From Longimicrobiales bacterium (GTDB lineage: Bacteria > Gemmatimonadota > Gemmatimonadetes > Longimicrobiales > Gaopeijiaceae), in NCBI GenBank assembly GCA_965219445.1, contig CBDCNQ010000005.1, positions 832,001 to 896,000 on the forward strand: a DNA stretch of 64,000 nucleotides, read 5' to 3'. The position numbers and the translations under genes are program-made. Under the pieces are notes generated by a model that saw nothing but the letters and a program-made list of their open reading frames with translations, did no database searches and was not told where the DNA came from. Shown here piece by piece: positions 1 to 64,000 of the stretch. How positions within the stretch are numbered: the stretch's first letter is position 1; each line of letters opens with the position of its first letter.

Positions 1-413
1 CCGACAACCTCGACGCGCTCGAAATGAGCCAAGACGCCGATCGGTTGATCCGGACATACTCGATGGGCATGCGTAAGAAGATCGCGTTCCTGGCGGCCAT
101 GGTGCACCAGCCGAACATCCTCGTCTTCGACGAGCCCACCGGAGCACTGGATGCGGCGAGCGCCCGCGTGGTCAAGGACGAAATGCAGATCGCACGGGAC
201 CGAGGCGCACTCGTCCTGTTCACGACGCATGTCATGGAGATCGCGGAGCGCCTCACCGATCGAATTGCGATCCTCGATCACGGAAGCTTGGTCGCGGAGG
301 GAACGCTGGCGGAAATCAAGGAAGCGCACGCACGTTCCGGCGCCGAGACCCTCGAGGAGATCTTTCTCAGGCTCACCGCTTCACAGGACGACGCCGAGCT
401 CGCTGCCAGATGA
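1..413 (+). CDS. ABC transporter ATP-binding protein, C-terminal part (5' end outside window)
   Basis: Signature YSMGMRKK, Walker B ILVFDEPT, H-loop FTTH. No Walker A in the window, so the gene starts upstream. Confidence 0.85.
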   Translation, partial: DNLDALEMSQDADRLIRTYSMGMRKKIAFLAAMVHQPNILVFDEPTGALDAASARVVKDEMQIARDRGALVLFTTHVMEIAERLTDRIAILDHGSLVAEGTLAEIKEAHARSGAETLEEIFLRLTASQDDAELAAR

Positions 414-2539
414 GGGGACCCACCCGATCAGGGGCCCGTTTCCTCGGCTTTGTGCCCCGGTACCCGGTGGTCCGGCAGTACGACCGTGTCGACTGCGGCC
501 CGGCCTGCCTCCTCGCGGTCCTTCGATTCCACGGCGGTGACGGCGGACTGGCTCCCCTCCGCTCTCTCGCCGGGACGAACGCAAGCGGAACAAGCCTTCT
601 CGGGCTCTACCAAGCCGCGGAGACGCTCGGATTCGATGCGAGAGGCGCAACCGGAGATTTCGAGGCTCTGAGGGGTGTGAAGCTGCCCTGCATCGCTCAC
701 GTCGTCGTCGACGGTGGCCCCCATTACGTGGTGGTCTACGAAGTCGGTGAACACGGCGTGAGGGTGGCCGACCCGGCGCGTGGACTCGTGCGGCTCACTC
801 GCACCGAATTTGAGCGAATCTGGGTGCAGGGCGCGGTGCTTCTCCTAGCCCCCGGCCCCGAGCTCCACTTCGCACCGCCCCCCCATTGGTTCCCCTGGGT
901 CCTGCGCCACTGCCGGGGAGCACAGGGATGGCTCGTACAATCCGTGTTCCTCGGATTCGTATACACGGCCCTGGGACTCGTGACGGCATTCGTGGTCCAA
1001 CGGCTCGTCGACGACTTCATTCCGGATGGTTATGAGAGCCGGATCGTCGCGGCAGGCGGGATCCTGCTCGGGCTACAGCTGGTCCGGGCGTTGGTGGGTT
1101 TTCTGCGTCAGCGCTTCCTGGTCGGGCTCGGCAAACGAGCGGCCACGGCCATCGCCGAGGAGCTCATTGGGCGCCTCTTCTCCCTTCCATCCCGGTTCTT
1201 CGACACCCGGAAGAGAGGGGACGTCGTGGCCCGCCTCCAGGACGCGTCCCATGTTCAAAGCGCGGTCGTTCAAATCCTGGGGAGCACGACCATCGATGTC
1301 CTCGTCACCATACTGTCACTCGGCATCGTGTTCTATTTTTCTGCCGAGATGGGGTGGGTCGCACTCCTCCTGGTGCTGCCCTACGCCCTGGTGGCCGGTA
1401 CGGTCGTGGCGCGGCTCCATCATGAGCACCACGAGACGCTCGGAGCATACGGGCGGCTACAAGGCTCCTACATCGACACGCTCGACGGGATCGAGGCGGT
1501 TCGGAGGAGCGGGGCCACAGAGATTTTCTCGCAGGCCACACTAGCCCTCTTCGGCATGTTCCAATCCAAAGTCGAGCGGCTCGGCTACACGCAAGCGGCC
1601 GCCGTATCGAAGCTGGAGGTGGTCGGTGGAGTATTTCTCACCGCCGTGCTGACCACCGGCGCGCTGCTCGTCCTCGCTGGGGAGCTGCTGCTCGGCAGAA
1701 TGTTCGCGGCCTATTCACTGGCCGCCGGGGCCCTCCCGAGTCTTCAGCGAGTGACCGACGGCCTGTTTACCCTTCAGGCCGGATCGGCGGCGGCCCAGCG
1801 GCTGCAAGACGTCTTGCTCACCGATCCCGAACCGAACCCCGGCGTGAATCCCTTCCGGATGGAACGGGAGCTGAGACTGGAGAACGCGACGTTCCAGTGG
1901 TCTCCCGACGAGCCTCTCCTTCAGGGCACGAATCTCACGCTCCACCGAGGGCGCATCACGGGGCTGAGCGGAGCCAACGGCAGCGGAAAAAGTACGCTGA
2001 TCCACCTCATCACCAGGCGCTACCCCCTCGCCGAAGGAACGCTCACGGTAGACGGCGTGGCCGCCGAAGAGATCGACCTTCACAGCTATCGCCGAGGGGT
2101 GGCACTCGTCCCCGAAGCCGTGAAGATCTTCAACGGCACGCTCGGAGCCAATCTGGCGATGGCCGCCCCCGACCTATCACACGAGGATCTGGTGGAGCGC
2201 ATCCGGAAGATGTCGGTCGCCTCATTCATAGGTCGATTCGGCGGCGGCCTCGATACCGAGGTGGGTGAGGACGGCCGACGACTTTCCGCGGGAGAGCGCC
2301 AGATGATCGGTCTCATTCGAGCCCTCCTCGGAAGACCCTCGGTCCTGATCGTCGATGAGGGGTTCAACGCGCTTGATCCCCAAGCCTTCGCCCTTGCCGT
2401 GCACCTGGTGAGGGCCCATGCCAGAGACGGAGCAGTGTTGCTCGTCTCACACGTTCCACAGCTGATCTCCCTGGCGGACGAGTGCTTCATCCTGGAGTGC
2501 GGCGCCGTAGTACCGGTGACGCACTCGAGGGCGGCGTGA
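410..2539 (+). CDS. Peptidase-containing ABC transporter (C39 + TM + ABC), bacteriocin/RiPP export type
   Basis: QYDRVDCGPACL (catalytic Cys), PHYVV (His), ADP (Asp); TM block; GANGSGKST, LSAGERQ, LIVDE. ATGA overlap with the upstream gene. Confidence 0.92.
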   Translation: MRGPTRSGARFLGFVPRYPVVRQYDRVDCGPACLLAVLRFHGGDGGLAPLRSLAGTNASGTSLLGLYQAAETLGFDARGATGDFEALRGVKLPCIAHVVVDGGPHYVVVYEVGEHGVRVADPARGLVRLTRTEFERIWVQGAVLLLAPGPELHFAPPPHWFPWVLRHCRGAQGWLVQSVFLGFVYTALGLVTAFVVQRLVDDFIPDGYESRIVAAGGILLGLQLVRALVGFLRQRFLVGLGKRAATAIAEELIGRLFSLPSRFFDTRKRGDVVARLQDASHVQSAVVQILGSTTIDVLVTILSLGIVFYFSAEMGWVALLLVLPYALVAGTVVARLHHEHHETLGAYGRLQGSYIDTLDGIEAVRRSGATEIFSQATLALFGMFQSKVERLGYTQAAAVSKLEVVGGVFLTAVLTTGALLVLAGELLLGRMFAAYSLAAGALPSLQRVTDGLFTLQAGSAAAQRLQDVLLTDPEPNPGVNPFRMERELRLENATFQWSPDEPLLQGTNLTLHRGRITGLSGANGSGKSTLIHLITRRYPLAEGTLTVDGVAAEEIDLHSYRRGVALVPEAVKIFNGTLGANLAMAAPDLSHEDLVERIRKMSVASFIGRFGGGLDTEVGEDGRRLSAGERQMIGLIRALLGRPSVLIVDEGFNALDPQAFALAVHLVRAHARDGAVLLVSHVPQLISLADECFILECGAVVPVTHSRAA

Positions 2540-3222
2540 ACCAGCCGCTTCCGGCTGATCACTGCAGTCATCGCGGCACCGACCGCCTCGCGGCCCGCTC
2601 CATCTGGCCGACGTTCGCGCTCATGGCAGCGATTTGGATGGTGCTCGCCCTCTATAGCAATGAACGGGTGCTAACCCCTCGGGTCTTGGCGAGTCTGGCC
2701 GCGGGGGGAAGCGGCATGGTGATGCCCGAAGATCAGGTGGACGATTTCCGGCGGCTCGGACGCGTGGCCTACGCGTTGACTCCGGTCTTCCTCGTGATGC
2801 GGGTCGGGGTCACCGCTCTGGTGCTTCAACTGTTCACGATGCTTCTGTCCGCGGAGATCTCGTATCGTGACCTGTTTCACGCGTCGCTGTGGGGGTTCGG
2901 TGCGGTGATGTACGGCATGCTCATCCAGACATTGAGGCTTGATCTGCTCGGACCCGATATCACGGTGCCGGAGCTCACCGTGGTCCCCGACTCACTCGCG
3001 GCCCTGATCATGAGCCCGTCAGCCACGGTCACGATGGGATACCACGCGCTGAGCTTTCTCAGCATTCACAGCCTGCTGTGGATCGGAATCGTCTTCACCT
3101 TCCTGCGCTTCGAATGCCGCGTCACCCCAACGAGCGCCCTATTCGTCCCGCTAGCCGGTTGGACCACGATCTCACTCGCACAGCTGGGGCTCAACGCCTT
3201 CACGACGCAAATCCTTGGGTGA
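2536..3222 (+). CDS. Multi-pass membrane protein, possibly Yip1-like
   Basis: GTG start overlaps the transporter stop (GTGA); about 5 hydrophobic segments. Confidence 0.65.
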   Translation: MNQPLPADHCSHRGTDRLAARSIWPTFALMAAIWMVLALYSNERVLTPRVLASLAAGGSGMVMPEDQVDDFRRLGRVAYALTPVFLVMRVGVTALVLQLFTMLLSAEISYRDLFHASLWGFGAVMYGMLIQTLRLDLLGPDITVPELTVVPDSLAALIMSPSATVTMGYHALSFLSIHSLLWIGIVFTFLRFECRVTPTSALFVPLAGWTTISLAQLGLNAFTTQILG

Positions 3223-3412
3223 GCGAAGGGAGAGCGACGCCTCGGGGTAGACTCTTCGGTCGTAGGCCCGTGGGCTCCTTCCCTCCCTGCTGTCCGGGGC
3301 CCCCGCTCTCCCAGAGCTCCACCAGCCCCTACCCGACGGTCGGTCAGGAGCCCCCGCACCTACGACTTCGACAGGGGGGGCAACCGCGGGTCATGGAGCG
3401 AGCACGGGCCTC

Positions 3413-3961
3413 TCAGCCACGGCATCGCGCCCACTCGGCCTCGAGCGCCAACTCTCCGACCCACCGTTCAATACGGGCCAGGTCTAGGGTATCACCTTGA
3501 ACGGCCATGATCTCCGTCACATCCCTGATCTGTCGCTCCGAATCGCCGAGCTTGGCCCACTCTAGTTTTGCCACGATGAGGTCCTCAGGCCCAACGACGG
3601 ACAATTCGAGCCCGAGGAAACGAAGAGCTTGGCGGTCGTTGAACTCGGCGACACTGAAGGGGCGGTCCTTCCGGATGATGAAGTCGGCCTTCCACCCCGA
3701 GTTCGGGTCTATCGCGTTGAATTGACCGCGAATCCTCACGGCCTCTTTGACCGCATAGTCGCTCACATAGAACCCGCCATCTCTAAGAGCCCCTGCGAAC
3801 TGCAGCAAAACTTCGACGCTCTCATCGATGACCAGATCTACGTCCTGGGTCGCACGCGGCGATCCGTGGTACGACACGGCCAATGAGCCAGTCAACATGA
3901 ACGGGATTTCAAAGGCGTCCAGGGACTGGACGACGAATGAAAGGAAATGTTCGAGCGTCAC
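3413..3961 (-). CDS. Nucleotidyltransferase, MenT/AbiEii-like putative toxin
   Basis: Pol-beta-type GS...DxD motif (LTGSLAV...RATQDVDL), EDLIVAKL, RQIRD. GTGA overlap with the small upstream ORF. Confidence 0.75.
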   Translation of the reverse strand: MTLEHFLSFVVQSLDAFEIPFMLTGSLAVSYHGSPRATQDVDLVIDESVEVLLQFAGALRDGGFYVSDYAVKEAVRIRGQFNAIDPNSGWKADFIIRKDRPFSVAEFNDRQALRFLGLELSVVGPEDLIVAKLEWAKLGDSERQIRDVTEIMAVQGDTLDLARIERWVGELALEAEWARCRG

Positions 3962-4152
3962 CGATGCCGTGGTGCGAGCCTGGAATCGGCTGTCCGACCC
4001 TCGGTTTTCGCTCGGTCGGTCCTGCCGGCTTTGGCCAATGCTGCCACGAAGTCACTAAGCGACAACGCCTCATGGAGGCGTTCCTCCGGAGAAAGTTCCG
4101 CGAGAGCGGAGAACCTGATGCTCGCTGCTTCCGGGGTAGTATCGCGACTCAT
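3958..4152 (-). CDS. Small helical protein, putative antitoxin partner
   Basis: 64 aa starting MSRDTTPEAA...SPEERL; coupled to the nucleotidyltransferase. Confidence 0.6.
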   Translation of the reverse strand: MSRDTTPEAASIRFSALAELSPEERLHEALSLSDFVAALAKAGRTDRAKTEGRTADSRLAPRHR

Positions 4153-4339
4153 CACGAGAATGTAGCGCGTACCGATGGGATCCACTAACGAAATCCCTCC
4201 CAAAGCTCCTCGAACCAGTTCGTGACGATGTAGATCAAAGGGGCTCGCCACTCTCAGGGCTCCATGTCCACCCTCGTGGGAAGCCCTCCAGCGAACCCCT
4301 CAGACGTCGGCGGGTGACGGAAGTAGACGAGCCTTCATG

Positions 4340-4367
4340 TGCGTCTAAGGCGTGTGGGGCGGCAAGC
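4340..4367. repeat. 28-bp direct repeat, copy 1
   Basis: TGCGTCTAAGGCGTGTGGGGCGGCAAGC; 27/28 identical to 7135-7162. Confidence 0.9.
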
Positions 4368-4435
4368 GTCACGGGCCTCTCAGCCGACGATCACCACGCC
4401 TTCCACGAAGACGCGAAGCCAGGGGATCTGAGCCT

Positions 4436-7123
4436 TCAATTACCCATCCGCTGGCGAAGCTCCTCGAACCAGTTGGTGACGAGGTAGGCTTCGGCGCTCG
4501 CCGCACCCTCATTACCCATCCTCAACATCACGAAGCGCTGGTCGTCGGGGTTCACATCGTATATCGGGTGCGTGTTGCCGCGCTGGTACTCAGCCATCGA
4601 AAACAATACGACTTGACTGTCCCATCCGAACACCGAATCCGTACGTACCTGTACTGCTACCAGTGAGTCAGCCCCGTTCCGGTAGAACAATTCCCGCCCG
4701 TCGTGCGCCCACACCGGCTCGGCCCCTCCAGCCGTGGATACCAGCCTCAGTCCCGAATCAGCATCGGGGAAGGGACGGACGTATATCTCATTTTGGCCCG
4801 ACTCGTCCGAGACGTAGGCCACCCATCTACCGTCGGGTGAGAGCGCAGGTGAGCGTTCCGTAAACTCGCTCACCGCCACTGGAACCGGCACGCTGTCCGT
4901 CCCGACGCGAATGGCAAATATGTCAACCCCAACGCCAACGCCACCCGTGACGCCCCGCTCGCGGTAGACCAGCCATGTGCCATCATGGGAATAGGAAATC
5001 TCTTCGATGCCAGTCGCCGTGCTAAGCACGAGGTCCGTCGAGCCACTCCCGTCCGCCCGCTTGGTCCAGACATCTTGCTGTCCCTCACGATTCGAGAGGA
5101 AGGTCAGCGACCGACCGTCCGGGGACCAAACGGGCCGACGGTTCCTCGTGCCGTCGGTCGTGATCCGGGTCAGCGGCCCTGTTTCCAACTGTTTCACCCA
5201 CAGGTCAGTCGTTCCCCCGGAGTCCAATATCGAGATCGCAAGGCGATCCCCATTCGGGGAGAAGGTGAGGCTGGAATAGTCCGGGTCTCCCGGCATGCTC
5301 CATCCGGGATGGATCTCGCGGGCCGTGCCGTCTCTTTCCACCCATACAGGTGTAACCGATGGGCCTGAGGCAAAGCCACCTGCCTGGTATACAAGCGTGC
5401 CCGTCTGCGATACGGCGAACTGCGAGGCCCCTACGCGAGACACGGCCAGCGAGGGGAGCAATGTCACCGGGGCTCCCGTCACCTGAAGCGTCTCGACATC
5501 GAAGGGCACGCCCATGAGCGCCCCGTCACCGTGTCCGTAGATCACGTGGCCCGTAGACACGTAACGCGGCTGGTTCCCACTAGGGATAAGCTCGCGGACC
5601 GCACCCGTCTCGATCTCGAAGATCAAGATGCGTGACCCCTGTGCACGGCCACCAGTGCCGAATACCACCGCCCTTCCGTTGGGCAGGAGATGCGATCGGG
5701 CGACGCTCACCGAATCGGACTCCAGCAAGACCTGGGGATCGCCTCCCGCCGACCCGACGCGGTAGAGAGCACCTCCAGAGTTGTAGACGATGGTGTCGTC
5801 AAAGCCCCAGTGTGCGCTACCGCCGGAAGTCGTGACCGGAAGGGCAGGCCCGCCGCTTATCGAGACCTTCCAGATCCCTCTTACGCCCTGGATGTTGAAG
5901 GCGACCGATTGCCCGTTCGGCGAAAAGGTCGGGTTCAAACCCCCCTCCGTATTGGGAAGCTGGCTCCACTCCGGGTCGCTCGCAGTACGGATGTGGATGG
6001 AACCCTGCTCCACTTTCAGGATCGAGCGTCCATCGGGTGAGATCGCCAGCCTCCAGCCGCCACCAGGAGTCACCAGATCGAGGCCCGTCACTGCCGCTCG
6101 CGTTGGGACACCCGGCTCAGGACCCGGACGGAGCCAGCCCCAGGCGGCGAGGGCCACGAATAGAACCGCGAGTGTCGTCGTTGCTATCGTCAGCCGATTC
6201 CAGGGGCCAGGCATCGTAGCGGGCGTGGCTACCGGCTCCGAGGTCGAGGCCGTTACGGACGTCCGAGCCCGTGCCTTGTACGTGAAGCCCTCATCCGCCA
6301 GCGCCGCAGCGAACTCAGCCGCGCTGGTGAATCGATCGGCGGGCAGCTTCTCCAGAGCCCTCGCAAGTGCATGGCCGACATGGGGTGGCACGGTCCTGCG
6401 CTCGCTCGTGATCGACGGTGCGTCCGCTGTGAGAATCTTGACCAGCACCGCTTGGGCGGTCGAGGCGGAGAAGGGCGGCTGCCCGGAGAGCATCTCGTAC
6501 AGCACGCAGCCGAGCGCGTAAACGTCGGACCGTGGGTCCACGTCCCGGTCGCCCGTGGCCTGTTCGGGACTCATGTAGTGGGGCGTGCCCAGGCTGAGTC
6601 CCGTCTCGGTGATGCGCCCAGCGCCCGCCTGAGCCACAGCCAGCGCGATCCCGAAGTCTGCGACGAGGGGTTCACCCTGAGCACTCAGCAGGATGTTCCC
6701 CGGCTTGATGTCGCGGTGGACAACGCCGTTTCCGTGTGCGTAGTCGAGTGCACCCGCGACCTTCTGCGTGATGGCCAGTGCGTCCTCCACACCGAGCTGC
6801 TTCTCGCGGTCGATGCGCTCCCTGAGTGATTCTCCTTGGATGTGGGGCATCACGTAGAAAAGGAAGCCGTCGGCCTCACCAGAATCGAAGAGCGGCAGAA
6901 TGTGCGGGTGAGTCAGGTTCGCCGTCGTCTTGATCTCGGCCAGGAAACGCTCTGCACCTACGACCGCAGCCAACTCGGGTTTCAAGACCTTGAGCGCGAC
7001 CTTGCGCTCGTGCTTGAGGTCGTCGGCCAGGTAGACCGTGGCCATGCCGCCCTCGCCCAGCTCACGCTCGATGGCGTAGCGGCCTTCGAGAGCCGCGTTC
7101 AAGCGGGAGACGGCATCGGACAT
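4436..7123 (-). CDS. Hanks-type Ser/Thr kinase with TM segment and TolB/PD40 beta-propeller
   Basis: LGEGGMATVY, VALK, HRDIKPGN, DFG, GTPHYMSPE; TM helix; repeated SPDGR/SPNG motifs. Likely start ATG 7123. Confidence 0.93.
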   Translation of the reverse strand: MSDAVSRLNAALEGRYAIERELGEGGMATVYLADDLKHERKVALKVLKPELAAVVGAERFLAEIKTTANLTHPHILPLFDSGEADGFLFYVMPHIQGESLRERIDREKQLGVEDALAITQKVAGALDYAHGNGVVHRDIKPGNILLSAQGEPLVADFGIALAVAQAGAGRITETGLSLGTPHYMSPEQATGDRDVDPRSDVYALGCVLYEMLSGQPPFSASTAQAVLVKILTADAPSITSERRTVPPHVGHALARALEKLPADRFTSAAEFAAALADEGFTYKARARTSVTASTSEPVATPATMPGPWNRLTIATTTLAVLFVALAAWGWLRPGPEPGVPTRAAVTGLDLVTPGGGWRLAISPDGRSILKVEQGSIHIRTASDPEWSQLPNTEGGLNPTFSPNGQSVAFNIQGVRGIWKVSISGGPALPVTTSGGSAHWGFDDTIVYNSGGALYRVGSAGGDPQVLLESDSVSVARSHLLPNGRAVVFGTGGRAQGSRILIFEIETGAVRELIPSGNQPRYVSTGHVIYGHGDGALMGVPFDVETLQVTGAPVTLLPSLAVSRVGASQFAVSQTGTLVYQAGGFASGPSVTPVWVERDGTAREIHPGWSMPGDPDYSSLTFSPNGDRLAISILDSGGTTDLWVKQLETGPLTRITTDGTRNRRPVWSPDGRSLTFLSNREGQQDVWTKRADGSGSTDLVLSTATGIEEISYSHDGTWLVYRERGVTGGVGVGVDIFAIRVGTDSVPVPVAVSEFTERSPALSPDGRWVAYVSDESGQNEIYVRPFPDADSGLRLVSTAGGAEPVWAHDGRELFYRNGADSLVAVQVRTDSVFGWDSQVVLFSMAEYQRGNTHPIYDVNPDDQRFVMLRMGNEGAASAEAYLVTNWFEELRQRMGN

Positions 7124-7130
7124 GGCGGTC

Positions 7131-7162
7131 AATATGCGTCTTAGGCGTGTGGGGCGGCAAGC
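7131..7162 (-). promoter_or_regulatory. 28-bp repeat copy 2, forming a probable leaderless sigma70-type promoter of the kinase gene
   Basis: Minus strand TTGCCG-N18-CATATT-N7-ATG, with no Shine-Dalgarno. Confidence 0.55.
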
Positions 7163-7326
7163 CGTAAAGGCTTCGGCAGAGCTTTCACATCTTGGTGCCC
7201 CATCTAGCTCGACATCCGCCACGAGCTTCTACACATTAGCGGATGCTGGGCAGCCGCTGCGGACCCGAATCGCCCCGTTGAGCGAGTCCGGGGTCCCTCA
7301 CCAGGCCCCGTGTCAGGGCGCACCCG

Positions 7327-8970
7327 ATGTCGAATCTGAAAACCAAATCCAGTACGCCGATCGGCTCGTGGAGTGGGCCGGCGGACCGCCTTCTCACGAC
7401 TCCCGAGGAGTTCGCTCTGGGCCTCCGTCATGTCGGACGGCCGCTGTACGCCGTGGACCATGGAGAGGCGTTTGCCCTCGCGGACTGCGGATCCGTCGAG
7501 TTGGGCGCAGATCCCCAGGTTCACGGACTGCCTCTCCTCGCTGTGAGCCCCCCCTGCAGACCCCAGAATTTCGGCTCCTCCAGTTTCGCCAGCCAGCACG
7601 GCGTTCGCTTCTGTTATGTGGCCGGAGCCATGGCGAACGGCGTCGGCTCCGTGGAACTCGTCGAGGCGATGGGCCGCGCCGGCATGCTCGCCTTCTTCGG
7701 AGCTGCTGGCTTGGGGCCGGATACGGTGGAGGACGCCATCGACCGGATCTCCACGCGCTTGGGCGATCTCCCTTGGGGATTCAACCTGATCCACAGTCCC
7801 TACGAGCCGCTGCTCGAAGAGGCGGTCGCCGACCTCTACGTGCGCCGTGGAGTGACTCGGGTATCGGCTTCCGCCTACATGGATCTGACGCTCCCACTCG
7901 TTCGCTACCGGCTGCACGGCATTCATTCCGATGCCTCGGGGCGGGTCGTGACTCCGAATCGACTGGTGGCGAAGGTCTCGCGCGTCGAAGTGGCGCGTAG
8001 GTTCCTCGCTCCGCCGCCCGACAAGATGTTGGCCGAGCTCGTCGCACGTGGAGACCTCACGGAGGAACAAGCGCGGATGGCCCAATCGATCCCCGTCGCG
8101 CAGGACTTGACCGTCGAGGCGGACTCCGGTGGCCACACCGACAATCGGCCGGCCATCGCCCTTCTCCCGTCCATGCTGGCGTTGCGCGATCGAATTCAGA
8201 CCGAGTATGACCACGGCCTCCCCCTCCGTGTGGGTTCCGCTGGAGGAATATCGACGCCACATTCCGTGGCAGCAGCGTTCGCCATGGGTGCCGACTACGT
8301 CGCTACGGGATCGGTCAACCAGGCGTGCCGAGAGGCCGGAACCTCGGATACGGTGCGGCAGATGTTGGCCAAGGCGGAGCAGGCCGACGTCACGATGGCT
8401 CCGGCGGCCGACATGTTCGAGATGGGCGTCAGGTTGCAGGTGCTCAAGCGTGGCACGATGTTTCCCATGCGGGCACATCGTTTGTATGATTTGTACCGGG
8501 CCCACAGCGGGCTCGAGGACATATCCGACGACGATCGGAAGAACCTCGAAGACACGCTCTTTCGTAAGCCACTAGAGGAAATCTGGAACGAGACACGACG
8601 TTTTTGGGAGCAGCGCGACGTCACCCAGACGGAGAGGGCCGAGCGCGATCCGAAGCATCGGATGGCGCTGGTATTCCGGTGGTATCTCGGGATGTCGTCC
8701 CGGTGGGCCAACCGTGGCGAGCCGGGGCGAGAAATGGACTACCAGGTCTGGTGTGGCCCGGCCATGGGAGCGTTCAACGAATGGGTTCGGGATAGTGTTC
8801 TCGATCCCTGGGAGAACAGGCGCGCGGTCATCGTGGCGCACAACATGTTACATGGGGCAGCGGTCATCACTCGAGCCGCCGCTCTACGTAGCCAGGGGGT
8901 CGACCTTCCCGCTGCGAGCGTGGACGTCCTGCCCCGTGGTCCAGGCGAACTTGAGGAACTGCTGACTTGA
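7327..8970 (+). CDS. pfaD: PUFA synthase enoyl reductase
   Basis: YVAGAMANG, FNLIHSP, TVEADSGGHTDNRP, GSVNQAC, APAADMFEMG, DYQVWCGPAMGAFN. Confidence 0.95.
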   Translation: MSNLKTKSSTPIGSWSGPADRLLTTPEEFALGLRHVGRPLYAVDHGEAFALADCGSVELGADPQVHGLPLLAVSPPCRPQNFGSSSFASQHGVRFCYVAGAMANGVGSVELVEAMGRAGMLAFFGAAGLGPDTVEDAIDRISTRLGDLPWGFNLIHSPYEPLLEEAVADLYVRRGVTRVSASAYMDLTLPLVRYRLHGIHSDASGRVVTPNRLVAKVSRVEVARRFLAPPPDKMLAELVARGDLTEEQARMAQSIPVAQDLTVEADSGGHTDNRPAIALLPSMLALRDRIQTEYDHGLPLRVGSAGGISTPHSVAAAFAMGADYVATGSVNQACREAGTSDTVRQMLAKAEQADVTMAPAADMFEMGVRLQVLKRGTMFPMRAHRLYDLYRAHSGLEDISDDDRKNLEDTLFRKPLEEIWNETRRFWEQRDVTQTERAERDPKHRMALVFRWYLGMSSRWANRGEPGREMDYQVWCGPAMGAFNEWVRDSVLDPWENRRAVIVAHNMLHGAAVITRAAALRSQGVDLPAASVDVLPRGPGELEELLT

Positions 8971-11900
8971 GCGATCGGAATGAAGATCGGGCTGCGGCCC
9001 CCTCACCCATAGCCATCGTCGGCATGTCCTGCCTATTCCCGGGCGCAAGCAGCCTGGAAGAGTACTGGGCCAACGTGCGGGACGGGGTCGATGCCATCAC
9101 GGACGTCCCGGCGAGTCATTGGAGTGTGGGCGACTATTTCGACGCCGACCCCAAGGCGCCGGACATGACCTACGGACGCCGCGGAGGGTTCCTCGACGCG
9201 GTCGACTTCGACCCGATGGCCTTCGGGATTTCTCCACGGGACCTCGAGGCCACCGACTCCACGCAGCTGCTCGGCATGCACGTCGCCCGACAAGCGCTGT
9301 GGGATGCCGGCTACGGCGCCAACGGCCGAGACTTCGACCGTGAACGCACGAGCGTGATCCTCGGTGTGAGCGGAACGCTTCCCTTGGTGATCCCTTTGGG
9401 AGCCCGCCTCGGCCACCCGATTTGGCGGCAGGCTCTGGCCGAAGCAGGCGTCGATCCGGAGACCAGCGATGATGTGATCGCTCGGATCGCGGACGGATAT
9501 GTGCCGTGGCAGGAGAACTCCTTCCCCGGACTTCTAGCCAATGTCGTGGCGGGCCGGATCGCCAACCGGCTCGATCTGCACGGAACCAACTGCATCGTCG
9601 ACTCAGCATGCGCCTCGTCCTTGAGCGCCGTCCACCTCGCCTCTCTCGAGCTCGAGGCCGGTCGGGCCGACATGGCCCTGAGCGGTGGCCTGGACACGTT
9701 CAACGACATCTTCATGTACATGTGCTTCTCGAAGACGCCAGCGCTTTCGGAGTCGGGGAACGCACAGCCGTTCGATCAGGACGCGGACGGGACGATTCTC
9801 GGCGAGGGCGTGGGCGTCATGGCTCTCAAGCGACTGGCGGACGCCGAGCGGGACGGTGACCGCATTTACGCCGTCATCAAAGGCCTCGGGTCTTCCAGCG
9901 ACGGCAAGGGCCAGGCGGTCTACGCGCCTTCTCCCGAGGGCCAGGCGCGGGCGCTGCGCGCGGCGTATCGAAACGCGGGTGTGACGCCGGACACGGTGGG
10001 ACTCGTCGAGGCGCACGGCACCGGTACCGTCGTTGGAGACGCCACCGAGGCACGGGGCCTTGCCAGCGTCTATGAGGACAGTGGCCGGGAGGGATCGTGG
10101 TGCGCCTTGGGCTCGGTCAAGTCGATGATCGGGCACACCAAAGCGGCGGCGGGAGCGGCGGGGCTCATCAAGGCTGTGATGGCGCTGCACCACAAGACTC
10201 TTCCGCCCACGATCAAGGTCGGGAAACCCAACAAGGCTGTGACTCCGGGGGAGACGCCCTTCTACGTCAATACGAGCAAGCGTCCGTGGCTGCCTGAGAG
10301 CGATCATCCCCGTCGGGCGGGCGTGAGTGCCTTCGGCTTCGGCGGCAGCAACTTCCACTGCGTAGTCGAAGAGTACGAGTCACGGGCGAACGTGGTGGAT
10401 TGGGACGGGCGGGATCAGATCTTCGCCTTCTCGGCCGAAAACCGCGAGGCCCTTGTGTCGAGGCTGAAAGACTTCGATGTAGGATCGGAGTGGGCGGAGA
10501 TCCGGGGGCGGGCAGCCGAAACGAGGGAAGACTTCGATGCTTCGCACGAGGTCCGCTTGCTCATGGTGGTCGAGCGGGGCGGAAAGGCCCCGGCAGACCT
10601 CATCGCCCTGGCGCTCGCCCGGCTGGAAGACGCCCAGTCCGCGTGGAGCTTGCCACAGGGAGTCTTTTTCGGGTCTGGTTCGACGACGGGGACTTGGGCG
10701 GCCTGCTTCCCCGGCCAAGGGGCCCAGTACGTCGGCATGTTGCGTGAAATCATCTGCCGTTTTCCTGCCGCCGCCGACACGCTCGCCACCGCTGCGGAAG
10801 CTACCCCGGGACTCGTCGACAAGCTCTATCCGCACCCCGCGTTCGAGGACGATGCCAGAGCCGAACAGGAAGCCGAGCTCAGAGCCACCCAGACCGCGCA
10901 ACCGGCTCTCGGCGCTGTGAGTCTCGGTGCCTTACGGGTGCTCGAGCAGTTCGGACTCGCCCCCGATGCCACGATCGGGCACAGCTACGGCGAGTTGGTC
11001 GCCCTGTGCGCCGCGGGCCGAATTGGTCCCGCCGAGTTGAACGAGCTCTCTCGCCTCCGAGGTGAGCTCATGACCCTGGGCGAAGGCGATCATGGCTCCA
11101 TGCTGGCCGTCGCCACCGAATCCGATCGAGTCCAGGCCCTGGTTCTGGAACACGATCTCGATTTGGTGATAGCCAACCACAACGGCCCTCGTCAGGTGGT
11201 CCTCTCGGGTGTGACCGACGAGATCGATCGGGCAAAGGCGATTCTGTCCGGCGAGCGCCTCCGGAGTAAGAAACTGCCCGTTTCGGCAGCATTCCACAGT
11301 GCCTTGGTGGCCGAGGCCGCAGCGCCGTTTGCCGATGCGCTCAAAGGCGTGAAGCTGAAGAAGAGTGCGGTGCCGGTGTATGCGAACACGACCGGCACGA
11401 AGTACCCGGCGACTCTCGCCGGCGCACGGAGGGTGCTGTCCAAGCAGTTGGTCTCGCCCGTGGATTTCGTGCAAGGCGTGAAGAGAATGTTCGACGACGG
11501 GATCCGCACATTCGTCGAGGTCGGGCCCGGCCGCCGCCTCTCCGGGCTGATTGGGGAGATCTTGGCCGGCGAGGAGATCACAGTCGTGGCGGTGGACGCC
11601 TCGTCCGGACAGCGTCGGGGCCTGGTCGATCTGGCCCGCATGCTAGCTCAGTTTGCGGCGTCCGGACATGCCGTCGCGCTCGACCGGTGGGACGAGGGCG
11701 CCCTCGAGGCCTGGCGGCGCGAAGCGGCCCGAGAGAAACCCGCCCTGACCGTGAAGATCAGTGGAGCGAATCACGTGGCCGAACGCCCCAAGCGTCCCCC
11801 GAGGGCCGCGGCACCGGCGCTCGCACCCGCGGCTGCCGGGCAGGCCTCCTCGGCACCCTTACCGGCCGTCGAGCCGGCCGTCCCTGTGACGTCCGACCCA

Positions 11901-14900
11901 CAGGTGCTCGCCGATGCGGTGCGCGCGAGCCAAGAGAGCTTGGCCGCATTGGTACGGCTTCAAGAACAGACGGCCGAGGTGCATCGACAGTTCCTGGAAT
12001 CGCAGGAGCGGACCATCCAAGCCATCATCCAGCATCAAGGGGCTGAGGCACCCCTCGAAGCGCCCACCGACGCACCCCTGGAAGCGCCCGTCGAGGCACT
12101 CTTGGAAGCACGCCCGGAGGCGTCCGTCGAGGCCGTTTCCGGAGTGGCTGAGGCGTTGCTCGAAGTGGTCTCCGAAAAAACGGGTTACCCCGAGGAGATG
12201 CTCGACCTCTCGATGGGATTGGACGCCGACCTCGGAATCGATTCGATCAAGCGGGTCGAAATCCTTTCGGCATTGCAGGAGCGTCTCCCCGAGGCCCCCG
12301 CCATCACTCCGGAGCATCTCGGCGAAATCCAGACACTCGGCCAGATCGTCGACTTTTTGGATGGATCCGCCGAGACCTCGACGAGTGGTGGTAATGCCTC
12401 GAACGGAACTGGCGTCGTCTCCCCGACAGACGATGTCGTCGCGGAGGAGGTGAGCAGTGTCGTCGCCGAGACGGAGAACGGTGTTATCGCGGAGACGGAG
12501 AACCGTGCCATCACGGAGACGACGAACGGTGTCGCCGCGGAGACGTTGAACGATGTCGTCCTGGAGACGTTGAACGATGTCGTCGCGGAGACGTCGAACG
12601 GTGCCGGCGACGCGCCAGATATCGCGGAGATCTTGCTGGAGTTGGTCGCCGAAAAAACCGGTTACCCAGTGGATATGCTCGACGTCTCGATGAACCTGGA
12701 CGCCGACCTCGGTATCGATTCCATTAAGCGGGTCGAGATTCTGTCCGCGCTTCAGGAGGTGCTTCCGGAAGCTCCTGTCGTTGCCCCGGATCAACTGGGG
12801 GAGCTACGAACGCTGAGCCAGATCGTCGATCTGCTGTCCAGTGAGGCCGCATCCATCCCGGCCTCTTCTTCGCCCGATCCCCCGGAGCACGTTGTGGACC
12901 GTGGGATTCGGGGTCTCTCCACTTCCAACGGTGTCGAACGCTTCATTCCCACCCTCCACCCCGTTCAGGGCACGGGTAACCCCATCGGGCTTCCGGCGGG
13001 GTCCAAGATCTGGGTGACGAAGAGTGGCGATGTGCTCTCGGGCCAGATCGTGGAAGAGTTGAGCGCTCAAGGGTTCGCGGCGGAAGAGATCGAGTTGAGC
13101 GAGAAGGGACATGATCCGCCCGACGAGCTGGCGGGACTCATCGTCGTCGTGCCCCCGCAGGTCACCGACGAGGATATCCTCTTCGGCTTCGGACGGATGC
13201 GAGCCATGGCGCCCGTTCTCCGTCGGGCGGCGCTTCAGGGTGGTGCTCTGCTGTGCAGCGTCACAGCCCTCGGGGGTGGTTTCGCCCTCGACGCCCCACC
13301 GCCCGAGGATGTCGATCCAACCGGTGGCGCTTGGGGAGGAATGTTGAAAACGGCGGCCGCGGAATGGACCGATGTCAATTGCCGGACGATCGACGTCGAT
13401 CCGGCCCGCGAGGGTCTCGCCGCCGAGATCGTGCGCCATGCGCTTTCCCAAGGACCCGTGGAGATCGGCCTGGGTCCTGACGGCCCCCAAACCGTGGTCC
13501 TCGAGCGCCGATCGGTCGAGCCCGGAGGGGGAACAACGTTCCCCGGCTCGGACGACACGGTGTTGATTACCGGGGGAGCACGTGGTGTGACCGCCGAGGT
13601 CGCGGTGGCGATGGCGGAGGCAGGGCAGCCGCGGCTCATCCTCATGGGGCGGAGTCCCGAGCCCGAGAAAGAGCCCGATTGGCTCATCGGACTCAACAGC
13701 GAGGCCGAAATCAAACGGGCGATCCTGACCCACGTGGGTCCGAGCATCACGCCTCAGGAGGTTCAGGCCAAGTTCAACCGCATCCGCGCGGGCAGGGAGA
13801 TCCGCCGCACGATCGAGCGGATCTCCAAGGCCGGTTCCGAGGTCGCGTACCGTTCCGCCGACGTGCGAGACGCCGACGCGGTCCGGCACACGATCGCGCC
13901 ACTCGTCGAGGAATACGGACCTGTCACTGGACTCCTGCACGGGGCCGGCGTCCTGGCCGACCGAAGCATCGAAGACAAGAGCGACGAAGACTTCGCCCGC
14001 GTCTACGGCACCAAGGTGGGCGGGCTCCGCTCGGTGCTGAAGGCTATCGGCGAGAGTCCTCTCAAGGCGATGGTGCTGTTCTCGTCTTCGACCGCACGCT
14101 TCGGACGCAGAGGACAGGCCGACTACGCGGCAGGGAACGAGGTGATGAATAAGGTGGCACGGGTGGAGGCGGCGCGGCGCGACGGGTGCCGCGTCGTGTC
14201 GGTCAATTGGGGTCCCTGGGATGGAGGAATGGTGACCCCTGGCTTGAGGACCATCTTCGCCGACGAGGGGATCGAGGTGATCGACATGGATAGCGGTGCG
14301 GCCTACCTCCTCGACGAGATCGCCGACACGGACGGGCCGGCGGAGGTTCTCATTCTCGGGAGTGGATCGCAGATCCCCGAAGTCGGAACACCCGCGGTCT
14401 CGAGGGGGAACGGCGTTGACACCTCCGCGAACGGCTCGGACAGGAGTGGGACACGGGCGACCGAGCAAGGGATCGGTGCGCCGGAGAGTGGCGCAGAGAG
14501 TGGCGCCGCTGAGGCGTCCATCGTGGAATTACCTACGGTGTTCGAGCGGACGATCACCACGGACACACATGAATTCATGACGTCGCACGTGCTCGCCGGC
14601 CGTGCGGTGCTTCCAGCCGTCATGATCCTCGAATGGCTGGCCCACGGCGCCCTCCACGGAAACCCAGGATTGCGCTTCGTCGGAGTCGACGACCTACGTG
14701 TATTCAAAGGAGTCCTCGTTCACCCCAAGGAATCCCTCCGGGTCCGCGTTTGCGCGGACAAGGCGAAAAAGCGGGGCGACGAATTCCTCGTGGTGGCGGA
14801 GCTCTGCAGCGGGGGCAGCAACGGCCGCCGGGTTCTACACGCGCGCGCTTCCGTCGCATTGGCGGCCAAGCAACCCGATGCCGGTACGGCAAGGGTTTCC

Positions 14901-15398
14901 GCCGACATGCCGGCCCTCGATCAGTCGATCGAGGCGATCTACGCCGAAACGCTCTTCCATGGCCCCGCCATGCGTGGACTGCTGGACGTCGAGAGTTGCG
15001 GGGACGCCGGGCTGGTGGCGCGCTGCAGGGTGGCTCCGCCTCCGCAGGACTGGATGGAGGAGCCCGTGCGGAGCCGATGGATCGCCGATCCGCTCGCGTT
15101 GGACAGTGGTTTTCAGGCGATGATCGTATGGACTTCCGACCGTGTGGGTGAATTGTCGTTGCCCTCACGATTCACGCGCTACCGCCAGTTCGTGCCCTCG
15201 TTCCCCGAGGAGGGGGCGCGCATCGTCATCGACGTGCACGAACGACGGAACGGCAAGGTCGTTTCCGATATCGATTGGATCGGCGATGACGGAAGCTTGC
15301 TGGCCCGCCTCGAGGGCTACGAAGCCGTGGTCGACTCTTCCTTGAGCAAGGCGTTCCGTCACAACCGACTCGACGAGAGCGCACCGACGAAAGCGTAA
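8967..15398 (+). CDS. pfaA: PUFA synthase KS-MAT-ACP-ACP-KR-DH
   Basis: KS DSACASS/HGTGT/GHTK; AT GHSYG and AFHS; two ACPs LGIDSIKRVEIL; KR TGGARG and DYAAGN; DH SHVLAGRAVLP. TTG start overlaps the pfaD stop. Confidence 0.95.
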   Translation: MSDRNEDRAAAPSPIAIVGMSCLFPGASSLEEYWANVRDGVDAITDVPASHWSVGDYFDADPKAPDMTYGRRGGFLDAVDFDPMAFGISPRDLEATDSTQLLGMHVARQALWDAGYGANGRDFDRERTSVILGVSGTLPLVIPLGARLGHPIWRQALAEAGVDPETSDDVIARIADGYVPWQENSFPGLLANVVAGRIANRLDLHGTNCIVDSACASSLSAVHLASLELEAGRADMALSGGLDTFNDIFMYMCFSKTPALSESGNAQPFDQDADGTILGEGVGVMALKRLADAERDGDRIYAVIKGLGSSSDGKGQAVYAPSPEGQARALRAAYRNAGVTPDTVGLVEAHGTGTVVGDATEARGLASVYEDSGREGSWCALGSVKSMIGHTKAAAGAAGLIKAVMALHHKTLPPTIKVGKPNKAVTPGETPFYVNTSKRPWLPESDHPRRAGVSAFGFGGSNFHCVVEEYESRANVVDWDGRDQIFAFSAENREALVSRLKDFDVGSEWAEIRGRAAETREDFDASHEVRLLMVVERGGKAPADLIALALARLEDAQSAWSLPQGVFFGSGSTTGTWAACFPGQGAQYVGMLREIICRFPAAADTLATAAEATPGLVDKLYPHPAFEDDARAEQEAELRATQTAQPALGAVSLGALRVLEQFGLAPDATIGHSYGELVALCAAGRIGPAELNELSRLRGELMTLGEGDHGSMLAVATESDRVQALVLEHDLDLVIANHNGPRQVVLSGVTDEIDRAKAILSGERLRSKKLPVSAAFHSALVAEAAAPFADALKGVKLKKSAVPVYANTTGTKYPATLAGARRVLSKQLVSPVDFVQGVKRMFDDGIRTFVEVGPGRRLSGLIGEILAGEEITVVAVDASSGQRRGLVDLARMLAQFAASGHAVALDRWDEGALEAWRREAAREKPALTVKISGANHVAERPKRPPRAAAPALAPAAAGQASSAPLPAVEPAVPVTSDPQVLADAVRASQESLAALVRLQEQTAEVHRQFLESQERTIQAIIQHQGAEAPLEAPTDAPLEAPVEALLEARPEASVEAVSGVAEALLEVVSEKTGYPEEMLDLSMGLDADLGIDSIKRVEILSALQERLPEAPAITPEHLGEIQTLGQIVDFLDGSAETSTSGGNASNGTGVVSPTDDVVAEEVSSVVAETENGVIAETENRAITETTNGVAAETLNDVVLETLNDVVAETSNGAGDAPDIAEILLELVAEKTGYPVDMLDVSMNLDADLGIDSIKRVEILSALQEVLPEAPVVAPDQLGELRTLSQIVDLLSSEAASIPASSSPDPPEHVVDRGIRGLSTSNGVERFIPTLHPVQGTGNPIGLPAGSKIWVTKSGDVLSGQIVEELSAQGFAAEEIELSEKGHDPPDELAGLIVVVPPQVTDEDILFGFGRMRAMAPVLRRAALQGGALLCSVTALGGGFALDAPPPEDVDPTGGAWGGMLKTAAAEWTDVNCRTIDVDPAREGLAAEIVRHALSQGPVEIGLGPDGPQTVVLERRSVEPGGGTTFPGSDDTVLITGGARGVTAEVAVAMAEAGQPRLILMGRSPEPEKEPDWLIGLNSEAEIKRAILTHVGPSITPQEVQAKFNRIRAGREIRRTIERISKAGSEVAYRSADVRDADAVRHTIAPLVEEYGPVTGLLHGAGVLADRSIEDKSDEDFARVYGTKVGGLRSVLKAIGESPLKAMVLFSSSTARFGRRGQADYAAGNEVMNKVARVEAARRDGCRVVSVNWGPWDGGMVTPGLRTIFADEGIEVIDMDSGAAYLLDEIADTDGPAEVLILGSGSQIPEVGTPAVSRGNGVDTSANGSDRSGTRATEQGIGAPESGAESGAAEASIVELPTVFERTITTDTHEFMTSHVLAGRAVLPAVMILEWLAHGALHGNPGLRFVGVDDLRVFKGVLVHPKESLRVRVCADKAKKRGDEFLVVAELCSGGSNGRRVLHARASVALAAKQPDAGTARVSADMPALDQSIEAIYAETLFHGPAMRGLLDVESCGDAGLVARCRVAPPPQDWMEEPVRSRWIADPLALDSGFQAMIVWTSDRVGELSLPSRFTRYRQFVPSFPEEGARIVIDVHERRNGKVVSDIDWIGDDGSLLARLEGYEAVVDSSLSKAFRHNRLDESAPTKA
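12432..12599 (+). repeat. Seven degenerate 24-bp (8-aa) tandem units in the inter-ACP linker of pfaA
   Basis: DVVAEEVS/SVVAETEN/GVIAETEN/RAITETTN/GVAAETLN/DVVLETLN/DVVAETSN. Confidence 0.9.
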
Positions 15399-15403
15399 CC
15401 TGC

Positions 15404-18400
15404 ATGCCCGAGCCGATCGCTATCGTCGGACTCGGAGGAGTGCTCCCCGGCGCCGCAACGCTCGACGAATTCTGGAGTGTTGTTGAGGCGGGGGTGGACA
15501 CGGCCTCCGATCCACCTCCCGGCCGCTGGTGCCTCGATCTCGAGCGTGCCTATTCGAAGGACCAAGCACAGCCCGATCGTGTCCACTCTCGGCGTGCCTG
15601 CTTCGTGCGCGACTTCGAGTTCGACGTCCAAGGATTCGACCTCCCACGAGAGTTGGTGGAATCTCTCGATCCCATGGTGCACCTCGCGCTTCACGCGGGA
15701 CGGGAGGCTTGGCGGGATTCGGTAACGGAGGCGGTCGATCCCGCCCGCGTTGGCGTGATGCTGGGCAACATCGTCCTTCCCACCGCCTCGGCCTCGGCGA
15801 TGGCCGATTGGATTCTCGGACGGCGCTTCGAACGAGAGCTCTTCCGAGCGGCGGGTGTGCCAATGCCCCCTGAGACCCGGGCACCGGTGTCCGCGATAAA
15901 CCGATGGGTTGCGGGCCTCCCGGCGGCGATGCTTGCCAGAGGGTTGGGATTCGGAGGCGATCGATTCTGCATCGACGCCGCCTGCTCATCGTCGCTCTTT
16001 ACGGTGGAACTCGCCGTAGACGCTCTGCGCCAGGGACGCCTCGACGCCGTACTCGCCGGCGGACTGTCTCGGCCGGATTCGCTCTACACGCAGATGGGCT
16101 TTTCGCAGCTGCTCGCCGTCTCGCCAACGGGCCGGTGCTCTCCATTCGACCGCAAGAGCGACGGCCTGGTGGTGGGAGAGGGTGCCGGCGTCCTCGTCCT
16201 GAAGCGTTTGTCGGACGCCCGGCAGCAAGGCGACCGAATCCGCGCAGTCATACACGCCGTTGGGCTTTCGAACGACGTCGAGGGCAGTCTCCTCGCTCCC
16301 AGCCAGGAGGGCCAACTGCGCGCCATGCAGGGAGCTTACCGAGCCGCCGGGTGGATGCCCAGCCAAGTGGATATGGTCGAGTGCCACGCGACGGGCACGC
16401 CGGTCGGAGATTCGGTCGAGTTCGCGAGCCTTCGGGCACTCTGGACAGAGGAGGAGTACGAGCCGGGCCGGTGTGTGATCGGGTCGGCCAAGTCGAATAC
16501 GGGCCATCTGCTCACGGGAGCCGGAGCCGTCGGGCTTCTCAAAACGGTGCTGGCGATGGAGAACCAGGTTCTCCCACCCACCGCCAATTTCGAGCAGCCC
16601 GGGGAAAAGATCGACCTGGATGGAAGTCCCTTTCGTGTGCTCGCCGCGGCCGGTCCGTGGACGTCCCCCCCCGCTCATCCGCGGCGGGCGGCCGTCAGCG
16701 GATTCGGCTTCGGTGGGACCAACGCCCACGTCCTACTCGAGGAGCCGACGGAGCCGGCCCGGGGACGATCGGCGGTCAGCGTCACGGAGCCATCTCACGA
16801 GGCCACCACGCCAGCTCGCGAGGTCACGGCGCCGCACGAGACGGGGGCGGCGGACGTGGCGATCGTCGGAATGGGAGCCCGGGTCGGCCCGTGGAAAAAC
16901 GTCGTTGAGGTCGCAGACCGGTTGATGGGCCGAGGCGAAGATCATCCCGCCCGGGCCAAGGTCAATCACTGGGGTCTTCCGGATGCTCCCGTCGGGTGGT
17001 TCATCGAGGAGCTCGAGATTCCAATTGGTCGCTTCAAGATCCCGCCTCGGGAGGTCGAAGAGGCCCTTCCCCAACAGATGCTCATGCTTCAGATAGCGGA
17101 GCATGCGATCGCGGACGCGGACCTCAACCGGGTCGATCGCCTCCGGACCGGCGTCTTCATCGGGGTCGAGCTCGACCTCAACACGACGAACTACCACCTT
17201 CGTTGGGCGGTGCGGTCGCGTGCCGCCGATTGGGCGGCGCAGCTCGGACGCCACACACACGGGGAGGAGTTTGACCAGTGGGTGGACGAGCTGTGTGACT
17301 CGCTCACGCCCGCGCTCAACGCGAACCGCACCATCGGCGGCCTTGGTTCGATCGCGGCCAGTCGGATCGCCCGAGAGTTCGGACTGGGCGGACCCAGCTA
17401 CGTGATATCGAGCGAAGAGACTTCGGGGCTTTCCGCCCTTTACGCCGCATCTCGCGCACTCCAACAGGGACGCATCGATTGCGCCGTCGTTGGGGCAGTA
17501 GACTTGGCAGGCGACGTGCGTGCCATGATCTCGCGCGCGAGCATGGACGGATCGGCCACGCCGAGCGACGGTGCCGTGGCACTCGTGCTGAAGCGCCCTC
17601 CGGACGCCGAGCGCGACGGCGACCGGGTGTACGGGATCGTCCGAGCGGTCGGGAGCGCCGGCGGCGATTCGACAGCGCCCGATTCGGACTCTCCCGATCT
17701 GCATGGTTCCATCAGGGCGGCGATTCACAGAAGCTGCGAGTACGCCGAGGTCGCCTCCGGAGACATCCCCTACGTGGAGGCGCACGGCTGGGGAATCGCA
17801 GGCTGGGACCCGGCGGAAATGACGGCGCTTTCCAAGGCTTTAGGCCCGGACACCGTGCTCGGCTGTACGAAAGCCCATGTGGGGCACACGGGAGCCGCGG
17901 CCGGCCTCATGTCCGTGCTGGGTGCGACGCTCTCGCTGTACCGGCAGGTCCTGCCCGCCGCCCCGGGCGGCAGCGCCGGTGCGCTCACCGCACTGGACGA
18001 CCCCACACCCTGGGTTCGCGACCGTGTCGACGGGCCGCGCCGGACCGGGGTCCTCGCGGTCTCGCGTGGCGGCTCGTGCTCCCACGTAATCGTGGAGGAG
18101 CCCGGAGTGGGAGCCGCGGCCAAGTCGCTGAAGAGCCCCGCCAACGCGCCGCTCACGTGGCCGGGCGATCTTCCGCTGGGTGAGGGGCTCTTCGTCGTCG
18201 AGGGAGACGACACCGAGGAAATCGTGGCGGGTCTACGGATCCTCACCGACGCGGCGACCACCCCGGTGGTGGTGGCGGCGCCCATCCACCGCCTCGCGAA
18301 GGAGTGGTGGCTAGACCACCCCAATCGCCCCGATGCCCCGCTCGCCATCACCCTGATCGCCCGGGATGCCAGCGAGCTGGGGGGCCTGGCTCGTTCCGCC

Positions 18401-21400
18401 GCAGACCGGCTCCAGCGGGGCGACGACCCATCGGATCGTAGCGCCGGCCGCGTGTCCTTCTCACGGGACCCCCTCGGACCGAAGGGAGAGTTGGCCTTCG
18501 TGTACCCCGGTTCAGGAAGCCAATACGCAGGCATGGGACGCGAGCTCTGTCTCCAGTGGCCCCAGATCCTGCGTGCTCAGGACCCCGCGAACGAACGACT
18601 GAGGTCGCAACTCAAAGCCTCCGAGATCTGGGGAAGCGCATCCGACACCAAGGACGCCAGGACGGTCGTTCTCTCGCAGGTCGCGTTCGGCACGATCACG
18701 ACGGACCTGATGGCGGGGTTCGGCGTCCGACCCCAGGCGGTCGTAGGCTACTCGCTCGGAGAAACCGCCGGCCTGTTCTCGCTGGGTGCCTGGCATGAGC
18801 GGGACGAGATGCTCCGACGTGTGACCGACAGCGAGTTGTTCGTCAGCGATTTGACCGGACGCTGTAACGCCGCGCGGAAAGCCTGGGGCGTCGCTGACGA
18901 CGCGGCGGTGGAGTGGAGCGTGGGCGTGGTGGAGACACCCGCCGATCGGGCACGGGAGGTCATCGCGGAGCTCGACCGAGTCTACTTGCTCATCGTCAAC
19001 ACTCCGGACGAATGCGTGATCGGGGGCGACCGGTCGGCGGTGCAGAGGGCCGTTGAAATGCTCGGATGTCCTTTCCACTCCCTCGAAGGCGTCACCACAG
19101 TCCATTGCGAGGTCGCCAAGGCGGTAGCGGAGGAGTACCGCGACCTCCATGTGTTGGACACGCGGCGGCCGGAGGACACGCGTTTCTACAGCGGGGCGTG
19201 GGGCGAAGTGTACGAGGTGGATCAGGACCGGGCGGCGGACTCCCTCTTGGCCCAGGCGATCCACGGAGTGGACTTCCCGAAGACGGTGCGCCAGGCGTAT
19301 GACGATGGCGTGAGAATTTTCTTGGAGATGGGCCCGGGCGGATCGTGCACCCGGATGATCCACAAGATCCTCGACGGTGTCCCGTTCCGCGCACGCTCGC
19401 TCTCCTCTTCCACCCAGGATGAGCCCTCCGCGGTCCTCCGGGCACTCGGCATGCTCATCGCGGAGCGCGTTCCGGTCGATCTGGCGCAACTCTACCCGGA
19501 GGGGAGGCGGGCGGAGGACGAGTCAGGCCCTTTCACTCGGATTTCCGTCGGGCAGGCGAGCTTTGGGGCCTTGCCCCTCGCGCCGCAAGGCCCGCCCCAG
19601 GTCCCTCTTGCGCTAGAGGCGGGAGCCATACGATTCGACTCGGGCGTCATACCATTGGACTCGGGAGCCGTTTCGGCTGAACTGAGCGAAGCCGTCCGGG
19701 CCTCCGAGGCCACGATCCGGGCCCATGAGGCCTATCTGCGAGCTGCGCAACGGACGCAGGAGCTCGCTCAGGGAGAATACGCCAGGCAGCAGGAACTGAT
19801 TCGGGCACTCTCGGGCGATGGTGCTGCCCTCGCCGTCGGTGGGGCTCCGGGTACGACCGTCTCAACGAGCCAGCCCTCTGCCCCGACGTTCACGATGGAT
19901 CGTGACCAGCTCATGGAGTTCGCCGTCGGATCGATCGGCCGGGCCCTTGGGGAGCGCTTCGCTCACGTAGACCATCATCCGACCCGGGTTCGTCTTCCGG
20001 ACGAGCCGCTCATGCTCGTCGACCGTATCACGAATATCGAGGCGGAGCCCCAATCGATGACATCCGGGCGCGTCATGACCGAGCATGACGTCCTCGAGGA
20101 CGGGTGGTATCTCGACGGCGGGCGACTCCCAACGTGCATCGCCGTGGAGGCGGGCCAAGCCGACCTTCTTCTGTCGGGTTACCTCGGGATCGACTCTCAG
20201 ACCAAGGGCCTGGCCGTATATCGCCTTCTCGACGCGGTGGTCAGCTTCCATTCCGCGCTTCCGCGTCCCGGACAGGTCATCCAATACGACATTCGTATTC
20301 TCCGATTTTTCCGGCAGGGCGATACTTGGCTCTTCCGCTTCCAGTTCGACGCCACGGTGAACGGCCGACCGCTCCTGACGATGCGCGAAGGAACGGCGGG
20401 TTTCTTCACTCAGGGTGAGCTCGAGGCAGGCAGAGGGATCGTCCGGAGGGGCATCGACGAGCAGGATGTGACTGGAAATAGGCCCGACGACTGGCAGGAG
20501 TTAGCGCCGATGGCAAAGGAGGCCCTCGGCGAAGAACGACTGGCGGCGCTTCGTGCGGGTGACCTGGTTGGCGCGTTCGGAGAGGACTTTTCGGATCTGG
20601 GTGTCGCCCGGCCGCTTACCATCCCGGGAGAACGCATGCAGCTGGTCCACCGCGTCACCGCACTCGACCCCCGGGGAGGGCGGTACGGGATCGGCAGCAT
20701 CGTAGCGGAAGCGGATATCCGTCCGGACGACTGGTTCCTGACGTGCCACTTCTCCGACGACCAGGTGATGCCGGGCACCTTGATGTACGAGTGCTGCCTG
20801 CATACGCTCCGCATCTTCCTCCTGCGCATGGGCTGGATCGCGGAGGATGAGAGCGCGACGTGGCAGCCCGTCGTCGGCGTCAAGAGCCGACTTCGGTGCC
20901 GGGGCCAGGTGCTCCCCTCCACGAAGAGGGTCACGTACGAGATCCATCTGCGTGAGCTGGGCTATCAGCCGGAGCCGTACGTGATGGCCGACGCCCTCAT
21001 GTACGCCGATGGAAAACTGATCGTGGAGATCCGCGACATGTCTGTCCGTCTGACCGGCACGGACCGGCAGAAGCTCGAAGGGATGTGGGCCCAGCGAAGC
21101 CCGGGGCGAGACGCGGCGCCTGTTAGCATCGAGTCCCCTCCGATCCTCTATGACAAGCAAAGCATCCTCGCGTTCGGTAGCGGCAAACCCTCCGAGGCGT
21201 ACGGAGATCTGTACCGTGTCTTCGACCAAGGAGAACGCCGCATCGCACGGCTGCCCCGCCCTCCGTACCAGTTCCTGGATCGGATCTCGGCGGTCGAGGG
21301 GGAGCCGTTCGTGATGCAGGCGGGCGCGAGCGCAACCGCCCACTTCGACGTGCGTCCGGATCATTGGTACTTCGGGAGCAATCGCCAGCGTGAAATGCCG

Positions 21401-22282
21401 TTTTCCGTCCTCCTCGAGGTGGCGCTCCAGCCGTGCGGATGGCTGGCCGCCTACGTGGGCTCGGCTCTGACGTCCGAGGATGATTTGCGATTCCGGAACC
21501 TCGGTGGAGACGCGATCCAGCTGGCGCGCCTGACGGCCGCCGCCGACGTGATCACGACGCGAGTGAATCTGACGGGTGTATCCGCATCGGGTGGCATGGT
21601 CATCCAGCATTACACTGTGGCCCTGGATAGCGAGCGCGTCGGGCCCCTCTACGAGGGCTCCACATACTTCGGCTTCTTTTCCGATCAGTCCTTGGCGGAT
21701 CAGGTAGGTATCCGCGACGCGCCGATTCACGAGCCCACCCTCGCCGAGAGGGACAGAGGCGGTAGCCTGGTGATGCCGCACACCCCGCCCTTCCCCGAAC
21801 CCTGGTTCCGCATGGTCAATCAGATCGACCTCCTCGTGGCTGACGGCGGCCCCTGCGGGCTCGGGTGGGTGCACGGCTCGATCGCGGTCGATCCGAGCGC
21901 TTGGTTTTTCGAGGCCCACTTCTACCAAGATCCCGTCTGGCCCGGCTCGCTGGGCCTCGAGGCTTTCATTCAGTTGCTCAAGGTCTACGCCGCGGACCGG
22001 TGGGACCTGGGAGAGAGCACGGAATTCGCGACGATGGCCGCTGGGGAGACTGCAGGGGGGACTGCCGGCGGGAAGGCGGCCGGAGGAGATGCGGACAGGG
22101 GGCAGCGGCACCGCTGGACGTACCGCGGACAGATCGTTCCGGGTTGCGAGCGGGTAGAGGTGTTCGCCAGCATCACGGACGTGGACGACATCCACAAGCT
22201 GGTGCGCGCCGACGGGTTTCTCAGGGTGGACGGCCGAACGATCTACACGATGAACGACTTTAGCTTGGGTGTGATCGCTTGA
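15404..22282 (+). CDS. pfaBC: PUFA synthase KS-CLF-AT-FabA-type DH (PfaB/C fusion, Pfa3-like)
   Basis: KS DAACSS/HATGT/GHL; CLF with Cys replaced (SSEETS); AT GYSLG; FabA-like domains FLTCHFSDDQVMPGTL and FEAHFYQDPVWPGSLG. Confidence 0.92.
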   Translation: MPEPIAIVGLGGVLPGAATLDEFWSVVEAGVDTASDPPPGRWCLDLERAYSKDQAQPDRVHSRRACFVRDFEFDVQGFDLPRELVESLDPMVHLALHAGREAWRDSVTEAVDPARVGVMLGNIVLPTASASAMADWILGRRFERELFRAAGVPMPPETRAPVSAINRWVAGLPAAMLARGLGFGGDRFCIDAACSSSLFTVELAVDALRQGRLDAVLAGGLSRPDSLYTQMGFSQLLAVSPTGRCSPFDRKSDGLVVGEGAGVLVLKRLSDARQQGDRIRAVIHAVGLSNDVEGSLLAPSQEGQLRAMQGAYRAAGWMPSQVDMVECHATGTPVGDSVEFASLRALWTEEEYEPGRCVIGSAKSNTGHLLTGAGAVGLLKTVLAMENQVLPPTANFEQPGEKIDLDGSPFRVLAAAGPWTSPPAHPRRAAVSGFGFGGTNAHVLLEEPTEPARGRSAVSVTEPSHEATTPAREVTAPHETGAADVAIVGMGARVGPWKNVVEVADRLMGRGEDHPARAKVNHWGLPDAPVGWFIEELEIPIGRFKIPPREVEEALPQQMLMLQIAEHAIADADLNRVDRLRTGVFIGVELDLNTTNYHLRWAVRSRAADWAAQLGRHTHGEEFDQWVDELCDSLTPALNANRTIGGLGSIAASRIAREFGLGGPSYVISSEETSGLSALYAASRALQQGRIDCAVVGAVDLAGDVRAMISRASMDGSATPSDGAVALVLKRPPDAERDGDRVYGIVRAVGSAGGDSTAPDSDSPDLHGSIRAAIHRSCEYAEVASGDIPYVEAHGWGIAGWDPAEMTALSKALGPDTVLGCTKAHVGHTGAAAGLMSVLGATLSLYRQVLPAAPGGSAGALTALDDPTPWVRDRVDGPRRTGVLAVSRGGSCSHVIVEEPGVGAAAKSLKSPANAPLTWPGDLPLGEGLFVVEGDDTEEIVAGLRILTDAATTPVVVAAPIHRLAKEWWLDHPNRPDAPLAITLIARDASELGGLARSAADRLQRGDDPSDRSAGRVSFSRDPLGPKGELAFVYPGSGSQYAGMGRELCLQWPQILRAQDPANERLRSQLKASEIWGSASDTKDARTVVLSQVAFGTITTDLMAGFGVRPQAVVGYSLGETAGLFSLGAWHERDEMLRRVTDSELFVSDLTGRCNAARKAWGVADDAAVEWSVGVVETPADRAREVIAELDRVYLLIVNTPDECVIGGDRSAVQRAVEMLGCPFHSLEGVTTVHCEVAKAVAEEYRDLHVLDTRRPEDTRFYSGAWGEVYEVDQDRAADSLLAQAIHGVDFPKTVRQAYDDGVRIFLEMGPGGSCTRMIHKILDGVPFRARSLSSSTQDEPSAVLRALGMLIAERVPVDLAQLYPEGRRAEDESGPFTRISVGQASFGALPLAPQGPPQVPLALEAGAIRFDSGVIPLDSGAVSAELSEAVRASEATIRAHEAYLRAAQRTQELAQGEYARQQELIRALSGDGAALAVGGAPGTTVSTSQPSAPTFTMDRDQLMEFAVGSIGRALGERFAHVDHHPTRVRLPDEPLMLVDRITNIEAEPQSMTSGRVMTEHDVLEDGWYLDGGRLPTCIAVEAGQADLLLSGYLGIDSQTKGLAVYRLLDAVVSFHSALPRPGQVIQYDIRILRFFRQGDTWLFRFQFDATVNGRPLLTMREGTAGFFTQGELEAGRGIVRRGIDEQDVTGNRPDDWQELAPMAKEALGEERLAALRAGDLVGAFGEDFSDLGVARPLTIPGERMQLVHRVTALDPRGGRYGIGSIVAEADIRPDDWFLTCHFSDDQVMPGTLMYECCLHTLRIFLLRMGWIAEDESATWQPVVGVKSRLRCRGQVLPSTKRVTYEIHLRELGYQPEPYVMADALMYADGKLIVEIRDMSVRLTGTDRQKLEGMWAQRSPGRDAAPVSIESPPILYDKQSILAFGSGKPSEAYGDLYRVFDQGERRIARLPRPPYQFLDRISAVEGEPFVMQAGASATAHFDVRPDHWYFGSNRQREMPFSVLLEVALQPCGWLAAYVGSALTSEDDLRFRNLGGDAIQLARLTAAADVITTRVNLTGVSASGGMVIQHYTVALDSERVGPLYEGSTYFGFFSDQSLADQVGIRDAPIHEPTLAERDRGGSLVMPHTPPFPEPWFRMVNQIDLLVADGGPCGLGWVHGSIAVDPSAWFFEAHFYQDPVWPGSLGLEAFIQLLKVYAADRWDLGESTEFATMAAGETAGGTAGGKAAGGDADRGQRHRWTYRGQIVPGCERVEVFASITDVDDIHKLVRADGFLRVDGRTIYTMNDFSLGVIA

Positions 22283-23358
22283 GATATTCGCGTGTTGTCG
22301 TCGACCGCTTCGGATACGAGCTCGCTCCGTGTGTGGTTACGTCCGACGAATTGGAAGATCGGCTCGCTCCGGTCTACCAGAAGCTGCATGTCCAGCCGGG
22401 ACAGCTCTTCCAGATGACCGGCATTCAAGAACGTCGCTATTGGGAGCCTGGTTATTCGGTGTCCCAGGGAGCTACCGCGGCGGCGGAGCACGCGCTCCGT
22501 GACTCGCCTGTACCCGCGAGCGCCCTCGACATGTTGATCTACGCGGGTGTGTGCCGTGAGCACTTCGAGCCGGCCACGGCGTGCCACGTCGCGGCCGGCC
22601 TCCAGCGTGTGGGGCAGCTGATCGACCCGTCGGCACACGTCTACGACGTCAGCAACGCCTGCCTCGGTGTGTTGAACGGGGTACTCGACATCGCCAACCG
22701 AATCGAGTTGGGGCAGATCCGGGCGGGAATGGTGGTCAGCTGCGAGACCGCGCGAGACATCGTCGATGCGACGATCAAGCGGTTGATCGACAATCCGGTG
22801 ATGGAGGAGTTCCGGACCGCCATCGCCACGCTCACCGGCGGGTCGGCCGCGGTCGCGGTGATTCTGAGTGACGGGTCTTTCGGGGAGTCCGACCGGCGGC
22901 GCCTCCGTGGAGGCGTGGTCGAAAACGCCCCCGAGCATCACCTGCTGTGCCGATGGGGCCTGGAAACCCATCCCGATGGACAGGCGAACGGGATCGAAGC
23001 GAGCCTCCGCGAGTTCGCCAGCACCGACGCCGCAGCCGTCCTCGAGCACGGGGTCGCACTGGGGGCACGTACGTGGGACAAGTTCCTCGCGGAGATGCAG
23101 TGGCCGGTCCAGGACGTGGACCGCACGGTGTGTCACCAAGTGGGTTCAGCGCATCGGGACGTCATGCTTCGGACCATGGGCCTATCTCCCGAACACGACT
23201 TCGTGACCTATGAGTACCTCGGGAATACCGGCACAGCCGCCCTCCCCGTTGCCGCCGCGCTGGCGGACGAACGCGGATTCCTGGAGCCCGGCCACAAGGT
23301 GGGACTCCTCGGTATCGGCAGCGGCCTCAACTGCATGATGCTCGGAGTGGACTGGTGA
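22279..23358 (+). CDS. oleA: OleA thiolase-fold head-to-head condensing enzyme
   Basis: EPATA (catalytic Glu), SNACLG (Cys), CHQVG (His), LLGIGSGLN; first of the ABCD block. Confidence 0.9.
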   Translation: MRYSRVVVDRFGYELAPCVVTSDELEDRLAPVYQKLHVQPGQLFQMTGIQERRYWEPGYSVSQGATAAAEHALRDSPVPASALDMLIYAGVCREHFEPATACHVAAGLQRVGQLIDPSAHVYDVSNACLGVLNGVLDIANRIELGQIRAGMVVSCETARDIVDATIKRLIDNPVMEEFRTAIATLTGGSAAVAVILSDGSFGESDRRRLRGGVVENAPEHHLLCRWGLETHPDGQANGIEASLREFASTDAAAVLEHGVALGARTWDKFLAEMQWPVQDVDRTVCHQVGSAHRDVMLRTMGLSPEHDFVTYEYLGNTGTAALPVAAALADERGFLEPGHKVGLLGIGSGLNCMMLGVDW

Positions 23359-24416
23359 GCGGGCTCTACCCGTTCGATCCGCACTACATCGAGGTCGGTG
23401 GTCGCTCGGCTGGCCGGGGCGCATCCGGGAGCGCCGGTGCGCCCGAGGGTGGCGGTGCGCCCGAGGGTGGCGGCACGTCCGAGGGCGGTGGCCACCGAAT
23501 GCATTACGTGGACGAGGGCCGGGGAGACCCTGTTCTCATGGTGCACGGTAACCCGAGTTGGTCCTTCTTCTACCGGGATCTGATCAGGGACTTGAAGACG
23601 AGTCACCGCGTGATCGCTCCGGATCACATCGGATGTGGGCGCTCCGACAAGCCCGACGACGATCACTACGATTACACGTTGTCGACACGGGTAGCGGACC
23701 TCGGCATGCTCGTCGACTCGCTCGACCTTCGTGATATCACTCTGGTCGTGCACGACTGGGGCGGTGTGATCGGGATGGCCTGGGCAGTCCAACACCCGGA
23801 TCGGATCGCGAGGCTGGTCGTCATGAACACGGCCGCATTTCCTCTACCGGCCACCGAGAACCTGCCGGCCTTGCTCGCGCTGGCACGTACTCGGGGGATC
23901 GGGGCCCTGCTCGTCCGGGGTGCCAACGCCTTTTGTCGGGGTGCCGTAAGGTACTGTGTGACGCGCCGGCCGATGTCCAAGGCGGTCGCCGCAGGTTACC
24001 TCGAGCCGTACGACACCTGGGCGCACCGCATCGCCGTGCATCGCTTCGTGCAGGACATTCCGCTCAAGGAAAACGATCGGGCCTACCCAATCGTGAGGGA
24101 AACGGCCGACGCGCTCACCCGACTGGCCGACAAACCGATGTTGATTTGTTGGGGCCTCAAGGATTTCGTCTTCGGCCACCAATTCCTGGACGAGTGGGTC
24201 CACCGATTCCCGAATGCCGATGTCCAACGCTTCGAAGACTGCGGTCACTACATCCTGGAGGACGCCGGGGATGAAATCACTCCGCTCGTCCGCAAATTCG
24301 TCGACGGTCAGTCAGGAAGTCATCAAGACCCCCGGCCAGAAGATCATCCAGATAGCCGCCTCAGAACTCACCTAGACGATCATTCCGAGACCCGACCGAC
24401 GGACAGGTCGGCATGA
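23355..24416 (+). CDS. oleB: OleB beta-lactone decarboxylase (haloalkane dehalogenase-like)
   Basis: HGNPSW, VHDWGG (Asp nucleophile), GHY; lies between oleA and oleC. Confidence 0.88.
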   Translation: MSGLYPFDPHYIEVGGRSAGRGASGSAGAPEGGGAPEGGGTSEGGGHRMHYVDEGRGDPVLMVHGNPSWSFFYRDLIRDLKTSHRVIAPDHIGCGRSDKPDDDHYDYTLSTRVADLGMLVDSLDLRDITLVVHDWGGVIGMAWAVQHPDRIARLVVMNTAAFPLPATENLPALLALARTRGIGALLVRGANAFCRGAVRYCVTRRPMSKAVAAGYLEPYDTWAHRIAVHRFVQDIPLKENDRAYPIVRETADALTRLADKPMLICWGLKDFVFGHQFLDEWVHRFPNADVQRFEDCGHYILEDAGDEITPLVRKFVDGQSGSHQDPRPEDHPDSRLRTHLDDHSETRPTDRSA

Positions 24417-26143
24417 ACGGAGCTGGGGCCGGTCCGGCACCAGAACCCCAGCCTCCTGTCGGCTCCGACGCGGCCATAGAGCGGGGCGCCCTCGACCACA
24501 CCAATGTCGCCGCCTTCCTAGCCGATCTGGCCCGGAGCCAGCCGGATGCTCTTGCGGTGGCCGTCTCCGATGGGCGAAACCCGGACGGATCCGCCCGGTA
24601 TGCCGAGCTGACCGCCCTCGAACTGCATCGCCGCTCCGATCGTATCGCTCATGCGCTTGTGGGGGTTGGAATCGACGTCGGCGTTCGGACCGTGCTCATG
24701 GTGGAGCCGAGTCTGGACTTCTTCTCGTTGACTTTTGCGATGCTCAAGATCGGCGCGATCCCGGTCATGGTGGATCCAGGCATGGGGATCAGGAACCTCG
24801 GCGAATGCCTCGGTGAAGCCGAACCAGAGGCCTTCATCGGCGTCCCCAAGGCACATGCGGCGAGGGTCGTTCTGGGGTGGGCAAAATCGACCGTAAGAAC
24901 CAGAGTGACCGTAGGGCACAGGTTGTTCTGGGGGGGGCATACGCTGAGCAGGTTGGAGGCGAAGGCGACGCGCGAGCCCTTCCCGATCCTGGAGCCGGAC
25001 CCCGAACAGACCGCTGCAATCCTCTTCACGAGCGGGAGCACCGGGGTGCCCAAGGGGGTCGTCACGCCCTTCCGGGTCTTCGCGGCACAGCTGAAGACGC
25101 TCAAAGAGGCATACGGCATCCAACCAGGGGAACGCGACCTGGCGACCTTTCCGCTCTTCGCGCTGTTCGGTCCGGCCCTCGGCATGGCCTCGGTGGTCCC
25201 GAACATGGACGCGAGCCGCCCGGCAGAGGCCGATCCCGGGGGCCTCTTCGAGGCATTCCGAGACTACACGTGCACCAATCTGTTCGCCTCGCCGGCCCTC
25301 ATCGACAGACTCGGGCGGTACTGCACCGATCAGGGCCTCGAGTTGACCTCGCTTCGGAGAGCCATCTCGGCGGGCGCGCCGGCGTCGAGCTCCGCACTCG
25401 AGCGATTCCAAAAGTGTCTTCCGGACGGGGTCGAGGTCCTGACCTCGTACGGAGCGACCGAGTCCCTCCCGGTGTCTTTTCTCGGAAGCCGGACCATCCT
25501 GCGGGAGACACGACAGCTCACGGACCAGGGCGGTGGGGTGTGCGTGGGCCGCCCCATTCCTGGCATGGACGTGCGGATCGTGCCGATCCATGATCGACCG
25601 ATCGAGATATGGACCGAGGATCTCGAGCTCCCCCACGGAGAGATCGGTGAAATCGTCGTGCGTGGAGCGGTCGTGACACCGTCCTACTACAAGCGGGCAC
25701 AAGAGACGAAGCTCGCCAAGATCCCCACCGAAAATGGGGACGTCTGGCACCGGATGGGCGATGTCGGCTACTTCGACGACCAGGGCAGACTCTGGATGTG
25801 TGGTCGCAAGGGCCACCGTGTGGAGGCCGAAACGGGTACGATGTACACGATCCCCTGTGAGGCCGTGTTCAACACACATCCAGCCGTTCGACGGAGTGCC
25901 TTGGTGGGCGTCAAACGTGAGGGCAAGACCACCATGCCCCTGCTCTGCGTAGAACGGGTGCAGGAAGCTAAAATCAAAAACGGCCGACTCACAGAAGAGT
26001 TGCTCGAGATGGCCCGGAGCCACGAACACACACGGGCGATCAGCATCGTGCTCTACCACCCCTCCTTTCCCGTAGACGTTCGCCACAACACGAAGATATT
26101 CCGGGAGAAGCTGGCGGTGTGGGCCCGCAAGGAGTTGGCATGA
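24413..26143 (+). CDS. oleC: OleC beta-lactone synthetase (ANL adenylation family)
   Basis: FTSGSTGVPKG, YGATE, WHRMGD, CGRK, VDVRHNTKI. Confidence 0.9.
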   Translation: MNGAGAGPAPEPQPPVGSDAAIERGALDHTNVAAFLADLARSQPDALAVAVSDGRNPDGSARYAELTALELHRRSDRIAHALVGVGIDVGVRTVLMVEPSLDFFSLTFAMLKIGAIPVMVDPGMGIRNLGECLGEAEPEAFIGVPKAHAARVVLGWAKSTVRTRVTVGHRLFWGGHTLSRLEAKATREPFPILEPDPEQTAAILFTSGSTGVPKGVVTPFRVFAAQLKTLKEAYGIQPGERDLATFPLFALFGPALGMASVVPNMDASRPAEADPGGLFEAFRDYTCTNLFASPALIDRLGRYCTDQGLELTSLRRAISAGAPASSSALERFQKCLPDGVEVLTSYGATESLPVSFLGSRTILRETRQLTDQGGGVCVGRPIPGMDVRIVPIHDRPIEIWTEDLELPHGEIGEIVVRGAVVTPSYYKRAQETKLAKIPTENGDVWHRMGDVGYFDDQGRLWMCGRKGHRVEAETGTMYTIPCEAVFNTHPAVRRSALVGVKREGKTTMPLLCVERVQEAKIKNGRLTEELLEMARSHEHTRAISIVLYHPSFPVDVRHNTKIFREKLAVWARKELA

Positions 26144-27156
26144 GGGCGCTCGTGACCGGAGCGGGCGGGTTCCTGGGAGGAGCCATCGCCCGGACCCTGC
26201 GTGACCGGGGAGATGACGTCAGAGGCTTTTCCCGCGGAGACCACCCGGAGTTGGCCGGCTACGGGATCGGGCAGCATCAGGGGGATCTTGCAGACCGCGA
26301 AGCGGTCATCGCCGCTACCCATGGAGTCGACGCCGTCTTCCACGCCGCTGCGAAGGTAGGAGCGGGAGGCCGGCACGCCGACTTCTACGTTACCAACGTC
26401 ACGGGCACCGAAAACGTGATCGCGGCTTGCCGAGAGTGCGGTGTGCCGGCCCTCGTCTACACTTCAACACCGAGCGTGGTATCGGGACTCACGGATCTAG
26501 ATGGCGCCGACGAGTCGCTAGCCTACCCCACGCATTACGACGCGGACTACGGCCAGACCAAGGCGGAAGCCGAGCAGCTGGTTCTCTCCGTCGCCTCCGA
26601 CGAACTCAAAACCGTAGCGCTCCGCCCCCCACTCATCTGGGGTCCCGGTGACACCTCCTTGCTCCCCCGCGTGGTCGAGCGGGGGAGGAGCGGCGTGCTC
26701 CGACGGATCAAGGGACCGCCCAAGCGGCAGGATATCACCTATGTCGATGACGCGGTGCAGGCCCATTTGCTAGCTGCGGATAGGCTTCTGGGCGGCGGAG
26801 AGGAAGCACGGCAGATCAGCGGCCGAGCTTATTTTGTGAGTTCTGGTCAACCCGTGGAGATCTGGAATTTCGTGAACGGGCTACTCGAGGCTTCCGGTGT
26901 CCCGCCCGTTCGGAAGAGTGTATCACTACCAATGGCACTCGTGGTGGGCTGGGTCCTCGAGAAGGCCCACGCACTCTCGGGCGCGGAGGGTGATCCCCGC
27001 ATGAGCCGCTGGATGGTGCGCCAACTCACGAACGCACGCTGGTTCGACATCAGCGCGGCACGGCGGGATCTCGGGTACGAGCCGCGGGTGTCTCTGGAAG
27101 AAGGGATGAACCGCCTGAAGGCGTGGATCGATGAGCAGGACCGAGAGCCACTGTGA
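26140..27156 (+). CDS. oleD: OleD 2-alkyl-3-oxoalkanoate reductase (3-beta-HSD-like SDR)
   Basis: TGAGGFLG, YTSTPSVV, YGQTK. ATG 26140 has an AAGGAG RBS and overlaps the oleC stop. Confidence 0.9.
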   Translation: MRALVTGAGGFLGGAIARTLRDRGDDVRGFSRGDHPELAGYGIGQHQGDLADREAVIAATHGVDAVFHAAAKVGAGGRHADFYVTNVTGTENVIAACRECGVPALVYTSTPSVVSGLTDLDGADESLAYPTHYDADYGQTKAEAEQLVLSVASDELKTVALRPPLIWGPGDTSLLPRVVERGRSGVLRRIKGPPKRQDITYVDDAVQAHLLAADRLLGGGEEARQISGRAYFVSSGQPVEIWNFVNGLLEASGVPPVRKSVSLPMALVVGWVLEKAHALSGAEGDPRMSRWMVRQLTNARWFDISAARRDLGYEPRVSLEEGMNRLKAWIDEQDREPL

Positions 27157-27210
27157 GGTGTCACCGACGGTCCGGAATCCGACCTGAGGCTGGCCTGAAC
27201 AGAGGTCCAC

Positions 27211-27924
27211 ATGCCTGAGCCCTGGCGCCCGGCACAGGAATGGCGACCTGCCGACGAGAGTGTCATCGACATCTGGCTCTTCGAGCTCGAGGCCAAGGAC
27301 GAAGACTGGGCGATCCTCACTCCGGATGAAGCACAGGCCGTCCGGCGCATCGTCGTGGATGAGAAGCGGGACCGGAAGGCCTCCGCACGAGCGCACCTAC
27401 GCCGCATACTCGCTCGCTACGTGGGCATCCGCCCGCGGGATGTGAGATTTGCCTACGGGGAGCACGGAAAACCGACACTCGCTGAGCGCGACGAGCCCCG
27501 ATTCAACCTGTCCGACTCTGAGTTGAAGGGGCTCGCCGCCGTCTCCTGGGGAGCCCGAATCGGCGTTGATATCGAGTTCGCGCGGGAGGGGCGATCGTTC
27601 ACGGACATCGCAGATCGCTTTTTCGCCCAAGCCGAGAGCGCCGCACTGCGGGCGCTCCCGTCCGACGACCACCGGGTGGCGTTTTACAGAGCCTGGACCA
27701 GGAAGGAAGCCTACCTGAAGGCCTGGGGAACCGGCCTGAGTTTCGGAGCGGATCGCTTTACGCTCGACTACATTGGAGAGGGTCCGGGAAGCCTCCTGGC
27801 CACGGAGATGCCGGAGGACGACGCCTCCAGATGGCGGTTCAGGGACGTCGAGGTCGGCCCGGCTTACGTCGGAGCAATTTGCTTCGAGGGTGTCGACCGC
27901 CCGATGCGGTGGTGGGCCATCTAG
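27211..27924 (+). CDS. pfaE: Sfp-type 4'-phosphopantetheinyl transferase
   Basis: GKP, FNLSDS, GVDIE, WTRKEAYLKA. Confidence 0.9.
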   Translation: MPEPWRPAQEWRPADESVIDIWLFELEAKDEDWAILTPDEAQAVRRIVVDEKRDRKASARAHLRRILARYVGIRPRDVRFAYGEHGKPTLAERDEPRFNLSDSELKGLAAVSWGARIGVDIEFAREGRSFTDIADRFFAQAESAALRALPSDDHRVAFYRAWTRKEAYLKAWGTGLSFGADRFTLDYIGEGPGSLLATEMPEDDASRWRFRDVEVGPAYVGAICFEGVDRPMRWWAI

Positions 27925-28078
27925 GGCACACCCGAGAACAACTACCATACCCCTCAGCGCATCGAGCCCCGCTTGAGAAGCGGGTTGGCTGTCGGACCTT
28001 GAAGCGCCTGACATCTCTGGCGTACTTATCGGGAGCCTTCTTTCTCTCTGCTGATCCAATAATTCGAGATATACGATC

Positions 28079-29092
28079 ATGATCATCATCACGAGGCACG
28101 ACGTCACCGACGAAGAGCTGGACCATATCCGGGAGCGGGTGGAGGCCTTCGGGCTTCAGACCCACGTGTCCCGGGGAAAGCACCGTACGGTGGTCGGATG
28201 TATCGGAGACGAGGAAGTGCTGGCCGGCGTCCCGCTCCTATCAATCCCGGGCGTCGAGGCCGTTCACACGGTCATGAAGCCCTACAAGTTGGCGAGCCTC
28301 CAGTTCGCCGCCGAACCGACCAGAGTCCCGATGGGCGGCACCGCCGTCGGCGACACGCCTGTGGCGGTCGTGGCGGGGCCGTGTTCGGTGGAGGGCCTCG
28401 ATATGCTCGGCGAGACGGCCCGACACGTAAAAAAGGCAGGGGCCGTCGGGCTGCGTGGTGGAGCGTTTAAGCCGCGCAGTTCACCCTACTCGTTCGACGG
28501 CCTGGGCGAGGAGGGGCTCAAGATGCTCGCGGACGTGCGTGCCGAGACCGGCCTTCCCGTTGTGACCGAGGTCATGGATGCACGGCAGGCGGACCTGGTC
28601 GCGGAATACGCCGACGTGCTCCAAATCGGAGCTCGCAACATGCAGAACTTTACCCTCCTTACCGAAGTGGGGAGACTGCATCGGCCCATCCTGCTCAAAC
28701 GTGGAATGGCGGCCACCGTGGAGGATCTGCTCTTGGCGGCAGAATACGTGATGAAACAGGGAAACAAGAACGTGATCCTTTGTGAACGAGGCATCAGGAC
28801 CTTTTCCGACGCGACGAGAAACACCTTCGACCTGGCAGCCATCCCGGTGCTCAAAAAGGAGACGCATCTGCCCGTGATCGCCGATCCGAGTCACGCTGCG
28901 GGCCGGCGCGATCTTGTAGCCGCGCTCTCATACGCGGCGGTCGCCGCCGGAGCAGACGGATTGTTGATCGAGGTGCATCCTCTACCCGAGGAGGCAGTCT
29001 CAGATGGCGATCAGTCGCTCATGTTCGACGAATTCGACGCGCTCATGGAGGGTCTGGAGCCCGTCGCCGCAGCCGTGGGTAGGAGTCTGTAG
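28079..29092 (+). CDS. aroF: DAHP synthase type I-beta with N-terminal regulatory domain
   Basis: [40 protein letters not shown]. Confidence 0.93.
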
Positions 29093-29106
29093 CCCGAGGC
29101 GTGCAC

Positions 29107-30354
29107 TCATTCCGGCTTGAATTCATCCGTCGCCTTGGGTGTTAGCGCATGCAAATACGCTGCCAACGTGGAGTATTCTCGGCTGTCGATATCCATGATG
29201 GAGAGCGCCATCTGATAGGCATCACCCTCTTTTCCGTACACACGAACGACTCGGGCGTAGGCCTTTACTTCCTGATCGCCGTCAGGAAGGCTCAGAACGA
29301 ATTCGACCATCGAGTTCAATGCGAGTGGCTCTTTCGCCCTGAGACGCAGGCCCTGCTCACTGATGTTCAGCGTGGAAAACGGGAGGGCGTCTTTCTTCAG
29401 GGCGCGGATCTCCCCCTCCAGCTCGACTTCAACCCTCCGGAGCGCGCGGCGATTGGCGCCGTAGGATTGGGCCAGGTTCTTCCCCTTCGCTTTGGCGGTA
29501 TACATGGCCCGGTCGGCACAGCGAATAAGAGCTTCGGGCGCCACGGCGTCCACCGGATAGGACGCCACCCCCAGACTGATGGTCACCCCGTCCCCTGGCC
29601 CGGATTGAGGCAACTCTAGATCGGCGATCGAGCGGCACACCCGATCCGCTACCTGTCCCGCATCCTCCTTCGACGTTTCAGGCATGATGAGCACGAATTC
29701 CTCGCCTCCATACCGCGCCGCGACGTCCTGGTCTCTCCCGACCGCCTGGAGAGCGTAACCGACGGCCTTTAGCGCTTCATTGCCGGCGTCGTGACCGAAT
29801 CGATCGTTGTAGGACTTGAAGTTGTCGAGGTCGCCCATCGCGATTGAAAACTCGCCGCCGCTCCTCTCGCAGCGCTTCACCTCCCACCGAAGGAACTCCT
29901 GGAAAAACCGGAAGTTGTGGAGACCCGTGAGTTCATCTTTGTACGCGGAGTCGCGAGTCTCTTCGAAGAGCTTGAGCTCGATGACCTTGGGATTTTTCAG
30001 CTTCTGGCTCACCTGCACGAAGTAGCTTACCAGCGCGACAGATAAATCCATCGCGTAGCCAACCGCATCCTCTAGTTCTTTCCCGTGGAGGATCAGCGCC
30101 TTCCAGTGCTTCCGGGCCTCATCCGGCTCGAAACGCATGTGGGTGAGCAGGTAGAGCAACTCGACGTACACGACCGCGCCCTCCTGCTCCTCCAGCTTCT
30201 GGAGGGCCGCGACGAGAGAGTCGATGCTGAGGTCGTCCCCTTAAAGAAGGCCATAGATGACCTCGACGATCTCCGGCTTCCAGGGCTCGGGGGCACTGTC
30301 CGGATACGGTGAGGCCCGGCCTGATCCCGCAAGAACGTCTTCTCTAGTCGACAT
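29107..30354 (-). CDS. Diguanylate cyclase (GGEEF) with C-terminal PilZ; in-frame TAA at codon 38 (30241-30243)
   Basis: RDQD I-site, RYGGEEF, PilZ RRALR and NISEQG. ATG 30354 has a GGGAG RBS and is in frame with ORF 29107-30171, interrupted by one TAA. Confidence 0.8.
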
Positions 30355-30386
30355 CTATCACTCCCACGCGATGATTATTCAAAGGA

Positions 30387-32372
30387 TCAGCGCGCCGGGA
30401 GCGCGACTCGGCCCAAGGACTTGTCCTCGAGGAGCTCCACTCTGAAGTCGGCGAGGTATGATGCATGGTTCGCCGCATCCACGTCGAGCGGACGGATTTC
30501 CAGGGTGTGAACCGGGCCGGCCGCCACCGGATAGGTCACGAGAGCGGTGTGACCGAGCTCTTCACCGTCGATGAAGACCGTTCCACCCGGACTGGAATCG
30601 ATGGAGATCGTCCCGAACGGTGTGACCTCCGCCGTCAGAGTGAGGCGCTGAGCGGGAGACAGCGTCTGGCTGGCATCGAAGATGCGGATGGTCCGAGGGG
30701 AGAACTCGGACGTACCGAAAATCTCTACCCGATGGGCAACCCCTTCCGAAACCACTCGACCCTCGACGGGCGCCGGACCCAACTCTTCACCGTCGATGAA
30801 CACGATAGTCCGGGACGCGACCGATGCCGGGACGACCTGTATCGTCAACCGTCCAGGTCCGCTCGGGGCGACCGGTCGGGCTTCGACTCCTACCCGAAAC
30901 CCGAACGCATCAGGTAGCATAGGAATCCCCTTCACGTCCGTGATGCCGTCTCCCAGCACGAGTCGATAGACCCCGGGAGTCATGGGCTCAACAGGCTCGA
31001 CTCGAAGCGTTCCGTCATCCTCGCCACAGCACGCCAGCTCCACTGCCACCCGGCTTCCGCTTGCCGTCACCAGCATTACACTTGACGAATCCAACGTCAG
31101 CGGATTCATCGGCTTGCTGAACGTGGCAAACACCGGCCCCTCGCCGTCGGCGCCCGTCGATCCATCCGCGGGCTCCGTGCTCGCGAGGACTGGCGGCTCC
31201 GGCGGCAGTGGCTGGGTCAAGAAGGACAGTAGATCTTCCGGTGACCCTGGGCCGCGAGGCGGGCGGACGTCCCCTCCCGAGGAAGACCGAAGCGCGCCCG
31301 TCAAGACGATCCGATAGCGCGTCGCGTAAGCCAACCGGGACAGAGGCGCGATGTCGACCGCTAGGGCGTCTTCGGATGCGCTGACCTCAGTCGGAACGGT
31401 CGCTCCGTCCGGGCCGAGGAGCCGGACGGTCGAGCTCGTGGCCGTGGCCGGATTGATGAGCCCCGTGAATCCCACAGTGATATCGCCATCGATGGCGGCG
31501 CCTCCCTCGATCGCCGTAAATCCCGGCGATTGAGCGAACACCCCCCGTGTGAACACAGCGGGAAGTCCAAGTTCTTGGAGAAGCTGATCCGCCTGCGCCT
31601 GGACACCACCGAGATCCAGTGCGACGGCGGCGGTCGCGGCGGCGAGAGCAAGAACCACCGCTGCCCAACGCCTCTTGGCGGGCCGTTCTGATGATTCGGA
31701 CTTGCTCGGCACACGCACCGGCGGCACGGGGGGCTCCTCACCCGCTAGGAGCACGACGTATAACTCCATCGGATCGGGTACGCCCTTTAGGTCCTTTGCG
31801 CCGATGGATGAGAACTCATAATGCCGTCGGTGGCGGAGCTGCTGGTAGGCAGAGTCCGAGACGACCACGCCCGCAAGAGGAGCATGGCCCTCGATGCGGG
31901 AGGCGACGTTCACTCCGCTCCCGTACACGTCGCCATCCTCGCCGAAGACGATGTCTCCCAGATGGACACCCACTCTCAAGGAAACACGCGACTCCCTGAC
32001 CTCATCCAAATAGGGGAACGAGTTCTGGAGAGCGTGAGCCGCGTTGACGGCGGCGTCCAAGCTGTTGAACTCCGCGAGCATTCCATCTCCGAGGAACTTC
32101 ACAACCCGGCCGCCCTTGTCCCCCACAAGCTTCTTGCAGACACGCTGGAATGACTTGATCAACGCGAGTGCGAGGTCCTCGTCGTGAGATGAAAGAGTCG
32201 TGTACCCCGCCACATCCGCAAAAAGAATGGCGGCGAGGCGACGATCGACGGCCGCGACCGAGGGTGGAGCGTCCACAGCCGAATCGTCAGATGCTGAATC
32301 GTCCGGGGCTGCCTCCGGATCTGGAGCCTCCAGATCCGCGTCCGGAGTTGGAACGTCAGGTGGTTCGGTCAT
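30387..32372 (-). CDS. Class III adenylate cyclase with TM, two Ig-like (Big_5-type) domains and PEGA-like domains
   Basis: LFADVAGYT, VKFLGDG, GVHLGD, DVYGSGVNVASR; FSKPMNP/YRLVL Ig motifs; VFIDGEELG repeats. Confidence 0.82.
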   Translation of the reverse strand: MTEPPDVPTPDADLEAPDPEAAPDDSASDDSAVDAPPSVAAVDRRLAAILFADVAGYTTLSSHDEDLALALIKSFQRVCKKLVGDKGGRVVKFLGDGMLAEFNSLDAAVNAAHALQNSFPYLDEVRESRVSLRVGVHLGDIVFGEDGDVYGSGVNVASRIEGHAPLAGVVVSDSAYQQLRHRRHYEFSSIGAKDLKGVPDPMELYVVLLAGEEPPVPPVRVPSKSESSERPAKRRWAAVVLALAAATAAVALDLGGVQAQADQLLQELGLPAVFTRGVFAQSPGFTAIEGGAAIDGDITVGFTGLINPATATSSTVRLLGPDGATVPTEVSASEDALAVDIAPLSRLAYATRYRIVLTGALRSSSGGDVRPPRGPGSPEDLLSFLTQPLPPEPPVLASTEPADGSTGADGEGPVFATFSKPMNPLTLDSSSVMLVTASGSRVAVELACCGEDDGTLRVEPVEPMTPGVYRLVLGDGITDVKGIPMLPDAFGFRVGVEARPVAPSGPGRLTIQVVPASVASRTIVFIDGEELGPAPVEGRVVSEGVAHRVEIFGTSEFSPRTIRIFDASQTLSPAQRLTLTAEVTPFGTISIDSSPGGTVFIDGEELGHTALVTYPVAAGPVHTLEIRPLDVDAANHASYLADFRVELLEDKSLGRVALPAR

Positions 32373-32456
32373 CGGGCCGCGCTTGGTTAGAGGACACCAC
32401 CGTAAACATGTGTTGTCCACAGCCACCGGTGCAAGCCTCGTCGCACATAGACCACC

Positions 32457-35400
32457 CTACCGAATTCTCCGGACATTCCTGAACACCTCCATCGCCTGCC
32501 GGTCGAAGACAGTGACGCCGTACAGTTCTTCCACCCGTTGGACCATGACCTCGATGTCGAAGAGCGGGTCGATATCGAGGATTCCGCGGTAGATCGACTC
32601 GGCGTCCTCGCTGCGACCGGCACTCTGGTAGGCCCCGGCGAGTAAGCCCCTCGAAATCGTCTCCTGCTCAACCGTGAGCTCCCCCAACTCGAGGGCCTGC
32701 TCAAAAAACTGGATCAATTGCACGAAGTTGGCCTCGCTCCAGTACTGGAATCCGTCTCCCAGCTTCGCCCGTGTTTCTTCACGGGGTGTGAACACCGCAA
32801 TCGAGTCCTCGTAGGCCAGCCGGAGCTCTTCGACCTCGCTCGGCAAGTTGGCCGCATAAGCCGCCAAGAAGGTCAGCCCGGCAGAGCGCCCCTCGGTATC
32901 GCCGTCCTGTAGCGCCCGGAAGATGTCGAGCGTAAGGGCAACAGTCGCAGAGTCCGTGTAAAACTCAGGCTCTGAGGCCGTGTCCAGCAGCTCCATGAAG
33001 TTGGCGAGAGCTTGCACGCCTTCGCCCTGCGATGCCCTGAAGCGACTCAGCGTCTCGAAGTACAGGCGCCTACGGTCGCCGGTCACGTACGGAGCGAACT
33101 CCCCCGCCCACAATTCCATGAGCTCGGTGTCTTCGACGGCCAGGGAGGCCTGGAACGCCACCCAGTATAGGTCTGGACGGTCCTCATCGTACGCGACGAT
33201 CCTTCCGGCTCGGTCGGCATCGAGCACCGCCATCGCGATTTGGAGCGCACGCTGCGGATTGTCCAAGGCCAGATGTCCCGCAGCCAACCGCGCGAAAAAT
33301 TGGAACTCCCGATCGGGTTCGACCCGACCTTGTAGCTCCTCACCGAAGCTTACGACCTCTTCAAACGCCCCGGCCTCGAACGCCGCGGCAAGACCCAGAT
33401 GTTGCAACTCGGCCCCAGCATCCCCCGACCGCGCTCTCAACGGAATGACCTGGAGAGCTTGGCGAGCGTTCGCCAGAGCCGGGGCGTGCTGATCCAAGCT
33501 CGCGTGTGCGATCGCCAAGCGCCGGTGGAGCTCGAAGCCACGGTCCTCGCCCTCCCAGCCCTCGAGCGCCTCCTCCCGGGCAACGGCTTCGGCATACCTC
33601 CCCAACTGGAACTCCGTTGAGAACCCGTGCCACTGAACTTCTCGGGCAACGTCGGGTGCCAAGCTCAGGACTCCTTCAGCCGTCAACGATTCGGCCCTGG
33701 TCACCGCCTCCAGAACTTCGGCATGGGCTTCTTGTGCCCCGGCTTCCCGGGTCACCCAATGGGCCAGGGGAAGAGGCTGGTCCGACGAACTCGCCGTACC
33801 AGCGATGCTCACCGGGTCCACGCGAAGCCATCGGTACTCGAAATCCTCGGCCAAGGTGAGGTCGAACGTCCCCCCCGTCGTTGAAGCCAGTTGCGTGAAC
33901 GGGCCCTGGCGAGAGGGAGCACCCGAAAGCCTGTATCCCCACAGATAGTCGGAATCGACCGGATCCCAGGAAAAGGCCACAGCATCGGTGGACAGTACGA
34001 CCCGCAGTGTTTCCAACTCGGGCAGGCGGGCATCCCACCTGTAAACCAGAGTTCGCCCCTCCTCCAGGTTGGCGAGGTAGACGTTCCCCCGGGCATCCAA
34101 CGAAAGATGCGTCGCCTCGAACCTCGAGTCGCGGCCACCCAGCCTGACGAGCACCTGCTCCAGACCGGAATCCAGGACCGTCACGCGGCTGGTTTCCTGC
34201 TCGAGGACGAACATGTTTCCCTGGACGTCGAATTTGATATCCCGCACGGGACCCGCTAGAAGCTCAGCCGCGATCGGTTCGGGAGGACCTCCGCCGAGCG
34301 GCATATTCACGACCGACAACCCATCTTCGGACCAAGCGAACAATTCATCATCCGGAGAAATAGCCACGCCCCACGCCTCCTGAAGCGGGAAGGACGCCAG
34401 AAGCGACGTCAGGTCCGCGCTGAATACGGCGACCCGATGGTTGTTCCGATCCGCGACCACTAGACTTTCGTTGGAGAAAAACCCCACTCCCACTGGCCTG
34501 TTGAGCCGCCGGTCGTCGTCGTAATCGCGGCCGAACGTTCCGAGACTATTACCACTACGGGTGTCGAATACGGAGAAGCGATCGTCATTCGGCTCCGTAA
34601 CCACGAGTAGTGAGTCGTTGAACGCCATAGCACCCGTCCGCTCGAACCCCATGACCAACGTCTCTGGGCCACCCGTCTCCGGGATCACATAGGACTCGAA
34701 GACGTCACCGAACAGATCCTCATACTGCTCGGATGTGACGCGCTCCACACGAAGCCCGCGACCCTGGGGCGAGGCGATGACGAAACGGGCCGTACCATCA
34801 CTCGATGGCCTTATCCCTGTGACCGCACCCACCGGATCGGGTGGCAGCTGGCTCACTCGGATCGGGTAGTCCCACTCCAGCGGGGGGGCATCCCCACCTT
34901 CGGCAAGCGCTATGCGCTCAACCTTTCGGAGGTCGTGGTCCAACACGACGAGATGCCGTTCGGGCGTGAACGCCAGTCCCACCGCCTCACGGAAGGACCC
35001 CCTGCCTCCGCCGACGCCTCCATAAAGCGCACGGCTCTCTGGCGCAGCCGTCGGATCGAGGCGGCTTCCGCCCCAGATACGACCCTGCCTCCCGTCCAAG
35101 ACCACGAGCGTACCAGATCCATCGACCGCGATGGCCGCCGCTTCCTCGACTGCTCCCAACGACAACGTCTCGGGCTCACCCGCGCCCTGCCATGGCACGT
35201 CGGAAAAGGCGGGGAGGGTGAAGATCTGCGCGCCGCGGTCGTGGTCTGCGACGAAAATTCGACCGTCTCCACCGACCGCGATCCCAATCGGATCTCCGAT
35301 CAGCGTACCCAGGCCCACTTCGCGTACGAACGCACCGTCCCCGGAAAACACTTTGACAGAGGGGTCGCGCTTGTCGAGAACATAGACGAACCCTAGAGGA

Positions 35401-35855
35401 CCGAGCGCCAGCGCCGCTGGATCATCCAACTCGGAGGCGCCCTGGTTGTTTCCTCCGATGACAAGCTGTTGTTCACCGCTCCCGTTGTAGACCTGGACCT
35501 GCTTCAAACCCTCGTCGAGCACGTAGGCACGCCCCAACTCGTCGAACGCGACTGCCAGTGGATCGCGTAGACGCCCTGTCCCGTACGAGCGCGCCGGAGC
35601 ACCGGTTCTATCGAAGACCACCACCTGTCCGTCCTGGTCCACGATATGCAGTGCCCCGCTAGGCGCGACTGCAATGGCGACAGGATCCCTAGGCGACATG
35701 GGACCCGAGGTGGGAAGGTCGAAGGAGCCATCACCGACGTAGCTGGCTCTAGCCGCGATTTGGCCGGCTGCCGAGGCCACATTCAAGAACAGGAGGGCGG
35801 AACACATAGCCGAGGTGCGCAACGCTGCGGTCATGACCAACTCCCCTTGTGTCAT
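32457..35855 (-). CDS. Large secreted NHL/beta-propeller protein with helical (TPR-like) C-terminus
   Basis: Signal peptide; repeated P-x-(A/G)-I-A-V and YVLD/VADR motifs; helical C-terminal half. Confidence 0.75.
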   Translation of the reverse strand: MTQGELVMTAALRTSAMCSALLFLNVASAAGQIAARASYVGDGSFDLPTSGPMSPRDPVAIAVAPSGALHIVDQDGQVVVFDRTGAPARSYGTGRLRDPLAVAFDELGRAYVLDEGLKQVQVYNGSGEQQLVIGGNNQGASELDDPAALALGPLGFVYVLDKRDPSVKVFSGDGAFVREVGLGTLIGDPIGIAVGGDGRIFVADHDRGAQIFTLPAFSDVPWQGAGEPETLSLGAVEEAAAIAVDGSGTLVVLDGRQGRIWGGSRLDPTAAPESRALYGGVGGGRGSFREAVGLAFTPERHLVVLDHDLRKVERIALAEGGDAPPLEWDYPIRVSQLPPDPVGAVTGIRPSSDGTARFVIASPQGRGLRVERVTSEQYEDLFGDVFESYVIPETGGPETLVMGFERTGAMAFNDSLLVVTEPNDDRFSVFDTRSGNSLGTFGRDYDDDRRLNRPVGVGFFSNESLVVADRNNHRVAVFSADLTSLLASFPLQEAWGVAISPDDELFAWSEDGLSVVNMPLGGGPPEPIAAELLAGPVRDIKFDVQGNMFVLEQETSRVTVLDSGLEQVLVRLGGRDSRFEATHLSLDARGNVYLANLEEGRTLVYRWDARLPELETLRVVLSTDAVAFSWDPVDSDYLWGYRLSGAPSRQGPFTQLASTTGGTFDLTLAEDFEYRWLRVDPVSIAGTASSSDQPLPLAHWVTREAGAQEAHAEVLEAVTRAESLTAEGVLSLAPDVAREVQWHGFSTEFQLGRYAEAVAREEALEGWEGEDRGFELHRRLAIAHASLDQHAPALANARQALQVIPLRARSGDAGAELQHLGLAAAFEAGAFEEVVSFGEELQGRVEPDREFQFFARLAAGHLALDNPQRALQIAMAVLDADRAGRIVAYDEDRPDLYWVAFQASLAVEDTELMELWAGEFAPYVTGDRRRLYFETLSRFRASQGEGVQALANFMELLDTASEPEFYTDSATVALTLDIFRALQDGDTEGRSAGLTFLAAYAANLPSEVEELRLAYEDSIAVFTPREETRAKLGDGFQYWSEANFVQLIQFFEQALELGELTVEQETISRGLLAGAYQSAGRSEDAESIYRGILDIDPLFDIEVMVQRVEELYGVTVFDRQAMEVFRNVRRIR

Positions 35856-36221
35856 TCAGGACGTAGCAATCCGAGGCGGATCCGATTATGCCTGGCCCTC
35901 AACATCCTTCTTGAACCTAAATTCTATTGAAGGAAACCGCACGAGTATCGTGTTCGCTTCCAGATTGCGTTCCGGGTGCTTTCCCTCCCGCGACGCCCGG
36001 CAGAGGCCCATGCTTCTCTGGAGCATAAGCAATATTGACTTAGCAACATTCGGGCCGTAACCGTGTGACGGGTCGGGAGCGGCCAGGATAGGAACACGGC
36101 CAGACGGAGTGAACCGCGAGCGCTGGCGTTGGCTTTTTCGGCTCCGACGCTATTTTCTGGGGCCATCATCGTTGTCGAATCGTATCCTCGAGCCGCCGCG
36201 GCACCTCTAATCCGGCGCCCA

Positions 36222-36698
36222 ATGACATCCGAGTTCATCATATCCGAGAGGCGCACTGCTCAGGTCCTGATCTCTCTGCTTGCGGCCTGCGCATTGATCG
36301 TCTCCGGGTGCGGAGAGGACGGATCTCTACCCTCGAGCGAGCCAGACTCTGCGGCCGCTGTGGCGGAGGAGGAGCCTGAAAGGGCGCTCGTGGAGATCGA
36401 TCTCGACGAGTACGTGGTCCTCATGAATCGCGTCGTCCCTGCTGGTGCAGTGACCCTGAAACTCGTGAACCGGGGGTTCGAGGAACACAACCTCCTGTTC
36501 GTAGTGGTCGAATCCGACTCAACGGTCTGGGAGACCGAGCGCCGTCTGGCCCCGGGGGAGAGGCGTACGGTGACGCTCGACCTCGAGCCGGGTGAGTACA
36601 CGGCGGTATGCGATTTTTCCGGGCATGAAGGCCGCGGCATGTTCACGGACTTCTTCGCTGAGGACACGAGTCCCGCCGAGAGCGACACCGACCGCTAG
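36222..36698 (+). CDS. Cupredoxin-domain lipoprotein
   Basis: Lipobox IVSGC; type-1 Cu ligands HN...CDFSGHEGRGM. Confidence 0.8.
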   Translation: MTSEFIISERRTAQVLISLLAACALIVSGCGEDGSLPSSEPDSAAAVAEEEPERALVEIDLDEYVVLMNRVVPAGAVTLKLVNRGFEEHNLLFVVVESDSTVWETERRLAPGERRTVTLDLEPGEYTAVCDFSGHEGRGMFTDFFAEDTSPAESDTDR

Positions 36699-36724
36699 TT
36701 CTGGAACACGGCACTGGAGTCCGC

Positions 36725-38227
36725 TCAGCCGTCCATCATACGAAGAGGCCCGACCATTTGGAGCAGGGACTCGATCATCCCTTCGTCACCGTAGATATCT
36801 GGCACTCCGGAGACGGGCAGACCGACGGAGCGCCCTGCATCCGCCGTCGTCGGTCCCACGCAAAAGATCTGCACGCCCTCTAGATCGACGCCGGACGAGG
36901 CCAGCGACTTCGCGGCCGAAGGGCTGTAAAGAAGTACTGCATCCACTCCTCTCCTAAACGCTTCCAACGCAGCGTCACTCGGCGGCTGGAGCAGTGTGTC
37001 ATACACGTGGAGGGTCTCCACTTCCAAACCCACCCGAGCCAATCCGTTGGAGACCTCGTCGACCGCGAGTGTTCCACATGGGAAGAGTACGCGCTGTCCG
37101 CTCTTCGCCTCAGCCGCGATCGCCTCCACAAGAGCCCGAGCCCGATATTCTTCCGGGATCAGGTCGGCGCGGATCCCCACCCCTTCGAAGCGAGCGGCCG
37201 TCTTGGGACCGACCACTGCGATCCGAGCCGCCCCGAAGAAGCGCGCATCGAGTCCCTGGCGTTCAAGTTGGCGGAGGAAGCCCTCGACCCCGTGGAACGA
37301 TGTGAACACGATCCAATCGTGGTCGGAGCGCGGCCCCGAGAGGTCGGCCTCGACATACTCAATGCGGATCAGTGGCGAATCGATCACCTCCGCTCCGAGC
37401 CCTCGAAGTCTGGAAATGACCTGCCTGCTCGCCGAGGACGGCCGGGTCACGACCACTCGGCGGCCGACCAGGGGCCCGAACCCCAGAGCCGGCGTATTGC
37501 CGTCGAGGCGGGGCAACCCGGCTCCCGGTCCCACGATCAGCACCATCGGAGCCAACAGACCCTCCTCCCGGACTAGGCCCGCAATGGTAGCAAGGGTCCC
37601 GCGGACCTGACGCTCCCCTGGGAGCGTCCCCTCCTGAACGACCGCAGCAGGAGTCGCACCGTCCCGACCGGCGGTCACCAGGCCCTGCGTTACCTCCTCC
37701 AATCGAGCGCCGCCCATGAGGACCACCGACGTGTCCATTTTTGCCATCGCCTCGTAGGGGAGCTCACGGTCCGGAAGGCCCTTTCCGACGCTGGGCGTCA
37801 CCACACTAACGGTACTCGCCTGACCACGGAGGGTGAGCGGGATGCCCGCCCGCGTCGGTACGCCGGTTGCACTGCTCACGCCAGGAACCACCTCACAAGG
37901 GACGCCGGCCAGATAGCACGCTTCGATCTCCTCCCATCCCCGGCCGTAGACGAAAGGATCACCGCCCTTCAGGCGAACCACCTCCTTCCCGGCCCTGGCC
38001 CGCTCGATCAGGACTTCGTGGATCCGGTCCTGGGGCACCGTGTGCTGACCGGGCGCCTTGAAGACGTCGATCAGCTCGGCATCGGGCCTGGTGAGGGTCA
38101 AGAGCTCAGCACCGGCGAGCCGATCATAAACGACCACATCGGCACGCCCGAGAAGCTCCCCGCCGCGAACCGTGATGAGCCCCGCGTCTCCGGGCCCAGC
38201 ACCGACCAGCCACACCCGACCGGTCAA
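36725..38227 (-). CDS. cobA-hemD: Uroporphyrinogen-III C-methyltransferase / uroporphyrinogen-III synthase fusion
   Basis: VGAGPGD, RLKGGDPFVYGRG, VPGVSS; then VVTRP, FTS, AVVGPKT, SPSA. TTG start overlaps the upstream stop (TTGA). Confidence 0.9.
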   Translation of the reverse strand: MTGRVWLVGAGPGDAGLITVRGGELLGRADVVVYDRLAGAELLTLTRPDAELIDVFKAPGQHTVPQDRIHEVLIERARAGKEVVRLKGGDPFVYGRGWEEIEACYLAGVPCEVVPGVSSATGVPTRAGIPLTLRGQASTVSVVTPSVGKGLPDRELPYEAMAKMDTSVVLMGGARLEEVTQGLVTAGRDGATPAAVVQEGTLPGERQVRGTLATIAGLVREEGLLAPMVLIVGPGAGLPRLDGNTPALGFGPLVGRRVVVTRPSSASRQVISRLRGLGAEVIDSPLIRIEYVEADLSGPRSDHDWIVFTSFHGVEGFLRQLERQGLDARFFGAARIAVVGPKTAARFEGVGIRADLIPEEYRARALVEAIAAEAKSGQRVLFPCGTLAVDEVSNGLARVGLEVETLHVYDTLLQPPSDAALEAFRRGVDAVLLYSPSAAKSLASSGVDLEGVQIFCVGPTTADAGRSVGLPVSGVPDIYGDEGMIESLLQMVGPLRMMDG

Positions 38228-39135
38228 GGGACCGAGGGCGACCCCGCTCGCAGCGACAGAGACAAAGACACGGGCGAGCGTACCTGGCCTCCAGCCTCCC
38301 GGCCCGAGCGTGGGCGAGTGACAGAACCGAGCGACGATGTCCGGCGGGCGGGCGGGCGGCCGCGCGCATACCCTGCACGAGGGCTCGGGCTGAGCGAGGC
38401 ACGAATCCGCGACGTCGAATCGATCGCCTCGAGAGTGAGCGAGCCCAACTCCGGCCACTCCAATATCGGCGGAAGGACCTTTAGGGTCTCCGTCATGGTG
38501 TCGATCCCCGAGGAAGTTCGAGGGGCGGTCAAGGCACCGGCAAGATCCACGAGAACGTGCGGCCCACCCCCCATGAGCAAGGGAGCCGCCACGAGCGGGC
38601 GATCGCCGAGTGCGTCGGCGACGTCCGAAAGGTGAGGAGATCCATCGAGAAAGGCGGTGAGAATCTCCGTCTGTGGAAAGGTTAGAGCCAGTTCGTCCCG
38701 GAGCCGCCAAGCGGCGTCCGCACTCGAACGGACCCGTGGGGTGCCGTGTCCCACGAGAAGGACGGCCGGACTCAGTCCTCGTGCCGTCATGCCCTTCACC
38801 GCCTCGCCCACCCTGGTCGCCAAGATGTTGGAAAACGCTGGAAGGGTTCCGATCGGAGGGGCAATGATGAACGAACACGACGGATCCCCCTTCGCCAACT
38901 CCTCCGGCAAGCGCTGCCGGGCGTAGTATCCACCGCTGGCCATGATGGGCACTACCACAGGCCGCTTCCCTCGCAAACTCCGAGCTGCATCCTCGAAGCT
39001 CGGCGTGCCCTTCCAAAAAGCACACCCGAAGCGAACATCGGGTCGCCGCACCCGCAGGGTGTCCGTCAGCTCCAGGAGCGCCCGATTGGCCTCCGAGCCG
39101 TCGCCCGCGCCGTGCGCGGCGAGAATCACGGTCAT
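38224..39135 (-). CDS. sirB: Sirohydrochlorin chelatase, CbiX/SirB two-domain type
   Basis: Two His-Gly motifs (AAHG, VGHG), GGYY, GGPH; siroheme context. Confidence 0.8.
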   Translation of the reverse strand: MTVILAAHGAGDGSEANRALLELTDTLRVRRPDVRFGCAFWKGTPSFEDAARSLRGKRPVVVPIMASGGYYARQRLPEELAKGDPSCSFIIAPPIGTLPAFSNILATRVGEAVKGMTARGLSPAVLLVGHGTPRVRSSADAAWRLRDELALTFPQTEILTAFLDGSPHLSDVADALGDRPLVAAPLLMGGGPHVLVDLAGALTAPRTSSGIDTMTETLKVLPPILEWPELGSLTLEAIDSTSRIRASLSPSPRAGYARGRPPARRTSSLGSVTRPRSGREAGGQVRSPVSLSLSLRAGSPSVP

Positions 39136-39148
39136 AGGCTTGATACGT

Positions 39149-39784
39149 CTACTCCGCCGTCGTGCGAGCTCCGCTGACGAGCTCCTCGAGACTCCACTTC
39201 CCCTCGCCGCTCACCCTCATGTGGAGCGTCAGCGGCCCCCGCGTGTGACCGACTCTTTCAAACTCCACGGGCACCCCACCGTAGACGTCCGCAAGAACCT
39301 CATGGAGTTCTCCAGTAACCACATCGAACGCGGCATCCGTCGCGGGCACGGCAAGACGGTCCGTAAAACGAAAGGCCATCTCACGCGTCGCGAACCGCAC
39401 GGGGTTTTCCCCGGCGGTATCGTGCTCCAGTGCGGCAGCGGCCTCGAGCACGCCCACGATCGCCTCCCGCAAACGCTCGGCCAGAGTCCCTGACCAGCCC
39501 CTCTTCAATTCGTATTCGAACCCGATTCGGCCACCCGCCTCATCGGTGCGCAGATGCCACCGGTGAGCGACCAAAAGCACCCCGGGGCCTGCCGGAACAT
39601 GCGTGTAATCGTGTACATCGATGAGCGTCCCCGGGAGTCGGTCCTCCTGTATCCAACTATGAAAGACTTCGATCATCCGGGCTCGGTCGAACGACTCCTG
39701 ATCCTCGACGAAGACCTTCACCCCCACCCTTTGCGGTTCTGAAACCACACGAGACTCGAGTTCAGCAGCCACCTGCGTGCTCAT
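39149..39784 (-). CDS. Hypothetical protein coupled to sulfite reductase
   Basis: ATGA overlap with the sulfite reductase stop; FHSWIQ...LIDVHDYTHVPAGPGVLL motif-like segment. Confidence 0.7.
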   Translation of the reverse strand: MSTQVAAELESRVVSEPQRVGVKVFVEDQESFDRARMIEVFHSWIQEDRLPGTLIDVHDYTHVPAGPGVLLVAHRWHLRTDEAGGRIGFEYELKRGWSGTLAERLREAIVGVLEAAAALEHDTAGENPVRFATREMAFRFTDRLAVPATDAAFDVVTGELHEVLADVYGGVPVEFERVGHTRGPLTLHMRVSGEGKWSLEELVSGARTTAE

Positions 39785-42066
39785 ACCGACGCCGTCTCGA
39801 CGGTGCGGCCATGGTAAGAGTGGGCCGCCTCGATAAAGAGCTGGGCCTCTTCAATCCGCTTGCGAGCCCGCTCAGGCGTCGCTTCAACCCCATTACTGCC
39901 CTCGCCGTGCATGCGGAGCAAATAGTTTCCGAACTTTCCTCCCGCGTAAGGATCGTGGAAAAGGCCCGGGTCAAAGAGATGGGTCTTGAAAGCGGCAACT
40001 ACGTCTTCCGGATCTTCGCTGAGACCGGCCTCTTTCTCACGCGCGAGGGTCCTCGCGGCGATCAGCATCGCACGGTAGGCGATGTCGGCCGCGCCTGAGG
40101 AATCCCCCTGATCCAGCCGGTCCTGCGCCTCGAAGATCTCGCGCTCGCTGGCCTGGAGGCCAAACTCGACCGGCGAGACGACTTGGCCCGCACACTCACC
40201 GATGCCCATGTCGCCTAGCGTGAACTCCCTCGGGTCCCCCCAGTTCGAGTAGAAGCTACGGTCTTCCTCGTAGGTGGGAACCACGATCAGATCCTCGAGA
40301 AGGGTTCGGAGGCTGGCCTTGCCCACGCGGGTGACGAAGGCCTGGAAGCTCTCATCCCCTTGGCGCTCATCCACGTAATGCTGTGCGATCCTGTCCGTAG
40401 CGGCCGGGATGTTCCGGGCCGGCACCGCGACGATGGCCAATCCATAGGAACCCGCGTTCTCAGCCCACTGGCCTCCCAGCACGACCTGGAAGTGAGGCAC
40501 GTTGTACCCGTTGCGTTTCCGGCTCACGCCCCAGAAACCGATATCCGCCATGTGATGCTGCCCGCAGCTGTTGAAGCACCCACTGATCTTGATGCGCAGG
40601 CCGCGTATCACCTCATCCAATTCCTCACCGCGCTCATTGAAGCGGTCCATGAGTACGCGCCCCAAACCACGTGAGGAGGAGATGCCGAGTTTGCACGTGT
40701 CCGTTCCGGGGCAAGCCGTGATGTCCGAGACGGTTTCCGCCTGCGCGTCGGCGAGACCGAGATCCACCAAGGCCTCATACAGAGCGGGAAGGTCACTCTC
40801 ACGTACCCATCGGAGAGCCATATTCTGTTCAACCGTCATCCGGACCGCGTCCCCGGTAAACCGTCTAGCCACGTCGGCGAGGCCCCGCATCTGATCGGAC
40901 GTGATATCACCGAGAGGCAAGTATACCATTACGACCTTATACCCTGGCTGCCTCTGCGAAGCCACGTTGGCACCGAGCCACGCTTCCAACTCCGGGCCGG
41001 GCGTGAAGTCGTTCCCCTTCTCGATCTGCCAGAGCGGTCCATCGTGGCCCTTGTGAACGTCGTCGAGGTACGCCGTCCAACGGGGATCTTCGGGAAGCCC
41101 TGCGCGATCCTCCAGCACCAGACGACGAAACTCCTCGATGCCGAGCTTCGCGACGAGGAACTTCAAACGGGCGCGGGACCGAACATCCTTTTCTCCCAGA
41201 CGGGCAAAGACTCGAGAGATCGACTGGCACGTCGCAAGGAGCTCCTCTTCGGGTAGAAATTCATCGAACAACTCCGCCTGGTGCGGCACCGCCCCCAAGC
41301 CTCCGCCGACATAGAATTCGAAGCCGCGCTGCTCTTTTCCGTCCACCTCGCGGACCCGGGCAATCCCACCGAGGTCGTGCATCTTGACGAGTCCGCACGG
41401 CCGATCCGCACATCCCGAAAACGCAGGCTTGACCTTTCTCCCGAACTCCTGAGCATCCGGATGTCCGAGAAGGAAATCCGAGACGGCTGCGGCGTAGGGG
41501 CTGACGTCGAACGTCTGTGTCGTGCAGACCCCGGAGAGGTGGCAAGCGGTGACGTTTCTCACGACGTTGCCGCACGCCTCATGAGTCGTGATGCCCACGG
41601 CGCCCAGCCGCCGCATCAGATCCGGCGTCTCTTCAAGGTGAACGAAGTGCAGCTGGATGTCCTGCCGCGTCGTCACATGTAGGATCGTGTCCGCGTACTC
41701 CTCGGCGACCTCCGCCAACACGTCCATTTGATCGGCGGTAATTGCACCGAACGGATTCTTGATGCGCACCATGCCTGGGGCGTCCCACTGCGTTCCCGGA
41801 CCCTTGGTGAGGTCCGGGTTCGGGAATACCAACTCCCTGGTGTTCAATCCATCGTGACGTTGGCCGTTGTCGTACCGCTGACCGTAGACGCCGCGGCGCA
41901 GGCGCATCTCCGCGAATACCTCATCGGTGAGCTTTCCTGCCCGCTTCTGCTCGATAAGTCCCTCGAAGGAGTCGATCTCCCGCGAAAGCTTGTCGCCAAG
42001 GAGCGATCCGAGCTTGGCCTTCCATTGCCGTGGCTCCGAAGCCTCACCTTTACCATTGGTAGTCAT
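39781..42066 (-). CDS. sir: Ferredoxin-type nitrite/sulfite reductase (siroheme, 4Fe-4S) with C-terminal extension
   Basis: TTRQDIQ, CGNVVRN, CPGTDTC, GCFNSC; directly downstream of cysH. Confidence 0.9.
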   Translation of the reverse strand: MTTNGKGEASEPRQWKAKLGSLLGDKLSREIDSFEGLIEQKRAGKLTDEVFAEMRLRRGVYGQRYDNGQRHDGLNTRELVFPNPDLTKGPGTQWDAPGMVRIKNPFGAITADQMDVLAEVAEEYADTILHVTTRQDIQLHFVHLEETPDLMRRLGAVGITTHEACGNVVRNVTACHLSGVCTTQTFDVSPYAAAVSDFLLGHPDAQEFGRKVKPAFSGCADRPCGLVKMHDLGGIARVREVDGKEQRGFEFYVGGGLGAVPHQAELFDEFLPEEELLATCQSISRVFARLGEKDVRSRARLKFLVAKLGIEEFRRLVLEDRAGLPEDPRWTAYLDDVHKGHDGPLWQIEKGNDFTPGPELEAWLGANVASQRQPGYKVVMVYLPLGDITSDQMRGLADVARRFTGDAVRMTVEQNMALRWVRESDLPALYEALVDLGLADAQAETVSDITACPGTDTCKLGISSSRGLGRVLMDRFNERGEELDEVIRGLRIKISGCFNSCGQHHMADIGFWGVSRKRNGYNVPHFQVVLGGQWAENAGSYGLAIVAVPARNIPAATDRIAQHYVDERQGDESFQAFVTRVGKASLRTLLEDLIVVPTYEEDRSFYSNWGDPREFTLGDMGIGECAGQVVSPVEFGLQASEREIFEAQDRLDQGDSSGAADIAYRAMLIAARTLAREKEAGLSEDPEDVVAAFKTHLFDPGLFHDPYAGGKFGNYLLRMHGEGSNGVEATPERARKRIEEAQLFIEAAHSYHGRTVETASV

Positions 42067-42146
42067 GGGTTTCCCCTTTTCGCTCCCAACCTATAAGGGC
42101 TTTCAGGTCGCCGGCCGGCGACTTTGAGTCGTATTTCACATGAGGC

Positions 42147-42845
42147 TTACGTCAAGCCATGTATGCCGCATTCCAGACGTTCGCTCCCCCTCCACCGGCC
42201 AGCCCGCTCATGCTCTTCCTCGGAAACGGGCGTGGTCAGAGGTTGGTCGCCAAGGCTCAGGTAGCCCATGTCGTGGAGCGGGTTATACGGCACGTCGTTT
42301 GCGCGGAGAAACAACCAAACCTCGTCGGCCGACCAAGAGGCCACAGGATTGACCTTGATGCGATCCCCAATCTGCACATGGGCGAGATCGGCTCGGCTCG
42401 CCGACTGGTCGCGGCGGCGCCCGGTGATCCATCCTTCCACACCATCGAGGGCCCGTTTCATGGGCTCGACCCGCGTGAGTCGATGAAAGAGCTCCAGGTC
42501 ACGTTGCCACAACCGCTCCCCGTACTTCTCCTCGAACGCCGCGCGCGACTCAGCGGGCCGATAGACGCGTACGTCGAGGCCATAGTGTGCCTTCACACGC
42601 TCGGCATGCTCGAGTGTCTCCGGGAAGTGGTACAGCGTATCCACGAATGCGACGGGCACCTGCGGGGCGATCTCGGCGAGGAGATGAAGATTCACCATCC
42701 CCGTGGAGCCGAACGAAGACGCCACAATCAGCCGCCCGGGCGTTACGGTTTCGACGGCCCAACGAATGGCGTCCGAAGGATGTGCTCCCTCGAGCCAGTC
42801 GTTGATCCGTCTCACGTCTTCGGTGCCGGCTGTCGCCGCAGTCAT
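42147..42845 (-). CDS. cysH: (P)APS reductase without Fe-S cysteines
   Basis: SSFG, DTLYHFPET, WITGRRRDQ, ERAGRW, ECGIH. ATG 42845 with GGAAGG RBS. Confidence 0.92.
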   Translation of the reverse strand: MTAATAGTEDVRRINDWLEGAHPSDAIRWAVETVTPGRLIVASSFGSTGMVNLHLLAEIAPQVPVAFVDTLYHFPETLEHAERVKAHYGLDVRVYRPAESRAAFEEKYGERLWQRDLELFHRLTRVEPMKRALDGVEGWITGRRRDQSASRADLAHVQIGDRIKVNPVASWSADEVWLFLRANDVPYNPLHDMGYLSLGDQPLTTPVSEEEHERAGRWRGSERLECGIHGLT

Positions 42846-42897
42846 CTGCTGCCTTCCGATTTCAAATTCAACATGCTTTTCTTCCACCGTGCGACCC

Positions 42898-42930
42898 AAA
42901 AAAAAGCCGCAACCCTCGAGGGGCCGCGGC
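42898..42930 (-). terminator. Attenuator terminator T3
   Basis: mRNA GCCGCGGCCC-CUCGA-GGGUUGCGGC followed by U8, about 50 nt before the cysH start. Confidence 0.88.
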
Positions 42931-42954
42931 GTTCGCATGAGTCTTCGTTTCTTG

Positions 42955-43041
42955 TCAACGACTCGTCGGAACGTGCCCCTCTCTAGGCGTGACCGTACAA
43001 CAACAACAACAGCAACAACACATGGCCATCCGTGGAGTCAT
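42955..43041 (-). CDS. Polycysteine leader peptide 2: MTPRMAMCCCCCCCCTVTPREGHVPTSR
   Basis: GAGGTG RBS 6 nt before ATG 43041; 8 consecutive Cys codons at 42997-43020; followed by T3. Confidence 0.88.
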   Translation of the reverse strand: MTPRMAMCCCCCCCCTVTPREGHVPTSR

Positions 43042-43126
43042 CTCGAACACCTCGAGAAATTCATGGAACCGCACGCTTCGGATACCTCTTCCTAAGTTTC
43101 CGTTCCCGGTCCTACCCGGTTCGAAC

Positions 43127-43160
43127 AAAAAAGGCCCTCGGGAGAACCCGGTGGCCTTTT
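43127..43160 (-). terminator. Attenuator terminator T2
   Basis: mRNA AAAAGGCC-AC-CGGG-UUCU-CCCG-AG-GGCC-U6. Confidence 0.75.
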
Positions 43161-43181
43161 GATCCTGGAAACGATACCCAC

Positions 43182-43209
43182 AAAAAAGCCACCGAATGTC
43201 TCCGGTGGC
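43182..43209 (-). terminator. Attenuator terminator T1
   Basis: mRNA GCCACCGGA-GACA-UUCGGUGGC-U6. Confidence 0.85.
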
Positions 43210-43237
43210 GTTTCAGGGAATCTTGTCGTGTGTATGC

Positions 43238-43333
43238 CTATACGACGTCTCCCCGACACCCCACCGGGCTCGGACAAGAACATCGGCAACAACACCTCTT
43301 GAGCATCATGACATGCGTCCTTTTACAACACAT
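43238..43333 (-). CDS. Cys-rich leader peptide 1: MCCKRTHVMMLKRCCCRCSCPSPVGCRGDVV (alternative start 43309)
   Basis: 8 Cys in 31 aa; AGGA RBS 8 nt before ATG 43309; followed by T1 and T2. Confidence 0.78.
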   Translation of the reverse strand: MCCKRTHVMMLKRCCCRCSCPSPVGCRGDVV

Positions 43334-43363
43334 CCGCTTTGTCACGCATCTTTCTAAAGAACA

Positions 43364-43391
43364 ACGCTAATCGCCTGAAGCGCCCTGTCAA
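43364..43391 (-). promoter_or_regulatory. Sigma70-type promoter of the cys leader
   Basis: TTGACA-N16-TAGCGT just upstream of leader 1. Confidence 0.65.
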
Positions 43392-43573
43392 GGGAGGAGC
43401 CAACAAGGGCTTCCCTGGCGACTCGTGCACGTTCCACCCATAATGGCGCCACGGCAACGCCGATGGCGCACCGCCGCGGAGGTAAGACACGATGTTCTTG
43501 GGGGTGTGTTGACGATCTTCGGCCCGAATTTCGTAGGCGGCTATCGAGTCCCGCACGGGGGGATCCGGTAGCC

Positions 43574-44992
43574 ATGCCCGACGGGGCCCTGACATCAGGA
43601 AAACCGTTCGACCGCTCGATCGTCGAGGGCCCTATCCCCGGTGTGGTCTGGAAGCTCGCCTGGCCGACCATGCTTCAGAACGTTCTCGGCGGGCTCCAGG
43701 GCATCGTGGACCACGCCATGGTCGGACACTTCGTTGGCTACACCGGGAACGCCGCCATTGGGGTCGCCTGGCAAATCTTCCTAGTCGTAATGGTGTTCAT
43801 CAGCTCCCTCTTCACCGGCATGGGCGTTCTGGTCGCTCGGTTTGTGGGGGCCCACGAGCCGGACAAGGTGAACCGGACCGTATATCAGGCGTTCTTCACT
43901 GCCGCGGTCATGTCAATCGGGATCCTGGCTCCACTCGGGTATTTCCTCTCGCCGTGGCTTCTCGGACTCGTGAACGCCGCCCCCGACGTACAAGCGGAGG
44001 CCCTCCTGTATCTCCGCATCATGTTCGTGTTCAGCTTCGGCATGATCGTCTACTTCATGGTCGGAGGTGCACTCCGATCCGCAGGGGACGCACGCACGCC
44101 GCTCCGTCTCGGCATCATGCTCACTACGCTCAACATCACCCTGAACGTCATTCTCATTCCGGGGTTGGGACCGATCCCGGCGTTCGGCACCACCGGAGCG
44201 GCCATGGGCACCGTGATCGCGGGGGGCCTGATGGCGGCCATCTCCATCTACCTATTGTTCGCCGGAAAATGGGTCGTGGGCTTTCGCCGCGGCATGGACT
44301 GGAGGCCGGACTTCGGGATCATTCGTGAGCTGTTCCGTTTCGGGATTCCAACAGGTCTGCAAGGTGTGGCGATGAACGTCGGAGGGGTCATGCTCCTCGC
44401 GTACATCGGATCGCTACCCCAGAGCGGTGAGGCCCAGGCTGCTTATGTGATCAGTTATACCCAACTCTTCTCGATGATCACCTGGACGTCGGCGGGCCTG
44501 CTGGGTGCCACTGCGGCGATCTCCGGACAGAACCTGGGCGCCGGACGACCGGAGCGCACGATCCACGCGGTGCACGTGGCCTCTTGGCTCGGGCTGGGGG
44601 TTGCCTCGACTGTCGGCGTTCTCTTCCTCGCGATACCGCGCGTTCTCCTCGGGTTCTTCGGTGTGGAAGATCCGCTCGTCGCTCAAATGGCCGTCCGTCT
44701 GCTCTCGATCTTGAGCGCCTCCGGCCTGTTCATCACCGTCGCGTTGGCCTACACCGGAGGGCTTCAGGGAACAGGAGACACGCGGAGTCCATTTTACATA
44801 TCACTCGTCTCGCAGCTCATCATCCCGATCGGCATCTGTGCGGTCCTTCAGGCGGCCGGGATACTCCAGGCGACGTACATCTGGCTTGCCATCCTCATGG
44901 GGCACATGACTCGATGCGGGCTCACCGTTGTCCGTTTCCGGCAGGGAAAGTGGCGTGAAATCAAGGTGAGCATCGAGCCGGCCCGGTCGTGA
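43574..44992 (+). CDS. MATE family efflux transporter
   Basis: KLAWP, VDHAMVG, LRSAGDARTP, GQNLGAG, LQGTGDTRSP; about 12 TMs. Confidence 0.9.
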   Translation: MPDGALTSGKPFDRSIVEGPIPGVVWKLAWPTMLQNVLGGLQGIVDHAMVGHFVGYTGNAAIGVAWQIFLVVMVFISSLFTGMGVLVARFVGAHEPDKVNRTVYQAFFTAAVMSIGILAPLGYFLSPWLLGLVNAAPDVQAEALLYLRIMFVFSFGMIVYFMVGGALRSAGDARTPLRLGIMLTTLNITLNVILIPGLGPIPAFGTTGAAMGTVIAGGLMAAISIYLLFAGKWVVGFRRGMDWRPDFGIIRELFRFGIPTGLQGVAMNVGGVMLLAYIGSLPQSGEAQAAYVISYTQLFSMITWTSAGLLGATAAISGQNLGAGRPERTIHAVHVASWLGLGVASTVGVLFLAIPRVLLGFFGVEDPLVAQMAVRLLSILSASGLFITVALAYTGGLQGTGDTRSPFYISLVSQLIIPIGICAVLQAAGILQATYIWLAILMGHMTRCGLTVVRFRQGKWREIKVSIEPARS

Positions 44993-45028
44993 TCTGCAGA
45001 CCAAGATCAGCAGGTAACGGGGTACCGT

Positions 45029-47446
45029 CTAGAACACAGGCCTCTGGATCGGCCGTAATAGAAAGAGCCCTTCCTGCGTGCTGCTCACGACGACCGTTCC
45101 GCTCTCAAAAAACGGATAGGCCGTCCACGCACCCGACATCGTCGGCGGATTCCCGTCATATGGAGTCGTGTCGAAGAAGCCGACCTCTTCGGGACGCTCC
45201 GGATCGCTGATGTCCAGAACGCGCAGGCCAGCCTGGTAGTTGGCCTGGTACATCCGGTCCCCCTTGATGTACAGGTTGTGATCCGTCGCTGTCGTGGACC
45301 CGAAGTGCTCGGCCACGAGGACCGGGTCATCCAACTCGGCGATGTCCCAAATGAGCGTGCGGGTACGCTCGGCCAGGCCCGTGAGCTCGTCGAGCTCGTC
45401 GTTCATGTAGTAGTAGCGGTGATCTTCGGTCAGCCAGCCTTGGTGGATGTAGGCCATCCCCGGATATGTGGCCGAAGCGATCGGCTCCGGATCGTCCTTT
45501 TCGGTGAGGTCGACGATCCGAAGTGCGGTCTCGTTGGAGGCGAAGCAAATCTGGCGGCCCCGAAAATCGCCATCTGGCCCACTGTACTCCACACACTGAG
45601 CGTCGTGCGTCCGGCCGGCCCACACGAGGCCCTCCGTATCGGTGTAGCAGCCCACGAACGTGGGCGTGACCGGGTCCCGGATGTCGATCATGTGCAAACC
45701 GCCTCCACACGTGTCACCCCCACCCGAGGCACCGACGGGAAACGCGAATCCACTCTGCGTATCGATGACGAGATTATGGGCGGTGGCGATGCCATCGTAT
45801 CGAGTGTCTGGCGCAAGGGTCACCGGAACGGCCCGCACGTTCCTGAGTCTTCGGAGGTCGAACACGGGCATCCCCGTCTCGCCGGCTCCGATGAAGAAGG
45901 CGTGGTCCGCATAGACCTTGATGTCCTGGGCCGTGCCACCCTCCGCAGCCAACAGACCGACATATACGGGTAGAGAGGGGTCAGTGACCTCGACGACGGA
46001 GGCCCCGCCGGTACGCGCGACCAGGGCATACTCGCGTTCGGTCTGCGGATCCGTCCATCCCCACACGTCGGTGATGCCGTTGGCAAGACTCCGACTGCCC
46101 GGCGAAAGGCCCAACTCGGAGAGGGGAAGGAAGGCGAGCAGATCCACATCGTTACACTCGAACTGATCGGCCTGCCCGTCGGTGCAGGTCACTTCCCCAC
46201 CCGTGATCGTCGAAAGCTCTGTGGGAAGACTCAGCCAATCACCCTCGCCCCACCGCCCATTGGGCGGCCGCGAAAAGACGGCGGCGCGGCCCCTTCCACC
46301 ATCGGCACCTGGAGCGCCCGCGACCGCCGTGTTGCGGCCAATCGCCACCGTCGAGCCGAGAGCGAAGCCCGACTCGCCATTCCCCACCGAAAAAATCTCG
46401 ACGGCCTGCCAGATGTCCCCACTGCGGTTCCGTACGAACCGGTGAACCCCACCCCGACCCTCATCGGTCCCGGGCACCCCAACCAGCAACTCATTCTCTC
46501 GAAACGCGAGAGAAAACCCGAAGCGATCGCCGATCGTACGCACTCTCGGCGCTATGCGATCCTGCTCGGTCCACCTTTGGCGTGCCTCGTCCCATGTGTA
46601 CTCGACGACGATGCCGCGTGATTCGGCCGTTCCGGGGTGGCCGATCAGCAGGGCGTCCCCATCGATCGCGACCGCAGCCCCAAAGTCGCTGTTAGGAAAC
46701 GGGCTGGGAGCCGAGATGAGCGCGTCCTCCATCCATTCGCCCGAGGCGGGATCGCGTGAAAAGACGTATGCCGCGCCCGATATCCCATGCCGGGGTGCGC
46801 CCACGATCGCCTCATCGCCCCGAATCATAAGTGACGCACCGAACTCGTCGCCTCCCTCTGGCTCCGAACGTTCCAGTCGAGCCCGCTCTGTCCACAAGCC
46901 GGAGTCGAGGTTTCGTGAAAAGACCCTCACGTCGCCGAGCCCGCCCATCGCAGCCACGAGCGCCTGGTCACCATCGGTGTCGACGGCCCGAAGTGGAGGC
47001 CGGAGAATCTCCACAAGGGCCGCATAATCCCATTGGGTCGGAGCACCGGCCACATCCGCCACGACGGAGAGGCTCTGCATTCTTATCCATGAGCCCCGGG
47101 CGTTGCGCTGGAACACATGCGCGCCCCACCGCTCATCGGCGTCGCCGGCCGCTACGAAGAGCAGGTCTCCCGAAACGGCGATGGACGGGCTCAGACCCTC
47201 ACCGCTCGACGCACTCCCCTCCGCACCAAGCTGATCCACGATCTGCCAAGCGCCACCGAGGTCCCTAGCGTAAACGAGGGCTGCTCCCGGTCCCTGTCCG
47301 TACGTGGGCTTGAGGACGAGGACATCATCGCCGACGACCTCGACCGCACTTCCGAATCCACCTTGGGCGGTGAGCGAATTGAAAACGATGGCCGGAAGTA
47401 GAACCGCAAGGAAAGCAGGGAGGGACGTCATAGTTATACGATTCAT
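45029..47446 (-). CDS. Secreted FG-GAP-repeat / choice-of-anchor B domain protein
   Basis: FG-x-S-L-A and VGAP repeats; DVWGWTDP, HDAQCV, HQGWLTED, DHN, YPFFESG. Confidence 0.85.
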   Translation of the reverse strand: MNRITMTSLPAFLAVLLPAIVFNSLTAQGGFGSAVEVVGDDVLVLKPTYGQGPGAALVYARDLGGAWQIVDQLGAEGSASSGEGLSPSIAVSGDLLFVAAGDADERWGAHVFQRNARGSWIRMQSLSVVADVAGAPTQWDYAALVEILRPPLRAVDTDGDQALVAAMGGLGDVRVFSRNLDSGLWTERARLERSEPEGGDEFGASLMIRGDEAIVGAPRHGISGAAYVFSRDPASGEWMEDALISAPSPFPNSDFGAAVAIDGDALLIGHPGTAESRGIVVEYTWDEARQRWTEQDRIAPRVRTIGDRFGFSLAFRENELLVGVPGTDEGRGGVHRFVRNRSGDIWQAVEIFSVGNGESGFALGSTVAIGRNTAVAGAPGADGGRGRAAVFSRPPNGRWGEGDWLSLPTELSTITGGEVTCTDGQADQFECNDVDLLAFLPLSELGLSPGSRSLANGITDVWGWTDPQTEREYALVARTGGASVVEVTDPSLPVYVGLLAAEGGTAQDIKVYADHAFFIGAGETGMPVFDLRRLRNVRAVPVTLAPDTRYDGIATAHNLVIDTQSGFAFPVGASGGGDTCGGGLHMIDIRDPVTPTFVGCYTDTEGLVWAGRTHDAQCVEYSGPDGDFRGRQICFASNETALRIVDLTEKDDPEPIASATYPGMAYIHQGWLTEDHRYYYMNDELDELTGLAERTRTLIWDIAELDDPVLVAEHFGSTTATDHNLYIKGDRMYQANYQAGLRVLDISDPERPEEVGFFDTTPYDGNPPTMSGAWTAYPFFESGTVVVSSTQEGLFLLRPIQRPVF

Positions 47447-47521
47447 CCGATTCCGGGCCAAACGCTTCAGGATCTTTCGCCAAAAGCGGGGACGGGGAGC
47501 ATCATGGTGGTCCGTCGACCA

Positions 47522-47562
47522 CTCTAGCCGATGAACACCAACTCCTCTAGCCGATGAACACC
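47522..47562. repeat. Tandem 18-bp duplication (period 23)
   Basis: CTCTAGCCGATGAACACC at 47522 and 47545. Confidence 0.9.
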
Positions 47563-47640
47563 GACTGCACTGACCTGTATATTCCGCGGGAGACTGAAAA
47601 GTGCCCCCGGGGTCTATTGCACTATCGAGTCGCATGCGGC

Positions 47641-47690
47641 AATGTCGTGACCGGGAACCGAGGGGTAATGTCGTGACCGGGAACCGAGGG
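47641..47690. repeat. Tandem 24-bp duplication (period 26)
   Basis: AATGTCGTGACCGGGAACCGAGGG at 47641 and 47667. Confidence 0.9.
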
Positions 47691-47760
47691 ATGGCGTAGG
47701 GGATTGCGCTTCTCGGGCGAAAGTGACCCGGGAATCGACACTGTCGAGGAGGACCGTCGA

Positions 47761-48399
47761 ATGGACGAAGGCCGAAGCGGTGTCATGAAGGCGATGGCTA
47801 TTTTGGGCGTCGCGGTCGTGGTGGCCCTAGGAACGTGGCTCGCCATGGGGTCCGAGTCCGAAACCCGGCTCGGGCCGCACGACGGTCTGGACCTCCCTGC
47901 GGTAGACACGGGAAGAGTAGCGGTCGGCGATATCGCCCCGGACTTCTCGCTGATGACCTACGCGGGCACGGTGACGACCCTCTCGGACTTCCGTGGTGAG
48001 AAGAACGTCGTCCTCCAATTCTACCGAGGGTACTGGTGACCGTTTTGCGCCCGTCAGTTCGGCGAACTGAGCGACCTCCTGTCTGAGGAGCAGAAAGACA
48101 ATACGGAGCTCATGGCCCTATCGGTGGATGAACGTGAGGAGCAACAATTGATGATCGACCGGGTCGCGGAAGAGTATGGGGCGCAAATCGACTTCACGCT
48201 GCTCGCCGACCCGGACAACGCCGTCATCGATCGTTACGGGGTCTTCAACCCCGATGATTCTCGGAGACGTGCGATCCCGCATCCCACCACTTTGGTTATA
48301 GACAAACAGGGCGTCGTGCGCTGGAAGTTCATCGAGATCAACTTCCGGATCCGGCCCACGAACGAAGACATCCTGGCGGCGCTGGCGGAATTGGATTAG
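47761..48399 (+). CDS. Membrane-anchored AhpC/TSA peroxiredoxin-like selenoprotein (UGA 48037-48039 read as Sec; UxxC)
   Basis: The two track ORFs share a frame and join as FYRGYW-U-PFCARQ; APDFSL, HPTTLVIDKQGVVRW; GAGGAGG RBS. Confidence 0.85.
48054..48070 (+). promoter_or_regulatory. Bacterial SECIS-like hairpin
   Basis: UCAGUUC-GGC-GAACUGA; the loop starts with G, 21 nt after the UGA. Confidence 0.7.
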
Positions 48400-48441
48400 C
48401 CCCGGCTCCCCGCCTCCGGCTTCAGCGCCCCGCCTCCGCCT

Positions 48442-49524
48442 TCAGCTTCCCGCCTCCACCGAGGTGAAGACGATGGCGAAGGGGCAGATGCCGACCGGAA
48501 TGGCAACGTCGACCTCGAACACGTCGTCGTGCCGGTTGGCCGTGGAGGGGTTCACGCAATCGGGCGTCAGTGTGTAGAGCCTCCCCGCATCGTCGAATCC
48601 GACGCCTGAAGTGCTGGGAACGCCGCCGGGCGCCAAGGCCTCCGCCGGTCCACGGATGAAGGCGTCCAGGCTGGTATCCCAAACCGCAACACCATACGAG
48701 AACGACCCAACGAAGGCCCTGGCGGAAGGGCCCAGCGCCAGGCTCCCAGGGAACTCACCGAACCCGGTGTGGTTCGCCACCTCGGTCAGCCCCACCAGAT
48801 CCACCACGGAGAGGGACCCGTTCGCCGACGCAAACGACCCCGAGGCCACGATGTAGAGCCGCCCGTCAGGGCCGACGCCGCCCGCGGCCGCGTTCTCTCC
48901 GCTCAGGATCACGGTGGAAGTAACCTGGAGACTCTCGATGTCGATGACGGAGACGGTCGATGGTCCATCGGGGACAAACGCCTCGAGCTCAGCGTTCAAC
49001 ACGAAGGCCCGCCCGCCCTCGACCACGACCGCCTGTGGAAATCGGCCTACGGCGATGTCACTCCCACGGGTGCCTGCCAGAACGTTGATCGGCGTGACCG
49101 AATTCAGACTGGGATTCGCGGCCAGTACGATGGAATCGTTCAGGAACGCGGCGCCCGTCGCGCCGGATCCCTGGGGGAGCCGGACCGTCCGGACCAACAG
49201 CCCCTCCTTCAGATCAACGACCGCAACAGCCGGCACGACGCCGAGCGGAACGGCCGCGAGACTTCCCCTCACGGCCAAGGTGACGGGGCTGCCGTCTGGA
49301 CCGAGGCCGACGGTCCGAGTCTGCCCCGGGTTCTCGACCTCGAAAATCGTGAGGCTCAGATCCGTGCTCGACAGTATTACACCCACTTCGGCGTTCTCGG
49401 GCGGCAGCGACTCCGTGCCGCCGTCGGCGCAGGCCGCCACGAGCAGAGCCCCTATGAGCGGCGCGCTCGTTGCCCATCCCCCCCGGGACAGCGTACCTCT
49501 CGAAACACGTCCTTCATCCTTCAT
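48442..49524 (-). CDS. Beta-propeller lipoprotein (YncE/BtuG-like), probable B12-uptake accessory
   Basis: Lipobox LVAAC; YVTN-like repeats; downstream of a riboswitch-controlled TonB receptor. Confidence 0.7.
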   Translation of the reverse strand: MKDEGRVSRGTLSRGGWATSAPLIGALLVAACADGGTESLPPENAEVGVILSSTDLSLTIFEVENPGQTRTVGLGPDGSPVTLAVRGSLAAVPLGVVPAVAVVDLKEGLLVRTVRLPQGSGATGAAFLNDSIVLAANPSLNSVTPINVLAGTRGSDIAVGRFPQAVVVEGGRAFVLNAELEAFVPDGPSTVSVIDIESLQVTSTVILSGENAAAGGVGPDGRLYIVASGSFASANGSLSVVDLVGLTEVANHTGFGEFPGSLALGPSARAFVGSFSYGVAVWDTSLDAFIRGPAEALAPGGVPSTSGVGFDDAGRLYTLTPDCVNPSTANRHDDVFEVDVAIPVGICPFAIVFTSVEAGS

Positions 49525-49571
49525 TTCAGGTTTTCCGCTAAAGTGATCAGGTCAGGTTCTCCGGTAAGTGA

Positions 49572-51764
49572 TCAGAAACTCGGCCCCAGCCGGAACTCCA
49601 CACGGAGCGTTCGACCCGGATCGGGATAGGCGAAGATCAGCGCGTCGGTGACGTTGAAGAGACGTTCGATCCTCAGACGGCCTTCTGTGCTCCAGGAGCC
49701 AAGAAGCCAGCGGTGTCCGACGTCGAAATCAGTCACCCAAAAGCCGGGCAGCTCGTTAACGGGCGCGGGGACGGGGAACCGAGCACCTGTATGGCGGGAG
49801 GCCAGACGGATCGACCAAGGGCCCCGTTGCCATCCAGCACTGAGTGTGGCCCCGTAGCGAGGGCGATACGCCACCTGGACGTCATCGGAATCGGCTCGGT
49901 CGTACGTCGCGCGGGTGAGGCTGAAGCTCCCCCCGATAGACAGACCCGCTCGGGGTAACTCCAACTCCAAGCTTGCCTCGCCCCCAGACCTTCGCACGTC
50001 CATGTTCCCGGGACTCCAAACGAAACGGAAGTCGGGGAGCCAAACGATCATCCCCTTCATATCGCCTCGGTAGATCTCCGTGGAGGCTCGTGCAGCCGCC
50101 CCCCCCACCCCCCCGGCCCACGACACCTGCGCCGCGAACTCGGAGGGCACACGCTCCGCACGGAGGTCGAGGTTGGGTTCCACGCCCACGCCCTCTCTGA
50201 AGAACTGGTCTCCGAGTGTTGGAGGGCTGAATGCACTGCGGTGTGCTACGCGAAGAAGAAGGGAGTTGAGAGGGACGTTGAGCGCGACGTCATGGTTACC
50301 GTGCCATCGATCGGTCCGTCCGACCCAGTGCCCGCGAATGGACGAAGACACAGACCACGCCTCCTCCGAGGGCGACCACGTGCCCGAGGCCCCCAACCCG
50401 AGATCGGTCCGGCGTGTGGGGGCGTCCGAACTCAGCGCATCGCCTTCCACACTCTGCATGTCCCAATCGACTCCGCCCGATATCGCCCGTAGTACGCCGG
50501 GTCCGGAGATCGCCCCCTCTACCGACGCCCCCACCGCCTGGAGCACGGTGCGATCGTCATACGGAGCCCCGAACGGGGGATCGGAGTCGCGGAAGCGCGT
50601 TGTCTGTCGAGTGGCGTACGTGTGCACGTTCAACGATCCGTCCTCGAGCACTCCCGCATTCCAACCAGCGGAAAAACGCGCCCGGTCGAGATCTTGTCGC
50701 GCGTCCGATGACGGGGCGAAGCTCCTTCCTGGAAGTCCCCTCTCGAGGGTCTCGAGTCCCACCGTCACCCTCAGGTCGCCCTCCCGCAGCGGACCCGACC
50801 AACCCGTACTCGCGCCCCACGTCGTGAGATCGGCGTTGCCTCGGTAGGCCTCACCACCTCCTGCCTCCGCAGGGATGGTGAAGTCGAACCCTCCGTCGAG
50901 TCCCCTACCCTCCAAGCGGCCATGCCAGCGGCCATTCCAGAGCGCCCCACCGCCTCCCGCACCCAGGCCGAACTGCCCGAGGGACCCCGCCCAAGTGGAC
51001 ACAAACCCCGGTTCCGCGTCGCCGGAAGTCTCGAGGAGGATCGCTCCAGCGGCTGCCCGAGGGCCGAAGCGGGCTGAGAGCGCGCCCGCAAGAACCGTCG
51101 CGCGCCTGAGACCTCGGGCGGAAACGGTGGAGAGATCGGCCTCGCCCGTGATGGGGTCGTTGAGTGGGACGCCATCCAGAAGGACCAGAACGGCGTCGGG
51201 ATTGGCGCCCCGCACACTGACGAGCTGGGGGCCGCCCCTCGTTCGCTCCTGAACCACGATGCCAGGAACGGCTTGGAGGGCATCTCCGGCCGTCCGGGCC
51301 CCCGATCCCACGATCGCCTCACGGAGGAGAACGATTCCTCCGACGGAAGCCACCGTGGCCGTGATCCCGTCGACGTCGAGGGCTATCGGCGTGAGCTCCA
51401 TCGCGAGCCGGGTAACCACACCATTCTCAACTTCGACATCTCGGTGGGTGCGGCCATACCCTAGCCGGCGTAGAGATATTCGATAGGAACCCGGCTCGAG
51501 CCCCCTCAGTCGGAAGCCGCCGGAAGCGTCGGTCGAGGTCTTCGAGGCGCCCGGCTCGACGAAGACTTCAACGGCAGCGAGCGGGGTTCTCGTGAGAGAA
51601 TCCACGATCTTCCCGGACAGCTCGCCGGGCCACTGGGTCGCCGAGACCGTCCCTGGCAAGGCCAGCGCGGCGAGTACGCTTAGGCCAGCGCACCAAGGTA
51701 CAGCACCCGTCCGGCGAGGACGGGCGCCGCGAATCGTAGACCGGTAAAATGAAGAAACCCGCAT
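49572..51764 (-). CDS. btuB: TonB-dependent receptor, cobalamin (BtuB-like)
   Basis: N-terminal carboxypeptidase-regulatory-like domain; plug SVRG...VLLDGVPL; PNLDLRAE; PGRT; C-terminal Phe; cobalamin riboswitch upstream. Confidence 0.8.
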   Translation of the reverse strand: MRVSSFYRSTIRGARPRRTGAVPWCAGLSVLAALALPGTVSATQWPGELSGKIVDSLTRTPLAAVEVFVEPGASKTSTDASGGFRLRGLEPGSYRISLRRLGYGRTHRDVEVENGVVTRLAMELTPIALDVDGITATVASVGGIVLLREAIVGSGARTAGDALQAVPGIVVQERTRGGPQLVSVRGANPDAVLVLLDGVPLNDPITGEADLSTVSARGLRRATVLAGALSARFGPRAAAGAILLETSGDAEPGFVSTWAGSLGQFGLGAGGGGALWNGRWHGRLEGRGLDGGFDFTIPAEAGGGEAYRGNADLTTWGASTGWSGPLREGDLRVTVGLETLERGLPGRSFAPSSDARQDLDRARFSAGWNAGVLEDGSLNVHTYATRQTTRFRDSDPPFGAPYDDRTVLQAVGASVEGAISGPGVLRAISGGVDWDMQSVEGDALSSDAPTRRTDLGLGASGTWSPSEEAWSVSSSIRGHWVGRTDRWHGNHDVALNVPLNSLLLRVAHRSAFSPPTLGDQFFREGVGVEPNLDLRAERVPSEFAAQVSWAGGVGGAAARASTEIYRGDMKGMIVWLPDFRFVWSPGNMDVRRSGGEASLELELPRAGLSIGGSFSLTRATYDRADSDDVQVAYRPRYGATLSAGWQRGPWSIRLASRHTGARFPVPAPVNELPGFWVTDFDVGHRWLLGSWSTEGRLRIERLFNVTDALIFAYPDPGRTLRVEFRLGPSF

Positions 51765-51790
51765 CTCTTCCCCTCGAAGAGTGCTTGGCG

Positions 51791-51962
51791 ACGCGGGCGC
51801 GCAGGTCTACTGACTTAGGGCGGCTCTCCCTCGCCTTCCCAGAGCCTCTCGGCTCCAGTGACGTTCTTGAGGGGGCCTGTCCGGCGCAACATGCGCCGAG
51901 CCCAACACAGTGGCGGGGCCGTGCCGGATTCTCACCGGCTTCCGAGATGCCTCGCCCGCGTA
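51791..51962 (-). ncRNA. Cobalamin riboswitch
   Basis: mRNA GGAAGCCGGUGAGAAUCCGGCACGGCCCCGCCACUGUG, CACUG...GGGAAGGC, B12 box AAGUCAGUAGACCUGC; P1 CGCGGGCG/CGCCCGCG. An RBS-masking hairpin CUCUUC/GAAGAG follows. Confidence 0.92.
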
Positions 51963-52241
51963 TTCAGGTTGTCGAGGCCCAATCTACCGAGGGCCGTGAG
52001 AGGGTGTCAAATAAACGGCCAAAAAGGAGCTCAATCAGCATAAGGCCTTGGTGACAAATTCCTTACTCCCGAGCAAGCGGGGTCAAGGGTCTTCTGCGGC
52101 CACTCGATCGTGTGAGACCGGCCCCCCGCTCACGTCTGGCGCCTCATTCGACACGCCTCTATAGTGGGCGAGCCAGCCCGGGAAACCGATGTTCTTCTAC
52201 AGGACACCCGCCCCGGCTTTGCTTCAAGAGGAGGTCCCACC

Positions 52242-53345
52242 ATGTCGAAGAGAGTTCATGGCGTATCCACAATGGTGCTGGGGGCAGTGGTGGCGATCGC
52301 TGTGCTTCACGCGGAGGTCCAGGCACAGATGGGACCGAACCCGTACCGACCGGCAGGCGGTCTGCAGGCCGGAGGCGGCCCGGGCCTGATGGGAGAGCCG
52401 TGGGCGAAGTTGCCGAATGGGAGGGGGATGGGGTCCCCCGGTGGGATCGAGATCGATGTCGACGGAGAGCACCTCTGGGCGATCGTGAGGTGCGGTGACG
52501 ACGGCACGCCGCGCGGTAGCCAGACCTACTGTGACGACTCAGATCTGGACCCGATCATCAAATTCGATCGAGACGGCAACGTGGTAACGATGTTCGGCAG
52601 CCGCATGTTCTCATGGCCGCATGGGCTCCACGTGGACCGGGACGGAAACGTCTGGGTCACGGAAGCCGGAAGCGGGGAATCGTCGCAGGTGGCGGGACGG
52701 GTCTTCGGACATCAGGTCTTCAAGTTTTCCCCGCAGGGCGACCTCCTCATGACCCTCGGCGAGGCGGGGGTTCCGGGGGATGGACCCGATCACCTCATCG
52801 CACCGAGCGACGTCGTCACCGCCCCCAATGGCGATATCTTCGTTGTGGACGGTCACAACCAGAATGGTAACAACCGGATCGTCAGGTATTCCCGCGGCGG
52901 GACGTTCATCAAGGACTTCGGAGAAACCGGGCACGGCCCGGGCCAGCTCTACGGCCCCCACGCCATTGCCATGGACGCGAATGGAAGGCTCTTCGTCGCC
53001 GACCGGCAGAACATGCGGATCGTCATTTTCGACCAGGACGGCAACTACATAAATCGATGGACGCAGTTCGGCATGCCGAGCGACATCGCGATCGACGACA
53101 ACGGCAAGATCTACGTGGCCGACTCGGAGTCGGACATGACTCAGAATCCGGGCTGGGAAAAGGGGATCAGGATCGGAGACGTGGAAACCGGTTGGGTCGA
53201 GCACTTCATCCTCGACACGGGCGACAATCCGCCGATCACTGCCGGGGGGAGTGGGGCCGAGTCCCTCACCGTGGACCGGCACGGAAGCATCTTTTCCGGC
53301 GAGCCGCGTCCACACCGCTTACGCAAGTATGTGAAGGTGCGGTAG
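52242..53345 (+). CDS. Secreted NHL-repeat protein, peptidyl-alpha-hydroxyglycine lyase-like
   Basis: GAGGAGG RBS; signal peptide; PHGLHVD, HQVFKFSP, FVVDGH, PHAIA, VADR. Confidence 0.85.
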   Translation: MSKRVHGVSTMVLGAVVAIAVLHAEVQAQMGPNPYRPAGGLQAGGGPGLMGEPWAKLPNGRGMGSPGGIEIDVDGEHLWAIVRCGDDGTPRGSQTYCDDSDLDPIIKFDRDGNVVTMFGSRMFSWPHGLHVDRDGNVWVTEAGSGESSQVAGRVFGHQVFKFSPQGDLLMTLGEAGVPGDGPDHLIAPSDVVTAPNGDIFVVDGHNQNGNNRIVRYSRGGTFIKDFGETGHGPGQLYGPHAIAMDANGRLFVADRQNMRIVIFDQDGNYINRWTQFGMPSDIAIDDNGKIYVADSESDMTQNPGWEKGIRIGDVETGWVEHFILDTGDNPPITAGGSGAESLTVDRHGSIFSGEPRPHRLRKYVKVR

Positions 53346-53561
53346 TGCAGGCCTTTCGGGTGCGCTGAGATCCCACCAGGCATTCCTACTGGCCGGCTCT
53401 CGTTCGTGCGATACACGGGCTCGAAGACTGGGCGCCCACGAACGGGAACTGACGGATATCGCAGGGTCCATGAACCGGGCGGTGGACCACCCCGTCCGGT
53501 TCATGGACCCGACCCGACGGGACCTGACCGCGATCGACACGCCGAAAGCGCGCCGCCCAAC

Positions 53562-54713
53562 TTACATACCGGCCACCACATACTTCGTGAACGCGGAGCC
53601 CGCATCGCTGAGCGAGGCCGGTCCCTCGGCCACGTAGACGTTGCCGTCCTCGTCCACTCCCACGCCCTCACCCGTTACGCCATGGTTCGGCCGGCTGTCG
53701 GACTCCCACGGCGGAATGTAGCCCACGAGCGCGTCCTGATCGACGGGCCCAATGCGGACGCCGTTCCTCCAGTTGATGTGCCGGAGCCGGTTGGACTCGG
53801 AATCGATGGCGTACACCATCTCGTCCTCGGTGATGAAGAGGTCGCTGATGCGCCCGTACTGATAGCGCGATTCGAGGTAGTTGCCCTGCTGGTCGAAGAT
53901 CTCGAGGCGGTGGTTGCCGCGGTCCGCGACCCAGAGCCGGCCCTGAGAGTCGAACTCGAGGGCGTGTGGCGTGCGGAACTGACCGTGATCCGTGCCGATC
54001 TCGCCCCATTCCATGATGTACTCACCCTCGGGCGAGTATTTGACGATGCGGCCGGTCAGTCCCTCCGCTCTCCCTTCGGCCAACTGGTCATCCGTGACCA
54101 TGCCCTGACCGCTGTGGCCGTCCGCAACGAAGATGCTACCGTCGGGAGCGACGATCACGTCACAAGGCTGCCAGAGGTGATCCCGGTCGTTCCCGGGCTG
54201 GCCGGCGGTACCGAGGCTCATGAGCAGCTCGCCGGTGGGGCTGAACTTATGGACCTGGTGACCCTTCGTGCGCTCGGCGTTGCCGGCGAAGTCCGTCACC
54301 CAGACGTTGCCCTCATCGTCCGCATAGATGCCGTGGGGCGTCACGAAGATTCCGGCGCCGAAGTTGGCGAGAATCTCCCCGTTGTTTCGGTCGAACTTGA
54401 AGATCGGGTCCACGGGGTTGTTGTCGCAGTTGACGCCGGGTCCACCCGCCGAGCCCGATGCGCAGCGCTCGTACCCCCAGACATGTCCGTCTGTCGGGTC
54501 GATGTCGAGGCCGGCGGTGGAGCCCCACTCCCGTCCCTCGGGCAGGGTCGCCCAGCTCCCGATACGTGTCGGGTTCGGGTTCGGGAGTCCCTCACCCGTG
54601 ACGGGGTTAGCCGCCGCAGCGGCCATCGCGGCCGGTGGCCCGGCCTCCGCGGTGCACCCCGCGAGAATAGCGGTACTAAAGAACACGGACATCAGGAGTC
54701 GTAACGATGACAT
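53562..54713 (-). CDS. NHL-repeat lipoprotein, PAL-like paralogue
   Basis: Lipobox ILAGC; PHGIYAD, HQVHKFSP, FVADGH, PHAL, VADR. Confidence 0.85.
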   Translation of the reverse strand: MSSLRLLMSVFFSTAILAGCTAEAGPPAAMAAAAANPVTGEGLPNPNPTRIGSWATLPEGREWGSTAGLDIDPTDGHVWGYERCASGSAGGPGVNCDNNPVDPIFKFDRNNGEILANFGAGIFVTPHGIYADDEGNVWVTDFAGNAERTKGHQVHKFSPTGELLMSLGTAGQPGNDRDHLWQPCDVIVAPDGSIFVADGHSGQGMVTDDQLAEGRAEGLTGRIVKYSPEGEYIMEWGEIGTDHGQFRTPHALEFDSQGRLWVADRGNHRLEIFDQQGNYLESRYQYGRISDLFITEDEMVYAIDSESNRLRHINWRNGVRIGPVDQDALVGYIPPWESDSRPNHGVTGEGVGVDEDGNVYVAEGPASLSDAGSAFTKYVVAGM

Positions 54714-55004
54714 GGTCCCCCCCCAGGCAAAATCTCGATTTCGCCGCGGCACGGCCGCGGGCGCCGGACTCTGCAACATCGGCGGTCAGTGCGCGGCGCG
54801 CAAACCATCACCCGCGAGATGGAGAGACCTCCGTCACTCCCGGTCCGGCGGCAGTTGCCCGGGAGCAAGGGGAAAGCTTCGGCATTGGGACGTCCAAGAG
54901 CGGCCGCGCGCCCACACCGAGACTTTTGGGGTGGGCTCAACGTGTCCGCCTATAACGACGGGGCAACGGCGTCCCCTCTTGGCCGCAAGGCGAGGGGGCT
55001 GGGG

Positions 55005-56099
55005 TCATGAAGCCTTCTTTCGAATACCATCCAGAACAATCTCCTCAACATCTTTTGGCCTCAGGGCGAATATCTTCCCGAAAGGTCTTGTCAAAAAGAT
55101 AGTTTCGAAAGAAAACAGGCGATTCTGTTTGAGCGAATGTAAGGCGGTACCTATCGTCCCATCGAAGAGCCGCGTGGCTACACCTATCGTGTAATCGGTT
55201 TCGTTGTAAACCGAGTGCCACCAAAAAGCTGGGTTGAACAGCACATCCCCCGGCTGCAACGTGGCCTCAAACACTTCAATGGCGTTGAAGTGTTCCGGCA
55301 GGGTATCCGCATATATGCTGTAATCGCTGGTCGCGTAGACACCTGATCGGGAAAGGTTGCTTCTCAGAAAATGCGTGTACTTGGGGGCAATGAAGACCCA
55401 GTTCTTCTTGCCGTACGAATTGTAGAAAAGGTTGGGCGCCATCGCACAATGCAGGTCAGTTCTCGTGCCCTGGATTCCAATGAATATTTGTGCGGTGGGT
55501 TTCGGTTTACGTGTCGTGAATAGGCGGGTTATGTCACCTATCATCAAGTCTTGTCGCAGCCGCTTGTTGTCGTCAAAAACCGCTGAACTATTGTTGAGGT
55601 AGAGTGCCTCACCTTCCTGCATTCTCTCGGCAAATTCACTGAATTTCATCGTGGTCATTTCGACTTGGTTCAGAATCATTTGCTCCTTGCCACTTTTCAC
55701 TACCTGGACTGTTTTGTCGCCGCATAACTCTGTCAGGTATTCAATATCCAATTGGCGAGGGGCATCGCTGAGCAAATTCGTAAATACGGCGGGTCGCGTG
55801 TAGCCGTCGGTTTCTCTCTTGATGTGGTCGTAGTCAACATGATGGATGTCGATCTCTATGCGAGGAATCTGTTGTCTTCTGCCTGACCTAGAAGCTTTGG
55901 TCTTTATCACGTGACGGAGCAGCATCCCTTCGACTTTGGACAGCAGGGCAAGACGAGGTAGGAACTGATTCGTCGGCGATTCGTTGACCGCCACTCGATG
56001 GGCACGACGGAAATTGATGATGTGTAGAACGTCGCAGGCTCGAAGAAGCAAAGCCTTGATGCACCAATTCACCAGCGTCATTGGCATCCCCTTCATCAT
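55005..56099 (-). CDS. JmjC/cupin-like domain protein, low GC
   Basis: RPAVF, IFIG, TDLHCA, GKKNW, LQPGDVLFNPAFWWHSVYN; visibly more AT-rich than its flanks. Confidence 0.8.
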   Translation of the reverse strand: MMKGMPMTLVNWCIKALLLRACDVLHIINFRRAHRVAVNESPTNQFLPRLALLSKVEGMLLRHVIKTKASRSGRRQQIPRIEIDIHHVDYDHIKRETDGYTRPAVFTNLLSDAPRQLDIEYLTELCGDKTVQVVKSGKEQMILNQVEMTTMKFSEFAERMQEGEALYLNNSSAVFDDNKRLRQDLMIGDITRLFTTRKPKPTAQIFIGIQGTRTDLHCAMAPNLFYNSYGKKNWVFIAPKYTHFLRSNLSRSGVYATSDYSIYADTLPEHFNAIEVFEATLQPGDVLFNPAFWWHSVYNETDYTIGVATRLFDGTIGTALHSLKQNRLFSFETIFLTRPFGKIFALRPKDVEEIVLDGIRKKAS

Positions 56100-56377
56100 C
56101 GAGAACCAGGCGGCGGTCTCGTCGTCGGAGCGGGCGTCCTATGTGGGCGGTGTACTGTGGCGGCGGGACCGGAAGGCCCCATCGGGTCAAGCTTTGACCA
56201 TAGATGGCACGCACCCTTTTGCGCAATCACCCCAAGAATTTGAGCTTTGAATCCAAGCCCACAAATGGCCTCGCAAGGGCAAGGCGGATGAGGTTTTTCG
56301 CGGAGCACGGGTCTTCTGCGATCCCACCTCCGCCGGACCGCGCCTCGCCCCCTCATCGCTCCGGATCACGTCAAGGA

Positions 56378-57646
56378 TGACGTACCCCCTCCTGCGGTAC
56401 CACTTGCTATGTTAGACCTGAAGCCATTGGCGGTCCCTGGAGCTGAGGCATTCTGAGGAACCAAGGTGATGGTTTCAATGCTTCCGGAGCGGGGGGTAGA
56501 CCGCCGCAGGCGCTGTGGGGTCGAACGGTATTGTACACCCGCCGCCACTGCTCGACGAGTACGACGGCCTCGGGCAGTGTGTAAAAGATCTCTCCGTTCA
56601 AGAACTCGTTCCTCAGCTTGCCGTTGAAGCTCTCGTTGTAGCCGTTCTCCCACGGACTGCCCGGCGCGATGTAGAGGATCTGGACCCGCAGCCTGGCCAG
56701 CCATCTCCGCACCAGTTTCGCCGTGAACTCTGGCCCGTTGTCCGAGCGCAGATGCTCGGGCGGACCGTGCCGAGCGAAGAGATCGGTGAGCACCTCGAGA
56801 ACGTCGTGAGCTCGAGTCTTTCGACCGACCTTGATCGCCAGACACTGCCGCGTGTACTCGTCGAGCACGGTCAGAAGCTTCAGCGCACGGCCGTCATGGG
56901 TCCTCGTGCTTACGAAGTCGTAGGACCACACGTGATTCTTGTGCAGTGGCCTGAGCCGGATGCACGAGCCATCGTTGAGCCACAACCGACCCCGTTTCGG
57001 TTGCCGTCTGGGCACTTTCAGCCCCTCCTGCCTCCAGATACGCTCCACACGCTTGTGGTTCACCTCCCAGCCCTCGATGCGTAGCAGGTTCGTGATCTGT
57101 CGATACCCGTACCTGCCGAACCGGCTCGCCAACCGTATCACGTCCGTGCGTAGCGCCGACTCGTCGACCCGCACCTTCTTCACCCGACGCTGAGTCGAGC
57201 GCGGCTGACCCAGTACGTGACACGCGTGACGTTCACTCGCCCCGAGTCGCTGACGTACATGCACCACGCACCTCCGTCGGCGCTCGGGGCTCAGAAGTTT
57301 CCCTTGGTCGCTTCCTCCAGGATCAGCTTGTCCACCGTCAGGTTCGCCACCGCTCGCTTCAGCCGTGCGTTCTCCTTCTCCAGCTCCTTGAAGCGTCGAG
57401 CTTGATCCACCTTCATCCCCCCGAACTCCTGGCGCCACCGGTAGTACGTCTGCTCGCTGATCCCCAGCTCCCGGCTCACCATCCCCACCGTTTTGCCGTT
57501 CGCCAGACCCACCTCCGCCTCTCTCAATGCCGTGATGATCTGCTCCGGCGTGTGTCGTCTCCTACTCATTCTGACCTCCTCCCTGATGGTTGCGACCAAA
57601 GCCGCATCCTAACATCAACTTCGGTCTCGGTTCAGGGGGTCACCGA
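56378..57646 (-). mobile_element. IS3-family insertion sequence (~1.27 kb)
   Basis: OrfA plus DDE OrfB. Imperfect inverted ends share ACCCCCT...ACC...ATGTTAG; the left end starts TC rather than TG, so the exact boundary is uncertain. Confidence 0.9.
56407..57569 (-). CDS. IS3 transposase OrfAB via -1 frameshift
   Basis: OrfA 57569-57291 (HTH, TYYRW); slippery G_GGA_AAC at 57297-57303; OrfB YGYR, WSYDF, SDNG, NESFN. Confidence 0.9.
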
Positions 57647-57860
57647 GGGGTTCAGGGGGTCGCCGGGGTCGCATCCAGTCGGTCCGACTTCGTCGATCTA
57701 GGAGCCGGTGATCCGTGGCCGGTTCTCGGTCTCGCGTCCTGTCGGTTGTCCTGTCGATTGAACGCAGCAGATCACGACATCTCGGACTCGCGAAAGCGGC
57801 AAATCGCGCGATCCATCTGAGTTTTCCGGCATCCTGCCGTGATTCCGACCCCTACGAAGG

Positions 57861-57905
57861 CGCCTGATAAGCGTGAGGTCGGTAGTTCGAGTCTACCCAG
57901 GCCCA
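57861..57905 (+). pseudogene. 3' half of tRNA-Ile(GAU), att-core-like fragment
   Basis: CGCCTGATAAGCGTGAGGTCGGTAGTTCGAGTCTACCCAGGCCCA has the anticodon arm, T-arm and 3' acceptor strand. No D-arm or 5' strand upstream. Confidence 0.88.
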
Positions 57906-57916
57906 CTTTTTAAGTA

Positions 57917-57951
57917 GAAGCCCCGCAAGGTCTTACGGCCTTCGGGGTTTT
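57917..57951 (+). terminator. Hairpin/terminator after the tRNA fragment
   Basis: GAAGCCCCG-C-AAGG...CCTT-CGGGGTTTT. Confidence 0.6.
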
Positions 57952-58019
57952 GCTGTAACAAGAAAAGCCTGAGGGCAATAACACTGGCAGTTACACTGCC
58001 GTCCCTGGTTGGCCCCGAC

Positions 58020-58352
58020 CTAGGCGATCCGCAGGCACCGCAGCCGGTCGCGAATGCCCTCGCGGTCCCGGTGTTGCTCGATCCGGAACTCGGCGTGTTC
58101 GGAGCGGTGTCGGACCTTGCCCAAGTGGCCATATACGCGCTTGATCAACGAGTCACCGCCGTGCCCCAGCTCACGGGCGACGGTGTACGTGGAGATGGGA
58201 AAACCCTGGTCGAGCGTCTGGAGTCGCGCGGCGCAGTAGGTGTGGCGAAAGATCTTGGTCCTGATCTCGCCGGGCTGCCAACCCGCCGTCATGGCGACCT
58301 TGTCCAGCTGCTTGCGGATGTCGGTGATCATCCTCCCCGTCTTGGGCGCCAC
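58020..58352 (-). pseudogene. Tyrosine integrase C-terminal remnant
   Basis: KIFRHT, RELGH and catalytic-Tyr region KRVYGH; N-terminal part missing; next to the tRNA fragment. Confidence 0.8.
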
Positions 58353-58470
58353 GCGCCCCCGATCAGATCTCCATGAAAAGTCCGTGAGGTCGGACTATCC
58401 CCGCCGAGCGTGCCGGAGTATTCTGATTGCGCGCACGCCCGCGCCTGTTCCCTCGGAGGAGGAGTCCCGC

Positions 58471-59190
58471 ATGACGATCTCGAGACGCGACGCCATCGCC
58501 GTATCCGGGTCCGCAATCGTTGGCCTGTCGGTCGGCGGCTTGGATCCTAAGGAGTTGGCGGCTCAGGTCGCCGGACAGGAGCAGGAGTTCCCGGACCGAC
58601 TCATCGACGTCGAGCCGCGCGCCACGTTCCCGGTGGACCTCCCGCTGAACCCCGACGGCTCGGCCCCCGAGCATCCCGAGTCGGCCGCCGGCCCGATCCG
58701 GGGCCGCCTCATGTGGAGGACGTCGGACCGCAGGGCGCCCGAGATCGAGTACGACTACACGAGGATGGCGATCCGGGTGGACACGCGCGGGCTTGGCACC
58801 AAGCGTGGGACGATGCGGTTCAGCGACCTCGAACCCCTGACGAGGGTTTCGCACACCTTCCTCATGCAGTGCGGTGCACCGGAGCCCACCGGTATCGTGA
58901 AGTGGACCGGGGTTCGCTTCACCGACTTCGCGGACATGCTCGGCCTCGTTCCGGGCGCCCACTACTGCCGCTTGACCGCGTCGGACGGCCACTACGTGGA
59001 CGAGTCCGTGGAGGAGTTGCGGCATCCGCAGGTCATGCTCGTCTGGATGATGAACGAGGAGCCGCTCGATCCCCAACACGGAGCGCCCCTGCGTCTCGTC
59101 ATGCCGTTCCGGTATGGCAATCGGAGCATCAAGGCGATCACCGAGATCATCTTCGGGACGCCGGGGCTGCCGCGGCCGGGGACGGGGTAG
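58471..59190 (+). CDS. Tat-exported molybdopterin oxidoreductase (sulfite oxidase/MsrP-like catalytic domain)
   Basis: SRRDAI Tat signal; MQC Mo-ligand Cys; WTGV, HGAPLRL, SIK; GGAGGAG RBS. Confidence 0.85.
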   Translation: MTISRRDAIAVSGSAIVGLSVGGLDPKELAAQVAGQEQEFPDRLIDVEPRATFPVDLPLNPDGSAPEHPESAAGPIRGRLMWRTSDRRAPEIEYDYTRMAIRVDTRGLGTKRGTMRFSDLEPLTRVSHTFLMQCGAPEPTGIVKWTGVRFTDFADMLGLVPGAHYCRLTASDGHYVDESVEELRHPQVMLVWMMNEEPLDPQHGAPLRLVMPFRYGNRSIKAITEIIFGTPGLPRPGTG

Positions 59191-59369
59191 CAGACGTTTT
59201 TGGGGTCCCACTTGGGGTCCCATGGGCCCCTTTTCGCCCCCAACTCCCGGACACCAAAAAGCCGGGAGCCCAGATGCTTCCTAGCCTCCCAGCCAATGAG
59301 CCGGGTGCACCCGGGAGTCTGCGGAGCTGTGGTCAGCCGCTGAGTCTACGACCTAGGGCCACCCGGGTT

Positions 59370-59843
59370 CTAACCGCCGATCAGGTCCCGCGTGGCCTCG
59401 ACGGCTCCATCGGGAACGGACCCTGTCGAGGTCACCAAGGCGACCCAGATCGACCACCCGTATCTCTCTGTCAGGATCTCGCCGAGACGCCTAGCCTCCG
59501 ACCCGGTCGATGCCGCTCCAATGCGCACCCGACGGAACTGCCGGCCCTCCACTTCCTGGTCCGCGGTCCAGGCTGGAAGACCCAGGTTGGCCAGCCGGTC
59601 CCTCTGCACGACTGCAGAGTCGGGATTCAGGAAAGCTCCCATCTGGACGGTGTAGAGGGGACCGCTGATGGGTTCGGGCTCGGGCTCAGGTTCGGGCTCG
59701 GGCGCCGGCGTCGCTTGAGCGACAGGCGGCGGCGGTGGCTGGACCTGTTCCTGGGGCTGCTGCTCCTGGATCGGCTCATCGTCACCGCCGCAGGCCGCCA
59801 CGGCCACGGCGAGCCCGAATATCGGGATCAATCGCCAATGCAT
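59370..59843 (-). CDS. SPOR-domain lipoprotein
   Basis: Lipobox VAAC; Pro/Glu linker; YTVQMGAF...RVRIG. Confidence 0.85.
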   Translation of the reverse strand: MHWRLIPIFGLAVAVAACGGDDEPIQEQQPQEQVQPPPPPVAQATPAPEPEPEPEPEPISGPLYTVQMGAFLNPDSAVVQRDRLANLGLPAWTADQEVEGRQFRRVRIGAASTGSEARRLGEILTERYGWSIWVALVTSTGSVPDGAVEATRDLIGG

Positions 59844-60335
59844 GTCTCGTCTCCTTCAAGTTGTCGGAGAGGAAGGGTGCCTCCGAGTCTGCACGATCCG
59901 CACGCACCCGTCCATAGGCGATGAAGATGTGCGGTGGGCGTCGACTGCCGGGTTATCCGGTTCGGGGCGCAAGGATTCGCTCGGATTAAAAGTCAGTTGC
60001 TCGACATAGGGCACGGCAAGCGTCCCCACCAAGCAGGGACTCCCGAGAGCCACTCCAAGAAACACGTTCGTGTTACTGCCAGTGCTATTGACCTCACGCC
60101 TCATCTGATACAACAAAGCCTTGCAGGCCGTAAAAGACAGCGGGGCTTATACTTGCGAAGTTGACCTGGAGAAATTCAAACTACCGACCTCACACTTGGG
60201 GAGCGGGAGGTCGATAAACTAACTGGCTCTCGATCGTAGCTTCGGATCGAGTCGACCGGGAGAGCGCCTGGGCCTAGCGCCGCGTGTCAACAGGTAATTA
60301 TTACTCTCGATAATACGCGACTTGGAGATGAGTCC

Positions 60336-60665
60336 ATGATAGAGACACTGATGGCGTTGGACGTTGCGGACAACGATGGATATCAAGCCTACCGAGACGC
60401 AATGCTTCCGTTGCTGGAGCGAATCGGCGGTGGGTTTCGGTATGATTTCACGATCGCCAAGACTCTAAGAAGCTCAGCCGGACACGAGATCAACCGTGTC
60501 ATCATCATCTACTTTCCGAATCGGCAGGCGCGAGACCGCTTCTTCGACGATGAAGCCTATCGGGAAATCAGGGGGCGGCTCTTCGAGACCTCAGTGAGGG
60601 ACACCACCATCATTGGGGAGTGGGAAGTCGGCCCGAGTACATCCGCAAGTACAGACGGATTATGA
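60336..60665 (+). CDS. DUF1330-like small protein
   Basis: YQAYR...GGFRYDF...INRV...FP...FFDDEAY; GGAG RBS. Confidence 0.75.
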   Translation: MIETLMALDVADNDGYQAYRDAMLPLLERIGGGFRYDFTIAKTLRSSAGHEINRVIIIYFPNRQARDRFFDDEAYREIRGRLFETSVRDTTIIGEWEVGPSTSASTDGL

Positions 60666-60703
60666 CCCGGAAGTGTCGGACCGAGCGTGGAGGAGATCCT
60701 GGA

Positions 60704-60921
60704 GCCGTCTCCGGCCTCGAGATGAGCGTCCGCTGCGCGTCACGTGGAAGGAAGAGGAGCTCCAGAAGCTCCTGTGCGACATCATGACCGGCATCCACGA
60801 CCGCTGCGCCGAGTACGGCCGAACCTCCGGCGACTACATCGACTACGTGCAGGGCGCGAACATCGGGGCGTTCATCAAGGTCGCCGATGCCATGCTGGCC
60901 TACGGAGTGGCTAAAAGCTAG
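60704..60921 (+). pseudogene. gdhA: Frameshifted C-terminal fragment of NADP-glutamate dehydrogenase
   Basis: AVSGLEMS, a frameshift, then LRVTW...IMTGIH...DYVQGANIGAFIKVADAMLAYG. Confidence 0.8.
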
Positions 60922-60973
60922 CTTAACGCTTGCTTCATGTAGGCCAGGTTTCCCAATGTGAGGAGGGCACTCC

Positions 60974-61858
60974 ATGGCAACCAACGGGACGATTCTGGTC
61001 ACGGGCGCGACGGGCAACGTCGGCTCCGTTCTCATCGAAAACTTGACGAAGGCCGGAGCCAACGTCCGCGCCCTTGTTCGCAATGAGTCGAAGGGGAGGG
61101 CGCTCAGAGACGCCGGCGTAGAGCTCGCCATCGGCGATCTCAGCAGGCCGGAGACACTGGACACGGCATTCGCCGGTGTCTCCAAGATTTACTTGCTAAC
61201 CCCTTTGAGTGAAGACCAATACGAACTCGCCAGTAGTGGCCTCGCCGCCGCCAAACGGTCTGGGAAGCCCCATGTCGTCAGGTCCTCGGGGATGATACCC
61301 GCACCGTTCGAGGAGTCGCGCGTCGGGCGGCATCAAGTCCAGCTCGAAAATGACCTCAAGTCGTCGGGCCTGCCATATACGATCCTGAAGCCGCACTTGT
61401 TTATGCAGACCACGATGATCGCGGCAGAAACAGTCAAGGCCGAAGGCGCGATTTATATGCCACTGAAGGACGGAAAGATAGGAATGATCGACGCTCGCGA
61501 TGTTGCGGAAGTGGCGGCAAAGGTCCTTACCTCAGCAGGCCATGAGGGCAATAGCTACGAGTTGACCGGCCCGGCGGCGATCTCGATGCATGACGTGGCG
61601 GCCGCGCTTTCCAAGGCTCTCGGGAAGCCAGTCAAGTACGTCGATGTGCCCCCTCAAGCTGCAAAGGAGTTCCTCCTCGGGATGGGGTTCCCAGAGTGGA
61701 TCGTGGGCGCGAATCTCGAGTTTTTCCAGAAGTTCAGCGAGGGAGGCGGCAACCAAGTAACCGGGGACTTTGAGAAGCTTACCGGACATGCGCCTCGTTC
61801 GTACGAGGACTTCGCGAGGGACTTCGCCAGCGTCTTTCAGGTAGCGAGCTCTGTCTAG
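60974..61858 (+). CDS. NmrA-like atypical SDR NAD(P)-binding protein
   Basis: VTGATGNVG, ALVR, SGLPYTILKP, IDARDVA, YELTGP. Confidence 0.88.
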   Translation: MATNGTILVTGATGNVGSVLIENLTKAGANVRALVRNESKGRALRDAGVELAIGDLSRPETLDTAFAGVSKIYLLTPLSEDQYELASSGLAAAKRSGKPHVVRSSGMIPAPFEESRVGRHQVQLENDLKSSGLPYTILKPHLFMQTTMIAAETVKAEGAIYMPLKDGKIGMIDARDVAEVAAKVLTSAGHEGNSYELTGPAAISMHDVAAALSKALGKPVKYVDVPPQAAKEFLLGMGFPEWIVGANLEFFQKFSEGGGNQVTGDFEKLTGHAPRSYEDFARDFASVFQVASSV

Positions 61859-62299
61859 GCTGAAGCTCCAGTTCTCTCTTTGCATGTAGCGTGTCACCGC
61901 CATGACGACATGACCACCTCCTGCCCCCACGTCTGGTGGAGCTGCATTGGGGTTCCACTCAAAGCCCGCTGAGTGACGCCAGTATCTCAGTCGGCTCCGG
62001 CCGCTTCGTATAGTCCGGATCGGCGGCCGCAAAGCGAATGATCCCCTCACCGTTCACGATCGCGGCCCCCATCCCGCCGTCATTCCAGCTCGAGTGGGCC
62101 GAACTCCGCTACCTGCTGATTTTGGTCTGTAGATAGAAGAAGTCGGCATCCGTGCTTGGCCCTGTGCTCCGCACGTACTCTCCGGCCAGGAGACGACCGT
62201 ATCCGCCGGGCCTCCCATCGATCGGCGTCGATCCTACGTCTTGATTCTGTAGCCGCGCGCTCCTCACGAGCATTCCCCCTTGTCATCGTGGGTTGGGCG

Positions 62300-63559
62300 T
62301 TACACATCCCGTTCCAGGATCATCGCCGACGCCTGGGCACCCGCCGCACAGATGCTCACGAGCCCGTACCGCACGTTACGCCGCTTCATCTCGTTAGCCA
62401 ACGTCGTGACGATCCGGGCTCCCGTGGCGGCAAACGGATGGCCAACCGCGATGGAGCTTCCGAGTTGGTTCAGCTTGTCCTGATCGACCGTTCCGATCGC
62501 CGGCTCCTTCCACCCCTGCCCCCACGCGCGCAGGTTGCACGCGACCTGTCCGCCGAACGCCTCGTGCATCTCAATCAGGTCCAGATCGGAGAGGGTAAGG
62601 CCGGTGCGCTTTAGGAGCCGCGGCACCGCGACGCCCGGACCCATGAGCAGGCCGTCCTTCGGGTCGATCGCTGCGTACTCGAAATCCTTCACAAACGCGA
62701 GAGGTTCGTGACCCTCGTGGCGGGCTCGATCCTCCGACATGAGCAACACCGCGGCCGCGCCGTCCGTCAGTGGACTCGAGTTCCCCGCGGTGAGCGTCCC
62801 TGTAGGACCGCGATCGAACACCGGCGGCAGCTTGGCCAGCTTTTCCATCGAGGTGTCGGCCCTGATGAACAGGTCGTGATCGAACCCGTCGAGGGGGTGG
62901 ATCTCGGTCTTCAGGCGGCCGTCTTCCATCGCTCGGTGCGCGTTCATGTGACTGCGATACGCGATCTCGTCCTGCTCCTCACGCGGGATCTTCCACTCCT
63001 TGACCATGAGCTCGGTGTGCTCGCCCATCGACAAGCCAGTAGACGGCTCCTTGACGCCGGGAGCGTGAGGCTTGAAGTCCCCGGGGCGCAGTCGGGCCAA
63101 GAGGCGGAGACGCTGCCCGAGTGTCTTGGCCGCTGCGGCGTCGAGGAAGATGCGACTCGCCCGTTTGCCGAACAGCAGCGCCGGGTTGGACATCGACTCT
63201 ACCCCGCCCGCGATCCCGATCTCGGCGCGGCCGGCAACGATCGAGTCGGCGATCGCGGTAATTGCCGACGTTCCCGTGATGCAGTTGTTCGTGAGGGTCA
63301 GTGCCTGCACAGTGGAGGGTAGTTTGCTGGAGAAGACAATGTCCTTCGTGAGGTGAGGGATCCGCGGGTCGACGACGGTAATCCCGAACGCCAGTTCCCC
63401 AACCGACTGTGGATCGAGACTCTGCTTCGCCAGCAAGCCGTCCACCGCGTGAACGCCCAGGTCGAGCGCCGAGTACTTGCGGAACACGGTGGCCGCCCTG
63501 GCGAACGGCGTGCGTGCACCGCCCACCACCGCCACTCGAATCGATCCGTCGTGCGTCAT
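62300..63559 (-). CDS. Acetyl-CoA C-acyltransferase (FadI/HADHB-type thiolase)
   Basis: RTPF, NNCITG, GGVESMS, MHEAF, GHPFAATG, ICAAG. Confidence 0.9.
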   Translation of the reverse strand: MTHDGSIRVAVVGGARTPFARAATVFRKYSALDLGVHAVDGLLAKQSLDPQSVGELAFGITVVDPRIPHLTKDIVFSSKLPSTVQALTLTNNCITGTSAITAIADSIVAGRAEIGIAGGVESMSNPALLFGKRASRIFLDAAAAKTLGQRLRLLARLRPGDFKPHAPGVKEPSTGLSMGEHTELMVKEWKIPREEQDEIAYRSHMNAHRAMEDGRLKTEIHPLDGFDHDLFIRADTSMEKLAKLPPVFDRGPTGTLTAGNSSPLTDGAAAVLLMSEDRARHEGHEPLAFVKDFEYAAIDPKDGLLMGPGVAVPRLLKRTGLTLSDLDLIEMHEAFGGQVACNLRAWGQGWKEPAIGTVDQDKLNQLGSSIAVGHPFAATGARIVTTLANEMKRRNVRYGLVSICAAGAQASAMILERDV

Positions 63560-63771
63560 GAAAGCTCGCTCCTCTCTGTACGACTTGGTCAGTTCCCTGA
63601 TGGATATTGCAGGTTCCACAGGTAAAGTGGCTCATCGTGAGTCAAGGTGTTCTACCCCGCGCAGCACGAGAGCTTCGCTACATCCTGGTGGGGCATTCTT
63701 GTATCTCCGGTTATTCGGCCACCCTCTCCAGGGAGACCCCCGCTCGATCCGTCGGCCGCCCCGAGTAGGTC

Positions 63772-64000
63772 CTAAGCGGCTTCGCTCACGGGCGCAGGAC
63801 CTTGTGAGGGCTCACCGTACACGGCACCCACGACGCCGCCGTAGATGATGTGACCGATTAGCGCCCCCATCGCCATGTTCATGTCTCCGGAGAAAAAACC
63901 CATCCCCATCATCGGCATGAGGGCCACCTGTGCGAGCAGCCACGGAGCCAAGCCGAAAAGGGCGCCGCGAACGACCACCGGCCCGGGTAGGGACCCCGCG
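63772..64000 (-). CDS. Small membrane protein, 3' part only
   Basis: Hydrophobic segments, MPMMGMGFF, GHIIYG; runs off the window edge. Confidence 0.65.
   Translation of the reverse strand, partial: AGSLPGPVVVRGALFGLAPWLLAQVALMPMMGMGFFSGDMNMAMGALIGHIIYGGVVGAVYGEPSQGPAPVSEAA

Follow-up and report, generated by a model that had tools for sequence, protein, structure and literature searches.

Two predicted cysteine attenuators in series ahead of a sulfate-reduction and siroheme operon in a Longimicrobiales bacterium

Two short cysteine-rich open reading frames, interleaved with three terminators, lie upstream of cysH in an uncultured Longimicrobiales bacterium (Gemmatimonadota). We analysed a 64,000-nucleotide stretch of its genome (the window, G000:C5:832001-896000; the genome itself is labelled G000). 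All of the regulatory parts lie on its minus strand, in the gap that separates cysH from a divergent MatE gene. After the promoter come leader 1, terminators T1 and T2, leader 2 and terminator T3, followed by the cysH operon (Table 1); leader 1 with T1 and T2 is referred to here as unit 1, and leader 2 with T3 as unit 2. The promoter hexamers, both leaders, the three terminators and the order of the operon had been proposed in a sequence-only reading of this DNA, and each was located again at its minus-strand position. The tandem region is real. One public contig, which may come from the source sample, matches window positions 42600-43602 letter for letter.

Table 1. Features of the tandem leader region and the genes behind it, in window positions
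Feature	Position	Strand	Description
Sigma70-type promoter	43364..43391	-	-35 TTGACA 43391-43386, N16, -10 TAGCGT 43369-43364
Leader 1	43238..43309	-	23 aa, MMLKRCCCRCSCPSPVGCRGDVV; purine-rich RBS 43322-43318, 8 nt upstream of ATG
Unit 1 antiterminator segment	43261..43267	-	pairs with T1 5' arm 43208-43202
Terminator T1	43182..43209	-	9-bp stem, 6 U
Terminator T2	about 43127..43160	-	with U tract; 5' arm can pair with freed T1 3' arm
Leader 2	42955..43074	-	28 aa from ATG 43041 (MTPRMAM-C8-TVTPREGHVPTSR) or 39 aa from GTG 43074; GAGGTG RBS 43053-43048; 8 Cys codons, run 43020-42997
Unit 2 antiterminator segment	42969..42981	-	pairs with 42934-42918 (T3 5' arm and loop)
Terminator T3	42898..42930	-	10-bp stem, 8 U
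10-codon ORF without Cys	42842..42874	-	stop overlaps cysH start; own purine-rich site
cysH, (phospho)adenylyl-sulfate reductase	42147..42845	-	PF01507; NF002537 and TIGR00434 over cut-off
Nitrite/sulfite reductase family hemoprotein	39781..42066	-	PF01077, PF03460; below all NCBIfam equivalog cut-offs
Conserved protein of no known family	39149..39784	-	no Pfam match; unnamed clusters only
CbiX/SirB-family chelatase	38224..39135	-	PF01903
cobA-hemD fusion	36725..38215	-	PF00590 and PF02602; TIGR01469

The downstream genes fit a role in cysteine supply, comprising cysH, the reductase and the siroheme genes, with sat-cysC elsewhere in the genome. Gene context points to sulfite reductase as the product of the hemoprotein gene, and the chelatase probably acts at the siroheme step. 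The protein of no known family is possibly a partner of the reductase; its gene comes after the reductase gene in most loci. The same protein family trails this type of reductase in Gemmatimonadota, Chloroflexota and Verrucomicrobiota, among others. The small ORF whose stop overlaps the cysH start is kept in 21 of 23 loci, with ATG/GTG exchange, and may be a translational coupler or the relic of a lost gene. The sat-cysC gene encodes an ATP sulfurylase domain and an APS kinase domain in a single frame (G000:C4:627145-628269, minus strand), far from cysH, and the leader scan described below detected no cysteine leader upstream of it.

A strict scan of the 4.56-Mb genome, for at least three consecutive Cys codons near a stop together with a start codon and a terminator, returned only three matches; two of these are leaders 1 and 2, so the arrangement exceeds chance. 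A looser rule gave 68 matches genome-wide, and the terminator count alone is not significant (three found, versus 1.5 +/- 1.1 in shuffled sequence). Searches against Rfam gave nothing near the gathering score in the window region or in four of the loci, neither the aptamer of a tandem riboswitch nor a T-box domain. Outside the window, at G000:C5:821987 (plus strand), the same genome holds a candidate histidine attenuator, in which a terminator follows a short ORF containing a His-codon run.

Both leaders have the anatomy of a classical attenuator, an ORF with a ribosome binding site and a run of cognate codons. Leader 1 had been assigned a start at 43333 (MCCK...), which is in frame in only 6 of 25 loci; the ATG at 43309 (MMLKRCCC...) is conserved instead, being invariant in 20 of 20 distinct sequences, and is most likely the start. 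This ATG lies 55 nt downstream of the -10 box and has its own ribosome binding site, and leader 1 is thus not leaderless. For leader 2, the proposed ATG at 43041 with its GAGGTG site is present, to which we add a second in-frame start at 43074. The two starts are 33 nt apart, each behind a GAGG-like site, and each shows ATG/GTG exchange in some locus. TGT accounts for 5 of 6 Cys codons in leader 1 and 7 of 8 in leader 2 (12 of 14 in all) compared to 31% in long ORFs, and for 70-81% of leader Cys codons in the three groups of genus, family and other phyla. The genome encodes a single tRNA-Cys(GCA), which reads TGT by wobble; such reading may sharpen sensing, and repeat slippage could contribute to the excess.

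The promoter hexamers are identical in 24 of 25 genus loci. We call the promoter because of this conservation, as a stricter promoter rule missed it and called none in the window leader region. Scored as an eight-position motif (TTGAC-N16/18-TA...T), which captures sigma70-like sites only, the promoter reaches 8/8 ahead of leader 1 at 24 of the 25 genus loci and in 25 of the 26 Chloroflexota tandems described below. Judged on sigma70-type sites, the two leader ORFs lie under one promoter, an arrangement of the mgtCBR type.

Placing a model ribosome at Cys codons 6-8 of leader 1 is predicted to let the unit 1 antiterminator form (duplex z -2.4), and the probability of T1 then falls to 0.03-0.08; with the ribosome anywhere from codon 12 to the stop, it is 1.00. 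The antiterminator segment is invariant in 20 of 20 sequences and so offers no covariation, and this invariance is partly by construction, since 17 loci were found by a pattern over that segment. T2 seems to serve leader 1 as a relay terminator. The T1 3' arm and U tract can form a 15-bp relay helix with the T2 5' arm, at about -21 kcal/mol, and once T2 is transcribed the modelled stall favours this helix, removing T2; one stall could therefore silence both terminators. The relay helix is 96.9% paired across 20 sequences, with one-sided changes only. As the T2 5' arm repeats that of T1, descent by duplication could give the same relay picture, and in one co-transcriptional snapshot the relay helix beats T1 even with the ribosome at the stop (0.74), which makes the back-up role of T2 uncertain.

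Unit 2 behaves differently at equilibrium, where folding gives no switch and the probability of T3 is 0.84-0.99 when the ribosome is stalled. In snapshots taken before the T3 3' arm leaves the polymerase, the antiterminator forms with a probability of 0.98-1.00 under stalling and 0 with the ribosome at the stop. A mutually exclusive antiterminator freed by stalling is thus found in silico for both units, although for unit 2 in the snapshots and not at equilibrium. Four of five E. coli leaders also fail the equilibrium test, so the test is weak both ways and was dropped as a discriminator. T3 is an intrinsic terminator ending more than 40 nt upstream of the cysH ribosome binding site, which does not fit a hairpin that hides this site without terminating.

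Stop-to-terminator distances are 28 nt in unit 1 and 24 nt in unit 2, as compared to 23 nt in E. coli thrL and leuL, and the intrinsic terminators have 95-98% of cells paired across the genus. Pairing of the leader segment with the terminator 5' arm beats shuffled sequence in both window units (p 0.025 and 0.040), and p<=0.05 is reached by 23 of 35 genus, 10 of 33 family and 35 of 71 other-phyla units, kin among these not being independent. Among the five E. coli controls, one passes under the same definition and three under a wider one. Aligning relatives for Cys runs and covariation, a check suggested by the sequence-only reading, bore out the first and hardly the second: the Cys runs are conserved, whereas stem covariation is nearly absent in the genus. 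No antiterminator or relay pair shows a two-sided change in the genus alignments, the genus terminators hold two such cells, and the Chloroflexota second-unit antiterminator holds three cells of 270.

We interpret this region as two trp/his-type cysteine attenuators in series, with antiterminators placed for release by a stall at Cys codons, and put the probability of this reading at roughly 0.8. Conservation, anatomy and folding all fit the Cys stalling under one promoter that had been predicted, and the classical features are found in our sequence tests, covariation aside; we expect both units to work like the trp, his and thr attenuators. In this model, a single transcript starting near 43357 would pass two independent ribosome-coupled checkpoints, at each of which a ribosome would translate a short leader. 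With ample Cys-tRNA, the ribosome would reach the stop and cover the antiterminator segment, the terminator would fold, and transcription would end at T1, with T2 as back-up, or at T3. When Cys-tRNA is scarce, a stall on the Cys run would let the segment behind the run pair with the terminator 5' arm, leading to read-through, and in unit 1 the freed T1 3' arm may then pair with the T2 5' arm. As only transcripts past both checkpoints would reach cysH, the reductase and the siroheme genes, the read-through fractions would multiply. The expected result is a lower leak under plentiful cysteine and probably a sharper response.

Within the genus, the region is present in 9 of 12 genomes, and the three without it are 73-85% complete. 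Promoter, leader 1, T1 and T2 are kept in all nine. Both units are present in five (G000, G001, G006, G007, G008), and unit 2 is missing or cut in the other four, with relics in two of them (G010, G011). Of 17 metagenome loci, ten are tandem and seven are not; these were found by a pattern inside leader 1, and so cannot show loss of unit 1, and they include the G010 contig and several near-identical sequences. T3 appears decayed in G008 and in one further locus (L089). On a midpoint-rooted tree of 25 loci, with deep-node support of 37-91 and no clade test, single-unit rows fall in five places, four of them with unit 2 relics. The ancestor of the genus probably had the tandem, with several later losses of unit 2, so the benefit of a second unit may be small. 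Duplication of one unit from the other is unsupported, as profile search detects no homology between them and the unit 1 model scores unit 2 at 1.6 bits.

Several genus loci have been rearranged. In G006, the gap between the units could be read as an ancestral gene block, which we rejected; it is a 3.2-kb insertion of an IS1595-family element with an 8-bp target duplication, and unit 2 is intact behind it. The element (L028:10670-13880, on contig G006:C2) carries a cytosine methyltransferase gene and an unnamed ORF, by position a candidate restriction enzyme. The cysH gene has been deleted from G006 and from G007 (loci L028 and L029), both of which retain the tandem leader and the reductase operon; in G007, the opening codons of cysH have become fused to the reductase frame.

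The reductase is found in 48 of 314 genomes of the family, 38 of them outside the genus. By script, 27 of these 38 loci, spanning 11 genera, have a Cys leader and terminator ahead of cysH, of cysG or of the reductase gene. The remaining 11 comprise three with a leader and a weak tail or run, two cut by a contig end, one weak match and five, all of a single genus, that carry the reductase without a leader. Leader peptides across the family are unlike one another, with Cys runs of varying length, the run alone being common to them. Two attenuators are also present in the genus g96, where they lie 4 kb from one another at the heads of different transcription units and have a promoter each. Unit 2 of the window scores weakly with the g96 cysH attenuators (11.6 bits, with shuffles at most 2.0), which may reflect shared terminator build, and the unit 1 profile matches no other group. 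Descent of the two units from the cysH-type and cysG-type attenuators of g96 is thus unsupported, since unit 2 scores with the cysH type only and unit 1 with neither. By eye, G330 also holds a tandem (L060:4560-5000, as oriented), in which a Met/Cys leader with a terminator and a CCCRCC leader with a terminator precede the reductase. Class-wide, 30 of 86 PF01507 matches were read under a loose rule, and a unit was found in two, one of them convincing; most of these matches are longer and are presumably cysD-type genes. In another family of the class, one PF01507 gene has a Cys leader and terminator (L196, G438).

Tandems also occur outside the phylum. Among 72 reductase loci drawn from the best 80 of 143 confirmed matches, the script assigned two units to 26 loci, a single unit to 20 and no unit to the other 26, whereas control tiles under the same rule gave two units in 0 of 1097 and one in 39 of 1097. 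Every one of the 26 tandems comes from a locus titled Chloroflexota, of which there are 52. Those in Anaerolineae (L101, L116, L133-L172) are compact, lying before cysH or the reductase with stops about 180-215 nt apart and one promoter. Profile search found no likeness between the window units and the Chloroflexota units; separate origins of the Longimicrobiales and Chloroflexota tandems are therefore likely, though not proven, as short RNAs lose likeness fast.

The repeated loss of unit 2 raises the question of whether it contributes at all. Unit 1 may be the working attenuator and unit 2 a leftover that adds little and is being lost, for example an earlier cysH attenuator left behind once unit 1 had come in with its promoter. 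The single-unit rows with their relics, the transposable element between the units in G006, and the faint resemblance of unit 2, and not unit 1, to cysH attenuators of another genus would all be expected of such a history. Nevertheless, we consider it unlikely. Where unit 2 is kept, the Cys run is still there, the two starts remain in frame (in 15 of the 16 loci retaining the region) and the antiterminator helices are 99.5% paired within the genus. A leftover terminator without working antitermination would also shut the operon. Further, apparently unrelated tandems are common in Chloroflexota, and there is the one seen in G330.

It is far less probable that the units belong to two nested transcripts, with unit 2 served by its own promoter for another sigma factor and hence not in series with unit 1. 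The g96 attenuators on their separate transcription units offer a precedent, a conserved block lies in the spacer before leader 2, and unit 2 has stayed intact behind the G006 insertion. That block, however, is explained by the ribosome binding site and the in-frame GTG and ATG, and between the units, sigma70-like scores in the genus reach no more than 5-6 of 8; in the Chloroflexota tandems, no 8/8 sigma70-like motif occurs there and 7/8 is seen in 3 of 26. A third possibility is that the ORFs make functional Cys-rich peptides for metal or sulfur binding and that the hairpins are ordinary terminators of their transcripts. Poly-Cys peptides can bind metals, and within the genus neither peptide varies much after its Cys run, yet we give this reading almost no credence. 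What is invariant is the nucleotide sequence of the stretch pairing with the terminator, down to third codon positions; the run varies from three to eight Cys codons; peptides across the family share the run only; and the operon would be left with no other promoter-like site after T3 under the stricter rule.

Serial cysteine attenuation, our preferred reading, has clear relatives among known systems. E. coli cysteine genes are controlled by CysB. Like E. coli thrL, trpL, hisL, leuL and pheL, the two units have a short ORF, a cognate codon run, an antiterminator segment, an intrinsic terminator 20-30 nt behind the stop and the cognate pathway downstream; they differ in that cysteine is sensed, two units stand in series and unit 1 has two terminators. 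The sequence-only reading knew of no described tandem, intrinsic-terminator cysteine attenuator. The uORFC-8-2 motif before Rhodobacterales cysS is a predicted single Cys-codon uORF with an intrinsic terminator (PMC8632094). That motif is a single unit with two Cys codons, mostly UGC, before a tRNA synthetase, whereas the runs here are longer, mostly TGT, doubled and placed before sulfate reduction. The proven cysteine case, Ms5788A-type mycobacterial leaderless polycysteine sORFs, acts on translation (10.1101/834739), and Actinobacterial cys leaders have been predicted without terminators (PMC1262725). Both have in common with our leaders a poly-Cys sORF as Cys-tRNA sensor before sulfur genes, but are leaderless and translational or lack terminators, where the units here have ribosome binding sites and intrinsic terminators.

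Tandem attenuation as such is also known. In Salmonella mgtCBR, two translated short ORFs in one leader, mgtM and mgtP, are each an attenuator (PMC3641672), as is predicted here. The mgtCBR leader responds to two signals, ATP and proline, without intrinsic terminators, whereas both ORFs here have Cys runs and intrinsic terminators, one signal read twice. Also related in logic are pseudo-cooperative tandem riboswitches that bind the same ligand twice, such as tandem TPP (PMC9481103), with two successive decisions to terminate or read on, one ligand and an expected steeper response; in our case there is no aptamer, Rfam being negative, and the sensor is the ribosome. PMC13236596, PMC8079986 and PMC2965389 add no cysteine terminator case. 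Novelty thus narrows to the same-amino-acid form: our literature search, which covered few subscription papers, found no same-amino-acid tandem of leader-peptide attenuators, and nothing for Gemmatimonadota or Chloroflexota. Earlier predictions may be contained in the Russian comparative survey by Lopatovskaya, Seliverstov and Lyubetsky (around 2010), which treats attenuation in many phyla. Most likely, the locus is a textbook switch in a doubled form that we did not find in print. It stands out for its predicted relay terminator, for having two units that are unlike, for the deletion variants that occur naturally in the genus and for the parallel tandem in Chloroflexota.

It is tempting to speculate that sulfur-assimilation operons have reached stacks of unrelated same-amino-acid attenuators more than once, in Longimicrobiales and, apparently separately, in Anaerolineae. 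Stacking might be favoured because multiplied read-through gives a tight, switch-like response to cysteine; two thresholds might be set by leader 1, whose run is short and spaced, and leader 2, whose run is long; and unit 1 might act as a relay, both of its terminators being silenced by one stalled ribosome. We hold this joint reading tentatively, and think it somewhat less likely to be right than wrong. The genus provides a natural deletion series for the stacking idea.

Beyond the locus itself, cysteine is a gap among the amino acids with proven terminator-type attenuators, in that the tested case is translational (10.1101/834739) and the terminator case a prediction (PMC8632094); if our reading is true, these leaders would fill it. 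The tandem allows the pseudo-cooperative logic of tandem riboswitches to be probed for ribosome sensors, and the leader, which is 550 nt long and occurs naturally with one unit, two units or relics, could be used as a compact biosensor for cysteine. Because the leader ORFs fall below annotation cut-offs, this control is invisible in current annotations. If true, attenuation would control sulfate reduction and siroheme synthesis in two little-studied phyla.

Follow-up and report, generated by a model that had tools for sequence, protein, structure and literature searches.

Predicted Shared-Arm Coupling of Twin Terminators in a Cysteine Leader-Peptide Attenuator Upstream of cysH in Longimicrobiales

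The cysH Operon and Its Leader Region

The window analyzed here is the whole 64,000-nt stretch (positions 832,001–896,000 of contig CBDCNQ010000005.1, GenBank assembly GCA_965219445.1) from a Longimicrobiales bacterium, and the regulatory element that we describe lies, together with its operon, entirely on the minus strand (coordinates are therefore given in descending order). The first regulated gene is cysH (42842–42147), which encodes a PAPS/APS reductase matched above cut-off by NCBIfam models NF002537 and TIGR00434 and is followed by the gene of a sulfite/nitrite reductase hemoprotein (NirA/Sir-like, 42066–39781) for which the reductase families score below their cut-offs. Downstream of the reductase come an ORF of 211 aa without an NCBIfam or Pfam match (39784–39149), an ORF that we take to be a chelatase (39135–38224), and a CysG/HemD fusion for which the cobA/cysG families score above cut-off.

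The leader region opens with a candidate promoter-like site at 43391–43364 (TTGACA at 43391–43386, a 16-nt spacer, and TAGCGT at 43369–43364), both hexamers of which are invariant in nine of nine aligned leaders from congeners; the promoter scan found no promoter, this site scoring under the scan threshold. Leader ORF 1 (43309–43238) has 23 codons, a conserved start with an AGGA 9 nt upstream of it, and a peptide, MMLKRCCCRCSCPSPVGCRGDVV, with six Cys residues (CCCRCSC plus one more). An in-frame upstream ATG prepends MCCKRTHV to this peptide (43333–43310, minus strand) in the window and in genomes G001 and G006, and is missing from most homologues. For this element we predict the role of a cysteine leader-peptide attenuator placed before the cysH–sulfite reductase–siroheme genes of Longimicrobiales. 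The organism likely employs leader-peptide attenuation, since its genome also carries a His-rich leader ORF and a terminator before hisG, which together constitute a candidate histidine attenuator (approximately 821987–822171 of G000:C5, locus L317). At the gathering score, Rfam places no riboswitch, T-box or leader family on the leader; its sole match in the window is a cobalamin riboswitch (RF00174, 51943–51805, minus strand).

Two terminator-like hairpins follow leader ORF 1. Terminator T1 (43209–43182) consists of a 9-bp stem (43209–43188) and a U6 tract (−16.5 kcal/mol), with the U-tract about 53 nt past the stop codon of leader 1; this distance is 52–64 nt to the predicted terminators of single-terminator relatives. 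Terminator T2 (43160–43127) comprises an A-tract, a stem with a 2×2 internal loop, and a U6 tract (−20.9 kcal/mol for 43160–43129). The spacer between them (43181–43162) is variable in sequence and nearly constant in length, the distance from the T1 stem to the T2 stem being 30–33 nt across homologues. A separate module lies further downstream, composed of leader ORF 2 (43041–42955), with eight consecutive Cys codons, and terminator T3 (42930–42898), for which leader 2 supplies its own donor (duplex −19.3 kcal/mol); antitermination by leader 2 was not reproduced at equilibrium, T3 standing at 0.96–1.00 in all five states modeled. We also considered T2 as a bidirectional terminator and rejected this, given that there is no convergent gene and the neighboring MATE gene is divergent.

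Alternative Pairings Among the Leader, T1 and T2

T1 and T2 share a 5′-arm word, as an earlier note on this DNA had observed: GCCACCGG occurs at 43209–43202 in T1 and at 43155–43148 in T2 (minus strand), although this 8-mer by itself is not rare, with nine copies in the window over both strands. In the window the T1 and T2 units agree at 22 of their 33 columns, and in the homologue L025 at 25 of 33, and their alignment suggests that T2 is likely a tandem duplicate of T1, so that cross-pairing between the two would come free. Tandem terminator pairs are few in this genome, with only five found among 540 terminator-like hairpins, T1/T2 being one of them.

The leader segment that the earlier note had named as donor (43271–43261) does lie inside the leader ORF, beginning at the third base of the codon that follows CCCRCSC. 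We delimit the antiterminator donor as 43271–43249, with a core, CCGGUGG, at 43267–43261 and an extension to 43249; it can alternatively fold as a short local hairpin. Its acceptor (43220–43202) comprises the bases upstream of T1 and the T1 5′ arm. The 7 bp originally claimed between leader and T1 are present but were an undercount, as the helix continues to 17 pairs (43267–43249 with 43220–43202), which form the predicted antiterminator 1. The pairing between the T1 3′ arm and the T2 5′ arm was likewise counted short: its 11 bp exist, and up to 20 pairs (−28.5 kcal/mol) are available when the loop and U-tract of T1 are included, two of these 20 being shared with the leader:T1 helix. The loop, 3′ arm and U-tract of T1 (within 43209–43182) thus constitute a second donor, and the 5′ half of T2 (within 43160–43127) is its acceptor. 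When the 540 terminator-like hairpins of the genome are ranked by how well the 3′ arm is partnered downstream, T1 comes second (−19.9; mean −9.3, sd 2.8). The third complementarity that had been described, 11 bp including one G-U between the leader and the T2 5′ arm, is present in the sequence as claimed.

We hypothesize that these arms form a relay in which one stall at the early Cys codons disables both terminators, and we hold this to be the probable reading on comparative and computational grounds. A ribosome translating leader ORF 1 and stalling at its early Cys codons would leave the leader RNA to capture the T1 5′ arm; the 3′ half of T1, released in this way, would in turn capture the T2 5′ half before T2's own 3′ arm exists. 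With cysteine plentiful, a ribosome at the stop codon would cover the donor extension and T1 would form, consuming its 3′ arm; T2 would then also form and act as a second stop for polymerases leaking through T1. At the moment of the T2 decision, the U-tract of T2 should still be in the polymerase while that of T1 should be free to pair with the T2 A-tract, an asymmetry that would favor the relay. A lower leak would be the benefit of such an arrangement, which would likely tighten repression.

Occurrence in Relatives

A DNA search recovered the leader from eight of the 11 other genomes of the genus, and leader, T1 and T2 together are found in nine of the 12 genus genomes; the twin form also occurs in three genomes (G092, G161 and G154) that belong to two other genera. 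cysH is present in 47 of 251 genomes of the family, for which 47 flanking loci were screened. Outside the twin-terminator group (n = 35 loci), 29 loci carry a Cys leader plus one terminator, and a second terminator at T2's distance was seen at none of the 35; the remaining six gave no call, two of which show a leader by eye. The donor and acceptor words of the single-terminator relatives differ, by eye, from those of the window. Single-terminator Cys attenuators upstream of cysH (L026–L045 and L047–L061) are spread over many genera of the family, and L055 has two Cys ORFs with a terminator behind each.

For collection scans the pattern fixed the leader donor and the T1 5′ arm alone and left T2 unspecified. 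These scans yielded at least 248 matches, at least 55 of which passed a filter for Cys and U-tract and at least 26 of which are distinct (12 genomic and at least 14 metagenomic). Leader, T1 and T2 are all found in each of the 26 distinct homologues kept; the leader is Cys-rich in all 26, Cys richness being a filter criterion. These rows are kin and not independent, 24 of the 26 forming one clade. In seven of the 26, cysH stands directly after T2 and leader 2 is absent, from which it follows that leader 1, T1 and T2 are a unit of their own. A loose pattern matched 198 of 314 family genomes, mostly by chance, and the real loci among the matches listed were all already known. Contigs from four RNA runs, mostly less than 95% alike, include some that span the leader through T1 and T2; no RNA end was seen in them, and these contigs may be DNA, since one of them extends beyond the promoter-like site.

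Comparative Evidence for T1–T2 Coupling

Across the homologues T2 is a hairpin of uneven quality, and it might be read as a pause site or stabilizing hairpin, for instance one that sets when ribosomes load onto leader 2, and not as a working terminator. Its internal loop, its energy of −11.5 to −18.8 kcal/mol without U-tract pairs (24 main-clade rows), and the interruption or loss of its U-tract in L004, L085, L087, L150 and L152 are in keeping with such a role. Most rows, however, have at least five U directly after the T2 stem, and T2 has been retained in the seven homologues that lack leader 2; we regard this role as highly improbable. In L024 and L025, T2 is a perfect hairpin with U6–7.

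Positions 2–8 of the T2 5′ arm can pair with the T1 3′ arm in all 26 homologues, and positions 3–9 can pair with the leader in the same 26. The two donors part at the edge of the arm, where positions 1–2 and the A-tract pair with the T1 arm and U-tract but with the leader in 0/26. Within the arm, position 5 pairs with T2's own 3′ arm in only three of the 26, and in the other 23 the donor-matching base mismatches its own stem. Position 5 has undergone five inferred changes, each A>G (L180, misaligned by one column, having been corrected by hand for this count), and position 6 two, each C>T, with G-U pairing to the donor kept every time; in nearby unconstrained columns, A>G makes up 32 of 59 changes and C>T 21 of 48, and given these background rates the pattern would lend modest support to coupling. 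The sole two-sided change is that of L025, in which U>C in the T1 3′ arm makes the pair with T2 G-C and leaves T1 with an A-C mismatch. Covariation of the T1 3′:T2 5′ helix among homologues, which the earlier note had named as a check, did not reach significance, with 94–126 of 500 shuffles scoring as high.

The absence of significant covariation is one of several points that suit a simpler reading, namely that T2 is a duplicate of T1 that serves as an unregulated partial or fail-safe terminator, its cross-pairing a by-product. The likeness of the two units would make their complementarity automatic, a single terminator suffices in most genera, and the change in L025 could stem from gene conversion or from an error in assembly. 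Against this reading, the T2 5′ core shows fewer changes per column (1.2, a value that a single misaligned row has raised) than do the inner positions with which it pairs on the 3′ side (2.2) or the spacer (3.5), the donor-matching base at position 5 has been kept at the cost of a mismatch in its own stem, and a constitutive, perfect T2 such as that of L024 and L025 should leave the operon silent. We judge it improbable. As the leader and T1 donor words are the same, conservation of the T2 arm cannot on its own distinguish between the two donors. The argument for a function is drawn from the choice of arm that has been conserved and from the need to pass a strong T2: with cysH straight after T2 in seven of 26 homologues and T2 perfect in L024 and L025, some read-through route is needed.

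Folding Models

For the RNA left free by a stall at Cys7, the minimum-energy and centroid folds both contain the two antiterminators (z = −4.47; none of 200 shuffles was as stable). The anti-T2 hairpin, with the small hairpin that the spacer folds inside antiterminator 2 (−2.5 to −11.2 kcal/mol over the 26 homologues), is more stable than T2 without U-tract pairs in 26/26. Co-transcriptional folding was modeled with a script that uses ViennaRNA energies, direct-path barriers and a fixed ribosome edge, and that is crude, noisy and rate-sensitive. The earlier note had proposed that the leader takes the T1 5′ arm and the freed T1 3′ arm takes the T2 5′ arm, and in the script this domino is indeed the outcome for stalls at Cys6–8; its support is comparative and computational. 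With the ribosome stalled at Cys6, Cys7 or Cys8 in the window, T1 formed at 0.00–0.01 and T2 at 0.17, 0.00 and 0.00, respectively, and with the ribosome at Cys18 or the stop codon both formed at 0.97–1.00; a stall at Cys12 gave T1 1.00 and T2 0.59. Of the other rate settings, three preserved antitermination and the slowest (k0 = 2e4/s) abolished it.

Extended to the 26 homologues with one fixed stall edge, the kinetic runs turned T1 off in 19, among which 16 had T2 off as well; a ribosome placed at the stop let T1 form in 22/26 and T2 in just 14/26. When eight failing rows were retried at other edges, both terminators were off in L006, L166 and L025 and partly so in L009, and T1 persisted in L024, L116, L007 and L077, with no switching at any of four edges in L024 and L116. 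At equilibrium, T1 lies below 0.5 on stall and above 0.5 at the stop in 26/26, and T2 exceeds 0.5 in 4/26 on stall and in 21/26 at the stop.

The models also bear on a second route to the same end, in which the T1 3′ arm displaces the leader once polymerase is past T1 and the released leader pairs directly with the T2 5′ arm, again bringing both terminators under control. The 11-bp leader:T2 pairing and its constancy at positions 3–9 make this route feasible, and it reaches 0.66 in the otherwise mixed outcome of a Cys10 stall and 0.94 at equilibrium in L006. L006 is, however, the only homologue of the 26 in which it wins at equilibrium, as against 21 for the relay; moreover, T2 positions 1–2 and the A-tract match T1 and never the leader, and the compensating change in L025 sits in the T1 arm and not in the leader. 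As the main account of the locus we consider the direct route unlikely, and the models suggest for it a minor part.

Returning to the relay, when antiterminator 1 was forced in the window, P(T2) was 0.01, whereas 200 random T2 stems built to a similar pattern averaged 0.75, with 7.5% of them below 0.05; these random stems replaced controls with a flipped T2 stem or a flipped donor, which made accidental new pairings and were not counted. Under the same constraint, T2 fell below 0.5 in 21/26 homologues and, at equilibrium, beat the relay in L009, L024, L025, L124 and L180. Without a ribosome the model was mixed, and one shorter run gave T1 0.25 and T2 1.00, with the T1 arm caught by the Cys codons. 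An AND gate, considered from this run, was rejected: the duplex of T1 arm and Cys codons has little stability (−4.6 to −15.2 kcal/mol) and lacks conservation, and it is unremarkable against shuffles in about half of the 26 homologues.

Comparison with Known Attenuators

The his attenuator is a chain of helices built from six segments and is known with one terminator only. More generally, the classical attenuators (trpL, hisL, thrL, leuL and pheL) are outlined, in the available part of the source, as a leader ORF with codons for the product and an antiterminator set against an intrinsic terminator (10.1101/834739). The cysH leader resembles these in its leader ORF with a ribosome-binding site and a run of regulatory codons, in its operon making the sensed amino acid, and, as predicted, in an intrinsic terminator about 50 nt past the stop codon and a leader-overlapping antiterminator exclusive with that terminator. 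It differs from them in its cysteine signal, in having two terminators per leader, and in the proposed use of the T1 3′ half as the antiterminator of T2.

One stalling leader followed by two adjacent Rho-independent terminators is known from erm(K)/erm(D) of Bacillus licheniformis (Kwak 1991, cited in PMC4335068), which, in that secondary account, shares with our element the combination of one leader ORF and two intrinsic terminators; stalling there is antibiotic-induced and the gene is an erm methylase resistance gene, whereas here a Cys-codon leader precedes cysH. Cys leader ORFs that sense charged tRNA-Cys are likewise described, in the excerpts available, as mycobacterial polycysteine sORFs, actinobacterial cys leaders, and uORFC-8-2 before cysS in Rhodobacterales. 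Unlike the present element, the mycobacterial case studied acts on translation, the actinobacterial leaders are, in those excerpts, reported with no terminators, and uORFC-8-2, which sits before cysS, has a single predicted terminator.

Partial sources offer further parallels. The Salmonella mgtCBR leader is also under serial control but uses two ORFs, comparable to leader 1 and leader 2 here, rather than a single ORF serving two terminators, and the gammaproteobacterial rimP leader likewise has two terminators, with no leader peptide described in the section concerned (section 7, PMC2965389). A relay of alternative helices has been named in the phrase "chains of RNA helices" in attenuation (Lopatovskaya et al. 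2010, as named in PMC4833913), and the zipper attenuator of pLS20, as excerpted, controls one terminator. Our search, confined to the open-licence literature, turned up no publication that treats this element or describes twin terminators of an amino-acid leader as coupled arm to arm. Two terminators per leader (ermK) and Cys-sensing leaders are already known, and the predicted arm-to-arm relay would be a variant within this kind of control. If true, the relay would make terminator duplication a simple evolutionary way to multiply repression without a second sensor, and would add terminator-based cysteine attenuation in Gemmatimonadota. At 140 nt, the element is amenable to testing in vitro or with an E. 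coli reporter, and could be reused as a low-leak switch.

Variant Loci and a Three-Hairpin Lineage

In two metagenome loci of one lineage (L085 and L152), a deletion took leader 2 and the U-tract of T2, and T3 now follows T2 by nine bases. On stall, the kinetic model puts T3 at 0.00 by way of the freed T2 3′ arm, and at the stop it puts T3 at 1.00; at equilibrium T3 is favored in every state, so that the T3 step in this lineage would be purely kinetic. The underlying T2–T3 complementarity may be fortuitous, as it is also present where leader 2 intervenes. In the window, control of T3 by the T2 3′ arm was considered and rejected, for the possible duplex (−14.1) is 208 nt off and weaker than that with the leader-2 donor. 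It seems plausible, if not quite probable, that terminator duplication gives rise to a self-extending relay in which every 3′ arm that is released goes on to disable the hairpin after it, with two terminators in the window and three hairpins in L085/L152, where T2 would serve as relay only. If so, relatives with one, two and three steps would be a natural series for how attenuators gain dynamic range.

Other loci have been rearranged around the element. An IS1595-family transposase, a C5 DNA methylase and an unknown ORF lie between T2 and leader 2 at L062 (G006:C2:2888500–2895400), where an ORF of 761 aa stands behind T3; cysH was not found in G006 with the query used. Leader and cysH occur twice, about 26 kb apart and with an identical leader, in G092:C1 (L018 and L046), which reflects either duplication or an assembly artefact. 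L002 (G007:C7) has kept all three terminators and both leaders but lost cysH, of which the start alone remains, joined in frame to the reductase.
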